Part shown: positions 1 through 64,000 of the stretch, piece by piece
How positions within the stretch are numbered: the stretch's first letter is position 1
How the letters are laid out: every line of letters begins with the position of its first letter
From: Lophium mytilinum
Taxonomy: Eukaryota
Reading direction: 5' to 3'
Assembly: GCA_010093605.1 (NCBI GenBank)
Contig: MU004186.1
Coordinates: 1,468,616-1,532,615, forward strand
Length of the DNA stretch: 64,000 nucleotides
Translations under genes and position numbers: made by a program
The notes under the pieces: model-generated
Told to the model about the DNA's origin: nothing
Seen by the model: the letters and a program-made list of their open reading frames with translations, nothing else
The model's database searches: none

Positions 1-663
1 CAACCCTCTTCACCACCGCCGTCCTGGCCTCCACCTCCCTAGCTGCGGACTTCGCCGTCAAGGTCTCCAACATGAACGGCGACCTCGCCTTCACGCCCAA
101 CAACACCAAAGCCGCCCAAGGCGATACCGTCACCTTCCACTACTACCCCGCCGACCACTCCGTCGCCCAGGGCACCTTCGCAAAGCCCTGTGAGCCCAAA
201 GCCAACGGCTTCTGGTCCGGCTTCGTGCCCGTCGCCAGCGGCGTGAGCCCCACCACCTTTGTGGTCACCGTGAATGACACCAAGCCCATCTGGTTCTACT
301 GCACCAAGGCGAACCATTGCCAGAAGGGCATGGCGGGCGCCATAAACGCACCGTACGTGTTAAATGTGCTCGCCTCGAATGTTGCCCTAGCTAATTTAAA
401 TCAGTGATACCGGCAACACCACTGATGCTTACATCGCCGCCTCCGAAAAGGCGGCGTCGAACGTCACCCCGCAGAATGTGGCGATCGGCTTCGGCGGCAA
501 GCTGGCGAACAGCACCAGCGCGTCTGGCTCGCCGACTGCCGCGTCGGGCACGGCGACGGGCACTGGCGCCGCGCAGTCGGCGACTGGTACTGGTGCGGCG
601 TCGGCGGTGGGGCTATCGAAGGGCTTGGGGCTTGCTGCGCTTTTGGGCTTCTTGGTTGTGTAA
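1..663 (+). CDS. Secreted cupredoxin-fold, Ser/Thr-rich, probably GPI-anchored protein (5' end outside the window)
   Basis: Open frame from base 3 reads TLFTTAVLASTSLAADF (signal-peptide-like), then HSVAQ and IWFYC..ANHCQKGM.GAIN (Cu-ligand motifs). Intron 353-404 (GTACGT..CTAAT..CAG). Exon 2 has a Ser/Thr/Gly-rich stretch and hydrophobic tail LGLAALLGFLVV, ending at TAA 661-663. Confidence 0.85.
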
Positions 664-1764
664 ACTTCCGTATACTATGACTCTTGGAAATCAGGTCTAT
701 GTGAAAAGGAAAGGCGAGGAGTCGAAGAGGATGGAAGAGTATGAAGGCATACGCAAGACTGGATACGACCCTATAGGAACATGCAAGGCGTTTTTCGGGA
801 TAGCATGCCGCGACGACTGAGGGCGAGATCACCCAGTCGTGCGTGTGCGGTTTGTACATGTACAAAAGATTTGTGTTTGTATCTAGATCTTGGAATGAAA
901 ATATCTGAACTCTTTTACACTATACATCTAGTCTGCTTCCTATGTCACCTGTGACGGATGTGATTGCTCATTAAATTATAACCAGGACTGTTCTAGCATT
1001 CAGTCACGTGCTTCCCAGATTCTGCAAAAGTCCAAGAATTCGGCGATTGTCCAAGATTGTTGCTCCTCATTTCTCTACGCAAAATTTCGTATGGAGACAA
1101 TTTCAACCCTGAGTTTTGATAAACGTCTCGTGGGAATCTGGAAAGCGTGACTGGCCCAGATATCACGTGCCTTGGACGTCACTCGTAGACTTTGATGTAT
1201 GCAGAGTACTCCGGCACCTATATATGCGAACATGTTAATTACAGGAGCATATAGGCCTTCATTGCAGTATTTTCAAACCACTTCTGTCATCGTTTGGTAC
1301 CTCAGCAATGGAAAATGCCTGAAGCGGTCAATATACGGGGTTTGGAGCTCTTGCACTTGTGGAGTAGTATAGTCTATTTAGATGCGAGCGTACATGCATG
1401 CGTGCGAGGATATATACTGATGTAATGTCTACGGCATCCCTATCGACTAGGCGGAGTTAAAAAGAAGTAGGATTAAAGACATGGGTATCGAACACGGGGA
1501 ATAGAGCAGAGGGGTATAAAAAAGGCAGGAATGGAATGTCCGAGTCGGAAAGTGTAAAGAAAGAACCGGAAGGCTACCCACAGTTCAATAAACCAAAAGC
1601 CCAACGCAATAGATAAGGGAATTAGTCGAGCACTCCGGACCGAGCATAATAAGTGGTGAAGTGTCTGCTTCTGAAAAGGTCAGTGTTACTGTCGTCAAGC
1701 GTCACGGGAGATTATTACGGTAACACCTACCAGATAACTCACCCCTCGCACCCACATCTCGAGG

Positions 1765-2085
1765 CTAGCTATATATCGCTTCGCGTGATGCAAGCCACTC
1801 TTGGTACTCTTGATCCTGAATGTACCCGTCCACCAGAGTTTTCACGACCTCCGTGTTCTGGGTGCCGAACGCCAATTGCAGCTCAAACTTGCGGCCATAC
1901 GTAGTACCGTCGACCATCCATCGGAGTGCATTGATTTGGGGCTGAGTAAGGCTGTCCACGCAGAAGAGGAAGGGCTCGTTATCAGAGATAAGCATTCCCG
2001 TGTTCGTTTTATCGTCCTCTTTGACTTTGAAACGCGGCTTGACTGGCTCGTCTGCCTCATGATTCTCCCACTAACTAGCCGCCAT
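1765..2085 (-). pseudogene. Hypothetical ~106-codon gene with an in-frame TAG at codon 5 (pseudogene or recoded)
   Basis: aaagATGgcg at 2085 gives MAAS*WENHEADEPVKPRFKVKEDDKTNTGMLISDNEPFLF...QEWLASREAIYS*. Flanked by intron-like elements at 2254-2183/2186 (GTCAGT..GCTAAC..CAG) and 1742-1671 (GTGAGT..CTGAC..CAG). Confidence 0.3.
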
Positions 2086-3800
2086 CTTTATGTTCGCCTT
2101 ATACGATATGTAGAAGCACGCTGCATAGAAGAAACAAGGGCGAATGGGTGGTGTTGAGGGGCCGCTAGGTGTCAGAGAAGCACTGCTGATGTTAGCATTG
2201 GTCACATAATAGCCAAAGGATGAGCTGTGTGTCGTAAATGTGACTGGTACTGACCAAGGGAAAGGGTCGAATCCCTGGGGTGTCAAGAGCCGTATAATTC
2301 GAACAGGTTCTTCTTACTTTCCATATCTGCTACACAGCGACAGAGTTTAGGCGCAACTGGCAACTGCCTGGGGTACCCCAGGAGGCTTTCAAAGGTTAAG
2401 AAACGATGTAAAGGCCAAGACAGAGGTACCACTGTATTCGAGGTGTAACTTTGAGCTGAAAAGCTGATTTTCCTTTCTTGTATGATCATCCTCGATATGA
2501 AGGCGTATCCCAGCGGTCCGTTTAGTGAAGCCTGCGAACCAAATTTCGCCTTCATGCTCGGCATCCCCGAACTAGAAAGAATGGAAAAGGCGATGATAGA
2601 AAGGCTGGAGCAAATCACACGGAAGAGAGGCGAGGATCTGCATCAAGTATGCGAAGATTATCTTTGCTATAGATGGGGCGTGATGGCTGACGGGTGTCAT
2701 TCATCAAGTCAGAGCTACCACGGCGAGAGTCATCTCACTGTAGTCTGTGGAATTCTTGATATACGGTTGATATTCGGATGTCGTGCACGTGATGTATAGA
2801 TCTACTGTAGGAACGCTTTCCTACATAGATCTAGTGTAATTGAGGCCTGCACGGGCCTCTCCAACGTGTATATAGCCTAGCTAGATTCCTACATAGAATC
2901 GACATCTATTGTCCTCCAAATTCTTACATCACGTGATCAGAAATATCACAAGTCCACGAACCAGATTTCCCTTTTTCGATCGACATCCCCGACCTAGACG
3001 ATTGGCCAAGAGCAGAGATAAAGAGGAAGGAGCGAATCGCATGGAAGAACGGCGAGGACACTCAGGCTTTATGCCGCTCTGGTTTTTATGCCTGTAAATA
3101 GAGCTAGAAGGCTAGCTTTCATCATCGTGTAATCTAGGGATTTTTTGGCGTGCCGCAGGAATAGAGCAACGGCCCTTTCCGTGTTGCTTTCCAACCAGAT
3201 TTCCCCATCCTGCTTGAACTTGTCCCGAGTTCGATGATTTGTCTAGGCCGGAGTTAGAGGAGATGGAGTGGTCTTTGTGGAAGAGAGGTAATAATGTATA
3301 CGATTTTCTCACGCCTGGCGAATTTTGCCATCATCCGGCGCCTGACTCCTATATCTGCGGTGCTATGTATCAGGCTGTGCACATGGTGGATATTTGAATC
3401 GGGGTCTGACTGGAAATAGATATGTTGTAATTCCACGCGAGCATGCATACGTGCAAGCATTCATACTAATACTATATATGTACCCCTCTGTTCGCCAAAG
3501 GGGCAGCAGAAGCAGAAACAGAAATCCATAATGCAGAGACCTGGGTATCGAGTAATGAAACATATAGAAAAACACCAACAATACAGGGTAGGGATATAGA
3601 AGAAATACAGAAAGCCAACGCATAGTCTAGAGAATTCAAACATTCAGTCCCAAGATGTGAGCCCTTCGTCCGGTATTCCATGCCGAGTCTTGGGAGACCC
3701 AGCCAATATCTCTGCAAAAGCAGAGTCAGCTTTGGTCTTCTTGAGAGAATTGAGGAAGGTTTACCAGCTAGAAAGCTCCGATCAGCATTGCATTTAGCTC

Positions 3801-4063
3801 TCAACGCTTATCTTCTCTCCCTACAGACTAAAAGCAAAATATGCGGCGTCAGCTTGGAGAACACGAAGATAATTGTGAGAGGACATCATTCTCGAGGAGA
3901 CTCGTACCCGGCAGTTCGCGCAAGCGGCCCCGTTTTGCCAAACCCATCCCGCATCTTTCTCAGTACTGTCAATCGCCACGCATTCCACGCCGTACTTCCC
4001 GCCCCAATAAGGGCACCGGAATTTGTTGTAGCCAGTAGACGAAGTGTTTTGGGTTCCAGACAT
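3801..4063 (-). CDS. Small (60 aa) Cys-rich protein, no signal peptide
   Basis: ATG 4063. Exon 1 MSGTQNTSSTGYNKFRCPYWGGKYGVECVAIDSTEKDAGWVWQNGAACANCR, intron 3907-3828 (GTACGA..GCTGAC..TTTTAG), exon 2 SVGREDKR* (TGA 3803-3801). TATATAA at 4212-4206. Resembles a recurring fungal Y/F-x-C...WVW-x-N-x-x-CAxC-x-x-x-GR motif (from memory). Confidence 0.65.
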
Positions 4064-4861
4064 ATTTGGGAAGTGATGAAGCGGTTTTCGGAGCGTTGGA
4101 CTAGTATTCGGCGGTGTGTTTCTGTGTGAGAGATGGTAAGTGTAGACGTTATCAGAGAATGATGGATGTTGATGAAGTTGAGAGAAATAGACGCAGAAGC
4201 AGGCGTTATATACTACCCACAGTGACTCCTACCAGAACATCTGACTCCTGAAACCGCGCATAGTCACAGCAAGGAGACGCTCTGTGGCTTTTTGAAACTA
4301 TTCAAGAGGTGGGGCGGACCAAGTGGTATGAGTTGACGTCGCACATCGTGGTCATTTTCGGGGCCTCAGCTTCACACCTTAAAGTAACATTTGAAGACGT
4401 ATGCTGGATCTGATCAAGGACGGCTCCGTGATCATGGCCTATGTGTAGATGACAGACCACGCTGTGGCTGCCCCATAACAACGCTGCGTGGCACATTATG
4501 ATACAACAAGCTACACGAAGTTCCAGGATTCGTGACTGGTCCTTATGCCTGAATGAATGTTACGTGACGTGGATGCGTCGGGTCTTTTCCTGTGAGACTT
4601 GAATCTGAGTAGATTAGCGTGCGTTTTGACGATTGCGAAAGCACTGGGTAGTCCCCCTGGACGTATGAAAGAAGTTTGAGGAAGTCAAAAATACCGTTCT
4701 GATTCCCATTGCGTTTTCGTGAAGACCTGGATGGAGCCATGGATACTGTGCGTTGTCGGCTTCAATTTTGCCCGCTCAATACCACTGTCAGGGGCGCCCC
4801 CGTTGCTAAAAATCAGGCCAGTCAAAAGGTAACCCAATATACGCTGCATGGAAATTGACAT

Positions 4862-6510
4862 CTAGCCCAGAAGCGAAGCCGCAAGCATAACCAGACTCCC
4901 AAACCCATCGCTCCCAGCATACCACTCCTCCCACTCCGCGTTAGTCGCCGTAATCCTATTCATCTCCTGCACTAACCTTACCAACCGCCCCTCCGTGGTC
5001 ACGCCAAATATCTCCCTCGCTCGCAGCGTCGTTTCAAACTCCTTCTGCCAGACTTCTTCGTTTGGGGCTTCCCAGAGGACCTTCTTTGACGGCAAGGGGA
5101 CGAGTATGAAGCCAGGAAGGGATGAGCAGGTCAGGCTGTGGCCCATATCGACGAGTAGGTTTAGTATTCGAGCAATAATGATGAAGCTGCAGCGATAGGA
5201 TTCGTTAGAGCACTGTGTCTCTTCCATGAGAGTATGAAGGAGGGAAGTGTGCTTACCGGCGCCTCGATTCATAGAAGACCCAATCGTGCCAGGCCTTTTG
5301 GTCTGATATGATATTGTGATAGTCTCCGCCGCCGATGCGGTCGGCTAGGCGCTGGCAGATGGACTTTTGAGCCTAGTCGTTAGATCATCCCGACACAAGA
5401 AGCAAAAGTACACTTACGTTGACAGAGATCATCAACGGTACATCGAAGTCGTTGTGCTCCGTCTCCCCATCGATTATTCGCATCAGGGCGTAGATCATTA
5501 ACGCTTGAACGGCAGCGAGGAGCTCCCAGTTATTGAAACTATCGTGCTGGTGAGTCGATCAGTGAGTGATAACTTCGGTCGGTTTATTCCCTATACATCA
5601 ACATACCTGAAACCACAATCGCTCATGCTCCATCCTTATCGTCCTCCACAGTAGCTTGCTAGTTCCTGCCGTTCTCTCCGCAAACATCCGTGACAAGCTC
5701 ATGCAGTTTACCAGCGCCTCCGGAATCTCATTCTCCTTGCCTGGGATGTTCGAAAAGCATTTCGAATTGATGAATGGCGGGAAGGTCTCTTTCCGAGCCA
5801 TCATAGACGTAAACGAACCGAACATTCGTAGGAGAATATCCGCACTAGTTTGCGCGAGGGGTTTGCCCATTGATCTGCGCACTAGAGACCTTGGGTTCTG
5901 CGGCGTGAGCAAATCCGGAATGCTAAGTGGCAAGTCGAGGGACAACGGAGATAGCTGGCGACCGGCGCCAGGATGGTATAATTCTTCAATCCTGGGCGTC
6001 GCATCTGGTGTGACCGAGAAGGGCTCTGGCCATTTGAATATACACAAGTTGGATCCGAACGTCTCGTCTTCAATTCCTCCGTACAGATAGGGATCTAGTG
6101 CAATGACAGACATGCTAGTCGACGTGGTCGCCGGAGAGCCTATAGTGCCATCGGCATTCCCACTACTCGTAGTACTGGCTTTAGGGGACCCCAAGGACTT
6201 CCGGCCGATGTTGCGTAGAGCCCCTTCAGCGTACAGGCAGTCGATCTTTTTTGATATGCAATTTGAGCACTTTGGGAGCCTCGAATCACACCGTGTTTTA
6301 GACTTCGTACACGCTGCACACGATCTTTTCCTCGAAATGGTGTCGCCGTCTGTTTTCGATCGACAGTAATACCCGTGCCTTTTAAAGGTGGAAGCTGCTG
6401 AGCATTAACGCACGGACGTCATGGGTTGAAGAGATGGAAGACTCGGAAATAGTACCCTTTTCGAAAGACTTCCTGCACCTGGAGCATATCATTGATGGGG
6501 CTTGCGACAT
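4862..6510 (-). CDS. Zn2Cys6 transcription factor with an N-terminal C2HC-type zinc finger
   Basis: ATG 6510, MSQAPSMICSRCRKSFEK, intron, STFKRHGYYCRS, then RKRSCAACTKSKTRCDSRLPKCSNCISKKIDCLY (Zn2Cys6). Later exons include FPPFIN, WELLAAVQAL.IY, LPSKKVLWEA and WEEWYAGSDGFGSLVMLAASLL. Stop 4864-4862. Confidence 0.88.
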
Positions 6511-7254
6511 CTTGATATGTTTTACGGAAATGTGTTGAAGTTCACGCAGTTCCGTGGGAGAATGCGCTTTTTATTCATCTTGGGAGCTGTTCAAGGAGCT
6601 CCGCGAAAGGATTGCCAAGCTTATTAATAAGCCAGTGAAACTTGCACCCAATCACCTAGATTTTCGAATATATCTAACTGGTTTGATCGTATAAATGTTG
6701 AAGCTAATCCTTAATTGCATTCGACTCTTGGGGGCAGAGCCATATATATGGAATGCACGTGACTTGGCAGACTCGGAAAGTCACGTGCCTAGAATCGTCA
6801 GATTGATAATCTCCAACAACATGACCAGGATGCATAAGAATAGAGCGATCAAGCTTTGCCTTCACGCAGGTGTCTCAGGTATTAGAGAGTCAGAAGGGCC
6901 GAGCTTTGCCTCTCTTTGAATACTCTATGAAAGATCTAGAAAGTAGTCAGCAACAACAAATCAAAGAACCACCAAGACAGACAGTATACGACGAACGCAA
7001 ACTGATACATGTCAATGATGATCTCTCGCTCTCTTTCCCTTAAAGCCATAAAGATCTCACCGTGAAAGCAATCAAAAACACATGCTCACAGCGAATCCCA
7101 ACTCTCCCCCTATATAACAGTCGCCAAAACCCCGAGATGAGCATCCGCACCAGCTTCGCGGATACATTAGAAAGTAACCCATCCACCAACCATTACGATT
7201 CCATCCCACTTCCCACCAATCACCATAATCACCGCATCCCACCGATTCGCCACC

Positions 7255-7725
7255 ATGCCTCTCCAATCCCTCCGCAACTACATCCAGCAATCCCCCTCCG
7301 TCCTTCTCATCATACTCATCCCCGTCCCAGCCGCCCTCAGCAACATCACCGGAACCGATGGCATGGCAACGCTTGTCCTATCACTGATCTACTTCGCGCT
7401 GGGCGCGACCGTGCAAGAGCTCACCGCACTAGAGGCCGATGAGCCGGCTGTCGATGAACCAGCGAATGTCGAAGAGATTAGTGCTAAAGAGGCTGGCTCT
7501 AAGGTAGACGCGAAGATGGAGGAGCTCGAGAGCACTATCGATATGTTGAGGTGGGACGGTCGGAGATTACGGCGGCAGAGGGATAACATCTGGAAGGCGG
7601 TCGATATCCTAGACTGTGAGAGTGGAGCGGCTAGTGGAAGTAGCTATGGAAAGAGGGACGATGAGGGGAAGGGGACAATCGCGAAGCGTGTTAAGCGCGT
7701 GTTGAGTATTGTCGAGGGGATGTGA
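7255..7725 (+). CDS. Hypothetical membrane protein (two hydrophobic segments plus coiled coil)
   Basis: 156-aa ORF with caccATG context, hydrophobic segments VLLIILIPVPAAL and LVLSLIYFALGA, and a heptad-like KMEELESTIDML..LRRQRD. TATATAA near 7111. Confidence 0.55.
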   Translation: MPLQSLRNYIQQSPSVLLIILIPVPAALSNITGTDGMATLVLSLIYFALGATVQELTALEADEPAVDEPANVEEISAKEAGSKVDAKMEELESTIDMLRWDGRRLRRQRDNIWKAVDILDCESGAASGSSYGKRDDEGKGTIAKRVKRVLSIVEGM

Positions 7726-8032
7726 AGCCACTAGTAACGGGGTCTCGAAGTGCCATGCGTAAGGTGATGAATAGAGAGACTTGCGAGAGGCGACACAGGA
7801 AAGTTAGTGGAGATTAGAGGCGAGTCTAGGGGTAACGAAAGTTTCATGACTGCAGTAGGATAGAGTATAGAAAGTGCATTAGTTTACTCGCTTCCTCCGC
7901 AACTTCAAAACGCCTACCATGCAGCTGTTATCAAGCTAGATACACGGCCGATATGCCCTCAAAAGACCACCGAACGCCATGCCAAATTAGTATTACGCTC
8001 GAAGTAGTGAAAGCGACGGCACTCGCATCCAA

Positions 8033-10019
8033 TTACGCGGTCCGAACGAATGCGGGTAGTAGGAAGTAGGCAGTGACGCCGATGAAGAGGGATAAAACGA
8101 ACAATTTGTTGATTGGGATAGGAGAACTGTGTTTGGGATCGATAGCGTCAAGGTTTTCTTGATGAGGCTTGTGGTTGCCGTTCGATGAAACAGCTTTTTC
8201 GGACACTGGTGGTTCGGATTTCTCGATTGGTGCATCCGTCCTCTCGTGCGGTGGCAGGGGCGTGGATTCCTCCTCTTTAGAATCGAGTGACGCGCCCGCC
8301 TGTTCGCGAGGAAGCAGGGGTGCGAGCTCATTCACTGCTGATTCATGGGGGCCGTCCAACTTCTCGTGCGGAAGAAGGGGGGAAGGTTCCTCTTCTATTG
8401 AATCCAGCGCCTCGTGGGAGAGGAGGGGAGATCTCTCGGACTCCGGGATCGCCTCAGACGGTTCCGGGATCTCGAGAGGGGGAGAGATTCGGTCAGCAGT
8501 CGGAGAGATGATGGTTTCGTCAGGCAAGGCGTCGGCAGCCCTCATCTCGTGAGCCACCTTCTGCCCAGAAGTTGCCTCTCTACCGAAGTCGTCGCCATGG
8601 CTGGGTTCATCATCCGCCTTTTCAAGAACGAGTCGAGGAACCGCTGTATTGTCTAGAGCTGAGGCCTCCGCAGTGGAGTCTTCTTTAGCGGGAGCCTCTG
8701 GAGTGGTGATGTACTCGGCGTCGGGCTCCGCATCTTGAGTACGCTTCAAAGCGTCTTCCTTGAGACTCTGGGGCCCGACATCACCATAAACAGGCGCATC
8801 GGTATCCGGTACCTTCTCTATAACCGTGAATGGAACTGGCATAGAAGATGGTGCGTTTACTGCCTTATTAGCCTCGTCTTGCTCTTTTTGCTCAGCGCTA
8901 TCGTTGGAAATAGCAGCCTTGGTGATGTCAATAGCTTCAGGACCAGCATTTTGGGTGTGTGTCGACTCATCATCGACGACCTTAGGCTTGGCTGGTGCCT
9001 CGTTACTAGTAGCTTCCTCTATAGCGATGGTAGGGATTGGTGGATTGAAAAATTTGTCATCTTCTTCAGCTTTTTCAGCATTCTTTTCATCTTTACCGTC
9101 TCCGTTCTCCTCGGTATTTTCCGCAGGGGCATCCGATACAATAACGTATTCAGCATCGGGCTCAGCATCTTGAGCGCGTTTCGATCCGTCTGATTCGAGA
9201 CTCCGCGGCTCCACATTGGGGTAGGCTGGAGGCTCGGCATCTGGGACTTTCTCTACGACGGTGATGGGAATTGGTACGGGAGAGGGTTTCTCGTCTTCCT
9301 TCGTTGCCTCTACGCTTTGCGTCTTTTCAGGTTTATGGTTACCATCGGATACCTCTTTCTCTGCAACGACCCCGGTGTTCTCGGATTTGGAGGGCTCCAA
9401 AGTAGTAGAGCTGTCCGAGGTAGGAGTGATTTGAAAAGATCCTGTTCCATTGGATGTGGAGTCATCTGCAGACGATTTCGGGGTTCCGGACGGATCGGCA
9501 GTACCCTTGGGTTCTTCCGCGGTTTCTTCCTCGCTTTCTTCGCTATCCGAATGGTGTTCGTTCTTGGCTTGAACGAAAATGACGTTGTTCACGTTCCCCG
9601 CATTGTCCGTGACTAAGTACATGTTAGCTTTTATTCTGCAGATTTACAAGCCTCATCATAATTTTGTGCTAATTGAAGTAATGGTGAGGCGACAGACTCC
9701 CACCAATGATAGTCATTGGTCTTGCTCAAAGTCATGAAAGTGTGTGGAAGCACCCCCAATAGCGGCAAGAAAGTGTACACTTACCCGTTTCTTTCTCCGA
9801 GTCAAGAACCCACCAGTCATCATAACCAAGCCGGAACTTGTATTGGTATTCGCCATCCTTTACGTCCTCGAATGTCTTGTAGAATATTTGGTCTCCGTTC
9901 TCGGTCGTGTCGTCGTGAACTTCCATCTTCCATATCTGCCACTGAACCAGAGAGCTAGTGATGAAGACAGGAGGCCTCATCCCCTCCCGCGAGAAGGATA
10001 TAGTGATGGAGGACGTCAT
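8033..10019 (-). CDS. AMPK1_CBM/CBM48-like glycogen-recognition domain protein with long acidic disordered region and C-terminal TM segment
   Basis: ATG 10019, MTSSITISFSREGMRPPVFITSSL..W....M...GEYQYKFRLGYDDWWVLD. Intron 9784-9613 (GTAAGT..GCTAAC..TAG) joins VTDNAGNVNNVI. C-terminal LFVLSLFIGVTAYFLLPAF. Confidence 0.85.
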
Positions 10020-11707
10020 GCTTGATAGGTGTTGTGTTGTGTGAGGGAGGTTCTTCGGGCGTCGCACGAAGGTGGAGGTTGACAGAGAGAGGACTGTGGT
10101 TGGAGTGGCTCTGTGTGGTGTTAGGAAGGTCTCACTGAGACAGCTGCGCCTTATATCGGGTTTCAGAGGTCCATTGAAGCGCTCTAGGGAATGGCAAATG
10201 GGCGCACCGAGATAGGGTGAATGGGCGAAGACGTGAGGTAGAGAAGCAGAGAGCACGCGCGCAGAGTCGTTGAGCTCCCCGCCGCAAGCCTTACGACAGC
10301 TATCCAGCTGCAGCACAGAGCAGGGGTCGAGGCAGGTATTATCTTACCACTATCTCATCTGCGTCTTTACTTTCTCCATGGCGGAAATGCACAATTGCGC
10401 ACCCGGAACGCGCCATTTCAGCAGCTCTAGCCCACCCAGGCGATCATTCACTGACAATGTCCGCCCTTCATTCCTCGCTAGCGCAGCCGTTGACGCCGTA
10501 TTTTGGCACGGTATTGTGGCAGAGGTACAGTACGATTATGACGTGACCTGGACGGGCAAGCTGGGCGGGAGCCCCCACTAAAACCCGTTGATAGCCCCTG
10601 CAAACCGCCGATCCTGCCGAAAATCGCTCCTCGGCCAAAACCTCCCTTCGTCAACACCAAGCTCGCTATCCCGACTCTCTCCGCCTTGTATCTAAGCATC
10701 CCGGGATCCTACATCTCATCTGAACCCACCAAGTACCGCAATTGGCAGTCTAAAGATGCACAAATCTGAGCTTACAGCCGCTTAGTCTCCGTAGCTAGAT
10801 CCCCGCCTACGAGTCACTGACCACGGCACTGTATCCTGTATTCAAGCTCCATCGATGACAACGATGATTCGATGCGTTTGTTTCTCTCCCTCTATACTTA
10901 CATGTCACACAAGACAGCTATAGCACATGTACAATTAATACTACTCGTCTTCGCACCACGTCGGAATCCACAGTAACAAAGCGTCCAAAGATGCTAGAAG
11001 TCATTTTTAGCAAGTTGGGATGCAGCTTATATACATATCTCTTCTCACAACTCATCTATTGCGCCAATAGCCGTTCTTGCGTTTGCTGTTCGTTCTTGAG
11101 CCAACCATATTGTTTTCAACCTCACTTTGTCTATGCTTTCCTCAATCGAGTAGCAATGTTGATTCAATGTTGCCACAAATAGCTTTGCATTTACGAATAT
11201 GTCTCAAAACTCATGTTTCTTGATGTCACTTGCGTTGAGATGTGCTAGTCACGGGATCCTTTGACGCCTTCTATCTCAAGACCCGCAATTTAAGCTATCA
11301 GCTATTGCATATATCCATGCCGGACTTTACTGCCAGCTTAGTGGGCTAGACTTACCACATAGTTTTTGATGGCGTAACCTGGTTAGCGGGCATTCTAGCA
11401 ATCGGGATACCCCGTCACCTCGTCCGTATCTCCTACCATCATCTTCCATCGCTTTATCCGCACAAATAACTGGACGATTAATACATCGGTATATTTTGAG
11501 AGAATGAAATGAGTCAAGCACAAAAAATCACTTCTCACAACACTTCCAAATCAATCAACCCCCCAGAAACTCCTTCCTGAATCACTCTAAAAGATCGGAA
11601 CGGAATCGTTACTTCTCTTCAAAAAAGGAACGCCGTTGATAAACCAGTCGTTGCAGCATACCATCCTGCCACCAAACCCTCCTCCTAGCACTTTCGAGTT
11701 CTTCCAA

Positions 11708-13199
11708 TCAAAATCTGAGAGGCTCAGGCGAGTACTTGCCCTTCGCGTACTCCACCGTCGTCGTTGTCGTCTGCACGATGTGTGTCTCACTCCCCCCATC
11801 GCTCTCCGCCGGGTCACCCCTCCGCTCATTAATCGTAATCGTCCCATCTAGCTCGACATCATTGTTCTTGTCCATACCAACATAAGTGGAGCGGCTGCGT
11901 TGGGCCCGCGTAGGCTTGCTGCCGTAGGTCTCGAGATCCGAATGCGCACTGCGATAGGCCTTGCGAGGATAAGCGTCGGACTGATGGCCGCTGGACTCGC
12001 CAATGAACTTGGGTGAGACGTGGCGGAAGAAGAGGCGCATCACGGGGAGGGAGCCACAGATGATGACGAGGTTGGCTTCCACTACAATCCAGATACAGGG
12101 GATGCTGAGGGCCCACGTTTGGTCCAGGTCGGTTAGAGAAGGCAGAATGACGACGAGGCGGATGATGGAGGTGACGCAAGTGCTACAGTGTGAGTAAGTA
12201 TCGCATTCGTTCTCGAACGACTCGCACACTCTTTCGACAAAAGATGACATGAATAGGGGGGCCACTTACAGCGAACCAACAGTAAACATTGCGATTAGCC
12301 CAATCTTCTGAATCCGCGGCATCTGCAGTTTGACGATCATGGGGATGGGGAGCGTCAAAAGCGTCAAATCCGTGGCAACGTTCACCACAGCCGTCATGAT
12401 GTAAATGATTGTCCTGTTGATGCAGGTTCCTTCAGTGATGAGGACATCCCAGTTCTTTGCGATCGGCCGGCATGGGAAGATCAATGCGAAAATGATGGCG
12501 AAGCTGTACCCTACCACGACGAACATGACGATGTAGACTGCGATCTTGAACCATCGGAGGGGTGAGAGCTTGTAGTAGAAAAGTAGCAAGGAGAATTTTG
12601 CGAGTCCAAGGCATGGCACGTAAAGAACAGAGGCCGACATGATCAGCTGCTGGAAGTTAGGAAAAGAGTCTGGCTTTGATGATCGAAAGGTGCGTACTAT
12701 GCTGAAGTAGTTGAAGTTTTCAATGGTCATCTCCCAGGCGTGGACGCCTACAGATTTGCTGAGCCACAGATCTGTATTCAGTCAGTCAAACCCATGCCCC
12801 CTGGGACCTCGTCGTTTTACTCACGGACAAGAATGGATTGCGTGGCAATTCCGAAGCACTGCAAAGTGAACTGGTAAGCACCTGTTCCACTGGGCTATGA
12901 AAGCGATTTTAGGGTAGTTACCCAAGCAATACAGAGACAAGCTAAAATAAAGTATTAGTTGTTGAACATACGGTCTATCGTGAACACTTAGACTCACCAT
13001 CTTCCAGCCCAAACATACGCGCCAGAACAGCCTTCGTATAGACTCGCATACTCAAAAAAGCAAAGCTGAGCACCATACCAACTCCAAAGACCCAGTAACC
13101 AGCAACATCCCCTTTCCTCTGCGGGTGATCGAAATTGACCACATAGCCTGTGGGAGCAGGTATCAAAGCCGGCGGCCAGGTCGAAGTTGCAGTCGCCAT
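11708..13199 (-). CDS. PTH11-like integral membrane protein (fungal rhodopsin-domain family)
   Basis: PAPTGYVVNFDHPQR, MRVYTK...FGLED, GVHAWE, AKFSLLLFY, IFPCRPIAKNWD, NVATD..LL.LPIPMI.KLQMP..QK, TSIIRL, WIVVEANLVIICGSLP. Several GT-AG introns. Confidence 0.92.
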
Positions 13200-15577
13200 C
13201 GTTCTCAAAGCTTGAGTGTGAAGAAGTCACTCGAATAAGGGTCTAGAGAGTAACGGTTGTGGCACCGCTAGACGAAACTCAAAGCGCACCTAAGGATAGC
13301 TAGCAGCCGTTGGACAAGGAAGGCTCGAGTACGAGTCGATGTCTGAATTAAAGACGAGCGGGCCGGACGGGACGGGATGAAATACACCGTCTTGTGTTCC
13401 TTTTCAAAAAGGAAATACAAATAACGAAGAAGAAAGACAAGTCTGATGGAGGCCAGACTGTCCATGAGGGCCTTTCTGTGTTCCTGCATGGTGGGCGCCA
13501 GGGTCGTTTCACTTCCTGGAAGGGGGGAGATCCACGCCAGATCTACCCAATACAGTTGTGGTCCGTGAGTATGATGCCTTACTGGTTTGAGGGAAGGGCT
13601 AGCTATGGCATTTCTTGCTTCGGTGTTTGCCGGTGTGTCTCGTCCTTCACTGCTCACTGTTCAGTGCAACGGCCAACTTACAATAAGCTATACTATCATT
13701 ATACGGCCTAGTCACAGCACTCATTCCGGAAACATGAATGAAGTCATGTCACTGTACTCCAAGATGTGAGCATTCTCGCGACATTTCCCCTGTCTTGTGC
13801 CTTGGATCTAGGAAGCCCCACGGAACAGTTGGGTCTTACCCAAAGCAACATCGTCATCTCAACAGGGACAACCCCTACCGACTTCGGGCTCTTGCATGCG
13901 ACGACACTTGGTCGCACGAACGGCTATTGGTAAGGGACGCCTTGGCGGGCCCAAATCCCAGTGTCGCTTGAAATCCCAATATCTGAATTAAAGCTCTGCT
14001 GCACAGTGATCCTAACACAGCCTCGGGTGCTCTCTCATCACTCTTTTGCTTTTGTTCCCATCACCAAGGGCCACTGCATTAGCGTTCGACATCCGGCTTC
14101 GTCCCGGGCCCTTCAGCCTCAACGCCACGACGAAGCAATTATAGAAAGCGAAGAGGCGTTTTCATGCGCTTACCGCGCTTTCAATCGGCGTCGTCAAGCC
14201 GAGGATAACGAGGTGACCCCCACTCTTACTACGAGTTCACACTTCGTCGTTCTTACTGACATACATATATCAGGGAGGAGAGTCATTCCCCGCGAACTTC
14301 GCCAGGGGCGGGGAACAACGCTGAAGGATGAAAAGACGCTGTGGGGCACTGCCTCAGCTAAAAGACCAAATACAGAGAAGTGTACAAGGCATTCCTGTCG
14401 GCAAATACCATGGGATCGTGTTGTCGGTCTGAAAGAGGTTGCACATAGCGGTCCGGCTATCTATCCCAACCAATCACAAGGCCTGTACTCCAACTTGCAA
14501 GGACCAGCTTACACAATTCCTCATCTTTCTTACAGTACAGTACCTTGAGCCGGCCCGAATAGAATGGCGACTGACTCTTCCCCCCGCCAAGGAGGATGCT
14601 CGGAGCCCCGAGACGGGTTCTCCGCCACGTGCCGCTAACAACTCAACCACGCCAGGCACAGTGCAGTTGTTTCTGGGGTCTAGCAAACGGTAGGAACCCG
14701 ACAGGATCCACAAGTTGGCACTCAAGCTTTTGTCAGTGCATGAATGCTCCATTCGAGGGGAAAACACGTTGAGATTCCTCGTCAACACTTCCCTTCAGTC
14801 TCTCGGCCACCAAAACACTTCGTCATGCCTGCTAACAAAGCGTGATCAGTCTGTGGTCTGCTTTAGCTCCTCCAGAGAAAAAGAAATACATCCCAGTCCC
14901 CACAGATGCAGGCGTACGTTTGCGGACACTACGGCAAGGGTTCGGGGCGCCGGGGCCGCTCGCCTCGGAGATTCCGCCACGCCTAGTACCGCCTTAGGGG
15001 TTTGACAGGACTCCACATCCGCTTCACCCGCTAGCCCGTCAATCTTCTGCCGTTCGGGGATTTACATCCATGCACCAACCATGCACTACCCCGGCAAGAC
15101 CCGTTAGGGCGGGAGCCGTGCCCTCTCCTCGGAGTGAGCCTGCTGGAACCTCACCCTCATCTGCACATCCCAGCGCTGAAGATCATGCAGACATCACCGG
15201 TGGCGCACTCCTTCGCCTGGCCCCTCACTTCCCCCATGCGGAGGTCCACATCTGTACCCACCAAGGATTATGGCCTCTGGAGATCGAGCTGGATTCAGCT
15301 AAAGCCTCAGCCTTTGGCGTACGCAGCTGGGTGAACACGACTCGTTCTCTGCAGTTCACCTTGTTCTGGCGATGGTTCGGATATTCGATAGCGACGTGCA
15401 CTGATCGTTCCTGAGTGGCTCTAGGGTGGCTTGGATCGAAAGCGAAGCGAGCCATTCATTAAACAGCAGGCCAGGAAATAACTCTGGGCGTACAAAAGAA
15501 ATACGCATGGCAGCTCCCAGATATCTCGGACACCCAGCCTTCCTGCCCATTCCTTGTCACTATCCCCTCCACCCACC

Positions 15578-17317
15578 ATGAGGCCAGGTTTCAGCACTGC
15601 TGCGCTGCTGAGTGCAGCTGCAGGCTCTCTTGCATCCGACCTTGCCAACGTAACGGCGATCAGGGATTGTTCCTTTTGCGTAACCCTCCCTTCGCTGTTC
15701 CAAAAAGCAGTTGAAACATTACTGACTGGCCCCAACAGTGTGGTGCACTTGCGGATGCGGGTCTCGCCAGCCGGATCACCTACCCTGGGTCGACCATCTA
15801 CGAGCAAAGAGTAGATTCGTACTGGTCTCTGACAGCCCAATTGACCCCGTGGTGCATCATTCAGCCACACAATGCCAAGGAGGTGTCCACCGCCGTGAAG
15901 GCTCTGGTCAAGGCCAACAAGAAAGAGGAATGCCTGTTCGCTGTCCGAAGTGGAGGCCATACGACGTGGCCTGGAGCAGCGAACATCGAGAATGGAATCA
16001 CCATTGATCTGGGGTTGATGAACTCGACGACTTACATCGCGAGCAACAATACCGCACAAGTCCTTCCTGGCTCGCGCTGGAAGGGTGTGTATCAGACCCT
16101 CGATGCTCTCGGGATTGCCGCAGCTGGTGGCCGTGCATCAACTGTCGGAGTTGCAGGGCTCGCCTTGGGTGGTGGCAACTCGTTCTATGCTGCTCGCAAA
16201 GGCTTAGTGTGTGACAACATTGCCCAATATGAAGTAGGACCTGTATCAGCTTGTATTAGCCATTGCTAATCACCTCTCACAGGTTGTTCTAGCCAGTGGC
16301 GAGATCATCTACGCCAACAACAAGACCAACACCGATCTTTTCCGCGCTCTCAAGGGTGGTACTGGTAACTTCGGTATCGTGACCCGCCTAGACTTGGACA
16401 CCTTCGAAGGTGAAGATCTCTGGGGTGGTGTCGTCACCTACCCCAACTCTACTACCGACGCCCAGATCCAAGCATTTGTGAACTTCGGCAACAACATTGA
16501 AAATGACCAGTACGGGTCTGCTATTGTCATTTGGCAATACACCACCCAGAACGCAGCAACTATCCTTATCAATGCATACGAGTACACAAAGCCTGTAGCA
16601 TGGCCTGCTGCCTTCGACGAGTTCAAGGCCATCCCCGACCGCACCTCCGACTCTATGCGCTTTACAAACATGACTGATCTTACCGTTGAGCTCGAACAAG
16701 CCGCTGGTTATCGGTAAGTCAATCACGTAATGATATCACTCCTTCACTAACATTCCCTCCCAGCGACACCTTTGTCACCCTCACCTTTGTCAACGACAAG
16801 CGCGTCGTTAAGAAAGCCGTCGACCTCCACAACACGGTTGTCGAAAAGGTCAAGGCCCACAAGGCCACCGGGAACTGGACTGTGCAAGACATGGTGCAGC
16901 CCATCCCAACCATCTTCACCAAGCACTCCGTTGAGAAGGGCGGGAACATGCTTGGATTGGACCGCTTTAGTGACAATCTCGTTCGTAAGTGCTTAGTTCT
17001 TTCTTCCCCTTTTCGGTTTCTCCGTTCTAAACGTATTTACAGTCTTCCAAACCTACCTTGCGTGGGAGGGCGCCGAGCAGGACGACTTCTTCCAGGGCTT
17101 GGGTGACTGGTACATCGCGCAGCTCAGCGCGTATGCCAAGAGCATTGGCAAGAGCAACCCCTACATCTACCTCGACTACGCATACGCGACACAGAAGCCG
17201 CTTGAGAACTACGGTGCTGTAAACATCGCGAAGCTGAAGGCTGCGTCGAAGAAGTATGATCCTACGGGTGTGTTCCAGAAGCTCGTGCCGGGTGGATTCA
17301 AGATCTCGAAGGTGTAG
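15578..17317 (+). CDS. Secreted FAD-linked oxidoreductase (FAD_binding_4 / berberine-bridge-like)
   Basis: Signal peptide MRPGFSTAALLSAAAGSLA. FAVRSGGH flavinylation motif, GVAGLALGGG, DLFRALKGGTGNFGIVT, YLDYA...KYDPTGVFQKLVPGGFKI. Four introns. TAG 17315-17317. Confidence 0.93.
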
Positions 17318-17908
17318 TGAGATGATGATTGCTTTGGGCGTTGGAGGTGAGCTGATGGAGGTTCAAGGTTTATGAGGGCGCTGAGAGGGTTGAGACGAAG
17401 GCTGGTCATGTCGGGGTTAGAGCGGTGCCTCAGCATACTGAGTTGTAGATGTTTGAGAAGACGAAAAGAAAAAGAAAAGGTACATGCTTGTATACTTTTA
17501 TCTACTAGTAGATCTTTCACGGTCCTTAACTTCTAATAAGTAATCTACCCTATTCGCTCGTTTCACTTTCTCAATCTTCTCCATGCAATTGCGCTTAGAA
17601 GACATGTGATAAGAGTCTTACAGGGCTCGGGTCTTCAAGCCTATCTAGCACATGGCTCTTGGTAAACTAGATGAATCTCTTCTTGGCTAGTACCTCATTT
17701 ATATCCGAAGCGCATGATGAATGGAACTTATAGGAAAGAGAAATGCACAGCCCCAACCAAATGAGAAAGGTAATTGAGAACCACACCGAACGACAGATCC
17801 TTCAAAGCTCCAAAAACCTCCACCAAACCTTCCCACAACCCCGCCTCAGATCTAGGAAATCCCACGCCATCTACGCCAGAACATATGAAACCCTTCCATC
17901 AATCTAGT

Positions 17909-18160
17909 CTAGCTAGCCACCGTCTCTTTCCCATCCTCTTCGCGCTCCCTTTTGCACTTATCAATCCCGCAGAATCCGTAAGCTTTCTCCGGTTCCTCCG
18001 TGCCGAGTCTTGGATTTAGATCTTTGCAGGTTGATTCAAGCCATCCCTGGCCCTTGCAAGGTTTACAATCCGTACCTTGGCTAATAACGATGGTTTTACA
18101 ACCGCAGAGGGTCCGTTCTCGGTAGAAGCCGACGCAGTCTTTTGCGCGTTTGATGGCCAT
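17909..18160 (-). CDS. Cys-rich microprotein, paralog 1 (83 aa)
   Basis: caccATG start. Pattern C-x9-C-x8-QG-x2-C-x2-C...C...C-x4-C matches the two neighbouring ORFs. Putative 5'UTR intron (GTACCT..TACTAAC..AAG). TATAAG at ~18478-18473. Confidence 0.65.
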   Translation of the reverse strand: MAIKRAKDCVGFYRERTLCGCKTIVISQGTDCKPCKGQGWLESTCKDLNPRLGTEEPEKAYGFCGIDKCKREREEDGKETVAS

Positions 18161-18631
18161 GGTGGTCGGTGGATGATGGGTGCAGAGGGTGGCTTTGAGG
18201 ATTGATTGTGAGGTGTGTCTGCGGCCTAATGCGGATTTCTTGGCTTTAAGAGTAGGGTTAGTATTTGTACTAACCCGAGGGTGATCTCGAGGTACCTGAG
18301 AAAATGCAAGTTGCGGTATACTTGCTCCTGGAAATTCTAAGAAGTTTTAGTGATGCGGATGATATCGGTACCTGGAATCAAGGGAAGCTTTCGCGTATGT
18401 TTATTGCACGCTGGAAGATCCGGTACGAAAGTGATGGAGCAGAAAGGAATCTGTTCGTGGAAGTTTGAGTCTCTTATACCCTTAGGTCGAAAGGTCTTGA
18501 CTCCTTATGACTCTATTGCGAAGCTTTGACGACTTAACACGTATCAGATATACTTTAGGAGTCAAGATCAGGAAAGACGAGTGTGAGCAAGTCTTCTGAC
18601 TAGGTGTTTGAGCCCTGATAAACTGGCTTCC

Positions 18632-18760
18632 GAAATCAACGCACGATCCTTTGTTTCAAGATGGCTCATCAATACACTCACGAAGCAGCAAAGAGTCAGA
18701 GGGCTCAGCATGGGCGGTATAAGAGGATTTTTTTTCTTCTAAACTCTCTTTCCCTCCAAT
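18632..18760 (+). promoter_or_regulatory. Promoter block of microprotein paralog 2, duplicated in inverted orientation at ~20335-20463
   Basis: 18632-18680 matches the reverse complement of 20415-20463 at 45/49 nt by hand count. Similarity continues through AAGAGTCAGAG..GCTC.GCATGG..GGTATA and TTTTCTTCTA.ACTCTCTTTTCC. Confidence 0.8.
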
Positions 18761-19091
18761 ATTACACAGTATCATCAATACGAGCTTCCAAATCCTATAT
18801 CGAATTCTCTCAACAGCTATATTAGCTTGAACAGCACTGCATCAGCCTACTCTCGAAAGCCTTCGACTTCTTGACTGTCCTTTAGTATTACTACGCCGTT
18901 TTTTGGATCTGGCTCATTGGAGAGGTGTGAAATTTATACTCAAAGGTAATACTTCGTGCATTGCAACTACATCAAAAGTAAACGGACGTTAACATCCACT
19001 AGTTCTCGAGATTCCACCACGGCTCGCAAACCTAGAACCCACACCTCATACCGTAACACCCTGACGTATTCCTCTCTCTACACCCGCCAAA

Positions 19092-19325
19092 ATGGCCGAG
19101 GACTGCTATACGTTGATAACATATTATGAAAGGTGTAACAAAGTCCGCTATGACATCAGGAAGGGGGGCAAATGCACCTTCTGCCCGACTCAGAAAAAGG
19201 GAGCTTGCGACATCATGAGCATTTACGATCGTGGAAGAGAAGAGAAGGAGACAAATCGCTCAGATAAGTGCAAGGACTCCAATTGCGCGGAATGCAAAGG
19301 GAAGGATGAGCCCTATCAGTTCTGA
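19092..19325 (+). CDS. Cys-rich microprotein, paralog 2 (77 aa)
   Basis: caaaATG start. C-x9-C-x8-KG-x2-C-x2-C...C...C-x4-C-x2-CKG. Putative 5'UTR intron starting GTAATA at ~18946. TATAAG at ~18718. Confidence 0.7.
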   Translation: MAEDCYTLITYYERCNKVRYDIRKGGKCTFCPTQKKGACDIMSIYDRGREEKETNRSDKCKDSNCAECKGKDEPYQF

Positions 19326-19877
19326 TATGGAACGCCCGAATGTCTTATTTGTTTGGGGGGGTTTATAGCTGTGCAGGACTGGTAGTTTCATGTGGTCGAT
19401 GGATCAGGGTTGTATTTTGGCGTGTTTCTGGAAATTTGGAGATTTCTTGCTTTCTGCTTTTTGCATGTTCTTATTTACTGAGCGTCCTTGTTTTTAGATC
19501 TTCTTGTATCTTAAACCTTCCTTGTTCTTTGAATCTTCTTGGTATTTAGATCTCTTTATTTCATCCGTGGTTTCAATTTTAAGCATGCGGAGTTGAACCG
19601 CGTAATACACCTTCGCTGTCAACGAATTGCATTGGCGCATCGCAAAACTAGTCTAACACTACTCCGCAAGCCGTGCATAAGCCATACCGAATTCAACACT
19701 TGATAGAAATCTAAATACACATCGAAAAAAAGAAGAATTGAAAGAAGAGCCCAAGAAACACATTAAACAAAACTCGATCCACTAGAAACCCAAACCCGCA
19801 AACACTCCACATCTTTGAATACTTAACTCCACCACACAGTAGAGTTTCTGAAGCATTGCTGTCGCATTCTCATGCGC

Positions 19878-20120
19878 CTATGTCTTCTTAACCCCTTTGC
19901 AAACTGGGCAACCTGAATGGCCGCAGTACCCCTTGATTTTCCTCACATACCCCTCCGATCTCCCCGTTCTCTCACAACTCCAGGAATCGCAGTCTACAAT
20001 TTGTCCATTAAAGGTAGGCTCCTTACAATAAGAGCAGTCGTCTCCCTTCACGATGACCATCAGGTCGTGGAAACACTTGTCATATGATGACTTGTATGCG
20101 AAGTAGTTCGGTTGGCCCAT
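19878..20120 (-). CDS. Cys-rich microprotein, paralog 3 (80 aa)
   Basis: ATG 20120, MGQPNYFAYKSSYDKC-x8-KG-x2-C-x2-C...C...C-x4-C-x2-CKG. Upstream region is homologous to that of paralog 2. Confidence 0.7.
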   Translation of the reverse strand: MGQPNYFAYKSSYDKCFHDLMVIVKGDDCSYCKEPTFNGQIVDCDSWSCERTGRSEGYVRKIKGYCGHSGCPVCKGVKKT

Positions 20121-20334
20121 TTCAACGGTGTAGATGAGTAGGTCGGCTTGAGATTGGCTTATGCGGCGTGGATGCCAACTTTCCAAGCCGTGGTGAGATC
20201 TTTAGGGGATGTTAATGCCCTTTTAGTTCTTATGCGGTTGCAAGACACGAGATATTACCTTCGAGTATGAGATTTACACTTCTCTACCGAACTGGGTTCA
20301 GGGAAATGGTTGGGTAATATGTGTGTGATGGTGT

Positions 20335-20463
20335 AGGAAAAGAGAGTCTAGAAGAAAACTCAAACCTTCATATACCATCCATGCCGAGCACTCTGACTCT
20401 TCGCCGCCTCCTCATGAGTCTATTGATGAGCCATCATGAAACAAAGCATCGTGCGTTGGTTTC
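20335..20463 (-). promoter_or_regulatory. Promoter block of microprotein paralog 3 (inverted copy of 18632-18760)
   Basis: See partner feature. Contains GAGTCA (20399-20394) about 17 nt upstream of a TATA-like GGTATATGAA. Confidence 0.8.
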
Positions 20464-21063
20464 AGGGGCGAGCATTGAGCAACTTGAGGCTTGGACTGTG
20501 ACTGGGCTGTTGAAATCAGACTACCCTTTGACTAAAAAGCTGGCGGCCAGCGGGGCCACCCCTCACACTGGTGTCAAGCGAGCAAATCTAAAGCGCGCGC
20601 AGTGTGATTCACGTGCTGCGGATATCGTTGACTTGATTCGTAGCGTCTTGCTCAACGATATTTACACTCGGTTGGCACTGTTTGGGGTCCCCCCGTGGTC
20701 TTTCAAAATCATAGACGTGACGTCAATATCGAGACCGTACGAATCTGGCTACCTATTTCCCGCCGGGCAACTTGACTGCTGAGGTCCCCCTGACAGTGTC
20801 ATCGAGAGAGCAAGAGCGGCGCACGAACAGTGAGATATCCGAGCGCGCAACCACATGACCACACACTTCGCAAGATTAGCCTCACCGAGAACACGAACCC
20901 CTTTGCGGCACGAACATGGCACATGTAGTCACAAAAGTAACGCCCTGTCGTTTCAGAACTACAACTATACGTCAGCATTAAGCCTGACACTCATATACGA
21001 GTCTTGACTCCATCATACGAAGCCGACTCTATATTCAACACAACCAACTACGCACAGGGCACC

Positions 21064-23649
21064 TCAGCGTCGCCATTCATCGTACTTATCGCGATGTTCC
21101 CTCCGCCTCGCTTCTTCCCACTCAGCCATCTCCGCATCTTGGCGCTCTTGTGCTTGGATTTCCCCCCAGCTGATACGAGGCGGACGGCCTCGAGGGGGTG
21201 GAGGTGGTGGACCTGGCGGAGGAGGCGGAGCTCGGCCTTTTCCGTAAGGACGCGAAGCAGGATATGGAGATGGCTTTCGCGAGTCCGTGTTCCTGTATGC
21301 TGGAGGAGCTGGAGGCGGTGGAGGCGGTGGGCCTGATGGAGGAGGAGGCGGAGCTCGACTTCTTCTGTAAGGCTGCGAAGAAGGATATTGCGACAGCTTT
21401 TCCGAGGCTACCTTCTTTTGCGGTGGATACTCTGGGGGAGAAAGTTGGTGCTTCTCTGCCTGCTGCGTGGGTGGCGGTCGATTCCTAGAGTAGCAGTGCT
21501 GAAGATGGCGTTCTAGCGCATTTTCGCTCCACAGCTCCTGTCCACACTTTTGGCAGCAGATGGATGGCTTTGGGGCGGGATGAGCGGTCTGGCGCGTACT
21601 GTCTTCTAACCGGTTGTCGTGCAGCGCTGAAGTGGTGTCAAGCCCGAACTGAGGTTTAGCCGGTGGAGTATAGACTACTCGCGTGAGCGATTGTGTATTC
21701 AGAGACGGGAGTTTGGTTTGCTCACGCTTCACTGGTCTCTTCTCCGCTTGTTCGCGTTTTGCTTGTTTCTTCCGGGCCAGCTGTAGTTCAGCTGCTTCCT
21801 TTTGGGCTTGCTGTCGCTCGGCCTCTTTCTCCTGAGCTTGCTGTCGCTCAGCCTCTTTCCTCAGGGCTTGCTGCCGTTCTGCCTCTTCTTTCTGAGCTTG
21901 CTGCTTGCTCGCTAAATCCTTTAAGGCTTGCTGTCGTTCAGCTTCTTCCTTTTGAGATTTCTCTTTCGCCGCCTGCTCTCTCGCTGCCTCGCGGACCTTC
22001 TCCGCTTCCATCTCAGCCGTCTTCTCCGCGTCTTCCTTTTCGAGCTTGGCCAAACGAGCCAAACGCTCCTCCTCTAATTTCGCCGCAAGTGCAACCTTTG
22101 GGTTCCGCGCTTGCTTTTTCGCCCAATACTCTTCATTCTCCTTTTTCTCCAGGACCTTCCTCGCCTTGACTTTTTCTTCCCATTCCCTAGCCGCTGGCGT
22201 TCGTTCGCTTGGTGAAGACGCAGCAATGGGAGTCGCAAAGGGGTCATATATGGACTCAGCCGCCTTGAATCGGAGCAGTTGTGCAACACTATCAGAGATC
22301 CCGGTGAGTTTTCTCATGGCTTTGTTTCCCCAGGGAGGTCTCGCTAGCCTCGTCGTCGGCTTGGTTAGTAGCGAGCACGAGGTAAGGATTTCGGAGCCTT
22401 CCACCACCTCGCCCTCCTCCAACTCCGATGACTCCTCCCTCCCGGACTCCTCCAAGTGCTCCGCCTCTCTGAGAGCCCATATCGGCTTCGGCGCGTGCCT
22501 TGCGTTCTTCTTTCTTGGAGCGTCCTGTCGCAGTTCGGTGATCTGCTGCTGCTCCAGGAGGTAAGCTTCGATTCTCGTTGTATCGTTGGGCAAGGGTGAA
22601 GCCGAAGGGCTGTTGGGAATCTCCGCCAGATCTTGGCTGCTGGATTCCAGAGCGAGAATTGGTGAACTGCTGTTGTTCTTAGAGATCGAATTAGTTGGTT
22701 TCGGTTGCTCGTCTTCGCCGTCGAAGCTCCACACATCGAAAATACACTTACTCACACCGCGATCGTCGGGCTCGCGCTTTATACCCTGGTGCTCTGAGCC
22801 TGATCTGTAGGCTGAGTCTGATGAGACGGAGCGGGGTTGTGTGCCATTGAAACCAGGATTAGAATTGGAGGAAGGGGAGCTGCCAAGCGATTGATCCAAA
22901 GAGGCGATTGTCATACGTTGAGTACCGGGGGCTGGCATGTGCGCAACATAGTTCTCCGACGTAAGCTCTATTGTGGGCTGCGAGCGCGACTCAGATTGTG
23001 TATCTTGGTGGAAGTTTGGCACTGAAGGGCGAACACTCCCGCGTCTAAGCGTAGAGCGTCGAGCTGGGGACGAGCTCCCTCTAGTCTGTAAAGACCGAGG
23101 CGTGAGCGCGTGAGGGATAGAGACACCTGACTTTGAGACCGATTGAGCGTCAGGAGACTTGGCGTTGGTCTGTCCATTCAATTGGCGTTGCAGCTGCTCG
23201 TTCTCTAGACGCGCCTTGTCGAGCTCCTGCTGTAGATACGAGTTTCGCTGCTTCAGCTCGTGGATCAAGCCCTCCGCTGAGATCCGCTGGGCAATCTCCT
23301 GGTCTAGCTCAGATTGGAGAGATAAAGCTCGAGCTTGAAATTCTTTTCGTCGAGTGCGCTCTTCGTAGGCGACGCTATAGCAGGCGTTCATTCCGCGCCG
23401 AATATCCTCTACGCCATTGGCAAGGCGGCCCACAAGAGGAAGGTCATCCTCTGTGCCAGTAAAGCACCATTGCGCCTCCATATGTTGGTCTATTGACGGT
23501 GTAGTGTCGTGCGGTGACATGGACATTGTCGATCCAGAAGGAGCAGTTACCGCGGACGCAATGAGTGGCGACTGCGGCAAAGTCGCGGAGGGCTTATCAG
23601 GAGGTTCAGCATCACTACCCGGGCTCGTGCCCGCCATGGGTGTATCCAT
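21064..23649 (-). CDS. Large low-complexity protein: coiled coils, KEEAERQQA repeats, C2HC/C2H2-type zinc finger, poly-Pro tail
   Basis: 861-aa uninterrupted ORF with CQKCGQELWSENALERHLQHC, repeated (K)EAERQQA units, and a duplicated S.YP.S.PY...RAPPPPP.GPPPPPP unit. Confidence 0.75.
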   Translation of the reverse strand: MDTPMAGTSPGSDAEPPDKPSATLPQSPLIASAVTAPSGSTMSMSPHDTTPSIDQHMEAQWCFTGTEDDLPLVGRLANGVEDIRRGMNACYSVAYEERTRRKEFQARALSLQSELDQEIAQRISAEGLIHELKQRNSYLQQELDKARLENEQLQRQLNGQTNAKSPDAQSVSKSGVSIPHALTPRSLQTRGSSSPARRSTLRRGSVRPSVPNFHQDTQSESRSQPTIELTSENYVAHMPAPGTQRMTIASLDQSLGSSPSSNSNPGFNGTQPRSVSSDSAYRSGSEHQGIKREPDDRGVSKCIFDVWSFDGEDEQPKPTNSISKNNSSSPILALESSSQDLAEIPNSPSASPLPNDTTRIEAYLLEQQQITELRQDAPRKKNARHAPKPIWALREAEHLEESGREESSELEEGEVVEGSEILTSCSLLTKPTTRLARPPWGNKAMRKLTGISDSVAQLLRFKAAESIYDPFATPIAASSPSERTPAAREWEEKVKARKVLEKKENEEYWAKKQARNPKVALAAKLEEERLARLAKLEKEDAEKTAEMEAEKVREAAREQAAKEKSQKEEAERQQALKDLASKQQAQKEEAERQQALRKEAERQQAQEKEAERQQAQKEAAELQLARKKQAKREQAEKRPVKREQTKLPSLNTQSLTRVVYTPPAKPQFGLDTTSALHDNRLEDSTRQTAHPAPKPSICCQKCGQELWSENALERHLQHCYSRNRPPPTQQAEKHQLSPPEYPPQKKVASEKLSQYPSSQPYRRSRAPPPPPSGPPPPPPPAPPAYRNTDSRKPSPYPASRPYGKGRAPPPPPGPPPPPPRGRPPRISWGEIQAQERQDAEMAEWEEARRREHRDKYDEWRR

Positions 23650-24362
23650 GCTGAGATTGAGCTGTTCTCTGTACTAGCTGAAGAATAGGGATGTGTTGGT
23701 GGTGATGTGGGGGAAGTGTATGGAGTGGAGTTGAGCGGATGGAGAGTGTTGGAGAGGAACGAGGCACTATTTATGCGGCTGTCACCAGTAAACAAAATTT
23801 CATATCACCGGAGAGAATGCTTTCAGGGCGAGTCCGGCTGGCTTATCGATTGGTGAATGACCTAGATGAGAGGATATAAGTCAGTAGTCTTAGTTTGAGT
23901 AGTATCTGTGTGTTCACTCACTGGCTACGTCCAAACTTGCGGATCTTGCAGAATACTAGACGGGCACCCAGGCGCATCGCCGACATACAAACCCGAGATC
24001 AGTAAATACTGAACTCATGGTCACCTATGCTATACCACAGGAACTTATCCTAAGGTTTAGGCTTTTGTACAGACTGGTCTCGTAGTCAGTGGGTTGGAAG
24101 GAAAGTCGGGAGTATGGTAGTCACGTGATGCAAAGATTTTTAGATGTGATTAGAAAATTACTGCTCTAAGATAGAGGCGATTCCGCTTGATAGAAGGATC
24201 CTTGCCACCTCAAATTGCATGTTTGATGCGATAAAAGGAGCAGTTGTGCCACGCTACTTTACCTACTGTCTACTCAAACTGGGGAAGATCGCCTATAAAC
24301 ACCTAACACCTTGCCAATGCACGCTGAAGATTGCATCCTACACATGCTAGCCTCATCATAAA

Positions 24363-25661
24363 TCAAGCCACTTCCTCCACCATACGTCCACTAAACGGTC
24401 TTGGAGGGTTAGGAGCTGGAATAGCGCCAGTGAACACGCTCCCGATTGGAGACGATAGCCATTCGTCGGGGACGGCGACCTGACTTCCACTGATGGTCTG
24501 GGTGTAGCGAACGTAAAGTGGTGAGGCTCTTTCAACCTCTGGTTCATCGTCCTGGCCGGATTCTCCGTTGTCCGCCGCGGCGCGACCACGTCGCTTGGGT
24601 GGTTGTTTCTTCAGCAGTCGATTGATGGTGTCCATCTGTTAGCGTTGTTAGTACAGCTAGGTAGATGCGAGCAAGGGTATAGGGCGAAATTGGCGGACCT
24701 TTTCTTCTTCGTTTCGCTTCTCGCTGAGGTTCTTCCGGCGGCGTGCCATCTCAGCCCTACGCATGGCGTGTTCCTCAGCAGTAAGGTGTTTCTTCTTCTG
24801 AGCCTCTGATTACAGTGTCAGCGTATGTCACGTCGTTTGGAACAACGGGGAGTGTATACCATTGGACAGAAACATGAGCCCTGAGTCGGTCTCTTCGGCC
24901 ATGGCTCGTTGTCTTCGAGTGAGCTTGCTGAGATCAGGAGTATGGCTGCGGCTCATGGACCGGGGAGTATCGTCGTCGCTGTCTAGATCGTCATCTCGCT
25001 CAACGTCCTCCATGTCATCGTCTTCACCTTCGGCATCTTCGTCGCCGCCCTCGTCTTCGTCATCTTCCTCCTGGGAATCTAATTCGGACAGTTCATCGTC
25101 GTCGTCATCGTTGGCCATGGCCATTTCCTTGGCTTCAACGCTGGAGATGTCCGGAGCGGGAGTGACGTTAATGCTTGGCTTGATGAGTCGCGCGACGCCC
25201 CGGGGCTTCGCTGCAGGTATTGGGGGAGGAGCGTCCTCCATTTCAACATCCTCCTCGCCCTCAGCATCTATATCATCGTCTTCCTCCTCGGGCTCTTCCT
25301 CTTCTTCCTCCTCGTCCTCGTCCATTTCTTCAGGCTCCTCATCTTCCTCGTCATCCTCCTCCTCGCTTGACTCTTCCAGTATGACCTTCTTGTTCCGGGT
25401 GCCGCGAGGGCCGCTAACAATCTCGCCGCCCGCGAAGCCTCCTCGCGAGCTGCCGGACACGCTGCGGGTAGACCCGCTGGTAGCTTGCCTGAGCTTGCTA
25501 GGCGGGGCCTTGACGGTGAGATGGATGGACTGGCGTGTTTCTTCGGGGGAAGTCCGCTCGATCCTGGCGGCGGGGGTTGCTACGCCGCGTCGTGGGCGGG
25601 CAGAGGCATTGCTGGACTCCGCAGTCAGAGAAGCTCGCGATCGCAGACGGCGCGAGGCCAT
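24363..25661 (-). CDS. IES2: INO80 complex subunit Ies2 (PAPA-1 domain)
   Basis: IHLTVKAPPSKLRQAT, acidic tract, TPDLSKLTRRQR, L..LSNEAQKKKHLTAEEHAMRRAEMARRRKNLSEKRNEEEK-MDTINRLLKKQPPKRR, VAVPDEWL. Two introns. Confidence 0.92.
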
Positions 25662-26349
25662 GGCGGGGAGAATGAGAGGCGGTGTTTAGGGGTTCAGATA
25701 GGAAAACAGAAAGAGTGGAGGGGTTCAGAGAGGTGTATTGAGGGTGCAGTGAAGGTGGGAAGATGTGCTGGATGGGCTTCTTGGGCGGGAGTTCAGCAAT
25801 ATAGCCGGTGGTGTTGCATTTCACCTGGGAGGGCGGCGGAGAGTAATGTGCAGGCCTGAGGCGAGCCTTGTACTCCCCACGCTGCCCTTGGCGCGATGCC
25901 CATCGCGGTGAAGCAGCCAGTCGGCCAGCCACCTGCCACATACCTAGGAGAGCTGCCTTTGTGAGCTCCTGCCGCCCAATCATCCGCCCCTTCAGACTCG
26001 TCGTAATCAGTGCTCAGCCGCCGTAAGCGCTTAACTGGCCGGTCACCGCGCTCAGCCATTGCAGTGGTTGTAAGGATGCTGGGATAAGAATGGGGCTCGC
26101 AATGCTCCGTAGGGATTTCGTCTGAATGCGCCCGCGAGGATTCGCGCCAGCATTGAGTTGAGGTACGCGGGGCTCGGACCACCTGTAAGCTGGAGTTTGG
26201 AGTAGGCCGTATCGGTACGGGATGCTGCAGCCTTTTCTAGACATTATGGCACCTCGGCCCAGTCAACACCACGTTCATCCACTCTGTTCTCTCCATTCTC
26301 TTTCTCTCTCACATTATTTGTTGTTCTTGACGTATACGCTGTAAAAGCC

Positions 26350-27603
26350 ATGTCGGACAAGCCCGCAAAGCCCGCAATCCCTTCCTGGCAACGCGCCACA
26401 CCCCCAGCCTCCTCGTCATCCCCGGGCGCCGAAGACTCCACCAGGGACGAAACTCAAACAGCTGCTGAATCGCAAGAAGACCAGCCAAGAGAGGAAGACA
26501 CCACATCAGAAGACCCAACTCTATTAGAGCAAGCTTTGGAGTTCCTCGAAGACCCAGCCATACGCGATGCGCCTCGAGATCGCAAAGCAGCGTTTCTGGA
26601 GTCCAAGGGAGTGACCAAGGAGAACATTCAGAAGCTCCTTGGAGCGGCGGATGAACCAAAAACCTCTCCTAGTGTTGCGACAAGTGGAGAGCAGCCATGG
26701 CCAAAAGTTCGTCGTACTCCAGCCCGCTTCGCCTCTTAAGAGCCTGTGGCTAGACGTTCCCTCCACAGATCTTCGATTGCACTATACTGACTATTTCAGA
26801 CTTCATCAGCCCCGAAAGCACAACCAAGAGACATACCACCCATAGTCACCTACCCCGAGTTCCTCACCCAGTCCACAAGACCCCCACCTCTCATAACGGC
26901 CCGCCGCATTGCAACAACTGCCTACGTAGCAGGCGCAGTTGCCACCGCAATCTATGGAATCTCCAAATATATAGTCTCGCCTATGACAGACACGTTATCG
27001 GACGCCCGTCACGACTTTGCTTCGCACGCTCAAAGCCACGTCGAAGAGTTCAACACCAGGCTAGGGGATATAGTCTCAGTCGACCCTGCTACAACATCGA
27101 AGCTATTGAAGCCTATAGATCACAGCGACGACATATCGGAAGCCGACTCAGACCCAACAGAGCTCTACCACCGCGATTTTGGGACCCAGACAACTCCTTC
27201 TCTTTCCCGCCGTCCGTCCGTCTCTTCCAATACCAATTCAGATCCAGAAGCAAACACCACAGTAGCTATACACGAAACTCGCCTGAAATCTCTAACATCA
27301 CACCTTCGCGAACTCGAAGCCACACACAATAATGACACATCCTCCGCCGACTCCCTCCGAGCATCGCTCACCGACCTCAATACATATCTCAACGAGATGA
27401 CTTACCAGAGCTACCACAGCTACAGCGGCGGGTTGTACGGAGGCTCAAATTACGGGATGCCACGGGGCAAAGATGGGAAGGAGGATCAGGTGGAAGCACT
27501 AAAGGCCGAGATCAGGGGTGTGAAGGGGGTTTTACTTTCTGCGCGGAATTTCCCGGCGGGTGGTGGGAGGGTGAGAAGTCTTGTTGGAGCTACGGAGGGC
27601 TGA
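26350..27603 (+). CDS. PEX14/17: Peroxisomal docking-complex protein Pex14/17 (Pex33-like)
   Basis: AIPSWQR, Pex14_N-like A.EFLEDP.IRDAP..RK.AFLESKG, intron ~26707-26799, PPIVTYPEFL, DSDPTELYHRDFGTQT, C-terminal EIRGVKGVLLSARNFP. Confidence 0.85.
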
Positions 27604-27911
27604 ATTATGGCTGTTGTGCTAACTTTCGCCAGATACCTGTTGGGAATTGAGCGGCGTTCAAAGACGGCAATACACTGAATGTAACTAGTGTAAAAGCAGT
27701 CTTGAAGTTGAAGGACTGGCTGATGCACTGGTGTATGATTATAAGCGGGAAAGACCAAGATCTAAGGACGAATATACCCAAATTAAAATAATGAGACTCT
27801 TTGTCTACCAACAGACAGCCCTGAGCCGATGCCAAACTCCGCATATTTAACTCCAGACCTAAAGTCGTATTGCTCATATATCGTTAAAAAATGAAACGCA
27901 TCAGAATGTCC

Positions 27912-30056
27912 TCAGACCTTCTCTCCATCCTTCTCCGCCATTTCTTCCGCCTCGGTCTTCTTCCCACCCGTAACACCAGCCATCGATCCAAGTTTCGAAA
28001 ACGCTCCGCTGCTGATTTTCAGCTTCTCTGTAGCCCAGCTCATGATACTGTCCTCATTTTTCTTCTCGACCTCTTTCTCCATGTCTTTAGCCTCTTCATC
28101 TGCATCTTTTCCTTTCTCTTTCTGGGCTTTCTCTTCAGCTTCCTTCTTTTGCTCTTCCTCAACCTTCTTCAACTCGGTCTCTTCACGAGCAACCTCTTCA
28201 AGATCGACATCTTCAAATCCGATCTTCTTCAGGATAGTACCAGCCAGCCATCTGTACCGTGTGTGACCATTGACAAGATCACTCACATCAACATTTTGAA
28301 TGCCTTTTATGTCTTCCACCTTCTGCAGCCCAGCGACACCGTATTGAATGCTGCTGGTCCGGTAAAGGAAAGCGAGAATGTAGTCGTTGGTCGAATAGAC
28401 GTTGACGACCCTTCCAGAAACCACACTCCTAATCTTTCGCCACTCGTTCGAGGTCGACGGAAGAGGCCCGCCCATGATGACTACACTCTCGACCAATCCA
28501 AACGCCTTCCTCTCTGCCAATGTCTGCAGACAGGTGTAGATCACTCGCGCACCGAGCGAGTAGCCTATCAGGGTAACCGGTCTCTCACCCTGCACCTTAT
28601 TGATCAGTGCATCCGCGAGTACCTCGCCGGCCTTGTCACCTCTCGCCTTCGCGACGCTAAACGGGTTATCGATGATCCTCGAGACCTTCAGCAAACCTAG
28701 CGGCCACAGTCCCGCGCTCAGAGCCGCAAATACGGTGCGTTTGATGATCTCGTGCTTTGCATAGCTCCATGCCGCGGACTGGACCATAGTGGTGAGCGAG
28801 TTGCCGAGTTTCAGTAGTGCCTCTAGCTCCCAACGCAATGCGAAGCCTTCGATTGAGGGACCGATGATGCGCCACGGCACCACGACTTCCTCTTTATCAG
28901 TCAGCCACCCAGATATCCCGATAGCGACGCGTAACCGGCGGAATTCCTTCTCAATCTTGCGTGGACGGTGGAAGTTTCGGATAGGCACGAAGCCAAAGTC
29001 GTCGACCTCCTTCGCATATTCGTCCATCATCTTCCCGGTCATACGGGCCCCATACGCTCCAAATAGCCCACCCACAATCACCGTACTGCTCGCTAGCGTA
29101 CCCAAATAGCCCGCAGCAGCCGTAGCACCCAGTCCTAAGCCACCCATAACAGACCCGACACCAGCGGCGAGCAGGGGCGCAGCCAAACCCCCCGTAACAC
29201 CAATAAGTGCAGCACCCGCCACACTCGCTAGCCCAACTTTCCACTTTCGACTGCTGTGATTCTCCTCTGCCTTCTTCTTCGTCTCTTTATCTGCATTCAT
29301 CTGCTGTTTCACCGCCTCCAGCAACCCCTTCGCCACATTCCTCTCATCCTCCGCCAACACTTCAATCGACAAACCCAGACTACTCGTCAAATGCAACAGC
29401 AAGATCCTCGAATGCGCAGAATACTGCTCCAAACTCAGCAACAAAAGCACGAGGCTGTGCAACACCAGCGCCCTCTTCGGCTCCTCCAACTGCCTCAATT
29501 CCGTTGGGATGGGCGGGTATATCTCATGTAACGCTTCCGCAACCCCCTCATCCTGTTTCTGCGGCGTCGCACTCAACCGCTTCGTCCCCATATCCGGCGA
29601 CGCAGCACGCGTGGGATGCTTCCCCTGCTCCCGTGCCTCAGCCTTCGAGTTCACGACTTCGCCGACGCGTTGCAGCACCGTGTCCCGCCATGCCTCGAAG
29701 TACTCTAGCGCTTTTTGCTTCAGTTCGACTGTTTCGGGTTGCGCGAGCTCTTCCTCCAGCTCTTTCTTCCTGTCTGCTGCGTCTTGTCGTAGTTTGTCTT
29801 CTTTCTCGACGTCGACTTCGGCGAGGTTGGTGGGCGCGGAGAGGAACGCGTCGCCGGTTCTGGGCGGATCGGGGCTGGAGTCCGGGGTCGAGTCGTAGGC
29901 GGAGACGAGGGTCGTGCGCATAGAGGCCGTGCTGGAGGCGATGAGGAGGGTGAGGTCGGAGCGTTGCTCAGGTGTCAGGATTGACGTGAGAGATTGCTCG
30001 TCTTCTTGGGGAGGGGGCTGGTCGTGGTCGTGGGACCATGGGAGGTGGGAGAGCAT
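27912..30056 (-). CDS. DUF726 alpha/beta-hydrolase-like membrane protein (Mil1/TMCO4 family)
   Basis: 714-aa intronless ORF with KVGLASVAGAALIGVTGGLAAPL, IDNPFSVA, GERPVTLIGYSLGARVI and VVSGRVVNVYSTNDYILAFLYR. Confidence 0.9.
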   Translation of the reverse strand: MLSHLPWSHDHDQPPPQEDEQSLTSILTPEQRSDLTLLIASSTASMRTTLVSAYDSTPDSSPDPPRTGDAFLSAPTNLAEVDVEKEDKLRQDAADRKKELEEELAQPETVELKQKALEYFEAWRDTVLQRVGEVVNSKAEAREQGKHPTRAASPDMGTKRLSATPQKQDEGVAEALHEIYPPIPTELRQLEEPKRALVLHSLVLLLLSLEQYSAHSRILLLHLTSSLGLSIEVLAEDERNVAKGLLEAVKQQMNADKETKKKAEENHSSRKWKVGLASVAGAALIGVTGGLAAPLLAAGVGSVMGGLGLGATAAAGYLGTLASSTVIVGGLFGAYGARMTGKMMDEYAKEVDDFGFVPIRNFHRPRKIEKEFRRLRVAIGISGWLTDKEEVVVPWRIIGPSIEGFALRWELEALLKLGNSLTTMVQSAAWSYAKHEIIKRTVFAALSAGLWPLGLLKVSRIIDNPFSVAKARGDKAGEVLADALINKVQGERPVTLIGYSLGARVIYTCLQTLAERKAFGLVESVVIMGGPLPSTSNEWRKIRSVVSGRVVNVYSTNDYILAFLYRTSSIQYGVAGLQKVEDIKGIQNVDVSDLVNGHTRYRWLAGTILKKIGFEDVDLEEVAREETELKKVEEEQKKEAEEKAQKEKGKDADEEAKDMEKEVEKKNEDSIMSWATEKLKISSGAFSKLGSMAGVTGGKKTEAEEMAEKDGEKV

Positions 30057-31191
30057 GATTGATGTGGGGGGCGCTGGGGCCCGGGGAGTGAGCTCAATTG
30101 AAGCGTAATGGTCGAAAAGGGAGATTTAGGACCTAAGGACAGGGCATGTAGCTTTATTGAAGGTTGATCGAAGCAAGAACTGCAAGTGTGGCTTGCTTCT
30201 TGTGGCAGTTTGGAGACGTCGTGGATTGAGTGTTGTATCATGACGTCAGCAGCACGTGAAAACGAGAAAGCTAAAAGGCTCCTCGAGGGTTTAGGATCAT
30301 CACAAGGGTATATAATTAATAAGATAATGGAGGAGAATGTTTAGTGTCATTGCTAAATGCTTTGAAAAACTTAGGCTTGTTAGTGATGATCGGGCCCTTA
30401 CAGGTCACATGAGCATCTCTGGGTATTGATTTTCGTTTGATTAGTAACGGAGTGTCCCGATTGAATTGTGTTGTGTCCGTAACAACTCACGTCGTGAGTC
30501 GATCGGGACACTCCACTAAGTTGATAGGGACACTCACTGACCTTCAATACCCTTTCCGACATAGAACAGATAATACTAGGTCAACGATAACTGTTCCACT
30601 CTTCAATCCCATATCCATCCCTTTTCTATCTCATAACTAACCTATACTTATCCCATTCCTATTTCATTACCATAATAGAAACACAATCACAGGACTACCA
30701 CAGCACCTACCCTCTCAAGGTACCCTCCATCCATCGAGAACCGGGAAGCATCTTGTGATTTATTTTTCAACTGCATGCTCATTATCGTTTCCAACGACTC
30801 CGTGAAATATTGATCATTGTCCCAGTCTTTTTTGAAATGACGAGCTGGTAATTTGACTTCAGTCCGGACGAATGGACGTGCCTTCACAGTTTCTCGAATA
30901 ATGGGCCCAATAGTAAATGTCAAGGAGGTGTTTGGTGTCTGAGAAGTGATGGTCAATGTCCCTCAACGGGGAGAGTGCTGGCACCAACAACCCATAAAAG
31001 GCAATTCAAATGCCGTTTTTTCGGCATTCCGTGCCCGGTAGCCTACACTCACGTTATCCCACGGCTATCTATGGGCATTCTACGCCATCATATTACTAAG
31101 AGCGAGTTGTTCGCCCGGCTCTTTCCCCGCATTTCCTTCATCCCTATCTTTGTCCCCATCTTTCTTCCTTCTTCCTTCTTCTTCAACGGTA

Positions 31192-32037
31192 ATGCCACCA
31201 ACTACCTTCGACACCACGATGACTCACTACGAGAACGACTCCTATGGGTCTGATCATGACGACGAGTACGACTCCGGCGACTTCGATATGGACGACGACC
31301 CTCCAAAATACAGACCGGATGCTACCGTAACCGAAGTTCGTAACCTATCCTAATCGCACATACTTAAATATTCGCTGAAGTTTCTGTAGATCACGTCTAT
31401 GCGTCGCAATCGGAATACCCTCACCTGCTCCTGTACTACCGGCTGCACCACTCGCTGTTCTTGTTTCAAGAACCGCGCGGGCTGTGGCGGCAAGTGCACC
31501 TGCACCTCCTGCGCCAACGTACTCAACAGGCTGCCAGCATTCTTTGGCGAAGAAGGGGTCACAGCTAGCCCCTGCTTTGTGGACTGGATCAAGAAGACTG
31601 ATAAAAAGGTCGATCTCACCGATTCGGAATTCGTCGAGTTGATTCGTAGCACCATTTTCCAAGTCCGCAAAGGCGATATGGTGAAACCACCACAGGACGA
31701 CATCTTCGAGGAGGGCATGATAGGAAGTCTGCATGAGCTCGCAGATGCATGGGTCGACCCTGGCGCCACACCACAGATGAAGGAGGATGCCATGAGGGCG
31801 ATCTTGAGAGAGGGCCTTGGGGTTGAAAGCGAAGGATTCCGTATGTATTACTACTCTTTCTGCCGCAACACTTCGGTGCAGGATGACTGTACCAGCCACT
31901 GCGCAACGTGCGGCGATTGCATGGACTGGAGGGAGTGGCATTGCAACACGTGCAAAAAGTGTACTTATGGGGTGTCGTTACCCTGCAAATGTGGAGGAGT
32001 CTCGAGCATGTATCATTCGTGTCATCAGGGCGACTGA
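31192..32037 (+). CDS. CXC (tesmin/TSO1-like) plus C-terminal Cys/His-rich protein, paralog A
   Basis: ATG 31192, acidic exon 1 ending ..TVTE, intron 31336-31389, then [37 protein letters not shown], and YYYSFC...[30 protein letters not shown]. Confidence 0.8.
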
Positions 32038-32691
32038 AGATATAGTGTGGGCAGCTTCTGATCTTTCAGGTCTACCGTCGTTCCTTCGCCTTGTCAGTAA
32101 CACTAGAAGGCGTTATATGTAGATCCCTAAATCTATTTACAGCTATGCACACCCGTTTACCTCTGATTGTGGTACCCCACTGAAAAGATCTATGCGCGAT
32201 GTCAACATCTAGGTAGAGCAAATCAGACTGCGACTTAATTCACTGCCTATGATAAGTTCCTGAGCCTATGATAATTTCTTGAGCCTAGACTTATGGTCTC
32301 GTACTCTACCCCTTCTTCGAGATAATAGAAAGGTTCATAGTCTTTTAGCCTGCTTCTTGTCTCTTATCACTAAGTGTTAAGTTAGTCTGCTTAGACAGTA
32401 TCATGAAACCACGCAAGTCAGTATGGGTAGGGAGGAGCGTTGAAGACTATGTACGTCAGGCAGGTGTAGTAGGTAGCTCATCTCCTTACCTTCCTCCAGA
32501 TTCCTCCCTCTACTCTACATGATCATCAACCACATTGGATACCACTCACAATATCCATTATCAACCTGGTACGTTTTGTCGTTGCTTCAGATCGCTTTTT
32601 AGCTCGCACAGCAAACCAGTAGCCCGTTCGTCTTCAATTCCATCGTTTTTCTCCATCGTTATCCCCACCCCGTCGTCGTATCACCACCACA

Positions 32692-33697
32692 ATGTCTTCC
32701 AGCAAAAAAGGAGTCAAGGGGCCAAAAGCCGGCTACTTTGGATCGATCGCTGGGATCCCAGAAATCCACGCCGACGACAGCGCAATGTTCATCGATTCGA
32801 TCAGCAACTTCAGCGATGAACCAAGCAGTTACGAAACCGATACAACCGAGGTACATCCTTTGATCCCTATTGTCCCACCTTTATCCAGATCCTTCGCGTA
32901 CTCGTTCCCTAACACACATCTCCCAGCGCTTGGGCTCGCCGCCCTTGGGCCAGACCTTGCTCCATGGCTTCTGTGAATGCCCCAGCCCAACCAGCACTGG
33001 ATGCAATACGCATTCCTGCGAGTGCTTCAAGAGTCGTGGTCCTTGCGGCGGCTTTTGCGCTTGCAAGGACTGTTGCAACATATTCAATATAGAGAAGAAG
33101 TTCTTCGAGGACGAGGATATGCGCTATACCCCTTGTTTTGTGGACTGGGTCAGGCGGCGGAAGTACAAGGTCGATCTCCAGGATCCAGAGCTCAGAGAGA
33201 GGCTTCGCTGCAAGCTTTTCAATATCCACCCCCGAACGGGCACCATAAAACCTTTACCACCTTTGCCCAGCGAGGCACTTTGGAAGCCAGAATATATCCT
33301 TGCATCACGACCTTTACTCCGCGAGGCCCTTTGGAGTCCACCAAAAAATTCCGTGCCACTACCACCTTTATTCAACTCCGATATGCAAGGCGACCCCGGT
33401 GCTAACAAACCTTTGTTCTCCTCCGAAACGCTCGACGAAGAAGTCATGATGCTTGCGCAGAGGTGGTTGGAGCCTGAGGTCGAAAGAACTGAAATTTTGC
33501 GAAAATTATTTAGAGCCGGGCTGGGACAAGGCGAGAATGCGCATTACTTCTCGTTCTGCAAGGGAAAGAATGGAGTTTGGGTGGACAAGAACGAAGTGGA
33601 GCATTGCTCGGCCTGCCGGTCATGTGTTAAGCCCGGACACCTATGCTGGGGAGAGGCTTGTCAAAAAAAGAACCTAAAGATGAAGTCTCAAGGCTAA
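32692..33697 (+). CDS. CXC-like plus Cys/His-rich protein, paralog B
   Basis: ATG 32692, exon 1 ending ..DTTE, intron 32851-32926, then CEC..TGC.THSCECFKSRGPCGGFCACKDCCN, PCFVDW, KVDL.D.E, R.GLG, YFSFC...EHCSACRSC. Confidence 0.78.
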
Positions 33698-34493
33698 GCG
33701 TTTACGAATTAAGGCTGGGTCTACTGCCATCTTGCTAGCTCATGGCTTCGCCTTGAGTTCGCTCGAGTAGGGCTGCGGCTGGAATGTCTTCGCCTACGCT
33801 CTGAGGGAGTCGTACTGCTTTTTCTTTGGCAAGCTGCCTCTTGCCTTCCTTGTATTATTCTGTACAGTACGTTAGCCATGCTTCAGAGACTGGAAATGAG
33901 ATGGCCTCCTTGATCATTTGAGCAATGGTTGCTTGTGACTATTACGATGCTTGACCGAAGTTCCCACCCCTCGCAACATACAGCGACAGGTCATAAGTCT
34001 GGCACACTCGTTTGCCAGTACTAGGGGGTGGCCCCGTGGAATTTCCCCTGATCCAGAAGCGATGTTCCAGTTTAAGGGGTTGGACACCTGCCTCTGAACT
34101 AGCTGGCTCTCTAGTAACGGAGCTTCTCTTAGCAGCGATGTCTGAGTTCCAAAAGTAATACTTAAGATGTGGTACCCGTGTGCCCAGACATGTGGTATAG
34201 TACTGGAGCACTACTAAGAGATGAGTGTTTATAGACGCATGAAAGTTTGATATCGCCTACAACAAGAGCTGAGGACCGGAATCTAGGGTGAGAGGTATAG
34301 TGGGATGAGGAGTGACGTAGCAAGCAGTAGCAATGGAAAATTCCAATGAATGAATGGCCATATCGAGTCATGATTACAGACAACTCCGTGAGAAACACAA
34401 CCTCGGTGAGAGACCTGTATTCAAAAGGAAACCCCCGCCCCTACCCTATGCCTCATAGCCTTCATTCCATCATAGAAACTGACTGCCCCTCGC

Positions 34494-36175
34494 TCAAGAG
34501 AAGTCCTCCTCCACCGACTCGATACTGTTCTTGATCCTCAGCAGGATAGTGGTTTTCCACTTGTCCAGCTTGGACATCTGGTCGTATTGGAAGAGCTTGT
34601 CTGCGAACATCTCTTGGTCGCCTTCCTTGCATGCTTCGGCCAAATCGACGAGCAGCTGGTGTTCGCGTTGTTGGGAAAAGCTGTTATCGAGGTCGCGGTA
34701 TCGTTCCAGTGCGGCGTTGACACCGACCATGTCACCGGTAGCTTGGTACTAAAGTCAGAGAGCGAAGTTGGACAGGACTTGGAAACTCAAACCTAGTGAA
34801 CAGATTCCGGCTTTGAGGAGATATCTATTACGTGGTTAGATATAAGCTAGCAAGAAGAGAGGAGATCGCTTACTCCTTGACCGACCACTTCATAAGATTG
34901 TTCTGAACCGAGCTCTTGGCGACGCGCTCATCTGAAGACATACGTTAGAAGGGAAATTGGATATGATCGGGTAACCTACAAAGCTCAATCGCCTTATAAT
35001 CTGGAATGCCGTTAGTTGAGATCTATGTTTCATTCCATTCGCAATCTTACAGTCTTTGCCTTCGAGGGCGACCAGATCCGCAGTCTTCAGCCATAGTTTG
35101 TTTGCAAGAGCTGCACATCATGAGTCAGCGACGATAATGTTACGAGTTATTTGGCAGTTCTAAACCTTCTGCATTGTCCTACAACCCGAAGCTGTTAGCA
35201 ACTGCCACATGTTCATCACCGAGCTTAGTGACTTACGCTCTCGTACCAAGATGCGGCCCTGATTGAAGTTTGTTAGCAGGAGTGATACTTAGGCAATGAA
35301 TACGCACTCTTCGTAAGCAGCAGCAGCTCGTCCTTCATCTTGAAGTTCTATTTCGAAGAGTTCCTGTTTCGTCGATCAGCGTTGGCCGAGCATTGGAAAG
35401 ACCCGGGACATACGGCGATATTCTGTTTGTCTAGAACTAGTCAGCGAGACCATTCCAGACGCATACACTCAGCAGTACTTACGAGTTGCAGCTCGTCGGA
35501 AATTGCCTTTGCTGGCGTAGTGTGATATGGCTTTGTCGAGACACCTCGCAGCATCTTCTGGTGACTCCTTCCTGTTCAAATCAGCTGAAATTCCTGGCTG
35601 AATGAAATCTAACTAACCTATAAGCCTTGAAGGCTTCGGTCCTACGTGGTCATCATGGTTAGCAGACGATCTATGACGCCCTCGGTTCGAATACCTGAAA
35701 CATACATAGTATTCGCAAAGTCATCCGGTTCGTTCAGATTCGTGAGCTGAATCGATCCGGCCTTCTCGAATGCTCGGCCTGCTTCCATTCCTGGGACCAT
35801 GTTAGTGGTCACGTACTTGATGACCTTACGAATGATGAATCTCATACCCTGCTTTGCCATGCGGAATGCCTTTGAAGGTTAGCAACTGTTTCGCAACAAA
35901 ATTTTCACAAATACGAACATTGGCGGCTTGGATGTAGAGATCGGCGGCGTTCTCATCTTCGAGCTATCAGTATGTTCCTAGCAAGTGAGGATAGAATAGG
36001 ACTCAGGCAATCAGCATACATTTATCGGAGCGACCTCCAAAGAAGCTGAATCCGGACCCAGCACCCGCAAGCGCCTTATCGGCCTATGATGCAAGGGCTC
36101 ATTAGCAGTGGCACATGCAGCTTGGTGAGGCGGCGTACCCACCTTCTGTAAAGCCACCCTGGGATCTTGGGCCAT
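34494..36175 (-). CDS. SEC17: Alpha-SNAP (vesicular fusion protein Sec17), 16 exons
   Basis: Spliced product MAQDPRVALQKADKALAGAGSGFSFFGGRSDKYENAADLYIQAANAFRMAKQ...KGNFRRAATHKQNIAE...DNAEALANKLWLK.ADL...NNLMKWSVKEYLLKAGIC...YDQMSKLDKWKTTILLRIKNSIESVEEDFS. Confidence 0.96.
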
Positions 36176-36561
36176 GTTGTGCAATTACCACCGGAGGTTC
36201 GGAGGGAATACGAGGAAAGTGTTGAGCAGGAGTCCAGTTGTTGAAGGCAAGAGGTCAATAAGAATCCGTGTTCTCTTTGAAGATGATGACCTGGCTAGCT
36301 GTAGGCTGAACCGCAAGTCGTTGGCGGGCGACGCGGCTAAACCTCGGCCCCACCGCTCCGCATCCGCCATCAACGACGTCCCTTCATCAGATGTCTTCGC
36401 GTGTAGACCATTTCAGCGGTCCCTCGGCTTTTATAGTCCTTAGTATTTGTTGTTCATCCTCCTGGAACTCTCAGAGAACCATTCGTGCAATAGTAGTAGG
36501 CATTTCGGCACGTAGTAATGTCGAGACACTTATTAACATTCACTAACAGCTTGCAGAGTAA

Positions 36562-37149
36562 ATGGCAACAGGACGCTCTTTGATCTGCCTACGGGCGGTC
36601 CGTCCCTCCATCCTATTACTATCGAACGTCGGGCGCTCTATGCCTTGGAACATCAAAAGACACAACTCATCGGAGCCATTGGCAGACTGGGAACAACAGC
36701 TTGCAAGGCCCTCCTGGTCTGTCCAATCACTTTTACCCTCCGACACTCAGACTGCCGACGCGCCAACGATTTCAGTGAAGCAACTTCACCACCTCCTACG
36801 ATTATCTGCGTTGCCGTTGCCAGCTAGTGCAGAAGAAGAGGCCAAGATGCTAGACACGCTTTCCTCACAATTGCATTTCGTGCGCGAAATTCAGGAGGTA
36901 GACACCAAAGGAGTGGAACCGCTGCGAGCGATAAGAGACGAAACATCCGCCGCCGAGAAAGAGCAGGAAATCAACTTGGATACCTTGAAAGATGCACTGG
37001 CTAAAGAAGATGTTATTGGGAAGCATCACAAGCGGATTCGACGAAGGACAGACAAAATTGATGCCAAGGATGTAGAAGACTGGGAGGTCCTCGGCTACGC
37101 AGAGCGCAAATCCGGGAAGTATTTCGTCGTCGATAGTGGGAAGTCATGA
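36562..37149 (+). CDS. Mitochondrial glutamyl-tRNA(Gln) amidotransferase subunit C/F (GatC/GatF-like)
   Basis: Arg/Ser-rich N-terminal presequence, PSWSVQSLLP, LHHLLRLSALP...L..QLHFV.EIQEVDTKGVEPLRAIRDET, C-terminal GKYFVV. Confidence 0.85.
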   Translation: MATGRSLICLRAVRPSILLLSNVGRSMPWNIKRHNSSEPLADWEQQLARPSWSVQSLLPSDTQTADAPTISVKQLHHLLRLSALPLPASAEEEAKMLDTLSSQLHFVREIQEVDTKGVEPLRAIRDETSAAEKEQEINLDTLKDALAKEDVIGKHHKRIRRRTDKIDAKDVEDWEVLGYAERKSGKYFVVDSGKS

Positions 37150-37429
37150 TGCGCTCCATTTTTCTCAATGTCACTGTTCGCATTGCTCAAGTCTCCATTG
37201 CCAATCATTGGACTCATTAAAGTACATACGCTCCGCGGATACCTATCCATAGAACCTAATGAGCTGGACTACCGAGAGCGCTCCCGCCAAGCGCGAACGC
37301 CTGCAACGGCTACAAAAGGAGATACCAGAAGACACTATAAAGAGCAAATCCATCAAAGTATCTCGACAAGTTCAGAAATACCGTTTAAGTCAAGAGACAT
37401 GATCCAAGAAAGCTGAACATCAGCACAAA

Positions 37430-37963
37430 TCACAACATAGGACGCTCAATCCCACATCCGCAAGACGTGCAGTACTTGAATCGACTAGATTCCTCACAGC
37501 AATTGCAAAATGGCTTCTCGTCGAGGTCAGGAATGTCTGGTGTCGGTAGCCTTCCCATCTTAGGGGTTGGCGGCGGCGAAGGCAGATCAGGCTGCATGAA
37601 TCCCGTGTTCTTCATCTTGAGTGGGGTTTCGGTCACGCTCTGGGCTGGGTCAGGCGAGTGTTGGTGAATGATGGCTTTGGCGTGTGATCGGCTAAGTCTT
37701 GGCGAAATGTCCATCACGTGACGGCTAGATTCACTCCGTAGGCCGCTACACTCGGCCTCAACCACAAGCTGACGGGACGTCTTTCGTTGCTTTTTGGACC
37801 GATTGGCCGCCTTCATGGAAGATCCTCCGGTTTGCCTAGCAGAATTCCTGCTGCCTGAGGTCTGGTCTGACGCAGCAGCCCCGGCCGGCGACGAGGCATG
37901 GCGACGATACTCCTGGACTCGCACGACCGCGCCATCGTGGCTCTCGACTCGCCGATACTCCAT
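37430..37963 (-). CDS. Hypothetical protein with PSPPPTP..RLPTPD and Cys-rich C-terminus
   Basis: 177-aa ORF with gccATGg context, YRRVE..DG..VRVQEY, LPSPPPTPKMGRLPTPDIPDL and FCNCC...CTSCGC. Confidence 0.55.
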   Translation of the reverse strand: MEYRRVESHDGAVVRVQEYRRHASSPAGAAASDQTSGSRNSARQTGGSSMKAANRSKKQRKTSRQLVVEAECSGLRSESSRHVMDISPRLSRSHAKAIIHQHSPDPAQSVTETPLKMKNTGFMQPDLPSPPPTPKMGRLPTPDIPDLDEKPFCNCCEESSRFKYCTSCGCGIERPML

Positions 37964-39476
37964 GGCTAGTCTGGGTGGATGCGTTGGGAAAGACTTGCTT
38001 CTGTTGGGCGGCGGCGACGACGTGCTGGTAGCCGGCAGTGCTGCAGCGAGACAAGAGAGCTTTGACTACTAGCAGCGAAACACTTCGATGGTATTGAATC
38101 TAGTGCACTAAGTCAAGACGATTTGCGACGGCTTTGGTGGGTTGAGCGATGAAAGTGTGGAGGTGGAAGTGGCAGGTAGGAGGGATGGTGCGAGGAGTCG
38201 GGGGGGAGCTGACTTATAAGGTGAGGACCGACATGGGCCTTGGCGTGCATCCCCCAAAGGCAGGGCGCATGGATTCCACCACCCCACCTCATCAGGTTCA
38301 CATACTATGTCCGTCCTGCCTTATCACCGCCACGCAATTGCATATACGTCCATTTCACCGACCGAAAATGTGCAGCGAGGCCATCTGACTTCGCGGACCA
38401 AAATTGCGGCTCTTGGGGGGTTCACAGCGAGCGGCCTCAGACAAAATCTTGTCAGGCACCCACAACGAGATTTCCGGAGTCTAATAGAGTACTCTATGAG
38501 TTTGATAGAACGCTTACTTTCGATGTATCCCTTTTTGAACTGTTGATTTTCAATATCACTGTCGTCACCCTCTATCTCAAGCTATATTGTCTGCATCGCA
38601 TCGTACCACTCTCTTTTTCCGCCCCTCTAAACTTTTAGTCTTTCAACGATTCGACAGGAATCGTTTTCGATGGGCTAGATATCCTGGTTGTGGTGTTCTA
38701 CGCCAACCGTGCTCGGGAGCATCTTCTTGGACTGGAGGTTGGGGGAAGCGAGAGGACCCGGAAAATGCCAAGCATGCACGGCTTACTCATGCAAACATAC
38801 ACTGCCCGACATCTCATCTGGGCTTAGCTTACCGTAGGATCATCTTTTGGCTCCTGAAAACCTGTTTATGTAAGTTATTTTCCCTGGTCATTGGCTGGCA
38901 AAAGTCTGCACCCTTGCACCTACGTCCGTGCACGTTTCTATCAGGCATCCAAACTAGCTGCGCCTCAGGTCGCTGAAGGGCGGTTCTGAAGGGTTCGCCC
39001 TCGATTCGCGCCCTGTACCTAGCGACCGGGTTGCAGCAGTGGCGTTTCGGTGTTGTCGGGGTTCGCAGGACGAGCCAATACGGTTGGGTTCACTTGGTGC
39101 TGCGCACCAAGAGGGGACCATATGATTGGGCCAGGACAAGAGCGCTGCACCTAAAGAGCCCACGCGCAAACAACGACGAAGTGTGTCACTCTTTTCTGGA
39201 CTTTCTGATGGCGAAATTGTGGATTTCAGATGTTGTATACGTTTTTACTTACTATGTTGTTGTGAACTATCGCGAGACAAAATTTCGACCTGAACGAAGC
39301 AGGTCACGTGCGTGTGCAAATTGTCGGCGTTCATATTTATTCGATTGTTTGAACGGCCATCACGCACCTAGATACCTAGCCAATGATGCAAATCGCAGAG
39401 CCAATCGTGTTCACTAACATCACGGTATCAACCCCCAAGGAAGGAAGGTTCCTGACGCATTGTGTGGTAAACCAGC

Positions 39477-40414
39477 TCACTCCCGCCATCCTGCTAGTGT
39501 CATGACAAGTAAATCCTTCTCTACGATCTCATCCTTTCGCTCAAGAAGTTCACTCACGTCCCAATTACATGTAAGCATTCTCCCGCGCAAGAAGTCTACT
39601 CCAGGCGTGGCAGCGAGCCATAGGCAGAAAGCGCCCGGTAATTCTTCACCAAGTTAGTCACCACCATACCACGAGTTCGGAAGGACCATAACATACCATT
39701 ATCGTCTGCCGCAGGAATACCCGCCCTCCTAGACATGTCGGTCTCGATTCGTCCAGGATGGATCGAAAACACGCGCAACTTGGCCCCCATCTCGACATGA
39801 AGGTATTCAGCCATCTTCCATGCCGCGAGTTTCGATGCCGAGTAGGCAGACATGGTTGGAACTGGGGCCATGTGGATGCCCATCGTCGACACATTGATGA
39901 AGGTCGGCGCCGTCGTGCTTTCCGAAATCATACCAAAGCGGGTAAAGGCTTGCATGCAGTTCAACGTGCCTTTGACGTTGACCTCAAAGCTACGCCAATA
40001 CTCCTCGGTGTTGGAACTTTCGATTGTGCCCAATTTCAGGTCGCCGGCGTTATGGACGAAGACGTCTATTGCGCCGAATTCCCGGCAGACTGTCTCAACG
40101 GTACGGGAGACGGCTTCTGTATCGCATATGTCGACGGCAAAGGATCGAACTATCGTATCGTGTTCAGCTGCCACGGCTGCGGCTGATAATTCTTTTTCTG
40201 CCGCTTGAAGAGAAGAGGCTGTCCGTCCAAGGATGACAATGGTGCTGGCTCCGGCTGTGGCAAACACTTTAGCAATGTATTTCCCCACTCCTCTCCCTCC
40301 GCCGGTGACGAGAATGGTTTTGCCTTTCACTGATAGAGCAGGGTTCGAAGGATCTATTGCCATGTAGATGGAGCTATGGAAGTTTTTGGTAAAGGTGGGC
40401 CAAGGGAACGCCAT
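39477..40414 (-). CDS. Short-chain dehydrogenase/reductase
   Basis: TGGGRGVG, NAG, FEVNVKG, catalytic YSASK, HPG. An intron near 39697-39644 joins ELPGAFCLWLA..DFLRGR..CNWDV.EL. TGA 39479-39477. Confidence 0.93.
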
Positions 40415-40628
40415 TTAAAATAGGTCTTTGCTGGAGTCGGTTATCTGCTAGAGAGGCACGGAAACGCAGATCGATTATGAGATACGTTTTCGAACTGATT
40501 CTTGGGGGCCTTTATATTTAATCACAAGCCCTTAGTATCTATCAACTCTCGTACGCAAAGTAAGCCATCAATGGCTTACTCTGCCATGAGACGGAAAACA
40601 CCAGCAAGAAGAGCACGCTGGGCATGAA

Positions 40629-40785
40629 AAAGGTGGCACACTCAGCAAGAATTCGCACTTCAAGAAAGATATAGAAACTCTTAGGGTGGTTCTACGTGAA
40701 AACTTGCTAAAGCGCTTCAAGCAGTGTTAGAACAGGTGCACACACAACCACACGAGACACAATGCTTGCTGAGTGTGCTACCTTT
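40629..40785. repeat. 25-bp inverted repeat pair in the SDR/bZIP divergent promoter
   Basis: 40629-40653 AAAGGTGGCACACTCAGCAAGAATT versus reverse complement of 40761-40785 AAAGGTAGCACACTCAGCAAGCATT (23/25). Confidence 0.8.
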
Positions 40786-41019
40786 CTTTTTCAGGCCCAG
40801 CGTGATTAGCTGGAGATCTCCGCTGGTGTTGCCAGTCTAGCCAATCATAAGTGGCCTCCGTGTCCTGGGCTTATTCTCAAGCAGCGAAGCGCCCCACTTT
40901 GGCTTACTTCTCGCGAATAGCTACCAAAGTACACGAAGCAAAACACGTCAAAAGAGGAGATAAGCCACAACGGCAGAACTACGTACCATCTCCTAGACAT
41001 AGTTCAGACAGCAGCCATC

Positions 41020-42125
41020 ATGACCAAAAAAGCCAGTACGCGGAAGTCTGGGAAACGGAACCGAGTCCTTACCGAAAGCAGGAGGCGGCAGAATAGAGAA
41101 TCCCAGCGTCGATATCGTGCGTGCTACGTTGACGGATAATCCGGCCTTTGCTGATCAAACGTCAAGGGGAACGTCGAAAAGTCACACAGGTCCTTGGGTC
41201 CTCTTCCTCTACCATCGATACCGTCGTGCCTTCTTTTCAAGAGGATTTCGATGTGGGCAGTCTAGAATCATACAACTTGCACCCACTTTTGAACCCAGAC
41301 GACATTCTATATGGTCTATCGGACTTTTTGGTTTGCGAGTCAACACCGCTCAGTCTACTCGCGGAAGAGCAGCCAGCGCCTATTTGCGACATGACTGGTG
41401 CGCTCACTCCTACTCGAGGTAACCGGCCGCAATCTACTATTCCTCGGAACTCAGCTTTCCCTTCACCATATATCAACTACCTCCAAATTCAAAAGCTCAA
41501 CTTCTACGCTGCGCGGATTCAGAACGCTCTCTACATAGGAGTTCCACTTAAGGTAGCAGAGGCTGAAAGCTTCCTCTCCCCATGGTATCTTGAAACACAG
41601 TGGACGTCAATCATCTCGGCTTCCTCGTCAAGCTATTTATCTGACACAGAAACACCAATTCTCTCAAACGCCACTTGCTCACGCAGTGCCAGCACTGGCG
41701 GTATCGGCATCATAAGGCCAGTCCGCGTGCGGCCCTGCTTCGAGCTCTCCAAAAGCGTAATGTCGGACCTCGCCCCAACACCGCTCCAGCGCTCGCATCC
41801 GCACGAGATGTTTCTTGACTTGATTCCCTTTCCCGTGTTTCGCGATCGCGTTATCACGATGCTCTCTATGGATCCACCAGCGTTTAATGAGAGGGAGCTC
41901 AAACAGGACATCGAAGCCGATGGCCTGCTCGTGTGGGGTGTCGGGCAGGGGACGAGAGATCGTTCTGCGACGCTGGTGAGAGATCGGCGGAACTGGGAGT
42001 GCTCAAAGTGGTTTTTTGAAAAGTGGAAGCTTTTGGTAAATGGGTCGGGGCTAGAAGAGCAGAGTAGGTGGTGGAGACGGATGAGGGGAGAAGATGAGTG
42101 CGACGAGGATGTGCTTGGAGCCTGA
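41020..42125 (+). CDS. bZIP-type basic-region transcription factor with DUF3425-like C-terminal domain
   Basis: ATG 41020, MTKKASTRKSGKRNRVLTESRRRQNRESQRRYR, intron, then DLAPTPLQRSHPHEMFLDLIPFPVFRDRVI..ELKQDI..GLLVWG..WE...FFEKW..L and WRRMRGE. Confidence 0.88.
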
Positions 42126-42844
42126 AGTCTGGCACCTAAAGTAACACTTTTGACTCTCTATCTACTAAAACCAGGAGCGTCTCACTTCTAATCCACTGTG
42201 TCCAGATCCCAAACCGACGATGCGGCAGCCCGCACTCTACTATCGAACAACTGGCTGCATATATCGTAAACCTCAAGCTAAAAATCCCTCTAATTTATAT
42301 CAACACACATAGCAGGCTTAGTTTATGATTGCCTACCACCGTTTGAGGTACCCTGATACGTCGGCGAAAACCAGAAATCAACAATTTTGACATGCTTGAT
42401 AGCTCTTGAAGCCACCTCAGACCACGTCAAATCAAACTATCGCCTTGTTTTCAATGAAATCGGACGGGCGCATCCAGCACCAACCGTCGTCATAGTTTCG
42501 TGTCTCCATACTTTCATTGCTAGATAGCTAGCGCTACCTATGAGGTTCCGGGGAAATTGACCTTGGTCATGTCGGTCAAAGACTTGGGATGGAAAGAAAT
42601 AAAGCAACGAGAACCAAAGCAGAAAGACCCAAGCCAATAATAGACGGGAGCCATTTTGCATACCTTCCAACCCATAAATAAGGATCGCAAAGACCTTCCC
42701 CTGTCGTGGTAAAACTTTTGTGGCCAAAAAGCTCGGAGCAAATTCCGATCCGGAGAACTAAGCAAACCCCCTAGCAGCTCACAGATCGCCGGAAACTGTG
42801 CAGTGATAGCTCGTCGAACGCGAAAGTGGTCGTTCGTATGGCAA

Positions 42845-43983
42845 TCAAAGAGTATCTCCATCATCCAGGCCCGTACCGTCCGCAGTCTTCTTCCTCCATA
42901 TCGCCACGCTTGCCGCCATATGCTCCTCGTCTTCCTTTGAGCCACGGACGGCGAAGTCAAGCCATGTAGGAAGCTCCTCATGTCCCAGAGTGTAAGCTTT
43001 CAAAAGAGTAGCAGTCCGCTTCAGTGATGCCTCTGATGATGGTTCGCCGTCGAGGCCGATGAGGTCATCAGCCCATCGCAATGTGTACTGGACGTATTTC
43101 GCAGCCGGCATCCATTCGCGAACTTTGCTGAGATGGTCACCGAATGCACCTGGCCAGTTCCGGAGACTTTCCCAGTAGATACCGTACTCAACTCGTCGAA
43201 CAAGAGCATTGTAGGGGCTTTGGATGAACTTGATCTCGTGGTCGCGGAAGGAGTGGATGGCTTGTGGTCTTCCGACGAACTTATTACAGCTGTAGAAAAC
43301 CTTCTGGCATTCGGCGTAGACCTGTCGACAGACGCTGAATAGTTGCTGGAATGGACGATCTTTATTGGCTCCCCTGTTGCTACTATCAGGCTTGTTGTCG
43401 TCGGCTTCGCTATCGCTGCTGTCCCACAAAATGTGGAAATCGGGCAGATCATCGCGAAAGCAAATAGATCCTTCGCAAACGAGAGCTTCCTTGTAGATCA
43501 TCTCCCGGATCTCAAGCGATATGTCGAGGAAGCTGATGCGGTCCGAGTCCGTCTTTTGCGACGGGACCCATTTCAGGAGCTCCTTCTTACGCTCCTCTGT
43601 GATGAGGGCAGGCTTGAGCTGTGCTACGAGAGCGTGGGCAATGCCACCACTCTCGCTGTCCAAGGATTTGGACTCGATATGAGATTCTCCCAAGCCATCC
43701 GATTCATAGAAGTCGTTTAGTTCGCTCTGGTCTTCCCCGCTATCGGAGTCGAAGGACTCATCCGCACTTCCGGCATCGGCAAAGTCATCCTCAGTATCAG
43801 AGTGAGGTGATGCCTCGTCGTTGTCGAGCTGATTTGCCACATATTCTCGCTATCCGAGCAAGAGGAATCGGTCGTGTCGTCCCCGACATCAGAATCCAGT
43901 GAGGCCTCCTTCGCGTCGAGTTGGGTCGCCTCATCTTTTTCGTCTGCATCAACGATACGGCTATCTCGATCCAGATTCGCCAT
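42845..43983 (-). pseudogene. F-box-like protein copy 1, with an apparent 1-nt frameshift near 43845
   Basis: ATG 43983 frame reads MANLDRDS..SCSDSE and must change frame to EYVANQLDNDE..., which carries ISFLDISLEIREMIYKEALV...LFSVCRQVYAECQKVFYSCNKF. 5'UTR intron 44063-43993. Confidence 0.65.
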
Positions 43984-44125
43984 CGTCAATTGCTGTTCAA
44001 AGATCGATGGTTAGCCAAAGCAGATTCGTGGATATTGCTTAGAGACTTGCAGCAGAGGCTTACCTAGATGTCAAGAGTGTTGTTCGAGCCTTATAGCTCG
44101 CAGATAGATAGAAGATGGAGGGTAG

Positions 44126-44233
44126 AGAAGAAGCAAGAGAGGTAGTAAGAGAGGTAGTTGGAGAAGTAGTAAGAAAGGTAGTGGGAGAGGTAGTAAGAAA
44201 GGTAGTAAGGGAGGAAGTAAGAGAGGAAGTAAG
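44126..44233. repeat. 12-bp minisatellite (AGAGGTAGTAAG consensus, about 9 units)
   Basis: Units read directly: agaggtagtaag, agaggtagttgg, agaagtagtaag, aaaggtagtggg, agaggtagtaag, aaaggtagtaag, ggaggaagtaag, agaggaagtaag, plus a degenerate unit at 44126. Confidence 0.85.
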
Positions 44234-45157
44234 ATATGAAGGTGAGGTGTGGACACTTATCCAAGACAAGCGAACTTAGGTTACCATGACATGAGATTAG
44301 GCACTCTTTGCCACTGCTTGGGGTGCCCTGCTAGGCTTTAGAAACCCTAAATACGATGTAAAGGTCAGCACAGTGGGTATATGATATGCTTTTGACATCA
44401 AAAGTCATTTCAGCTGTATCCCCCCTTACAGTGGCATCACGAGACGAAGAATGAAGCCAGAGTGGTATATCGGTGGGGCCAGCTTTTGGAAGTCTCTATG
44501 GTGCTAGCACACAGGTGCGGGCGCCCCGTCTCCGTCAGTTCGTCCCAATTCATGTTGAGATGCTGGAACACCACAAACAGCGGCAATTAGGCGGATTCCC
44601 AACGTAGGAACCTTGTCTGATTCAAGCTCTTAGGAAGTTTACAACCCGTCAAAGCTGTTAGAATGCGCCGAGGCACCTCTGACGGTGGTGAGCAAATGTG
44701 CCCAGCTTACTGGCACGGTACTGTCAGAACAGTCCAGCGGAGGATGTTGAGTTGGTATAGCCATTTGGCGGCATAGTACAGCTCTGAAACCAAACGTCAG
44801 GGCTACACTCTCACGTCCATAGGCTGGTTGTCGGATTTTGAGACATGAATTATAGACGTCTTGGATTCAGAAAGGTAGTTGGAGCTGATTTCTAGTGGTT
44901 CCCGCCCAGTCTTGCCAACTCTCAACTCACCTGTGTAACTTGATATGAAGATCCGGTGCCCAAGTCCCAATCTTCACGAGCGGTATGTAGCAAGGGACAG
45001 GGTCGAGTATATGTAAGAGAACCAGCCTCCACCCAGCTATCATGTGACCGATGAGTAAAAGTCCGGCCCTGCCCATAGTCCTTCTTGACCTTTTTTTCAG
45101 AAATAAGATCGATGCCTTTAGATTAATTCCACAGGTAGAGTATCACTTACCGCTACG

Positions 45158-46069
45158 CTACTTCTTCAGCACCTTCGATAGCATATTCCACTCCGATCCG
45201 GGCAGGAAAACGCTAATCGTGGAGTGAAACCAATCGGGAAAAGGTTCCGAGGAGAAACCGTCTTCCAGCAACTTCACTGCCTCTTCCTTTGAGCATTTCG
45301 GTAGACCGAGACAGTTCCAAGGCATCTTCGCATCCGGAGAGTAGCACACGAGCTCGAAATCCACTTGCTTAACTCTAGGAGAAGCATTTCTAATGACTTC
45401 AATAGCGCCTTGTATAGCAGACGCTATGGAGCCATTGAAGACGCAAGACCAGAACAGCTTGATCTCCAACCTACGGACCAGCGAGGAATACGGCTTGGGA
45501 ACAACTTCTAATATCCGGCTCAGAGAGATTCCACGATCATCCAGCTTCCCCTTGATCAAGCCAGTGATCATCATTTCGTTGGCCACGAAAGTGTTCTCGC
45601 TGTAGAAGACGGTCTGTGCTTCAGCACGAATCTGTCGACAGACGGCGAACAGGGCGAAATTCACCGGGTCGTCAGCCGGCCCGGGGTAGAATTTGGGCGC
45701 AAGGCGTGGAACCTTCGTGTAGGGGATCTTTTCAATCCGTTCTTTGACAAGAGCCTCTTTATAGATTTGGTTGCGAAGCTCCAAGGCTAAGTCGAGGAAT
45801 GATATGCGGTTCAGATCGGCTTGTTGTGATGGCTTCCACTGGAGGCTGTCCGCTCGGAACTCTTGCGTGATATTGATGGAGCTTGATAAGGGCTTGATCT
45901 CGTAATCTTGATTGTCGCTATGGCGTTCGCACGGCTGGTGGTGGTTTTCGGAGCTACTTGCAGTGTCACTATCGCCAGAGCTCGTTGGTTCATCATCGTT
46001 CTCCTGCATGACCACACTCTTTGGTGGGTCTGGCTCCAGGGCGCCTTCCTCTTGCTCCGGGTCTGCCAT
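45158..46069 (-). CDS. F-box-like protein copy 2
   Basis: ITQEFRADSLQWKPSQQADLNRISFLDLALELRNQIYKEALV...NFALFAVCRQIRAEAQTVFYSENTF...PYSSLVRRL. 5'UTR intron GTAAGC..TAG ends just before the ATG. Confidence 0.82.
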   Translation of the reverse strand: MADPEQEEGALEPDPPKSVVMQENDDEPTSSGDSDTASSSENHHQPCERHSDNQDYEIKPLSSSINITQEFRADSLQWKPSQQADLNRISFLDLALELRNQIYKEALVKERIEKIPYTKVPRLAPKFYPGPADDPVNFALFAVCRQIRAEAQTVFYSENTFVANEMMITGLIKGKLDDRGISLSRILEVVPKPYSSLVRRLEIKLFWSCVFNGSIASAIQGAIEVIRNASPRVKQVDFELVCYSPDAKMPWNCLGLPKCSKEEAVKLLEDGFSSEPFPDWFHSTISVFLPGSEWNMLSKVLKK

Positions 46070-46525
46070 GCCTACAAGCTAGACGGAGTGAGTAGACGTG
46101 ACAGGATCTAGGAGGACTGGCCGGTGCTTACTTTAAGAAGAATTTGCGGGTAGGAGACGGAAGGCAAGAATGAAGAAGGACGGAATGTGAGTTGAGGCAA
46201 GGTCCATGTAGAGGCAGGAGGCGGTGAAGTGGACATGCCAAGCCGGAAGCAGTTGTTAAATTAGGTCACGTCACAGTCAGGAGTTAAGAGACGAGGCACG
46301 TAAGAAGGGGATCAATGGTGAGTAGAGGCTGTTGAAAACCATGTGTATTTGAAGCTCGAAGTTTGAGGCCCAAGTGCACCTTATAGCCATCCTGATATCT
46401 CCTCTGGTCGTCCCAGATGGCCCAATTACCAACTATCATTCTTTCGCAACGGCTTCGATTCAGACAGTTACGGTGACGATAGTCAATCGCTCCGGAGGTT
46501 CGTGGTTTGCCCCAATCGCTCCTAG

Positions 46526-47299
46526 TCAGTGAACTGCGCCGTCTTTTGCTCGCAATAGGGGTTTCCAATCAACCATGATATCCTTGAGTTTGTGAGAGTA
46601 GAATCCAACCCCGTCGAAGGTGATTCCAAAGCCGTCCGGAATTTTGTCCCAGCCAGTCAATGTCTTCAAGAAATTGCGCTCCGACTGGAAGTTCTCTTCT
46701 CGAGATGTAACGTTCAGAAAATGAACAGAAGAGGGGTACTCCCAGAGCATGATCTCAACATGGGCGGAGGGAAACCATTTCCGGATCATACTAGTGTATA
46801 TGGGAAACTCTTTTGGGCGACAAAGCAAATGCCTGAAATCGAATCTGTAATGCACTTGACGGACAAGATCCTTGTAAGGGGCGGGCACCATCATGGCGTA
46901 TCGGCCAGCCTGTTCGAAGGCAAACATCAGGCGAGTGGTGAAGGTGTTGGAGCTATAGTAGATCTTCTGTGCTTCGGCGCGTATCTGACGACAAACCTTG
47001 AACAGAGCCACGTTTGGTTGATTCTGAGGGTTGTACTTGTTGACGTAGCGTTGTGCAGGATCCTCGGGCAGCCAGGTGCAAGTCAGCTCCTCGCAGATGA
47101 GAGCCTCTGTGTAGATCATCTCGCGGAGTTCGAGCGAGAGATCCAGGAAGCTGACGCGGTTGATGTCGGCGGTTTTCGAGGCCTCCCATTCCAGTCCTGC
47201 CAATTTGTGTTGTTCTGATCGATTTTTCGAGGCGTCCTCCAATGCCGCGTCGAGTCTCTTCTCCACCGTAGTAAGATTGCTCATGTCCCAGTGCGCCAT
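46526..47299 (-). CDS. F-box-like protein copy 3
   Basis: GLEWEASKTADINRVSFLDLSLELREMIYTEALI...NVALFKVCRQIRAEAQKIYYSSNTF...PYKDLVRQV. Intron acceptor CAG 11 nt before ATG 47299. Confidence 0.8.
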   Translation of the reverse strand: MAHWDMSNLTTVEKRLDAALEDASKNRSEQHKLAGLEWEASKTADINRVSFLDLSLELREMIYTEALICEELTCTWLPEDPAQRYVNKYNPQNQPNVALFKVCRQIRAEAQKIYYSSNTFTTRLMFAFEQAGRYAMMVPAPYKDLVRQVHYRFDFRHLLCRPKEFPIYTSMIRKWFPSAHVEIMLWEYPSSVHFLNVTSREENFQSERNFLKTLTGWDKIPDGFGITFDGVGFYSHKLKDIMVDWKPLLRAKDGAVH

Positions 47300-47919
47300 C
47301 GTGCCTTGCCCTGCGAATTTGACCACATCAGTGCCTACTCAAGATGTTCAATCAGGATGTGCGAATCTACCGTGAGCGCGACCTCCAGGTCCTTCTGGTT
47401 GTGGTGGACTGGACGTTCAATGACAGAGACGCGAAGGATTGAAACGTGTGAAGTAAAGTGGGGCATCAGATGATGTACGCGCTAAACGCGTCTACATGCG
47501 TACCGACATTGATCCGGCTAGTTTGTGGGCATAGCAGTTGCTCTAATGATGCATCGTAGCTTGGGACACCGAGTTCTATGAACCCCGAAAAAGGCCATTT
47601 CTAATGTGGGAGAGCGAACCACTGGTAAACGCACGCATGGCAAAACTTAGGCACCACGGATATACAACAAGATCACAATGTCAAAATCAGGATGGAGAGG
47701 AAGAAAATATCAGATGACTGGATTGAGGTGAGGTATCCACCTGAGCGGTTGCAGCATTCCATACTCAAACTTGATTGTTTACATCTTTGTTCAGGCGGTC
47801 CAGTGTTGTATGAACTTTATCATAATCCATACTTCGCATGTGATGCAAGTATTCAAAAGACAAAACCTATCCATGATCAAGCAATCGGGCTTCTCCTATC
47901 GAGTGGCAAGGTGAGCCCG

Positions 47920-48843
47920 TTAGACGTTGGCAAATTTGCCGCTTTTCCTAAGTTCCTCCCAGACGACCATCCATTCCTGGGAGTGATGACCGTGATACAG
48001 AGCAAAGACTAACTTGAACCACTTTGGAAGTACCGAGTCGAGGCCGAGCGCATTGCTCAGGATGGTTATAGCTCTCTCCAAGGAAAGCTTCGTAGGATCG
48101 ACTGTTGTCATACTGGGATGACCACGGAGTTCATCGCACCAGAGCTTGAACTCCACTTGCTTGATGGCAGGGAAAGCGTCACTGATCACGGCGACGGCTT
48201 TCTTAGTCGCCTTTGCGGGCAGGCCATCCCCACAGCAGGACCAATTCAGTGACAGCTTGAGGTGTCGGACCAACGTTGAGTAGGGGTCTGTGACGATGAC
48301 GCATGCGCAGGCAAATGGGTCGTGGAAATTCCAAAAGATAGTTCTGTGGTCATCACGGGTGTTCGGATCCTCCAGGAGCCCCACGCGGAAATCGTCCAAT
48401 GCGCCACCTTCTTGCACAAAGGTCGTTGCACCGTAATAAGACTCCTGTGCTTCGGCTCGAACTTGCTGACAGACGGCGAAGAGCGTGAAGTTCGGCGGAT
48501 CATCTGAGGGGTAGAAATTGAAACGGGCTCCGGCTCCATCATGCGACCACGAGCTGCGACACACTTCACCTCTTACGAGGCTTGCTTGGTAGACTTCGTT
48601 ACGAAGCTCGCGAGGGAAGTCGAGAAAACTGAAGCGCTCCGGGTCGGCCTTGTTCGATGACTTCCACACCAAGCCGTCCTTCCTGAACTCTTGGGTGATC
48701 AGAGTGGGTTCCTCTGACTCGGGATCAGATTCTTGGTCGCCGCTGTCTTCAGATCCGGTGAACTCATCTTCGGAGCCGAAATTGGATTCTTCTTCTTCTA
48801 AGCTGAGCTTCCCAGCGTGTTCCTCTGGCTCTGGGACTGCCAT
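47920..48843 (-). CDS. F-box-like protein copy 4
   Basis: MAVPEPEE (compare copy 2 MADPEQEE). ITQEFRKDGLVWKSSNKADPERFSFLDFPRELRNEVYQASLV...NFTLFAVCQQVRAEAQESYYGATTF...PYSTLVRHL. The upstream ATG at 48861 lies inside the 5'UTR intron (GTACGT..GCTGAC..CAG). Confidence 0.8.
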   Translation of the reverse strand: MAVPEPEEHAGKLSLEEEESNFGSEDEFTGSEDSGDQESDPESEEPTLITQEFRKDGLVWKSSNKADPERFSFLDFPRELRNEVYQASLVRGEVCRSSWSHDGAGARFNFYPSDDPPNFTLFAVCQQVRAEAQESYYGATTFVQEGGALDDFRVGLLEDPNTRDDHRTIFWNFHDPFACACVIVTDPYSTLVRHLKLSLNWSCCGDGLPAKATKKAVAVISDAFPAIKQVEFKLWCDELRGHPSMTTVDPTKLSLERAITILSNALGLDSVLPKWFKLVFALYHGHHSQEWMVVWEELRKSGKFANV

Positions 48844-49460
48844 CCTGCCCTGTTCGTTCATTCAAGTCAGCGCATACTCAAGATCCCATCCTTTGAACTC
48901 AAACGTACCTTGCTAGACCTCAAGATCTGAGGCTTGTTGACAGCGGGTGATGTGAGGACGAAGAAAGACCCAAAGTGAGCGGGGGGCAATAGCTTTATAG
49001 TCTAACATACTGACAGGGCACGTGGCTCTAGTGAGTGAAGAGTGAAGGCTCGTGGTGAAGGTCGAGAGTGAAGGAAAGGTCCTGGCAGAGGACGATGCTC
49101 AGCCCACCTTGCTGCCCCGCGGTACAAGGTCGATGAGCGTAGATGTGGGAGATGATGGAGATAGAGATAGATGATGTAAAATGTTTGATTTAGAAAATGA
49201 TTGATACTTTATAATATTTAGAGAGCAAACCTTAGCCAACCGTCTTCACAGCCGAAAGATATCGGAAGTCTGATGCAAGGCGCACGCTCAGTACAATTAT
49301 ACGAGACATAGCTATCTCCTTAGCTGCTCTCAACCCCAAAACTCCTAGTAATACTGAAAGCAAGGTCTCTCAGCCAAGATCCGAAGCCTGTGTCCCAGGC
49401 TGAAATTATCCCGAGCTATCCCAAACGCCGTTCCCATGCACGCTGCAGTAACAAAGCCAA

Positions 49461-50358
49461 CTATGCATCCGACATGAGCTCCACAGGCGGCCTGGACGTT
49501 TTCGTCGTCTTGCCTTGGGCCCTCTCCAGCGCAATCGCGCCCTCGACTCCCTCCATCGCATCCACAGGACTCAGCGCCGGCGTGAGCGTAGTATCCTCGA
49601 CCTCAATCGCCGGCAGATCCAGGCTATCTCCATGATCCTCAGGATGGTACACAATCGTTGAGCTCCGACTCCTCCGCTTCACACCAGGACTCGCCCCCGA
49701 ATTCCCGTCCTCGATCGGGCTTGGCGCCTCAATATGCGCCGCCCTCAGCTTTGCAAGCGCACTCGCCAAATCCTCCGCATGGACCATCTTATTCGGCTCG
49801 CTCTCGTTGTGCATTTCCCAACCGTGTGGCGGGGACGGTGGCGGGCTGATGAAGAAGAGTTTGTCGGCTTTCGGGAGTGGTAAGTGCTGGTCGGTGGGCT
49901 TGATGGGGGTGTGCTGGCCGAAGTAGATGCGAATGCGGTGGCCCATTAGGGTTTCGCCATCGAGGGTCTGGCGGATGAGGATGGCGGCGGGGATGTCAAG
50001 GAAGGAGACGACGATGCGGCGGAAGGATTTGAGGGGCGCCCAGGTGTGGATGGGAGCATGTTGGCTTATCAGGTCTTGGATCTGGATGAGGTTCGCAGGG
50101 TGAAATATCTCGGGTTCGAGGAGGTTCTGGTGTGGTTGTTAGGGGCGTCCTTGAAGGGTGGTGTGGCAATACAAGGGGAAACCTGGATATTGCAGGTTTG
50201 CCTTGGGAAGAGGGACTTACTGTGATTATGAGGGTATTAGAGGGAGGAGACGGCTGGATGAGTTGAGGGAGGTCCGAGAGGTCCAGAGTGAGTGGCGGTT
50301 TATTCTCATCCCTTGAGGATTTCCGCGAGGTGTTTGGTGACGGGAAATCTGCGGCCAT
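49461..50358 (-). CDS. RCN1: Calcipressin / regulator of calcineurin (RCAN)
   Basis: PSPPSNTLIIT, intron, NLL...W.PLKSFRRIVVSF, RIYFGQHT, LFFISPPPSPPHGW, LPAIEVEDT (PxIxIT-like), TSRPPVEL. Confidence 0.93.
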
Positions 50359-51823
50359 TCTGAGAGTTGAGGGATGTCTACCCGCTACAAGAATCGTCTA
50401 AAGTAGCAGATATAGGAGAAGGAAGGTCGTAGGCTTGGTGGTGGTGAGAGGGAAGAAAGAAAGAAGGCGAAGATTTAAGTATACCATGTGGTAGCGGGGG
50501 CTTAGAGGCGACGACGAGGCCAAGAAAGACGGGAGCTTGGTCCAATGACTGCTCAGCCATGGCCGGCCTTCTCGGGCATGCCTGCGACCATTCTGGATTC
50601 TTTTGCACTGCCCCAAACGCAAATCACACGAACGCAAATCCTCCCGTCGCATCGATCCGCGTTTGCGTGGAATCTGGGACTCCGGGCTGTGGCGCTGTAA
50701 CTGCCGCTAGCCGATGGAGTCTCTCGCCCAGGATTTATCGTTGGGCGAATTGCGCGTAGCTGCGTACTCTCCTATCCACATCACAAACATCGTAGGGGAC
50801 ATCCCTGAATCAGATACATCCCTCGCCCTATTCTAGCGGCATTGCTACTCGCCGCCGACTCCTCGCGGCGCAGTCCGAAAAGCAACGCCGGCAAAGGGGC
50901 CTCGTGTGGATGCTTTGCGTTCTTCACGCCTCAGTGTCCTCGCGAGGCTTCGTGAACCTTCTCCGCCTCCCTAGCAGGCAAGGCTTTGCTGCACGCCTTG
51001 GTGCCAACACCTTCCAAGGCCAGTAGCAATCCGGCCGAAGCCTCCAGGGCGTGTGTTAAGGTCATGTCGGCGGCGGCCGGCGGACGAGGTTACAAAGTAT
51101 CGGTGGCGAAGTCAACCCTCATGGCAAACTTTCCCGGGATTGCGGACATCACTTCTTCCGTGATGTGGAAACAACACTCCAAAGGGCTTTGCAAGGCATA
51201 TTTGTCTAGAACTATGCCGCAGTAGTTGCTTACTCCTTGGGATCTTACACGAGTGTCCAAGTAAGCATACGGCATACGACAACTTTTAACAACTGCCAAA
51301 TCGAATATCAAAATACCCTTTCCATCACTTCATGATTTCAAGATGCTCTGACACGTTGTTCTAACAAAGAACTCTAATAGTACCATAAAGTGATCAATGT
51401 ATGCCGCCAAAGATATGTGGAGGTCGCCGATTTGTCTGAAGATGGAGGGATCCCGGGAAACATCTGTATCAGATCAGTTCGGTAGCATGTCTAGTCACTG
51501 CTATGAACCATAAATCATTGCATTCCTCCAATGTTGAAGTGGTGGATGAAGTTGAGGTGGGGGTCATAGTCACGTGATGTAGAGTCGGATAATTGTTACA
51601 GCGAGCGCCGACGACTGCGGCTCAAAGAAGTCGACTTCATTGACGATTCAGCTTCCAAATCCTCACACAGCCTCACCTCCGCCTGCCACCTCAGCTAGTC
51701 CCGTACCTGAAGCTAACACGTGCTGACGCGATCCGCTCAGTACTTTCGCTATCCGCCTGAAACACCAACCTCAGTCCTCGGCCGCGCCTCTTTGTCCTGG
51801 TGTCTCTCACGTCCGCCGCCATC

Positions 51824-52936
51824 ATGGACCCCTACGACATGGAAGGCGGCGCGATCAACGTGCGATTCATTAACGTACAGCCTCCTTTCTCTCAATTCTC
51901 AGCCGTATGCTAATAAGTATGCCCAGGCCGACAGCACGCGCGCCAACTTCCTGATCCAAAACTTCGACCTCGCCACGGCCAACTCACTGCGGCGGGTCAT
52001 GCTCGCCGAAGTCCCCACCATAGCCATAGATGTTGTCGAGGTCCTTGACAACACCTCCGTACTTGCCGACGAGTTCATCTGCCATCGCCTCGGCCTGATT
52101 CCTCTGAATAGCACCAACGTCGACGACCTCCTGGCCTCGCGCGACTGCGACTGCGATGGCTACTGCGAACAATGCAGTGTCGTGCTCACGCTCGACGCGA
52201 AATGTACTGGAAACGACGTAATGAAGGTCTATGCGCGCGACTTAGTAGTCTCAGACGGCCGGCCAAATGAAGAGATTGGCCTGCCAGTCATTACGGACCC
52301 AGATGGTTTCGGGAGCATAATCGTGAAGCTGAGGAAAGGGCAGAGCATCAAGATGAAGTGCGTTGCCAAGAAAGGAATTGCGAAGGAGCACGCAAAGTGG
52401 GCGCCCAGTGCTGCAATCGGGTTTGAGTACGACCCGAACAACAAGCTGCGGCATCTAGATTACTGGTTTGAAGAAGATCCGAAGAAGGAGTGGTAAGTGA
52501 CATCTAACACTACTCAACAAGATGACATAGAGTCTTTGCTTATTCTATTAGGCCCGTCAACGAGCATAACGCAAATATCGATGGCGTCCCTCAAGAGGGC
52601 GAGCCGTTCGACTATGACGCTGTACCCACGCGTTTCTTCTTCGACGTTGAAACTGTCGGTGGCCTCGAGCCTGACCAGATCGTACTCCAGGGCATCAAAG
52701 TCCTACAGCGCAAACTTGCTGGCATAATCGGCGACCTTACTGGTGTAGACGAATCAAATGGCGTGGATGGTTTCGGCGGTGGCCAGAGCCCTCAGATGAA
52801 CGGTGCACAGGGTTACGGAGCTCCTGATCAGGGATTCACGACGCCGTATGGTAACACAAGCGCCTGGGGTGGTGGCGGAGGGGCCACGCCGTATGGCGCG
52901 ACGCCTTACGGTGGCGGCGGTGGGAATCCATGGTGA
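51824..52936 (+). CDS. RPB3: RNA polymerase II subunit Rpb3
   Basis: DLATANSLRRVMLAEVPTIAIDVVEV..NTSVLADEFICHRLGLIPL, CDCDGYCEQCSV, KKGIAKEHAKWAP..AIGFEYDP.NKLRH. Two introns. Gly-rich TPYG tail. TGA 52934-52936. Confidence 0.97.
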
Positions 52937-54227
52937 GGCGTTGTCCACTCTGGCGAACACCACAAATTTGCAGAACTGTGTATTGGGAGCACCTAGGCTT
53001 TCTAAAACTTGACCTCAAGCTTGGACAGCGACTTGGCCCAGTAACTCTATTTGGGTTTTACTCGCATGACATTATGCGAGGACTCTTTTCTGGCGTTTGG
53101 AGATGGCCATTACCAAAAGGGGCATCCAGAGGCGTTCAACAGAGTCACGAAACCTGCACTAGGTAGTTAAGGTATGGCGTGGCTCAAGGGAACCGGGTCA
53201 GGTTTGAACACTCCTAAAAGTCTCTCAGCCTCCATTAGCCTGATAATAAGAGACCAAACTCAAATTCGAATCGAGATTCTTTTCATTGAGACTTCATTCA
53301 CACTATCTCTAAGATTCGTCGAGAATCCTGTCTGATTGAAACTCTCAAAGTTTTCTTTACAACTATCACCCGCGCCACATGGTTTCAGCAGAGCTGGGGT
53401 GACTGAAATAGATTCATCTCAACAGCAGCAAGTGTAAGAAGAAGCTAGTCAACAAGCCAGTAAGTTTAGACCTGCTAGCCGGTTCTCAATCCCTTTCGCC
53501 AGCTTCGTAATCTCATAGTCACTTATCTCCCCGCTACGTTTTCTGGTCCCGGCTGGACCTGCCATCATCCATCAATATGGTGTCGTTTCAACCACATAGA
53601 TCCTACAAGAACTCCTGCAGTATCTTCCGCCTATTTCTTCTTTCCATTGTGCATAATTTCCTCGTACTAGACGTAAAGTCACATCTTATAGCTACACAAT
53701 GGCAAGTTTAGTTCGTTTGATAGTATATTGAGAGCACCTCAAAGCTTTTCTCTTGATCCTCTTCAGTGCAACAATTCGAGTCTGCGGAGGTTCTTAACAT
53801 TGTAGGTGCATCCAATTTACCCTAGTGACACTACCATACGAAATGGCGAAGATAGCTGATCAAGAAGCGGCATCTAGGAGGCAGCCACATGTCCATTTAC
53901 GTTGTGGTATACATTTCGGTTTGCGTTGTCGACTAATGCCGCTCAGTGAATTGCATCTGCACGTTGATGAACAGTCCGCTGTCCTATCGTTGCTGTACAA
54001 ATTTCTTGCATTCACTCCGATAAACCATATTGCCAGCCCATCATTTCTACACAATGTGCTGGGCCCACAATCACTTTCACTCTTCGTCTCCCTTAATAAA
54101 ACCGCACTTCACTTTCGTACCATTCCACAACCACCGCTTCCACTCCTCGATCCTCTTAAAGAAGCACATTTCTGTCTCCCTGTCGTACCATTCCCACACG
54201 GAACCCCTAAACCCCACCACCAGCAAA

Positions 54228-55130
54228 ATGCCACCACCAACCCACACTACCCCCGCTCCAGCCAACGTCCCCCAAGCCCGGCTCAACTTCAGCATCATTC
54301 CAACCCTCTTCGCTCGAATCGCCAGCACCCCTTCTCCCGGCCCCTCAGAACCGCTGGCCCTCCAAGAACGCCAAGGCTTCCTCCTCGCCGCTCTCGACGA
54401 GTACCTCGCCCCGGTCATCCAGGACTGCAACCCCACCCTCACCTCTCACCACTACCATGAAGTCTTCGTCGCCAACCGCGTCGTCACCGGCGGCCTCGCG
54501 TCTGCAGAGGAGCTCGATGGCCTGACGCGATCAGCTCAGCTCGTCGTCCGCGAATTGACCATCCAAGAAGGCATCGCTGATATGATCCCTGCGCGCCCGG
54601 CTTGGTATCTCGAACCTCGGTTCTCAGGCGCCTATGAGCGTCTTCGGCGGACGCTGTCGCTTGACATCCTGTTCGAAGCGCTGCAGTTCCTCGATGGACT
54701 CCAGATGCAGCATGTCTTCGAGGCGTATAGGCGCTTTTGGTGGCGAGAGGGGACGCCGGTAGGGCCCCGGCGTAGGCTGGGTTTTGCACTTTGCCCCTGG
54801 TCGATGGAGAAGCTGGAGAATGTGACGGCGAGGTGCGATGTCCCTGAGGATGCTGAGTGCAGCATTTGCAGAGAGGACATGGAAGGACGGGAGGGGGAAG
54901 AGGAAAAGCATGATGGGGATGATGAGGAGAAGGAAAAGCAGGAAGACCATTATGCTGTTCGTACCGCTTGCGATCATGTCTTCGGAGGCGCCTGCTTGGC
55001 GAGCTGGGTTGGTCGTTTTCGTATCAACAATGCAACTTGCCCCATGTGCCGTCGGATTTTGGTGGAGGTCGATGATAGGGTAGACAAGGCGATCATAAAT
55101 AGGCTGGCACATGCCCTCTTAGACGGCTAG
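54228..55130 (+). CDS. RING-finger domain protein (putative E3 ligase)
   Basis: aaaATG at 54228. ECSICREDM...TACDHVFGGACLASW.......TCPMCR. Confidence 0.78.
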   Translation: MPPPTHTTPAPANVPQARLNFSIIPTLFARIASTPSPGPSEPLALQERQGFLLAALDEYLAPVIQDCNPTLTSHHYHEVFVANRVVTGGLASAEELDGLTRSAQLVVRELTIQEGIADMIPARPAWYLEPRFSGAYERLRRTLSLDILFEALQFLDGLQMQHVFEAYRRFWWREGTPVGPRRRLGFALCPWSMEKLENVTARCDVPEDAECSICREDMEGREGEEEKHDGDDEEKEKQEDHYAVRTACDHVFGGACLASWVGRFRINNATCPMCRRILVEVDDRVDKAIINRLAHALLDG

Positions 55131-55461
55131 AGTTTATAATAAACTTTAGAGTTGATGTTGCTGTGTGCGAGCTACCGAGCATGAAACACATTAGGAAGCT
55201 CAAACTCAATACCAGAAATAGTGCCCAAAACGTGTCCTTCTGTGAATCATGACTGATTGGAAAAATCGTGAATTTATATCCTAGTGAAGAGAAAACAGAT
55301 CGCCGATTCATCCGCAAGAATCAAGTGACTGGTTAAGAGGCTTCAAGTACGCCCAGTAAAGACCTGAGCTAAGAGCCCGCCGACATGCCTCTAATAGAAC
55401 AAACAGTCGTTTATCTCATGTTCCACACCACCCTCTTCGTCCCCCATATGACTTAAACTCA

Positions 55462-55776
55462 TCACCCCAATCTATCGCACCCCTGAACTATCTCCTTCAT
55501 TTCAGTCCCAATATCCTCTTCTTTTTCCTGCTCAAGAAACCAATTTCGTAGATCCCACAATCCCCTAATTCGACGAATGGCGTGTGTGACATAAGCTAAG
55601 CGAGGATGGGCAGGTATGCATGCGGCAATAACTGTTGACCAGTGTTCAGTGATTTCTCGCCTGTTTGGAAGCGCTGGTGCATTGTTGTTCGGGGGAGGAA
55701 CACCGGTGGACCTCGAGCAGGTAGCGTTAGGGGCGGTGGTGGAGGTGGAACTGTGGGGGAGCGAGAGGTATTGCAT
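55462..55776 (-). CDS. Hypothetical small protein
   Basis: MQYLSLPHSSTSTTAP...EITEHWSTVIAACIP...WFLEQEKEEDIG. Only weak resemblance to the N-terminus of the adjacent RING protein. Confidence 0.25.
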   Translation of the reverse strand: MQYLSLPHSSTSTTAPNATCSRSTGVPPPNNNAPALPNRREITEHWSTVIAACIPAHPRLAYVTHAIRRIRGLWDLRNWFLEQEKEEDIGTEMKEIVQGCDRLG

Positions 55777-56384
55777 CGTGGACTGTCTTTGACAGGATCG
55801 AAGACGCTTCTTAGAGGACATTTGGTGGCCGTCGCCGCAATTTTTGCGAGTGTGCGTGGTAAGTTCGAAGCTGTACGTAGGAAGCAACGCGAGGAAATGA
55901 CACATTTGTTTGAAAAAGATCTAAGGTCTGAATTGTGAACAACGGTAGCGAAGGTACCCTGTCGTCCCCATCCGTGGTTGCGTATCAAAGCTTGCTTCGT
56001 CAACCGGTACCAAGAATCACTCACTATCACCTTTCCAATTAGCACGCACCAAAAATAGAGATCATAGAGTCATATTGAATTGATCCCCAGATCCCATCAT
56101 CCCAACCAAAAAGCGATGTCTTCCAAGACAGGCCTATAGCTGAAGTATCGTGATTCTTATATTACAAACTCTATGTCATCATTCGAGGTTCCATACATGA
56201 TTTGGTGTCGACCGTGCGAGGAGAGGGGATATAAGTACACTGGATCGATCTAATAACGCCATTCTTTTTTTGCGCAATGGCCGAGCCGAAAGACTGTTTA
56301 TACAAATGCGAGAAGGGGGAGGAGTGGATGGGGGGATGACGAGGTAGTGGCTGGAGCCTGAGGCAAATATGGCGCGGCGGTGCT

Positions 56385-57275
56385 CTACGAGTTCTTGACG
56401 ACTCCGACTTTAGCGGCCTGTAAAGAGTTAGAATGTTAGAATATGACGGAAGTGTTTTACAAGAACTTGCCCTCAAAACCCGTCCATTGAGCAAGAAGCC
56501 CTTCTGCTGCGTGTGAAACACGGTTCCATCCTCCTTATCCGGCTGGGGCGTCTGGAACACGGCCTCGTGGATATTGGGATCGAATTTCATCCCCTCAGTA
56601 CTCGGATCGAATCTTTCTAAGCCATGCTTCTTCAATGTGCTCATCAGGATGCTCTCCGTCATTTTCAATCCGTCGTGCAGCGTGACCAGGTCCTTGTTGT
56701 CTGCATTGAGCGACTCGGCGGGCACAGTAATGAGGGCGCGGTCGAGGTTGTCAACAGATTCGACGAGGTCCCGGGCAAAGCGCTGGAGAGCGAAGTCTTT
56801 GGCGGCTTGGACTTCGCGTTTCGTACGGTCTTGAAGGTTGCGGAAGTCGGCAACGCTGCGGAGGTATTTATCCTTCATAGAACGTCAGTAAAGGCTCCAA
56901 AAAATTAATGATATGATTCAGCATTTAAGGCGAGCCCATAGGCCGAGAGAAAATAGACAAAAAGGCAGGGTGTGTCTAGGATGAATTGGTGCAGCATACC
57001 TTCCAGTCCAAGATCTCTTTATCCTTCTTCTCTACCGTCGCCTTCAGCTCATCCGCCTCCGACGGCTTCATCTCTTTCGCAGCTTCGCCCTCTTTCACAT
57101 GTTCGCCTTCCTTTGCCGCCGGGGCATCAGAATACCATCTCGTGGCTACCCGCTGTGATGGTGTAGATATCACGCGAGCTGTCAACCCCGCGGGCCTCGC
57201 CGCTCGTAGCGGAGCAAATGATGACTGCGACCGCACTGCCGCACTCGTGCTCCGGAGAATATTTCGTTGAATCAT
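56385..57275 (-). CDS. MGE1: Mitochondrial GrpE nucleotide-exchange factor
   Basis: Presequence MIQRNILRST.., KDKYLRSVADFRNLQDRT, FA.DLVESVDNLDRAL, KFDPNIHEAVF, GFLLNGRVLR|AAKVGVVKNS*. The second intron is GC-AG (56470-56418). Confidence 0.96.
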
Positions 57276-57438
57276 GACGTTTGGTGCTGTGTATTGGGGG
57301 GATGGTGAAGAAGAGGCGGCGAGAGAAAAAATCGGGGTCGATGATGGTTGAAGGTGGTCCGTGAGCACCTCGGCGATGAGTTACGACTTTAAGTTGTACC
57401 CAACATAGCCAGACATCATCCGCACCCCAATTGCTTCA

Positions 57439-58683
57439 ATGGTTACAATGAAGACAGGCTCGGTGTGCCTGCGATGTCTACGAACTCAGAAATACAATAC
57501 TAAAACACTATCCCTCCGAGACACCACCTCCACCCGATCCTTCTCTGCCACATCTTTCCCCAAGATGCTACAGCGCTCTATAAACGCCTCCTACTACCGC
57601 GGCGGCACCTCGCGCGCCCTCATATTCCAACCCAAAGACCTCCCCGCCGACCAATCTTTATGGCCCTCCGTCTTCCTCCAGCTGATGGGCTCCCCAGACC
57701 CGTACGGGCGTCAGCTTGACGGCATGGGTGCCGGCATCTCCTCGCTCTCTAAAATATGCATTGTGGGGCCGAGCATACACAAAGACTGCAATGTCGACTA
57801 CACATTCGTAGGCATAGGCATTGAGAGAGATGAGGTGGACATGGCGGGGAACTGCGGGAATATGATTAGTGCCATTGGGCCGTATGCTGTCAATTCGGGG
57901 CTGTTTGAGGTGGGAAAGGAGGAGGAGGCCACGATACGGATCCACAATACCAATACCGGAGTCCTGATCCGCAGTACGTTCCCGGTTGTAGATGGCCAAG
58001 CAGTAGTGAAGGGTGACTACGCGATTGACGGCGTCTCGGGAACGGGGGCAAAAGTACAGCTGGATTTCTTAAGACCCGGCGGCGCGAAGACGGGGAAGTT
58101 GTTGCCGACTAAACAAGTAGTGCAGAAGATCAAGGGAGTTGAGGTTAGTCTTGTGGATGCTGCTAACCCCTGTGTATTTGTGAGAGCGGAGGATGTAGGG
58201 GTGCCAGGGACGATTCTGCCGACTGATTTCAATAAGATGTCAGAGAAGCTGGCGCTGCTAGATGAAATTCGGAGAGCTGGGGCGGTAGCTATGGGGCTCG
58301 TGAAGAGCGAAAGCGAAGTTCCGAGAACCATACCGAAGGTCGGTATTGTGTCGAGGGCGGCCACGCATAAGGTGTTGTCGGGGGAAACAATTGAGGAGAA
58401 CTCAGTCGATGTGGTCATCAGGTTCATCTCTGATGAGCAACCGCACCGTGCAAGTCCATTGACGGCGGCGCTCTGCACGGCTGTTGCTTCGAAGATCAAG
58501 GGGTCCATTGTTGAGCAATGCCTAGCATCGAAGCCAATTAATGCAGGCATGGTCACCATTGGGCATGCGAGTGGTCGGATACAGATTGATGCTACGATGG
58601 ATGAGGTAGGCGATGCCGAGTGCGCAACTGTTTTCAGGACTGCGAGGAGGATCTTTGATGGTAAGGTGTACTATAACGCTTGA
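57439..58683 (+). CDS. prpF: PrpF-family isomerase (methylaconitate/aconitate isomerase-like), probably mitochondrial
   Basis: YRGGTSRAL, MGSPDPYGRQLDGMGAGISSLSK, GNCGNM, IDGVSGTG, GAKTGKLLPT, VDAANP, RTARRIFDGKVY. Arg/Ser/Thr-rich N-terminal extension. Intronless. Confidence 0.92.
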   Translation: MVTMKTGSVCLRCLRTQKYNTKTLSLRDTTSTRSFSATSFPKMLQRSINASYYRGGTSRALIFQPKDLPADQSLWPSVFLQLMGSPDPYGRQLDGMGAGISSLSKICIVGPSIHKDCNVDYTFVGIGIERDEVDMAGNCGNMISAIGPYAVNSGLFEVGKEEEATIRIHNTNTGVLIRSTFPVVDGQAVVKGDYAIDGVSGTGAKVQLDFLRPGGAKTGKLLPTKQVVQKIKGVEVSLVDAANPCVFVRAEDVGVPGTILPTDFNKMSEKLALLDEIRRAGAVAMGLVKSESEVPRTIPKVGIVSRAATHKVLSGETIEENSVDVVIRFISDEQPHRASPLTAALCTAVASKIKGSIVEQCLASKPINAGMVTIGHASGRIQIDATMDEVGDAECATVFRTARRIFDGKVYYNA

Positions 58684-59420
58684 TCGTTCGACTCTGATGT
58701 CGTCTTTTCTTGTTAGTCATATCCTGTTTTGTTTTACTAGAGATACCCTTGTCACTCCCAACATGATACATCTATCCCAATTTAGACAAATTCCAGCATG
58801 CTTACACCGGCAGTGCGGGTAGAATGGAGGTACTATGTAGGTCTTATGCGTAGCACGTCGGTTGCCCCAGCTGGCATGTACCACAGGTCTCGATGGCGTC
58901 AACTACTGCATCTATCCGTCCAGTATCCCCCTTTAGATCCAACTAAGAACAAGATGTACCGCTGTGGGTGTATCAATTATCATTCTATTTTGAAGCTCGA
59001 ACATCCATAAAATACTCAACAACTTCCCAACATAAACGTAACGATCCACATTGAAACACCGCAAGAGTCTTCATATTTCCTGACAATACCTCTCTAGCTT
59101 CCAAGCTCGCGGATCAGGCCCGAGGGCGGCTCTGTGCATCAAACACACCTCATAGGCACTCACCCTCCGTTTGCAAATCCACAGCGATGGTAGCTGGCTT
59201 ACCTGTTTTCCACACCGCTTCGTCTCGCAGGAAATGAGGTCTTCGAACTCTCAGTGAACTTCCTATCATCCTCATCCCTCATTCGCAGTGTCTTGTCGTA
59301 CTGCATCGCTTCAAGACATACGCGTTTTAATATCGAAGTCAGAATCGAAGCCGAGTCTATTCCTAGGCGACCAGTATGCCCTCTCATCTACTTCCTCTCC
59401 CCGCCCTAACCATCTCAGTA

Positions 59421-59927
59421 ATGCCAGTCTCCTATCACACCACGTCGCCCACCACCTCCACAGCCACCCCCCTTTCCATCCCTTCTTACCTCTACCGCGT
59501 CGATTACCCAGGCTCCCGCACCCTACTTACCCCAAGCGGCTTCGTTGCCGCCAACACCACAATCACCATTTCCTCCACCATCGCTCTCCGCCACCACGCG
59601 TCCCTCCACTTCGATTGGCGCTCCCGCGCGTCCTCTCCTTTCATCTCCCTCTTTGCAGACCGCGCCCACGCGGTCAATTGGGCCCAAGCTATCAGTGTGC
59701 TGAGGGAGAATGTGGTGTGCTATGTGACGCAGATCAGCACGGCGGCGCTGGGGCCCGGACCTATCTTTCGCGCGGCAGATTTGCTGGGTGCTGCACCTGG
59801 CGGAGGGGGATGCGGCCAGCATGCGGGCGAGTATCTTGTGCTTTGGCAGATTCCGATTGAGGCGTGCGTCGGGGAGGTGGTTGTAAGGGCGGGAGAGGGT
59901 TCGGCGATGTCATGGGTTGTTGAATAA
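59421..59927 (+). CDS. Small protein with ADP-ribosyltransferase-like R-S-E motif arrangement (DUF7587-like)
   Basis: YLYRVDYPGS (R), HFDW....SPFISLF...HA.NWA (S), HAGEYLVLWQIP (E). 168 aa, intronless, no signal peptide. Confidence 0.7.
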   Translation: MPVSYHTTSPTTSTATPLSIPSYLYRVDYPGSRTLLTPSGFVAANTTITISSTIALRHHASLHFDWRSRASSPFISLFADRAHAVNWAQAISVLRENVVCYVTQISTAALGPGPIFRAADLLGAAPGGGGCGQHAGEYLVLWQIPIEACVGEVVVRAGEGSAMSWVVE

Positions 59928-61233
59928 GAGGAGGTGCATGAGGGTTATCAGATGGTGGTTGGTGGGTTCATGGTAAAGGCGAGGGCAAGAGCTTTGAGTG
60001 GGTTGGGATATGCTGGATGGATTCATATGTGACGATGGTCGGTCCAAGTGTGACTGAGACACCAAAGCTTTAAAAGGATGCAGCCTAAAGCTTCTTCTTC
60101 AGCTTGAGGCTGGACGTCGGAGCCTGCCTCCCTTGAGATAATTTGCTGCTTCTTTGGCCACGGACCTTTTATGAGTATCTCTTGCAGAGCTCTCAAGTTG
60201 TTAGGTATAACGCAAGTGTGAAATGACATCTGGATCGGTATCGTTCGTATGCTATCACAAGTCGTACTGGCCATGAAGGGAGGCATAACTCAGCAGTTCA
60301 AAGTTATGATCAATATGGATGACATTTCAAACTTTTGATCAGTGTGAGGATGACGAGTTCTGAGTAGATGTATCCGCACTGCGAAGGTTTAAAGCCTGGG
60401 ACTGGAGAGAGCGATGGCCAGGAACGGGGATATTCTATACACACATCATAGCGAGCTCGCTCAGATATACCGTCTGATGTCATAATAGACATACTTATGC
60501 ACTACGGCATACACTTTATCGGTAGATGCTCCGAGCGCGGGAGCCAGAATCGGGACTAACGTGAGAAGGGTCCATCCGGGATGTCAATCAACCCGGCATG
60601 GCTCCACTACCTAGGCCCTTCGTTTCGGAGGCGGGGAGACCTCCGAAGGAACGCAGCTGTGCAGCCGTTTGTGTTCATCCTTTCGCCACCCTTTTCTCTA
60701 TGCCATTCCACTGTCAGTATCTTTCACGACACTCGCGCTAGTTATCTGCAACAGCTTGCGTGAATGCAAGCTTATTTTCCGTTGCTACAGACTAAAACCT
60801 TGCACCATCCGCTTCTTCTCCCACATCATCAGATACCTTTCCTTTGAGTGTCACTACACCACCACGCCTAACAGTAGGCCAAACAAACGGTGCGGCAGCT
60901 TTTACGTCAAGAGAGCATCCGCCTCTATCGTCCGTCCATCGCGCCGCAATACTCAAGTCCAACCAGAACAGAGCACGTCTTGGGTATCTCCGCAATCATG
61001 AAGCTCAGTACGCCAGCCGTGCCGCTCCATGCTTTTCCTACCGCCGTCAGTCACTTCATTTGTCGTTCCTTGTTGCCTTTCCCTTCATTCGTTTTCCCGG
61101 CACTCAGCTTCTGCTGACCTGTCCCTCTACTCCTACCTCCAACGTTAGTACGTACCTGGGCACGCAGTAGCCCTTTAGCTTTCTTCAGTTATCTACCAAT
61201 CCGTCTAAGCGGAGTAACATGCGCATCGATCAC

Positions 61234-63748
61234 TCAGAACTTTCCGACAACGTCATCGTACAGCTTCTCGAGGAAGGTCCAGCTCCAGTCGGCGATGCCA
61301 TCGATCTGCTTTACGTCGCGCATCCAGTCGAGCAGCAGCATGACCGTCTGTTCGACCTCTCCTTGGTCGAGATAGTGCTCCATGATGTCGTGGAGACATT
61401 CGTTCACCGTCAGCATCCGGAGCACGAGGAGTACCCCGATGAAGTTTTGCGTCCACGCGAAAAGCACCGGCACAAGGCGCTTCCTGTTCTTACATGGCCA
61501 CATGGAAATCGGCCACAGCAATGCGCTTTTCAGACAGCGCGCCGCCATCTCCTTGTCTTCGTGAGTCATGGAGTTGGGGTGGTGCAACGCCTTGAAGACA
61601 AACGCCCGGTACACCATGAATTCGGCATAGTAGTACCGCGAGCGCAGCTGCGCCGTTATGATGTCGAGAATGTTGCCGCGCCACGACTCGGCTGATCCCT
61701 GATCAAACCTGAACAACACCTGCTGCGCACCGGGCACGCCTCTACTCCCGCTGTGGTTCGGATAGGCAAATCGATCGGCATCGTGCCATTGCAGCGCTAC
61801 CGGCAAGGCATGGCGCCAATCGTCAAGCTGGGTCTTGAGCTCGTTGATAATGTGCGTGGGGGGGCTACCCGTCTCATCTGAGGGTTCGTTGCGACTGTTA
61901 GTTGCTGGCAAACATCAGTATGGTGTTTCGGGTTGGGCTTGGACCAGGTACTGAAACACTGTGTTGCGGAGTTGACTCCGTCGACAGTACCGGCCCACGT
62001 ACATATGCAGCCTCAGGTCCACGCGCCAAGAAGTCGAAACACTTACCTCGCGATATGTCAGAATGAATCCGCGCAATCACCTTGCGCAGGTATTCAAGCG
62101 CTGTGAAATGCAGCAAGTTGTAGTGCATGTCGTCGCTGATGGCTGAGTCGCCATCCTCGGGCAGCGGGACCTCGCCTTGAAGATTGCAGAGCCCCGTTTG
62201 CGGAAGATCCAGGTCCAGGTGGAACCAACTACGTAAATGGTTCATCGCTATTCTAACATATTCAATGTGGAGAGCTACAGCCCGTACGTACTTTTCAATC
62301 AGATGGCACATCCAGTATACTCGTTTGACCGCAACGCCCTTGGAATTATTCCAGTCCACTTCTTCACTATACCACAGGTTAGGAAATTGAGTACAGCACT
62401 CGAAACAGCAATACAAACCATCGGATGATAACTTGGCAGGCAGCGGCAGCAGCAACGGTAGAGCGCCAAAAGTCCTAATATCGCAGGTGAGTACCATCCA
62501 ATTTGCAACAACATAGGCTGAATACTTACCAAATGCCGGGCGCATGCTTCGTAATAAAGCCTGATTTGCTCACAGTCAGCGGAATGTCATGGACGCAAGC
62601 TTCCACTGGGCGACATACGAGGCTAAAAGATGGCACTGGACGTTCTCCACGCTGCACTGTGTCATCAGAAACCCCATTCGCTTCCTCGCTTCATTGAAAA
62701 TCTCAAGCCCCGGTGGCTCTGCTGATGTTCCACCCCTGATGCCACTGTTGGGGCGCACAGGGAGTCCGTTCGCCCCCTCGTCTGCGACGACGCCAAGTGA
62801 CAGGACCAGTAAGACTAGAATGGAAACCAAGTTGTCTCCAAAACCATTCCGCACTGTAGGCGCGAGAAATCTTTCCTGAAACTCTTTACGGTCCAAGATT
62901 GGAAACAGTCTATTGAAGTTTGAAAAATATGACTCAGTGTATTTATTCATCACTTCGATGCTGAGGTCGGGGAAGCGCACGCCTTCTAGCATGCGCACGC
63001 TAGTCAGGGGCGTACGAGTTGGCAGCACGTCGGTGTGCTTGACCAAATCATGGCGCAGAATCCACGGTGTCCCGGAGTGGATGATGCTTTGGAGGTCCAA
63101 GCCAGCGACTCCTCTATCAGTCATGTGCTCAGCAATAGCTGGCCAGAGCAAGATTTTATGAGGAGCCGTCAGGATGTTATTTGCCACCGGATTCTGGGCG
63201 AAGGCCTGCGCGCTCTCGGGAGTGAAAGGAGATGTGACGTCATGCTTGATGGTACCCGACATGGAGAAGGGGCTGCTTGAATGCAGGGTGGACGACTGGG
63301 CGGCCGTGGAGGCTGAGGTCGGACTTCTCGGGACCCTGAATACAGGAGATCCAGGGACGACTTGGCGGCCGAGGATATCGATCTTGCTCTCAATTCGGGC
63401 TTGGCCCTCAAGGACGCGGGTGATGTTGTCACTGATGTTGACCATAGTCTTATCCTTTCTAACGACATTGTCAGTATTGCCTATCCAACGCGGCCTGCTG
63501 CCCGGCATCTGTCACCGCGGAGCGGTGTCAACTCACTTGGTGGGCTGAGGCTCCCGGTACTTGCACTCGACATTTAGGCGATGACATAAACTGCATTTCG
63601 GCCTCCTCTCATCACACTTGGACTTCCGATTCCGGCACGTCTCACACGCCTGAGCAGCAATAGACGCGCGCTCCCGTCGTTGGCCACCATCCCCAGGGCT
63701 CCCCACCGATTCCCGATGCGCTTCAGCGAGTCCAAACCCGCTTTCCAT
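61234..63748 (-). CDS. Zn2Cys6 transcription factor with fungal-specific TF domain
   Basis: ACETCRNRKSKCDERRPKCSLCHRLNVECKY, YFSNFNRLFPILD, PPGLEIFNEARKR, RVYWMCHLIE, QLDDWRHALP, QLRSRYYYA, KRLVPVLFAWTQN. Multiple introns. Confidence 0.93.
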
Positions 63749-64000
63749 GCTGGACGACTCTAAGTTCTAAGCTGCTTGCAACATGCAGTGGACGCTGCAA
63801 GACTTGACGGTGGTGAGAATTTGAGCTTGTTAGAGAGAGCTGGACGCTTCACAGACGGAATGCTGTGGACGAAAGCGAGGAACTGGAAGAGGGACAGTAC
63901 AGACCGAATGCTGCCGGCGGCGCGATGTGTAGTGAATGTGAATGCTAGATGATAGGCGGCGGGGTTGTGTGAGATTGGTCAACGGTGCGAGACAGACGCG

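Follow-up and report, generated by a model that had tools for sequence, protein, structure and literature searches.

Among the described systems closest to the three small proteins that we analyse here are proteins with a zinc ribbon or rubredoxin knuckle (for example Zn_Ribbon_1 and DZR in Pfam); two of the three (ORF2 and ORF3) have the same far-apart CxxC ... CxxC pairs and the Gly in CxxCKG. All three resemble that class in their small size and in having no His ligands, but they carry four further conserved or relocated Cys residues, and in ORF1 a Cx4C replaces the second CxxC. The DnaJ central Cys-rich domain (PF00684), which contains four repeated CxxCxGxG motifs, and small DnaJ-like zinc-finger proteins such as Anti-TRAP are a further comparison. 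The knuckles in our trio are CKPCKGQG, CAECKG and CPVCKG, of which the first (ORF1) is a perfect CxxCxGxG and the last is the C-terminal knuckle of ORF3; ORF2 and ORF3 both have a C-terminal CxxCKG. However, there is one such knuckle per protein rather than four, there is no J-domain and PF00684 gave no match at E ≤ 10.

Metallothioneins are defined by a very high Cys content and by C-x-C or C-C clusters, while the twin Cx9C (CHCH) proteins of the mitochondrial intermembrane space have two conserved Cx9C motifs; the Cx9C count is two in ORF1, one in ORF2 and none in ORF3, and no CHCH family appears among the Pfam rows. The small Cys-rich proteins that fungi secrete (effectors, hydrophobins, CFEM and antifungal proteins of the AFP/PAF type) are similar to the trio in size, in having eight Cys residues within a conserved Cys framework and in forming tandem paralogs of low identity, but the proteins of the trio lack a signal peptide and any hydrophobic stretch at the N-terminus, contain no CC pairs and are not matched in Pfam. 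An analogue in kind is found in the one-domain zinc-finger micro-proteins of Haloferax volcanii, which the title of that report ties to stress adaptation (PMC6562870). These proteins, too, are very small, leaderless, often unannotated and built on a Cys knuckle, but they are archaeal, have a single zinc-finger domain and are unrelated in sequence, whereas the trio is eukaryotic, with eight Cys residues and a candidate spliced leader.

Results

The three ORFs lie in a 3.5-kb gap that is flanked by two ordinary genes, one for a FAD/BBE-type oxidase and one for an 861-aa coiled-coil protein, within the window (the whole 64-kb stretch of DNA that we analysed).

17909..18160, minus strand: coding sequence of ORF1 (83 aa and a stop codon), the distant member of the three; Cys residues 9, 19, 21, 32, 35, 45, 64, 69
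19092..19325, plus strand: coding sequence of ORF2 (77 aa and a stop codon); Cys residues 5, 15, 28, 31, 39, 60, 65, 68
19878..20120, minus strand: coding sequence of ORF3 (80 aa and a stop codon); Cys residues 16, 29, 32, 44, 49, 66, 71, 74

ORF1 and ORF2 are arranged head-to-head, and ORF2 and ORF3 tail-to-tail. The first-pass annotation had described these ORFs as sharing the exact spacing C-x8-[KQ]G-x2-C-x2-C while most other residues differ, and both parts of this description hold. Each ORF begins with an ATG at the coordinates above; when the window is translated in six frames, the motif is found once in each of these ORFs and nowhere else (in 50 base shuffles it was matched 0.02 times on average and at most once); and amino acid identity among the three proteins is 25–27%. 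The longer pattern C-x2-C-x7-11-C-x18-21-C-x4-C has four matches in the six-frame window (shuffle mean 0.04), the trio and one other at 11078-11188, which contains a stop and which we attribute to chance. The extension C-x4-C-x2-CKG is found twice in the window, in ORF2 and ORF3 only, and never in shuffles, while DC-x9-C can be read in ORF1 and ORF2. There are exactly eight Cys residues in every protein, despite the relocation of two of them in each, and in ORF1 the C-terminal knuckle is missing its final Cys.

ORF1, ORF2 and ORF3 are paralogs. In Smith–Waterman alignments the score of ORF2 with ORF3 (z 6.1) was reached by 1 of 2000 composition-preserving shuffles and that of ORF1 with ORF3 (z 3.2) by 14 of 2000. 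The alignment of ORF1 with ORF2 is not significant by itself (z 0.5; 570 of 2000 shuffles reached the observed score), and we therefore consider ORF1 a distant member, which is linked to the others by the spacing of its motifs, the structure of its gene, its promoter module and its position next to them. An HMM built from the three peptides, a search that the first-pass annotation had proposed, retrieved only the trio among 1630 six-frame fragments of this window, with the next best fragment at E = 1.

All three genes have a common plan, in which a promoter with two GAGTCA (TGACTC-type) elements and a TATA box is followed by an ATG-free leader of ~250–370 nt with one short candidate intron and then by a single coding exon. 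The start codons are in the good contexts that had been ascribed to them: in ccaccATGG, caaaATGG and tgaaATGG alike, position −3 is a purine and position +4 is G. GC3 is 0.55–0.62 in the three ORFs compared to 0.55–0.67 in neighbouring genes, and by our estimate an intact first-ATG ORF of 77–83 codons has a chance of ~0.02 in random sequence of equal composition. The three ORFs are homologous and, judging by their common promoter module, by leaders that are free of ATG and contain candidate introns, and by a single RNA contig, are very probably real, translated genes. Their exact sequences were not found among ~15 billion proteins, a collection in which the neighbouring DUF726 protein is present; thus annotation dropped the ORFs, as had been suspected from their size. 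A close relative has a DUF726 protein that is 95% identical to this neighbour.

The first-pass annotation did not recognise the family, and neither Pfam, PDB profiles nor the protein collections contain a described family that matches it. The best Pfam matches have E values of 0.05–5, every one of them under the curated cut-off, and no zinc-ribbon or DnaJ-type model matched at E ≤ 10. The top Pfam row of ORF3 is Anti-TRAP (PF15777), but it scores 9.4 bits (E = 1.5) where the cut-off is 32, and it is listed for ORF3 only. The best PDB profile had E = 0.057. A word-indexed search of 5.8 billion clusters returned no match, and 213 pattern matches in metagenome contigs yielded none that tblastn confirmed. 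HMMER reported three matches among 1.84 billion protein representatives, all of them proteins of 825–2841 aa that align in 3–7 stretches; two have bacterial-type domains (NlpC/P60 with dockerin in one, bacterial Ig and cadherin-like repeats in the other) and the third has faint Pfam matches only. Because these are long proteins matched in several stretches, two of them with bacterial-type domains, we judged the three matches to be spurious and rejected them as relatives. ESM Atlas recognition scores were 1894 and 1579, under the 2300 mark, and the nearest named clusters were assorted zinc-ribbon families at scores of 0.75–0.80, which is the chance range. The literature, as represented by listings and the openings of abstracts, yielded no account of a family of this kind. 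The trio has no known relatives in the sequences searched; it appears to be an orphan microprotein family, with three members found within these 64 kb of one genome, for which zinc binding is plausible.

The promoters of the three genes share one module, and the TATA-like boxes mentioned in the first-pass annotation are indeed present (GGTATAAGA, GGTATAAGA and GGTATATGA for ORF1, ORF2 and ORF3, respectively).

18472..18518, minus strand: ORF1 promoter module, CAATAGAGTCAT followed by another GAGTCA and the TATA-like GGTATAAGA
18623..18724, plus strand: ORF2 promoter block, conserved with the ORF3 block, ending in GAGTCA-N17-GGTATAAGA (18693-18724)
20368..20472, minus strand: ORF3 promoter block, an inverted copy of that of ORF2, CAATAGACTCAT, then GAGTCA-N17-GGTATATGA (20399-20368)

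The pattern GAGTCA-N8-30-GGTATAWGA has three matches on both strands of the 64 kb, each upstream of one of the ORFs and in the correct orientation, and none in 100 shuffles. The pattern was built from the sequences of the trio itself, so that it is informative only in being absent elsewhere and in recurring at the diverged ORF1. In the arms of their inverted repeat the ORF2 and ORF3 blocks are 80–85% identical. A 26-nt promoter pattern had no match in metagenome contigs. Rfam gave no match in 16500-21500 at E ≤ 1, and thus the conserved 5′ block is not explained by any known RNA. We also rejected coding explanations of this block: the protein likeness of its antisense ORFs (18711-18568 and 20381-20782) is, in our reading, no more than ~80% DNA identity predicts; the sense ORF at 18661-18825 meets a stop after six codons in the ORF3 copy; and a 133-aa ORF has no homologue of 73–233 aa and no Pfam family.

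The stretches from TATA to ATG (311, 367 and 247 nt, together 925 nt) contain no ATG, where about 10–15 are expected. In composition-preserving shuffles of the leaders the mean number of ATGs was 10.3 and the minimum 1 in 2000, and none of 5000 random window triplets was as ATG-poor. In the 300-nt flanks on the 3′ side there are 6, 6 and 11 ATGs. The first-pass annotation had placed a putative intron in each 5′ UTR, and a candidate can be read in every leader; the predicted acceptor of ORF3 coincides with the end of an RNA contig, while the introns of ORF1 and ORF2 are predicted from the sequence.

18244..18295, minus strand: ORF1 candidate leader intron, 52 nt, GTACCT ... TACTAAC ... AG
18946..19002, plus strand: ORF2 candidate leader intron, 57 nt, GTAATA ... 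CTAG
20200..20258, minus strand: ORF3 candidate leader intron, 59 nt, GTAATA ... CTAAAG
20035..20202, strand unspecified: cover by RNA contig 8 of run X3, 168 nt, no differences

The second exon would begin at 18243 in ORF1, 83 nt upstream of the ATG, and at 20199 in ORF3, 79 nt upstream; an alternative donor in ORF1 (GTATAC at 18321) would give a candidate intron of 78 nt. The candidate introns of ORF2 and ORF3 are 77% identical (43/56 columns). The ATG of ORF2 is preceded by an open stretch of nine codons, and directly 5′ of this stretch exon 2 has an in-frame stop; ORF2 can therefore neither be extended at its N-terminus nor have an unseen coding exon further upstream.

ORF3 is partially transcribed. 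Contig 8 spans its first 86 coding bases and the exon-2 leader, and ends at the point where the spliced and unspliced forms diverge (acceptor AG at 20201-20200), its last three letters fitting both. In contig 7 of the same run, 16984 is followed directly by 17043, with a canonical GTAAGT...CAG intron of the neighbouring gene removed between them, and thus run X3 contains spliced RNA. The RNA support is one short contig of low depth, for ORF3 only; X3 does not cover ORF1, ORF2 or most of the interval, a lack of cover that is uninformative about expression, and two further runs, X1 and X2, are probable sources of the window DNA and give no independent evidence.

The three proteins are hydrophilic and mildly basic (GRAVY −0.6 to −1.2, pI 8.1–8.4). 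They were proposed to have no signal peptide, and indeed we find no hydrophobic N-terminal segment: the Kyte–Doolittle mean over nine residues peaks at 0.6–1.9 within the first 35 aa, and the N-termini are charged. The zinc-ribbon-type spacing CxxC...CxxC is formed by C28, C31, C65 and C68 in ORF2 and by C29, C32, C71 and C74 in ORF3, while ORF1 has CxxC...Cx4C. AlphaFold2, which had also been proposed, gave two models with a mean pLDDT of 37.4 and 40.2 that agree only on an N-terminal beta-hairpin of low confidence; since both are below 50, the models provide no evidence of fold.

Discussion

The best explanation of these observations, which we hold with moderate confidence, is that the trio comprises three real, co-regulated, unannotated genes whose proteins are intracellular and folded around zinc. 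Pairs of CxxC...CxxCKG knuckles are typical metal ligands, and the combination of these knuckles with a leaderless, hydrophilic protein and eight Cys residues in every member makes zinc binding plausible. We infer that the proteins are translated, remain inside the cell, bind zinc and are regulated together. In the manner of a zinc ribbon, the central CxxC knuckle would combine with the Cx4C(xxC)KG knuckle at the C-terminus into one Cys4 site; the remaining four Cys residues would make up a second site, and the variable residues between the cysteines would provide the binding surface. The shared GAGTCA elements are of the bZIP type, putative sites for a Gcn4/CpcA-like or AP-1-like factor, and suggest that the three genes may be induced jointly in response to a stress or starvation signal.

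The same Cys residues might instead form disulfides, either in Mia40-type substrates of the mitochondrial intermembrane space or in antimicrobial or effector-like peptides exported by an unconventional route, although we consider this unlikely. The even count of eight Cys residues, kept in all three proteins despite the moved positions, is what four disulfides would require; Cx9C spacings occur twice in ORF1 (C9-C19 and C35-C45) and once in ORF2; and the pI is mildly basic. But the twin Cx9C is not conserved, as the second spacing is x7 in ORF2 and x11 in ORF3, where a Tyr replaces the first Cys. Moreover, the N-terminal segment is modelled, at low confidence, as a beta-hairpin and not a helix, no signal peptide or hydrophobic segment is present, no CHCH, CFEM, hydrophobin or defensin-like Pfam family matched at E ≤ 10, and the knuckle pairs are of the kind that binds metal.

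If the proteins do bind metal, they might act without a macromolecular partner, sequestering Zn, Cu or Cd or sensing oxidants in the manner of metallothioneins. Such a role would be consistent with small, leaderless, Cys-rich and His-poor proteins and with three tandem copies under one promoter module, as at amplified metallothionein loci; the weakest hint is the sole Pfam row of ORF1, Metallothio_Euk (E = 2.2), whose 8.8 bits are far under the cut-off of 22. We regard this role as very unlikely, because Cys makes up only ~10% of each protein (eight in 77–83 aa), there are no C-C clusters and a single C-x-C (C19-G-C21 in ORF1), long charged stretches free of Cys include 18–21 residues between two conserved Cys, and no recognisable metal-response element was established. 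Finally, that the ORFs are untranslated, as non-coding transcripts or decaying relics of an old duplication with a remnant Cys pattern, would fit the lack of homologues anywhere searched, the missing annotation, the low-confidence models and a saturated NG86 dN/dS near 0.8 for ORF2 and ORF3, but is highly improbable given three intact first-ATG ORFs with good Kozak contexts and the GC3 of coding genes, leaders free of ATG, and a Cys scaffold that is kept although the coding DNA has no detectable nucleotide similarity (local score 18 versus a shuffle mean of 17.5).

The family, if confirmed, would be one without a detectable relative among the 1.84 billion representatives, and would provide a concrete case of functional-looking microprotein genes missed by standard fungal annotation. 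Translation can be argued for from DNA alone, by the ATG-free leader, the shared promoter module and the spliced leader, and these signatures could be reused for other missed small genes. With only three members known, all from one genome, the value is limited for now, as orphan small genes are common in fungi.

The 5′ flanks of ORF2 and ORF3 are 70% identical compared to 47% for the coding DNA. Gene conversion confined to the promoter side (a 5′ tract) and accelerated change of the coding DNA and its protein would account equally well for this better-kept flank. Regulatory DNA that is kept while the coding exon diverges is a pattern of toxin and recognition gene families. It is quite doubtful that the trio is such a family, in which a leaderless intracellular zinc microprotein has a constant scaffold and a hypervariable surface, the regulatory and leader DNA being kept while diversifying selection pushes the coding exon apart; if so, the proteins might act in intracellular conflict or recognition, for example with mycoviruses, selfish elements or in allorecognition. 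The first-pass annotation called the family rapidly diversifying, which is not supported as stated, both because dN/dS is saturated and because the conserved flank may be a gene-conversion tract. The role in conflict, defence or non-self recognition that it considered possible likewise finds no support in our results. For ORF2 and ORF3, NG86 gives dN 0.89 and dS 1.13, values that are saturated and unreliable; with every codon position of the coding DNA close to saturation, an excess of dN/dS cannot be shown; figures for all three pairs come from NG86 only (with dS for ORF1 and ORF2 undefined, −1), while LWL85 gave one pair and YN00 none. In favour of the diversifying reading, identical residues are encoded by the identical codon in 13 of 19 cases between ORF2 and ORF3, and in 7 of 18 and 9 of 18 in the pairs with ORF1, which hints that ORF2 and ORF3 split more recently than the divergence of their proteins suggests.

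Three Cys-rich ORFs share a motif and a cysteine count

The three small Cys-rich ORFs of the first-pass annotation are all present as it described them, within the 3.5 kb that separate two genes:

17317, +, end of the last ORF of the left neighbour, presumably a FAD/BBE-type oxidase gene (recognised by eye from motifs in its translations)
16985-17042, +, canonical 58-nt intron of the oxidase gene, GTAAGT...TTACAG (spliced contig of run X3)
18160-17909, -, ORF1, 83 aa
19092-19325, +, ORF2, 77 aa
20120-19878, -, ORF3, 80 aa
23649-21064, -, right neighbour, an 861-aa coiled-coil and proline-rich ORF

Their reported core motif, C-x8-[KQ]G-x2-C-x2-C, is indeed exclusive to them: in the six-frame translation of the 64 kb it is matched three times, once in each ORF, compared to a mean of 0.02 in 50 shuffles. 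The longer C-terminal spacing pattern and the C-x4-C-x2-CKG ending are similarly specific in the same six frames. Each protein has exactly eight Cys, two of them at differing positions; ORF3 has Tyr in place of the first Cys of the other two and an extra C49, while ORF1 lacks the last Cys and has an extra C21. Smith-Waterman scores, set against 2000 shuffles, differ widely between the pairs, and thus ORF1 is the distant member of the trio. When the 1630 fragments of the six-frame translation of the window were searched with a profile built from these sequences, no further copy came up. We consider it very probable that the three are real paralogous coding genes.

Smith-Waterman comparison of ORF pairs (z; shuffles scoring at least as high)
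ORF2-ORF3: 6.1; 1/2000
ORF1-ORF3: 3.2; 14/2000
ORF1-ORF2: 0.5; 570/2000

Promoters, leaders and transcripts

Several independent features favour the three ORFs being genes. The TATA-like boxes noted earlier are part of a promoter module, GAGTCA-N8-30-GGTATAWGA, which has three matches in the window, each 250-370 nt upstream of one ORF on the same strand, and none in 100 shuffles. The pattern was derived from these very sequences; what counts is its fit to the otherwise unalignable ORF1 flank and the lack of any other match in the window.

The leaders from TATA box to ATG (311, 367 and 247 nt, 925 nt in total) contain no ATG. In 2000 composition-preserving shuffles the mean was 10.3 and the minimum 1. 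Of 5000 triplets of segments drawn at random from the window, none is equally ATG-poor, and the 300 nt past the three stops contain 6, 6 and 11. This is the signature of leaders held clear of upstream starts, such that scanning ribosomes get to the ATG of each ORF. The start contexts are good, as claimed, and GC3 (0.55-0.62) falls inside the range of neighbouring genes (0.55-0.67).

The proposed 5'UTR introns are also borne out as plausible candidates: on our reading of the sequence, each leader has one of 52-59 nt ending 79-89 nt ahead of the ATG, with a perfect TACTAAC in ORF1. In ORF2, exon 2 has an in-frame stop followed directly by a 9-codon open stretch and the ATG, and a hidden upstream coding exon, for instance one for a signal peptide, is therefore excluded.

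Run X3, labelled only ‘RNA?’, holds spliced RNA, since in its contig 7 position 16984 is followed directly by 17043, with the GTAAGT...CAG intron of the oxidase gene removed. Another X3 contig (contig 8, 168 nt, 20035-20202, no differences) covers the first 86 coding bases of ORF3 and its exon-2 leader, and provides modest evidence, from a strandless contig, that ORF3 is transcribed. It ends among three letters common to the intron end and the exon 1 end, the point at which spliced and unspliced forms would diverge, a weak hint of the ORF3 splice acceptor.

History of the 5' flanks

Upstream of their starts, ORF2 and ORF3 carry the two arms of an inverted repeat, 74-85% identical. Local DNA alignment was no better than shuffles for the coding sequences (score 18, shuffle mean 17.5) and the 3' flanks (23, shuffle mean 20.4). 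For the two coding sequences NG86 gave dN 0.89 and dS 1.13, both saturated.

Identity between ORF2 and ORF3
Whole upstream alignment: 70% (260/369 columns)
Upstream of TATA box: 72%
Exon 1: 71%
Intron: 77%
Exon-2 leader: 62%
Codon-aligned CDS: 47% (third positions 42%)

The three sequences fit two readings alike. Old coding exons may have had their 5' part later homogenised by gene conversion, and the drop in identity toward the ATG resembles a tract end. The duplication may instead be younger and the exon may have changed unusually fast; ORF2 and ORF3 have 19 residues in common, of which 13 use the same codon, compared to 7/18 and 9/18 in the ORF1 pairs. By hand count from the codon alignment, third positions of differing codons are ∼31% identical, as at random. 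In the ORF1 flank only the promoter module survives, the rest being 43-49% identical, about chance, an argument for selection on the module itself.

Exon 1 of the ORF2 leader (18770-18890, +) has an insertion of ∼95-120 nt relative to that of ORF3, with 118 gapped columns in the exon-1 alignment and no ATG in the insertion. The conserved 5' block does not seem to be coding; neither the antisense nor the sense ORFs within it are conserved between the copies, and Rfam gave no match. One ORF extends out of it:

20381-20782, +, 133-aa ORF with ATG, divergent from ORF3, its first 30 codons overlapping the conserved ORF3 promoter block

This ORF matched no Pfam family, a search for homologues of 73-233 aa found none, and it is probably not a gene.

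Database searches and the annotation gap

Pfam, profile and literature searches gave no known family, consistent with the original failure to recognise one, and no account of such a family turned up in the literature. The exact sequences are absent among ∼15 billion proteins, and the HMMER profile search likewise returned without them. Its three matches were rejected as spurious, being long and in many stretches, two with bacterial-type domains.

Searches with the three proteins
Pfam, E ≤ 10: sub-threshold rows only (Amastin 0.052, Anti-TRAP 1.5, Zn_Tnp_IS91 1.5, Metallothio_Euk 2.2, DUF4379 5.3)
Word-indexed search, 5.8 billion clusters: 0 matches
HMMER profile, 1.84 billion representatives: 3 matches, 825-2841 aa, each in 3-7 stretches
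PDB sequence profile: best E = 0.057, a WD40 protein
Metagenome contigs: 0 confirmed
ESM Atlas: recognition scores under the 2300 mark (1894 and 1579); top scores 0.85 and 0.80, within the range of chance

The 714-aa DUF726 protein encoded in the window is present in a public protein collection, and matches at 95% identity (681/714) a named protein from Mytilinidion resinicola, a Dothideomycete. Genome annotation is therefore represented in the collection and the trio was omitted from it, in agreement with the suggestion that annotation drops such small ORFs.

Predicted zinc binding and its alternatives

With GRAVY values of -0.6 to -1.2 the proteins are hydrophilic; they are also mildly basic, with no hydrophobic N-terminus in any of them, as expected from the reported lack of signal peptides; thus, they most likely remain in a reducing compartment. 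AlphaFold2 with the three-sequence alignment gave mean pLDDT of 37.4 (ORF3) and 40.2 (ORF2), the models having only an N-terminal beta-hairpin in common.

The central CxxC and the C-terminal Cx4CxxCKG (Cx4C in ORF1) are each followed by Lys-Gly or Gly, and zinc ribbons, rubredoxins and the DnaJ Cys-rich domain use knuckles of this kind in pairs as zinc sites. Zinc binding is thus plausible: this pair would hold zinc, and the remaining four Cys could make a second site, which could account for the constant number of eight despite the position shifts. Judged from sequence, we regard zinc binding as evenly balanced, and the combined statement of real paralogous coding genes and zinc binding as slightly favoured. 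The proteins would be small zinc-stabilised binding modules with specificity in a variable surface. Two TGACTC-type elements resemble Gcn4/CpcA-like or AP-1-like bZIP sites and may point to joint induction, in starvation or stress.

On the membership features tested, the trio differs from the DnaJ Cys-rich domain, metallothioneins, secreted Cys-rich fungal proteins and twin-Cx9C proteins, and it is only loosely like a zinc ribbon. It is unlikely that they are disulfide-bonded proteins, located in the intermembrane space or exported by an unconventional route; they differ from both the twin-Cx9C and the secreted types. A diversifying intracellular family on a constant scaffold is slightly less probable. 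Of the earlier interpretation, the undescribed, unannotated family stands; rapid diversification and a conflict role are so far conjectural. Metal buffering or redox sensing is doubtful for proteins unlike metallothioneins, and untranslated relics are the least probable, given leaders held clear of ATG. The trio amounts to a new family of a familiar general kind; its nearest analogue in kind is the archaeal one-domain zinc-finger micro-proteins (PMC6562870).

Genomic setting

The window is filamentous ascomycete DNA, and Pfam matches on its long ORFs are Fung_rhodopsin, Zn2Cys6 cluster domain, DUF3425, DUF726 and PrpF. Further features were noted:

11708-12781, -, fungal rhodopsin-domain (PF20684) gene, spread over two adjoining ORFs
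21737-21974, -, 30-nt period repeated seven times in the 861-aa ORF, giving a charged 10-residue repeat of EAERQQAQKE type
21173-21357, -, two G-rich blocks in the same ORF, giving long proline runs

The rhodopsin-domain ORFs match profile positions 41-182 and 184-236, and the gene has an intron or frame change at ∼12266. The 861-aa ORF has no Pfam family at E ≤ 0.001 and contains a C2H2-like CCQKCG...HLQHC stretch. The spliced oxidase contig extends to 17520, ∼200 nt beyond the last stop, probably as 3' UTR. Copies of 20554-20586 (33 nt) and 20789-20818 (30 nt), with 3-4 differences, lie on further contigs of X1 and X2, the probable source runs of this DNA, and the former is also found in a high-depth X3 contig; they are a small dispersed repeat just outside the ORF3 promoter block.

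Follow-up and report, generated by a model that had tools for sequence, protein, structure and literature searches.

How can two neighbouring genes keep much the same promoter and leader in front of coding sequences that can no longer be aligned as DNA? The question is raised by A and B, two small cysteine-rich paralogues of the Dothideomycete fungus Lophium mytilinum, which lie convergently (tail to tail) in the 64,000-nucleotide stretch of DNA analysed here, called the window below. Over about 400 nt, their promoters, leaders and introns are 70-82% alike, beside these unalignable coding sequences. A further gene, C, is divergent (head to head) with A. The features of the pair, numbered from the first letter of the window, are:

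18623-18768, plus strand: homology block 1 of A, with upstream element, GAGTCA box (18693), TATA box (GGTATAAGAGG, about 18716-18726) and pyrimidine tract.
18769-18890, plus strand: part of the exon 1 leader that B lacks (about 117 nt), then about 30 nt with little similarity; defined by an alignment gap.
18946-19002, plus strand: predicted leader (5'UTR) intron of A, GTAATA...TTAACAT...CTAG, from splice signals read in the sequence.
19092-19325, plus strand: coding sequence of A, 77 aa with 8 Cys, from its translation.
19326-19877: convergent 3' regions of A and B, with a GC content of 40.6% and T-rich short direct repeats.
19878-20120, minus strand: coding sequence of B, 80 aa with 8 Cys, from its translation.
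20200-20258, minus strand: predicted 59-nt leader intron of B, GTAATA...TTAACAT...AAAG, from splice signals.
20322-20472, minus strand: homology block 1 of B, with upstream element, GAGTCA box (20394-20399), TATA box (GGTATATGA) and pyrimidine tract.

In-frame stops stand 30 nt upstream of the coding sequence of A and 84 nt upstream of that of B. The cysteines are at residues 5, 15, 28, 31, 39, 60, 65 and 68 of protein A and at residues 16, 29, 32, 44, 49, 66, 71 and 74 of protein B. No further family member was found in the 64-kb window, where the next-best six-frame ORF has an E value of 0.7, and no tRNA was found there.

The first-pass annotation of this DNA had described an inverted duplication whose promoter and leader intron are far better conserved than its coding sequence, and that description is borne out. 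Between positions 18632-18680 and the reverse-complemented 20415-20463, 45 of 49 nt agree, the very figure that it had given, and all the strings it quoted were located (at 18936, 18989 and 19015 on the plus strand, and at 20237-20268, 20207 and 20186 as reverse complements). The similarity does continue through the GAGTCA box, the TATA box and the pyrimidine tract. In the MAFFT alignment, from which all segment identities of A against B were taken, this promoter core (18623-18768 against 20322-20472) is identical at 120 of 146 nt (82.2%). A second block, running from the end of exon 1 through the intron into the first part of exon 2 (18890-19050), is identical at 109 of 155 nt (70.3%); the intron alone, which had also been said to align, reaches 44/58 (75.9%) and the rest of the exon 2 leader 51/81 (63%). 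Against shuffled sequences, these similarities correspond to z = 48 for the promoter and z = 13 for the intron. A repeat search recovered the same relationship as five collinear inverted arm pairs (I1, 82 nt at 77%; I2, 61 nt at 85%; I3, 49 nt at 80%; I4, 37 nt at 84%; I5, 42 nt at 74%); blastn within the window aligned 142 nt at 81% (E 1e-32) and 131 nt at 72% (E 9e-15) and showed the 5' block nowhere else in the 64 kb. An upstream ORF conserved in block 1 was considered and rejected: its start codon, at 18710, stands upstream of the TATA box, and its frame in A meets a stop in B.

The outer edge of the similarity is abrupt. At about 18623 and 20472, identity rises from 47% to 92% within 40 columns, and beyond the edge A and B show no similarity (218 of 500 shuffles score as well). 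Inside it, the similarity forms two islands, with an indel and about 30 nt of poor similarity between them; a local alignment of 18769-18919 of A with 20285-20321 of B is no better than shuffles (411/500 as good). Mismatches are significantly rarer in the promoter than in block 2 (26 in 146 positions against 46 in 155; Fisher P 0.02), and the best-kept stretch, the one at 45/49, lies upstream of the TATA box. Judged from the alignment, the two islands and the better-kept promoter fit two selected modules as well as they fit one tract with a later indel.

Inverted arms with a sharp outer edge, and a short dispersed repeat nearby (20506-20586), might also suggest for the 5' block a mobile or repetitive origin, as a MITE-like element or solo terminal repeat inserted before two unrelated small ORFs. 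However, no further copies are present in the window and no target-site duplication was seen at the edges, nor did the contigs of two DNA runs containing the stretch, and possibly its source, yield another copy of 17800-20505 at 88% identity or above. The proteins are related, moreover (0 of 1000 shuffles as good), and the similarity extends through the leader into the intron. We regard this explanation as highly improbable.

The coding sequences of A and B, when codon-aligned, agree at only 104 of 222 nt (46.8%), so that 82% and 76% identity in the noncoding promoter and intron stand against 47% in the coding DNA. Local alignment finds no significant DNA similarity between them (146 of 500 shuffles score as high). 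The proteins, which had been estimated by hand to share roughly a quarter of their residues, do so (20 of 74 codon-aligned positions; BLASTP 21/64, E 2e-4) and are demonstrably related, no shuffle out of 1000 having done as well. Seven of the eight cysteines align; beyond these, only a few Gly and Lys residues are retained. Over the 74 codons, the Nei-Gojobori method gives pS 0.60, dS of about 1.18, dN 0.88 and dN/dS of about 0.75, with third codon positions mismatched at 43 of 74. Since the synonymous sites are saturated, the dN/dS value is uninformative.

These figures bear directly on another possible history, in which the whole gene was duplicated in inverted orientation fairly recently and its coding sequence then evolved at an accelerated, diversifying pace, with UTR, intron and promoter changing at a neutral or constrained rate. 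Such a history would be in keeping with a cysteine framework kept at seven of eight positions while the rest differs, with a dN/dS of 0.75 that is not far below 1, and with the venom PLA2 genes, whose UTRs and introns reportedly outconserve the coding sequence as well (PMC7285919). At codons for identical residues, third positions agree in 13 of 19 cases between A and B, somewhat above the 7/18 and 9/18 found with C, a value between what a young and an old split would give, which does not tell the two apart. However, the coding DNA is at the level of unrelated sequence in the shuffle comparison, pS is already 0.60, transitions make up just 37% of the coding mismatches, and every codon position of the coding sequence would need to have changed about three to four times as fast as under neutrality. 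A recent copy of the whole gene should also include similar 3' flanks, and those of A and B are unlike: their 3' sides show no significant local similarity (33 of 500 shuffles score as well), the 14-nt GTATTTAGATYTCT being all that the best match covers. We therefore find a recent duplication of this kind rather unlikely.

The nature of the mismatches separates the two parts of the genes further. K2P distances, which like the whole divergence comparison rest on the two sequences A and B, are 0.21 for the promoter, 0.30 for the intron, 0.40 for block 2 and at least 0.80 for the coding sequence; segments of a single gene pair thus differ significantly in divergence (0.21-0.40 in the 5' DNA), with a sharp boundary. 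Transitions account for 50 of the 72 mismatches in the 5' blocks against 43 of 115 in the coding sequence (Fisher P 2e-5), and the 5' share lies well above the 0.4 expected at saturation (P 4e-7). In the promoter there are 17 transitions and 9 transversions, and these 26 mismatches are no patchier than random (P 0.65 and 0.51), in a test that has low power at n = 26. As the 5' mismatches are mostly transitions and evenly spread, the 5' blocks are unsaturated; the mismatch spectrum of the coding sequence looks saturated. Saturated synonymous sites beside unsaturated introns are not explained by selection on amino acids.

The explanation that we favour, and to which we give an even chance of being right, is that the shared 5' modules are younger than the coding sequences, having arisen by ectopic gene conversion confined to the 5' end, or by partial re-duplication, together with some constraint on the promoter. 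A and B would then be old tail-to-tail paralogues whose coding regions split long ago. Their 5' modules, each composed of the upstream element, the GAGTCA box, the TATA box, the end of exon 1, a leader intron of 57-65 nt and the start of exon 2, would have a much more recent common ancestor. One 5' end would have been replaced, through ectopic conversion from its inverted partner or through a partial re-duplication, and ordinary purifying selection on the core promoter would contribute. The outcome would be two very different proteins under almost one regulatory cassette. Gene conversion is the mechanism that we infer, and it is plausible, given regulatory cassettes so nearly identical, that A and B are co-regulated.

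The transition-rich 5' mismatches might also recall repeat-induced point mutation (RIP), if it had degraded a duplicated segment unevenly, and the GC content of the region (45-47%) is below that of the window (51%). The RIP indices nevertheless stay close to background (TpA/ApT 0.80 against 0.73 in the window; (CpA+TpG)/(ApC+GpT) 1.21-1.25 against 1.21), the C-to-T differences carry no CpA bias (9 of 50 contexts), and the coding mismatches are mostly transversions. An origin by RIP is scarcely credible.

A more serious alternative is that the duplication is old and that purifying selection has held the whole 5' module for shared regulation and splicing, the coding sequences having drifted or adapted meanwhile. 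The islands do coincide with functional units (the promoter core on one side, splice donor, intron and acceptor on the other). The promoter is better kept than the intron block, as the Fisher test indicates, and the 45/49 stretch stands where activator sites would sit. Old divergence at partly constrained sites would, however, leave the free sites saturated and mostly transversional, and the 5' blocks differ from that, their variable sites being unsaturated, with transitions in the majority and evenly spread. Intron positions outside the splice signals are also alike. The remaining evidence on this alternative comes from gene C, whose features are:

17909-18160, minus strand: gene C, 83-aa ORF with 8 Cys from the ORF list, a probable third and more distant member of the family.
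18244-18295, minus strand: candidate 52-nt leader intron of C, GTACCT...TACTAAC...AAG, predicted from sequence only.
18472-18513, minus strand: core promoter of C, two GAGTCA boxes followed by GGTATAAGA (TATA).

The place of C in the family is probable on the protein comparison. BLASTP gives E 0.008 to B and E 0.29 to A, Smith-Waterman scores are equalled by 13 of 1000 shuffles for B-C and by 391 of 1000 for A-C, and the cysteine pattern CxxC..C..CxxxxC is common to C and the A/B pair. The promoter pattern GAGTCA-N10-40-GGTATAWGA occurs three times in the 64 kb, once before each family gene and in the sense orientation, where 0.01 matches are expected and none of 100 shuffles reaches three; since the pattern was derived from A and B, only the match at C is independent. 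The retention of this GAGTCA-TATA unit in C speaks for purifying selection. On the other hand, C shares only short promoter motifs with A and B (GAGTCA..GGTATAAGA and an 18-nt match to B at 16/18), that is, motifs of 10-18 nt. Such short islands show what is left in this family under promoter constraint over the long term, and A and B share much more. Purifying selection over the whole 5' module therefore seems unlikely to us, and we keep to the reading in which the modules are younger than the genes that they precede.

The whole intron is alike between A and B, beyond the splice signals, and A has an alternative acceptor at 19010 (CGAG). From TATA box to start codon, A runs for 373 nt without any ATG (P 0.012) and C for 318 nt (P 0.045). 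A 168-nt contig from run X3, a run whose type was guessed as RNA, spans 20035-20202 of B with 0 differences. Its end at 20202 lies 3 nt inside the predicted B intron, and those three nucleotides (AAG) are also the last three of exon 1. The contig thus ends where spliced and genomic sequence would diverge, which is a weak hint in support of the B intron. The reads of that run gave no cover on A, on C or on the rest of B, and no splice joint was reported. A search for an intron-borne snoRNA or other known RNA yielded none, the sole Rfam match being below threshold (17.3 bits against 36).

The first-pass annotation was right that noncoding DNA is better conserved than coding DNA; its explanation, diversifying selection of the kind known from toxin and immune genes, finds no support. 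The N-termini of the three proteins (MAEDCYTLITYYERCNK, MGQPNYFAYKSSYDKC and MAIKRAKDCVGFYRER) are polar and charged. By hydropathy, a signal-like hydrophobic run is absent from the first 15 residues of all three proteins, hydrophobic 9-mers (KD about 1.9) being only internal, near residue 20, and there is no upstream ATG in exon 1 from which a signal peptide could be gained. Without a signal peptide, and with dN/dS at 0.75 while dS (about 1.18) is saturated, toxin- or immune-type selection is not supported; nor do relatives or domains hint at such a role, which also weighs against a recent duplication with diversification. Saturated dS together with promoter identity from a conversion tract, the outcome that the annotation had itself set against its reading, largely resembles the data.

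Searches for relatives gave little. In Pfam, A, B and C had nothing above the cut-offs (best Amastin, E 0.052, its 13.9 bits falling short of the required 27.2), and none of the three matched a zinc-ribbon family or DnaJ_CXXCXGXG (PF00684) at E values up to 10. A word-indexed protein search with B returned no candidate, and exact look-up found A, B and C absent from the public protein collection searched. A HMMER profile of the three proteins against 1.84 billion representatives had three matches at E values of 0.001 or less, all of them long proteins (of 825, 1816 and 2841 aa) in which 3-7 repeated stretches were hit; the 825-aa one was inspected as a possible relative, proved to be a repetitive protein and was rejected. 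The best match of a PDB profile search had E 0.057, and the best score of two ESM Atlas searches was 0.85, inside the range of shuffled proteins. AlphaFold2 models were unusable (pLDDT 37.4 for B with a three-row alignment, 36.9 for A alone). Metagenome scans gave 112 pattern matches with protein A, none of them confirmed, and no match with a 23-nt promoter pattern. The small family is apparently restricted to this lineage and apparently consists of non-secreted proteins with eight cysteines.

Some likeness to zinc-ribbon and DnaJ-type CxxCxGxG modules can be seen, namely two CxxC about 35-40 residues apart in a protein of about 80 aa. A and B have two CxxC each and end in CxxCKG; C has one CxxC plus CGC and CxxxxC, and carries the one exact CxxCxGxG motif (CKPCKGQG), whereas the PF00684 type has four repeats. 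A zinc ribbon carries its two CxxC knuckles in a beta-hairpin fold. From these motifs, the CxxC pairs may bind zinc. Pfam, as noted, gave no match up to E 10, and the atlas scores were at chance level, the nearest ESM Atlas clusters with zinc-ribbon families scoring 0.76-0.77, in the range of chance hits.

Three systems offer comparisons. In the PLA2 genes of snake venom, UTRs (98% and 89%) and also introns are reportedly far better kept than coding sequence (67%), and change is similar across all three codon positions (PMC7285919). Like A and B, Trimeresurus PLA2 and other toxins have UTRs and introns that outconserve the coding sequence, changes at all codon positions and a kept cysteine framework (PMC7285919). 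Those toxins, in contrast, are secreted, with a conserved signal-peptide region and KA at least equal to KS at unsaturated distances (PMC7285919); A and B have no signal peptide or toxin-like domain, and a dN/dS of 0.75 at saturated dS. For the tandem rice nsLTP genes, gene conversion has been proposed to homogenise proximal promoters (PMC3325081). The resemblance lies in clade I.1, where clustered small paralogues with eight cysteines have promoters kept alike, which the authors credit to motif-preserving conversion (PMC3325081). In the rice genes, however, whole genes evolve in concert (PMC3325081), whereas in A and B just the 5' module is alike; the copies here are inverted and convergent rather than tandem, they have no signal peptide, and conversion is a reading of the pattern. 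The KRTAP1 repeats, another small gene family, show a sharp evolutionary switch near the start codon, for which short-tract conversion together with selection is the explanation given (bioRxiv 10.1101/282418). They are a mirror image of our pair: in KRTAP1 the coding sequence is homogenised and the flanks diverge (bioRxiv 10.1101/282418), whereas in A and B the 5' flank and the leader are alike and the coding sequence diverges.

On present evidence, the locus is an evolutionary curiosity and not a new kind of system. It draws attention to three short genes of a cysteine-rich family without detectable relatives, in a sparsely sampled Dothideomycete lineage, and it is a compact example of regulatory and coding DNA of one gene pair with separate histories. 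A bolder view, which we think quite unlikely, would see in the promoter and leader intron a cassette that is actively maintained, by recurrent conversion, selection or both, as the expression module of a fast-diversifying, leaderless, cysteine-rich family. If true, venom and immune genes, whose architecture combines constant noncoding with hypervariable coding DNA, would have a fungal counterpart here whose products are not secreted. Because the modules lie in opposite orientations, a crossover between the two would invert the segment with both coding sequences and leave their expression unchanged. If orthologues confirm conversion restricted to the 5' end, this locus would be suited to studying how recombination keeps genes co-regulated amid the divergence of their proteins.

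A, B and C are three short Cys-rich genes; A and B are convergent paralogues and C is an open reading frame head-to-head with A.
17909-18160, minus strand: ORF C, 83 aa with 8 Cys
19092-19325, plus strand: gene A, 77 aa
19878-20120, minus strand: gene B, 80 aa
18946-19002 or 19010, plus strand: predicted leader intron of A, GTAATA..TTAACAT..AG
20258-20200, minus strand: predicted leader intron of B, splice signals of the same GTAATA..TTAACAT..AG type

The splice signals of both predicted introns are ordinary for fungi. All three genes carry a GAGTCA box followed by a TATA box, and the pattern GAGTCA-N10-40-GGTATAWGA has three matches in 64 kb (0.01 expected), one before each gene in sense orientation; as it was built from A and B, C's is the only independent match. 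The leaders of A (373 nt, P 0.012) and C (318 nt, P 0.045) contain no ATG, and the single ATG of the 255-nt B leader is located in the TATA box, so that neither a hidden first coding exon nor a signal peptide is present. The only possible RNA evidence is a 168-nt contig of run X3, guessed to be RNA; it spans 20035-20202 in gene B with 0 differences and ends 3 nt into the predicted intron, these 3 nt (AAG) being identical to the last ones of exon 1. This is compatible with splicing of the B leader, though no proof of it.

The similarity between A and B is real and well measured. The match of 18632-18680 to the reverse complement of 20415-20463, reported in the first-pass annotation, was confirmed at 45/49 nt, and all strings quoted there were located at their positions. 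A repeat search of the window returned five collinear inverted arm pairs, and blastn inside it aligned 142 nt at 81% and 131 nt at 72%; no other copy turned up in the 64 kb. By segment, the two genes compare as follows.
18623-18768, plus strand (A): promoter core, 120/146 identical to B (82%)
Between promoter core and 18890, plus strand (A): A-only stretch of ~117 nt, then ~30 nt hardly alignable; not alignable to B
18890-19050, plus strand (A): block 2 (exon 1 end, intron and exon 2 start), 109/155 (70%)
Leader intron alone: 44/58 (76%)
Remainder of leader: 51/81 (63%)
Coding sequence, codon-aligned: 104/222 nt (47%), 20/74 residues

Outside the 5' part, likeness was at shuffle level in the coding DNA (146/500 shuffles as good), the 3' flanks (33/500) and the DNA past the outer edge (218/500). 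This edge, at ~18623/20472, is abrupt, identity rising from 47% to 92% inside 40 alignment columns. The sole similarity between the 3' flanks is a 14-nt motif, GTATTTAGATYTCT, ~160-220 nt past the stop codon in both genes. The 3' region of A also holds short, T-rich, TTTAGATCTTCTTG-like direct repeats; repeats and motif together lie at 19485-19562 and 19705-19718.

The key result is that the contrast between the 5' and coding parts is one of kind and not just of degree. Transitions make up 50/72 mismatches in the 5' blocks (promoter core and block 2) versus 43/115 in the coding sequence (Fisher P 2e-5), the former share far exceeding that expected of saturated sites (P 4e-7 against 0.4). K2P distances were 0.21 for the promoter, 0.30 for the intron and 0.40 for block 2, against at least 0.80 for the coding sequence, where dS was ~1.18 (pS 0.60) and 43/74 third codon positions were mismatched; at identical-residue codons 13/19 third positions agree, an intermediate value that does not discriminate between a young and an old split. 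Promoter mismatches were no patchier than chance (P 0.65 and 0.51), and the intron likeness extends over its full length. Thus, the 5' module (promoter, leader and leader intron), with unsaturated and evenly spread mismatches, appears from these comparisons to be of truly younger age than the coding sequences. Had the split been old and only some sites constrained, the free sites would be saturated and the pattern patchy, as in the promoter of C, which retains motif islands only. Pure selection on such a split, suggested by two islands of similarity that match functional units, predicts saturation and patchiness that the 5' blocks do not show, and we consider it unlikely.

The explanation that remains is an event limited to the 5' part, either ectopic conversion of one inverted copy by the other or a partial re-duplication that replaced one 5' end; together these have, in our judgement, about an even chance and are the likeliest reading. 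The conversion reading is built on two sequences, A and B, and metagenome scans found no related loci. The coincidence of the two islands with functional units counts against both events. Moreover, the promoter is kept significantly better than the intron block (P 0.02), so selection certainly contributes.

The first-pass annotation was right that noncoding 5' DNA is far more alike than coding DNA; its explanation by diversifying selection, read as a recent duplication of the whole gene followed by faster evolution of the coding part, fares poorly. PMC7285919 describes such a pattern in the PLA2 genes of venoms, but here every codon position, third included, would have had to change at ~3-4 times the neutral rate, and the unlike 3' flanks would be left unexplained; we regard it as improbable. 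The associated toxin or immune interpretation is unsupported, the proteins having no signal peptide. RIP is nearly excluded (indices equal to the window's, no CpA bias), as is a transposon origin (no other copy of at least 88% in DNA contigs containing the stretch).

C is probably a more distant member of the family. Its protein shows a weak resemblance to B (BLASTP E 0.008; 13/1000 shuffles as good) and none detectable to A (E 0.29; 391/1000); it shares size, Cys pattern and the GAGTCA-TATA unit with both, an 18-nt stretch of its promoter matches B at 16/18 nt, and a candidate leader intron is present. Within the C-A intergenic region, 18440-18730 holds the densest GAGTCA/TGACTC cluster of the window, 4 hexamers in 291 nt versus 0.15 expected in a post hoc count, each sense-oriented to the nearer gene. 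bZIP sites of the Gcn4/CpcA and AP-1 types have TGACTC as their core; the full TGASTCA palindrome is absent from these promoters.

All that the evidence shows of the family proteins is that they are charged, lack a signal peptide and have 8 Cys, with two CxxC pairs in A and B. Pfam, PDB profile, ESM Atlas and word searches returned nothing, and a family profile run exhaustively against 1.84 billion representatives gave no relatives, only three long repetitive matches, one of them inspected. Two AlphaFold runs (pLDDT 37) yielded no usable model. A small intracellular zinc-binding, zinc-ribbon-like protein is our working guess, a doubtful one. This lack of relatives is weak evidence of novelty, since short genes easily escape annotation and the lineage is sparsely sampled. 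Indeed, the DUF726 protein (single ORF, 27915-30125, minus strand) shares 95% identity, across 97% of its length, with a Mytilinidion resinicola protein, as named by the public source, and the second-rank matches reach only 75% and 70%; the DNA thus comes from this Dothideomycete or one very closely related to it.

The window is filamentous ascomycete DNA, and ORFs around the locus carry Zn_clus, Fungal_trans, DUF3425, 2EXR, DUF7730, Fung_rhodopsin, PrpF and DUF726 domains. About 1.6 kb from C, a FAD_binding_4 ORF (15715-16266, plus strand) represents part of an oxidase gene with several exons. Adjoining B is an unbroken 861-aa ORF (21064-23649, minus strand) with no Pfam domain, rich in Pro/Glu/Lys/Gln; its EAERQQA repeats are coiled-coil-like and its tail is proline-rich. 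An ATG-initiated 133-aa ORF (20381-20782, plus strand) starts within the B promoter block, reads outward from there and is unlikely to be a gene. A short dispersed repeat (20506-20586), ~80 nt outside this block, has no second copy in the window; pieces of 25-38 nt with 2-5 differences occur in several other contigs of the DNA runs containing the stretch and in one X3 contig, which are unlike beyond them, and it may be the remnant end of a mobile element.

Conversion has been proposed to homogenise proximal promoters of rice nsLTP genes (PMC3325081), and KRTAP1 is the mirror case, with homogenised coding regions and free flanks there and an alike 5' end here (10.1101/282418). The A/B locus is a fresh example of a known pattern, in which diverged paralogues keep or acquire similar regulatory DNA, in a short Cys-rich gene family with no detectable relatives; exact look-ups of A, B and C in the protein collection returned no entry.
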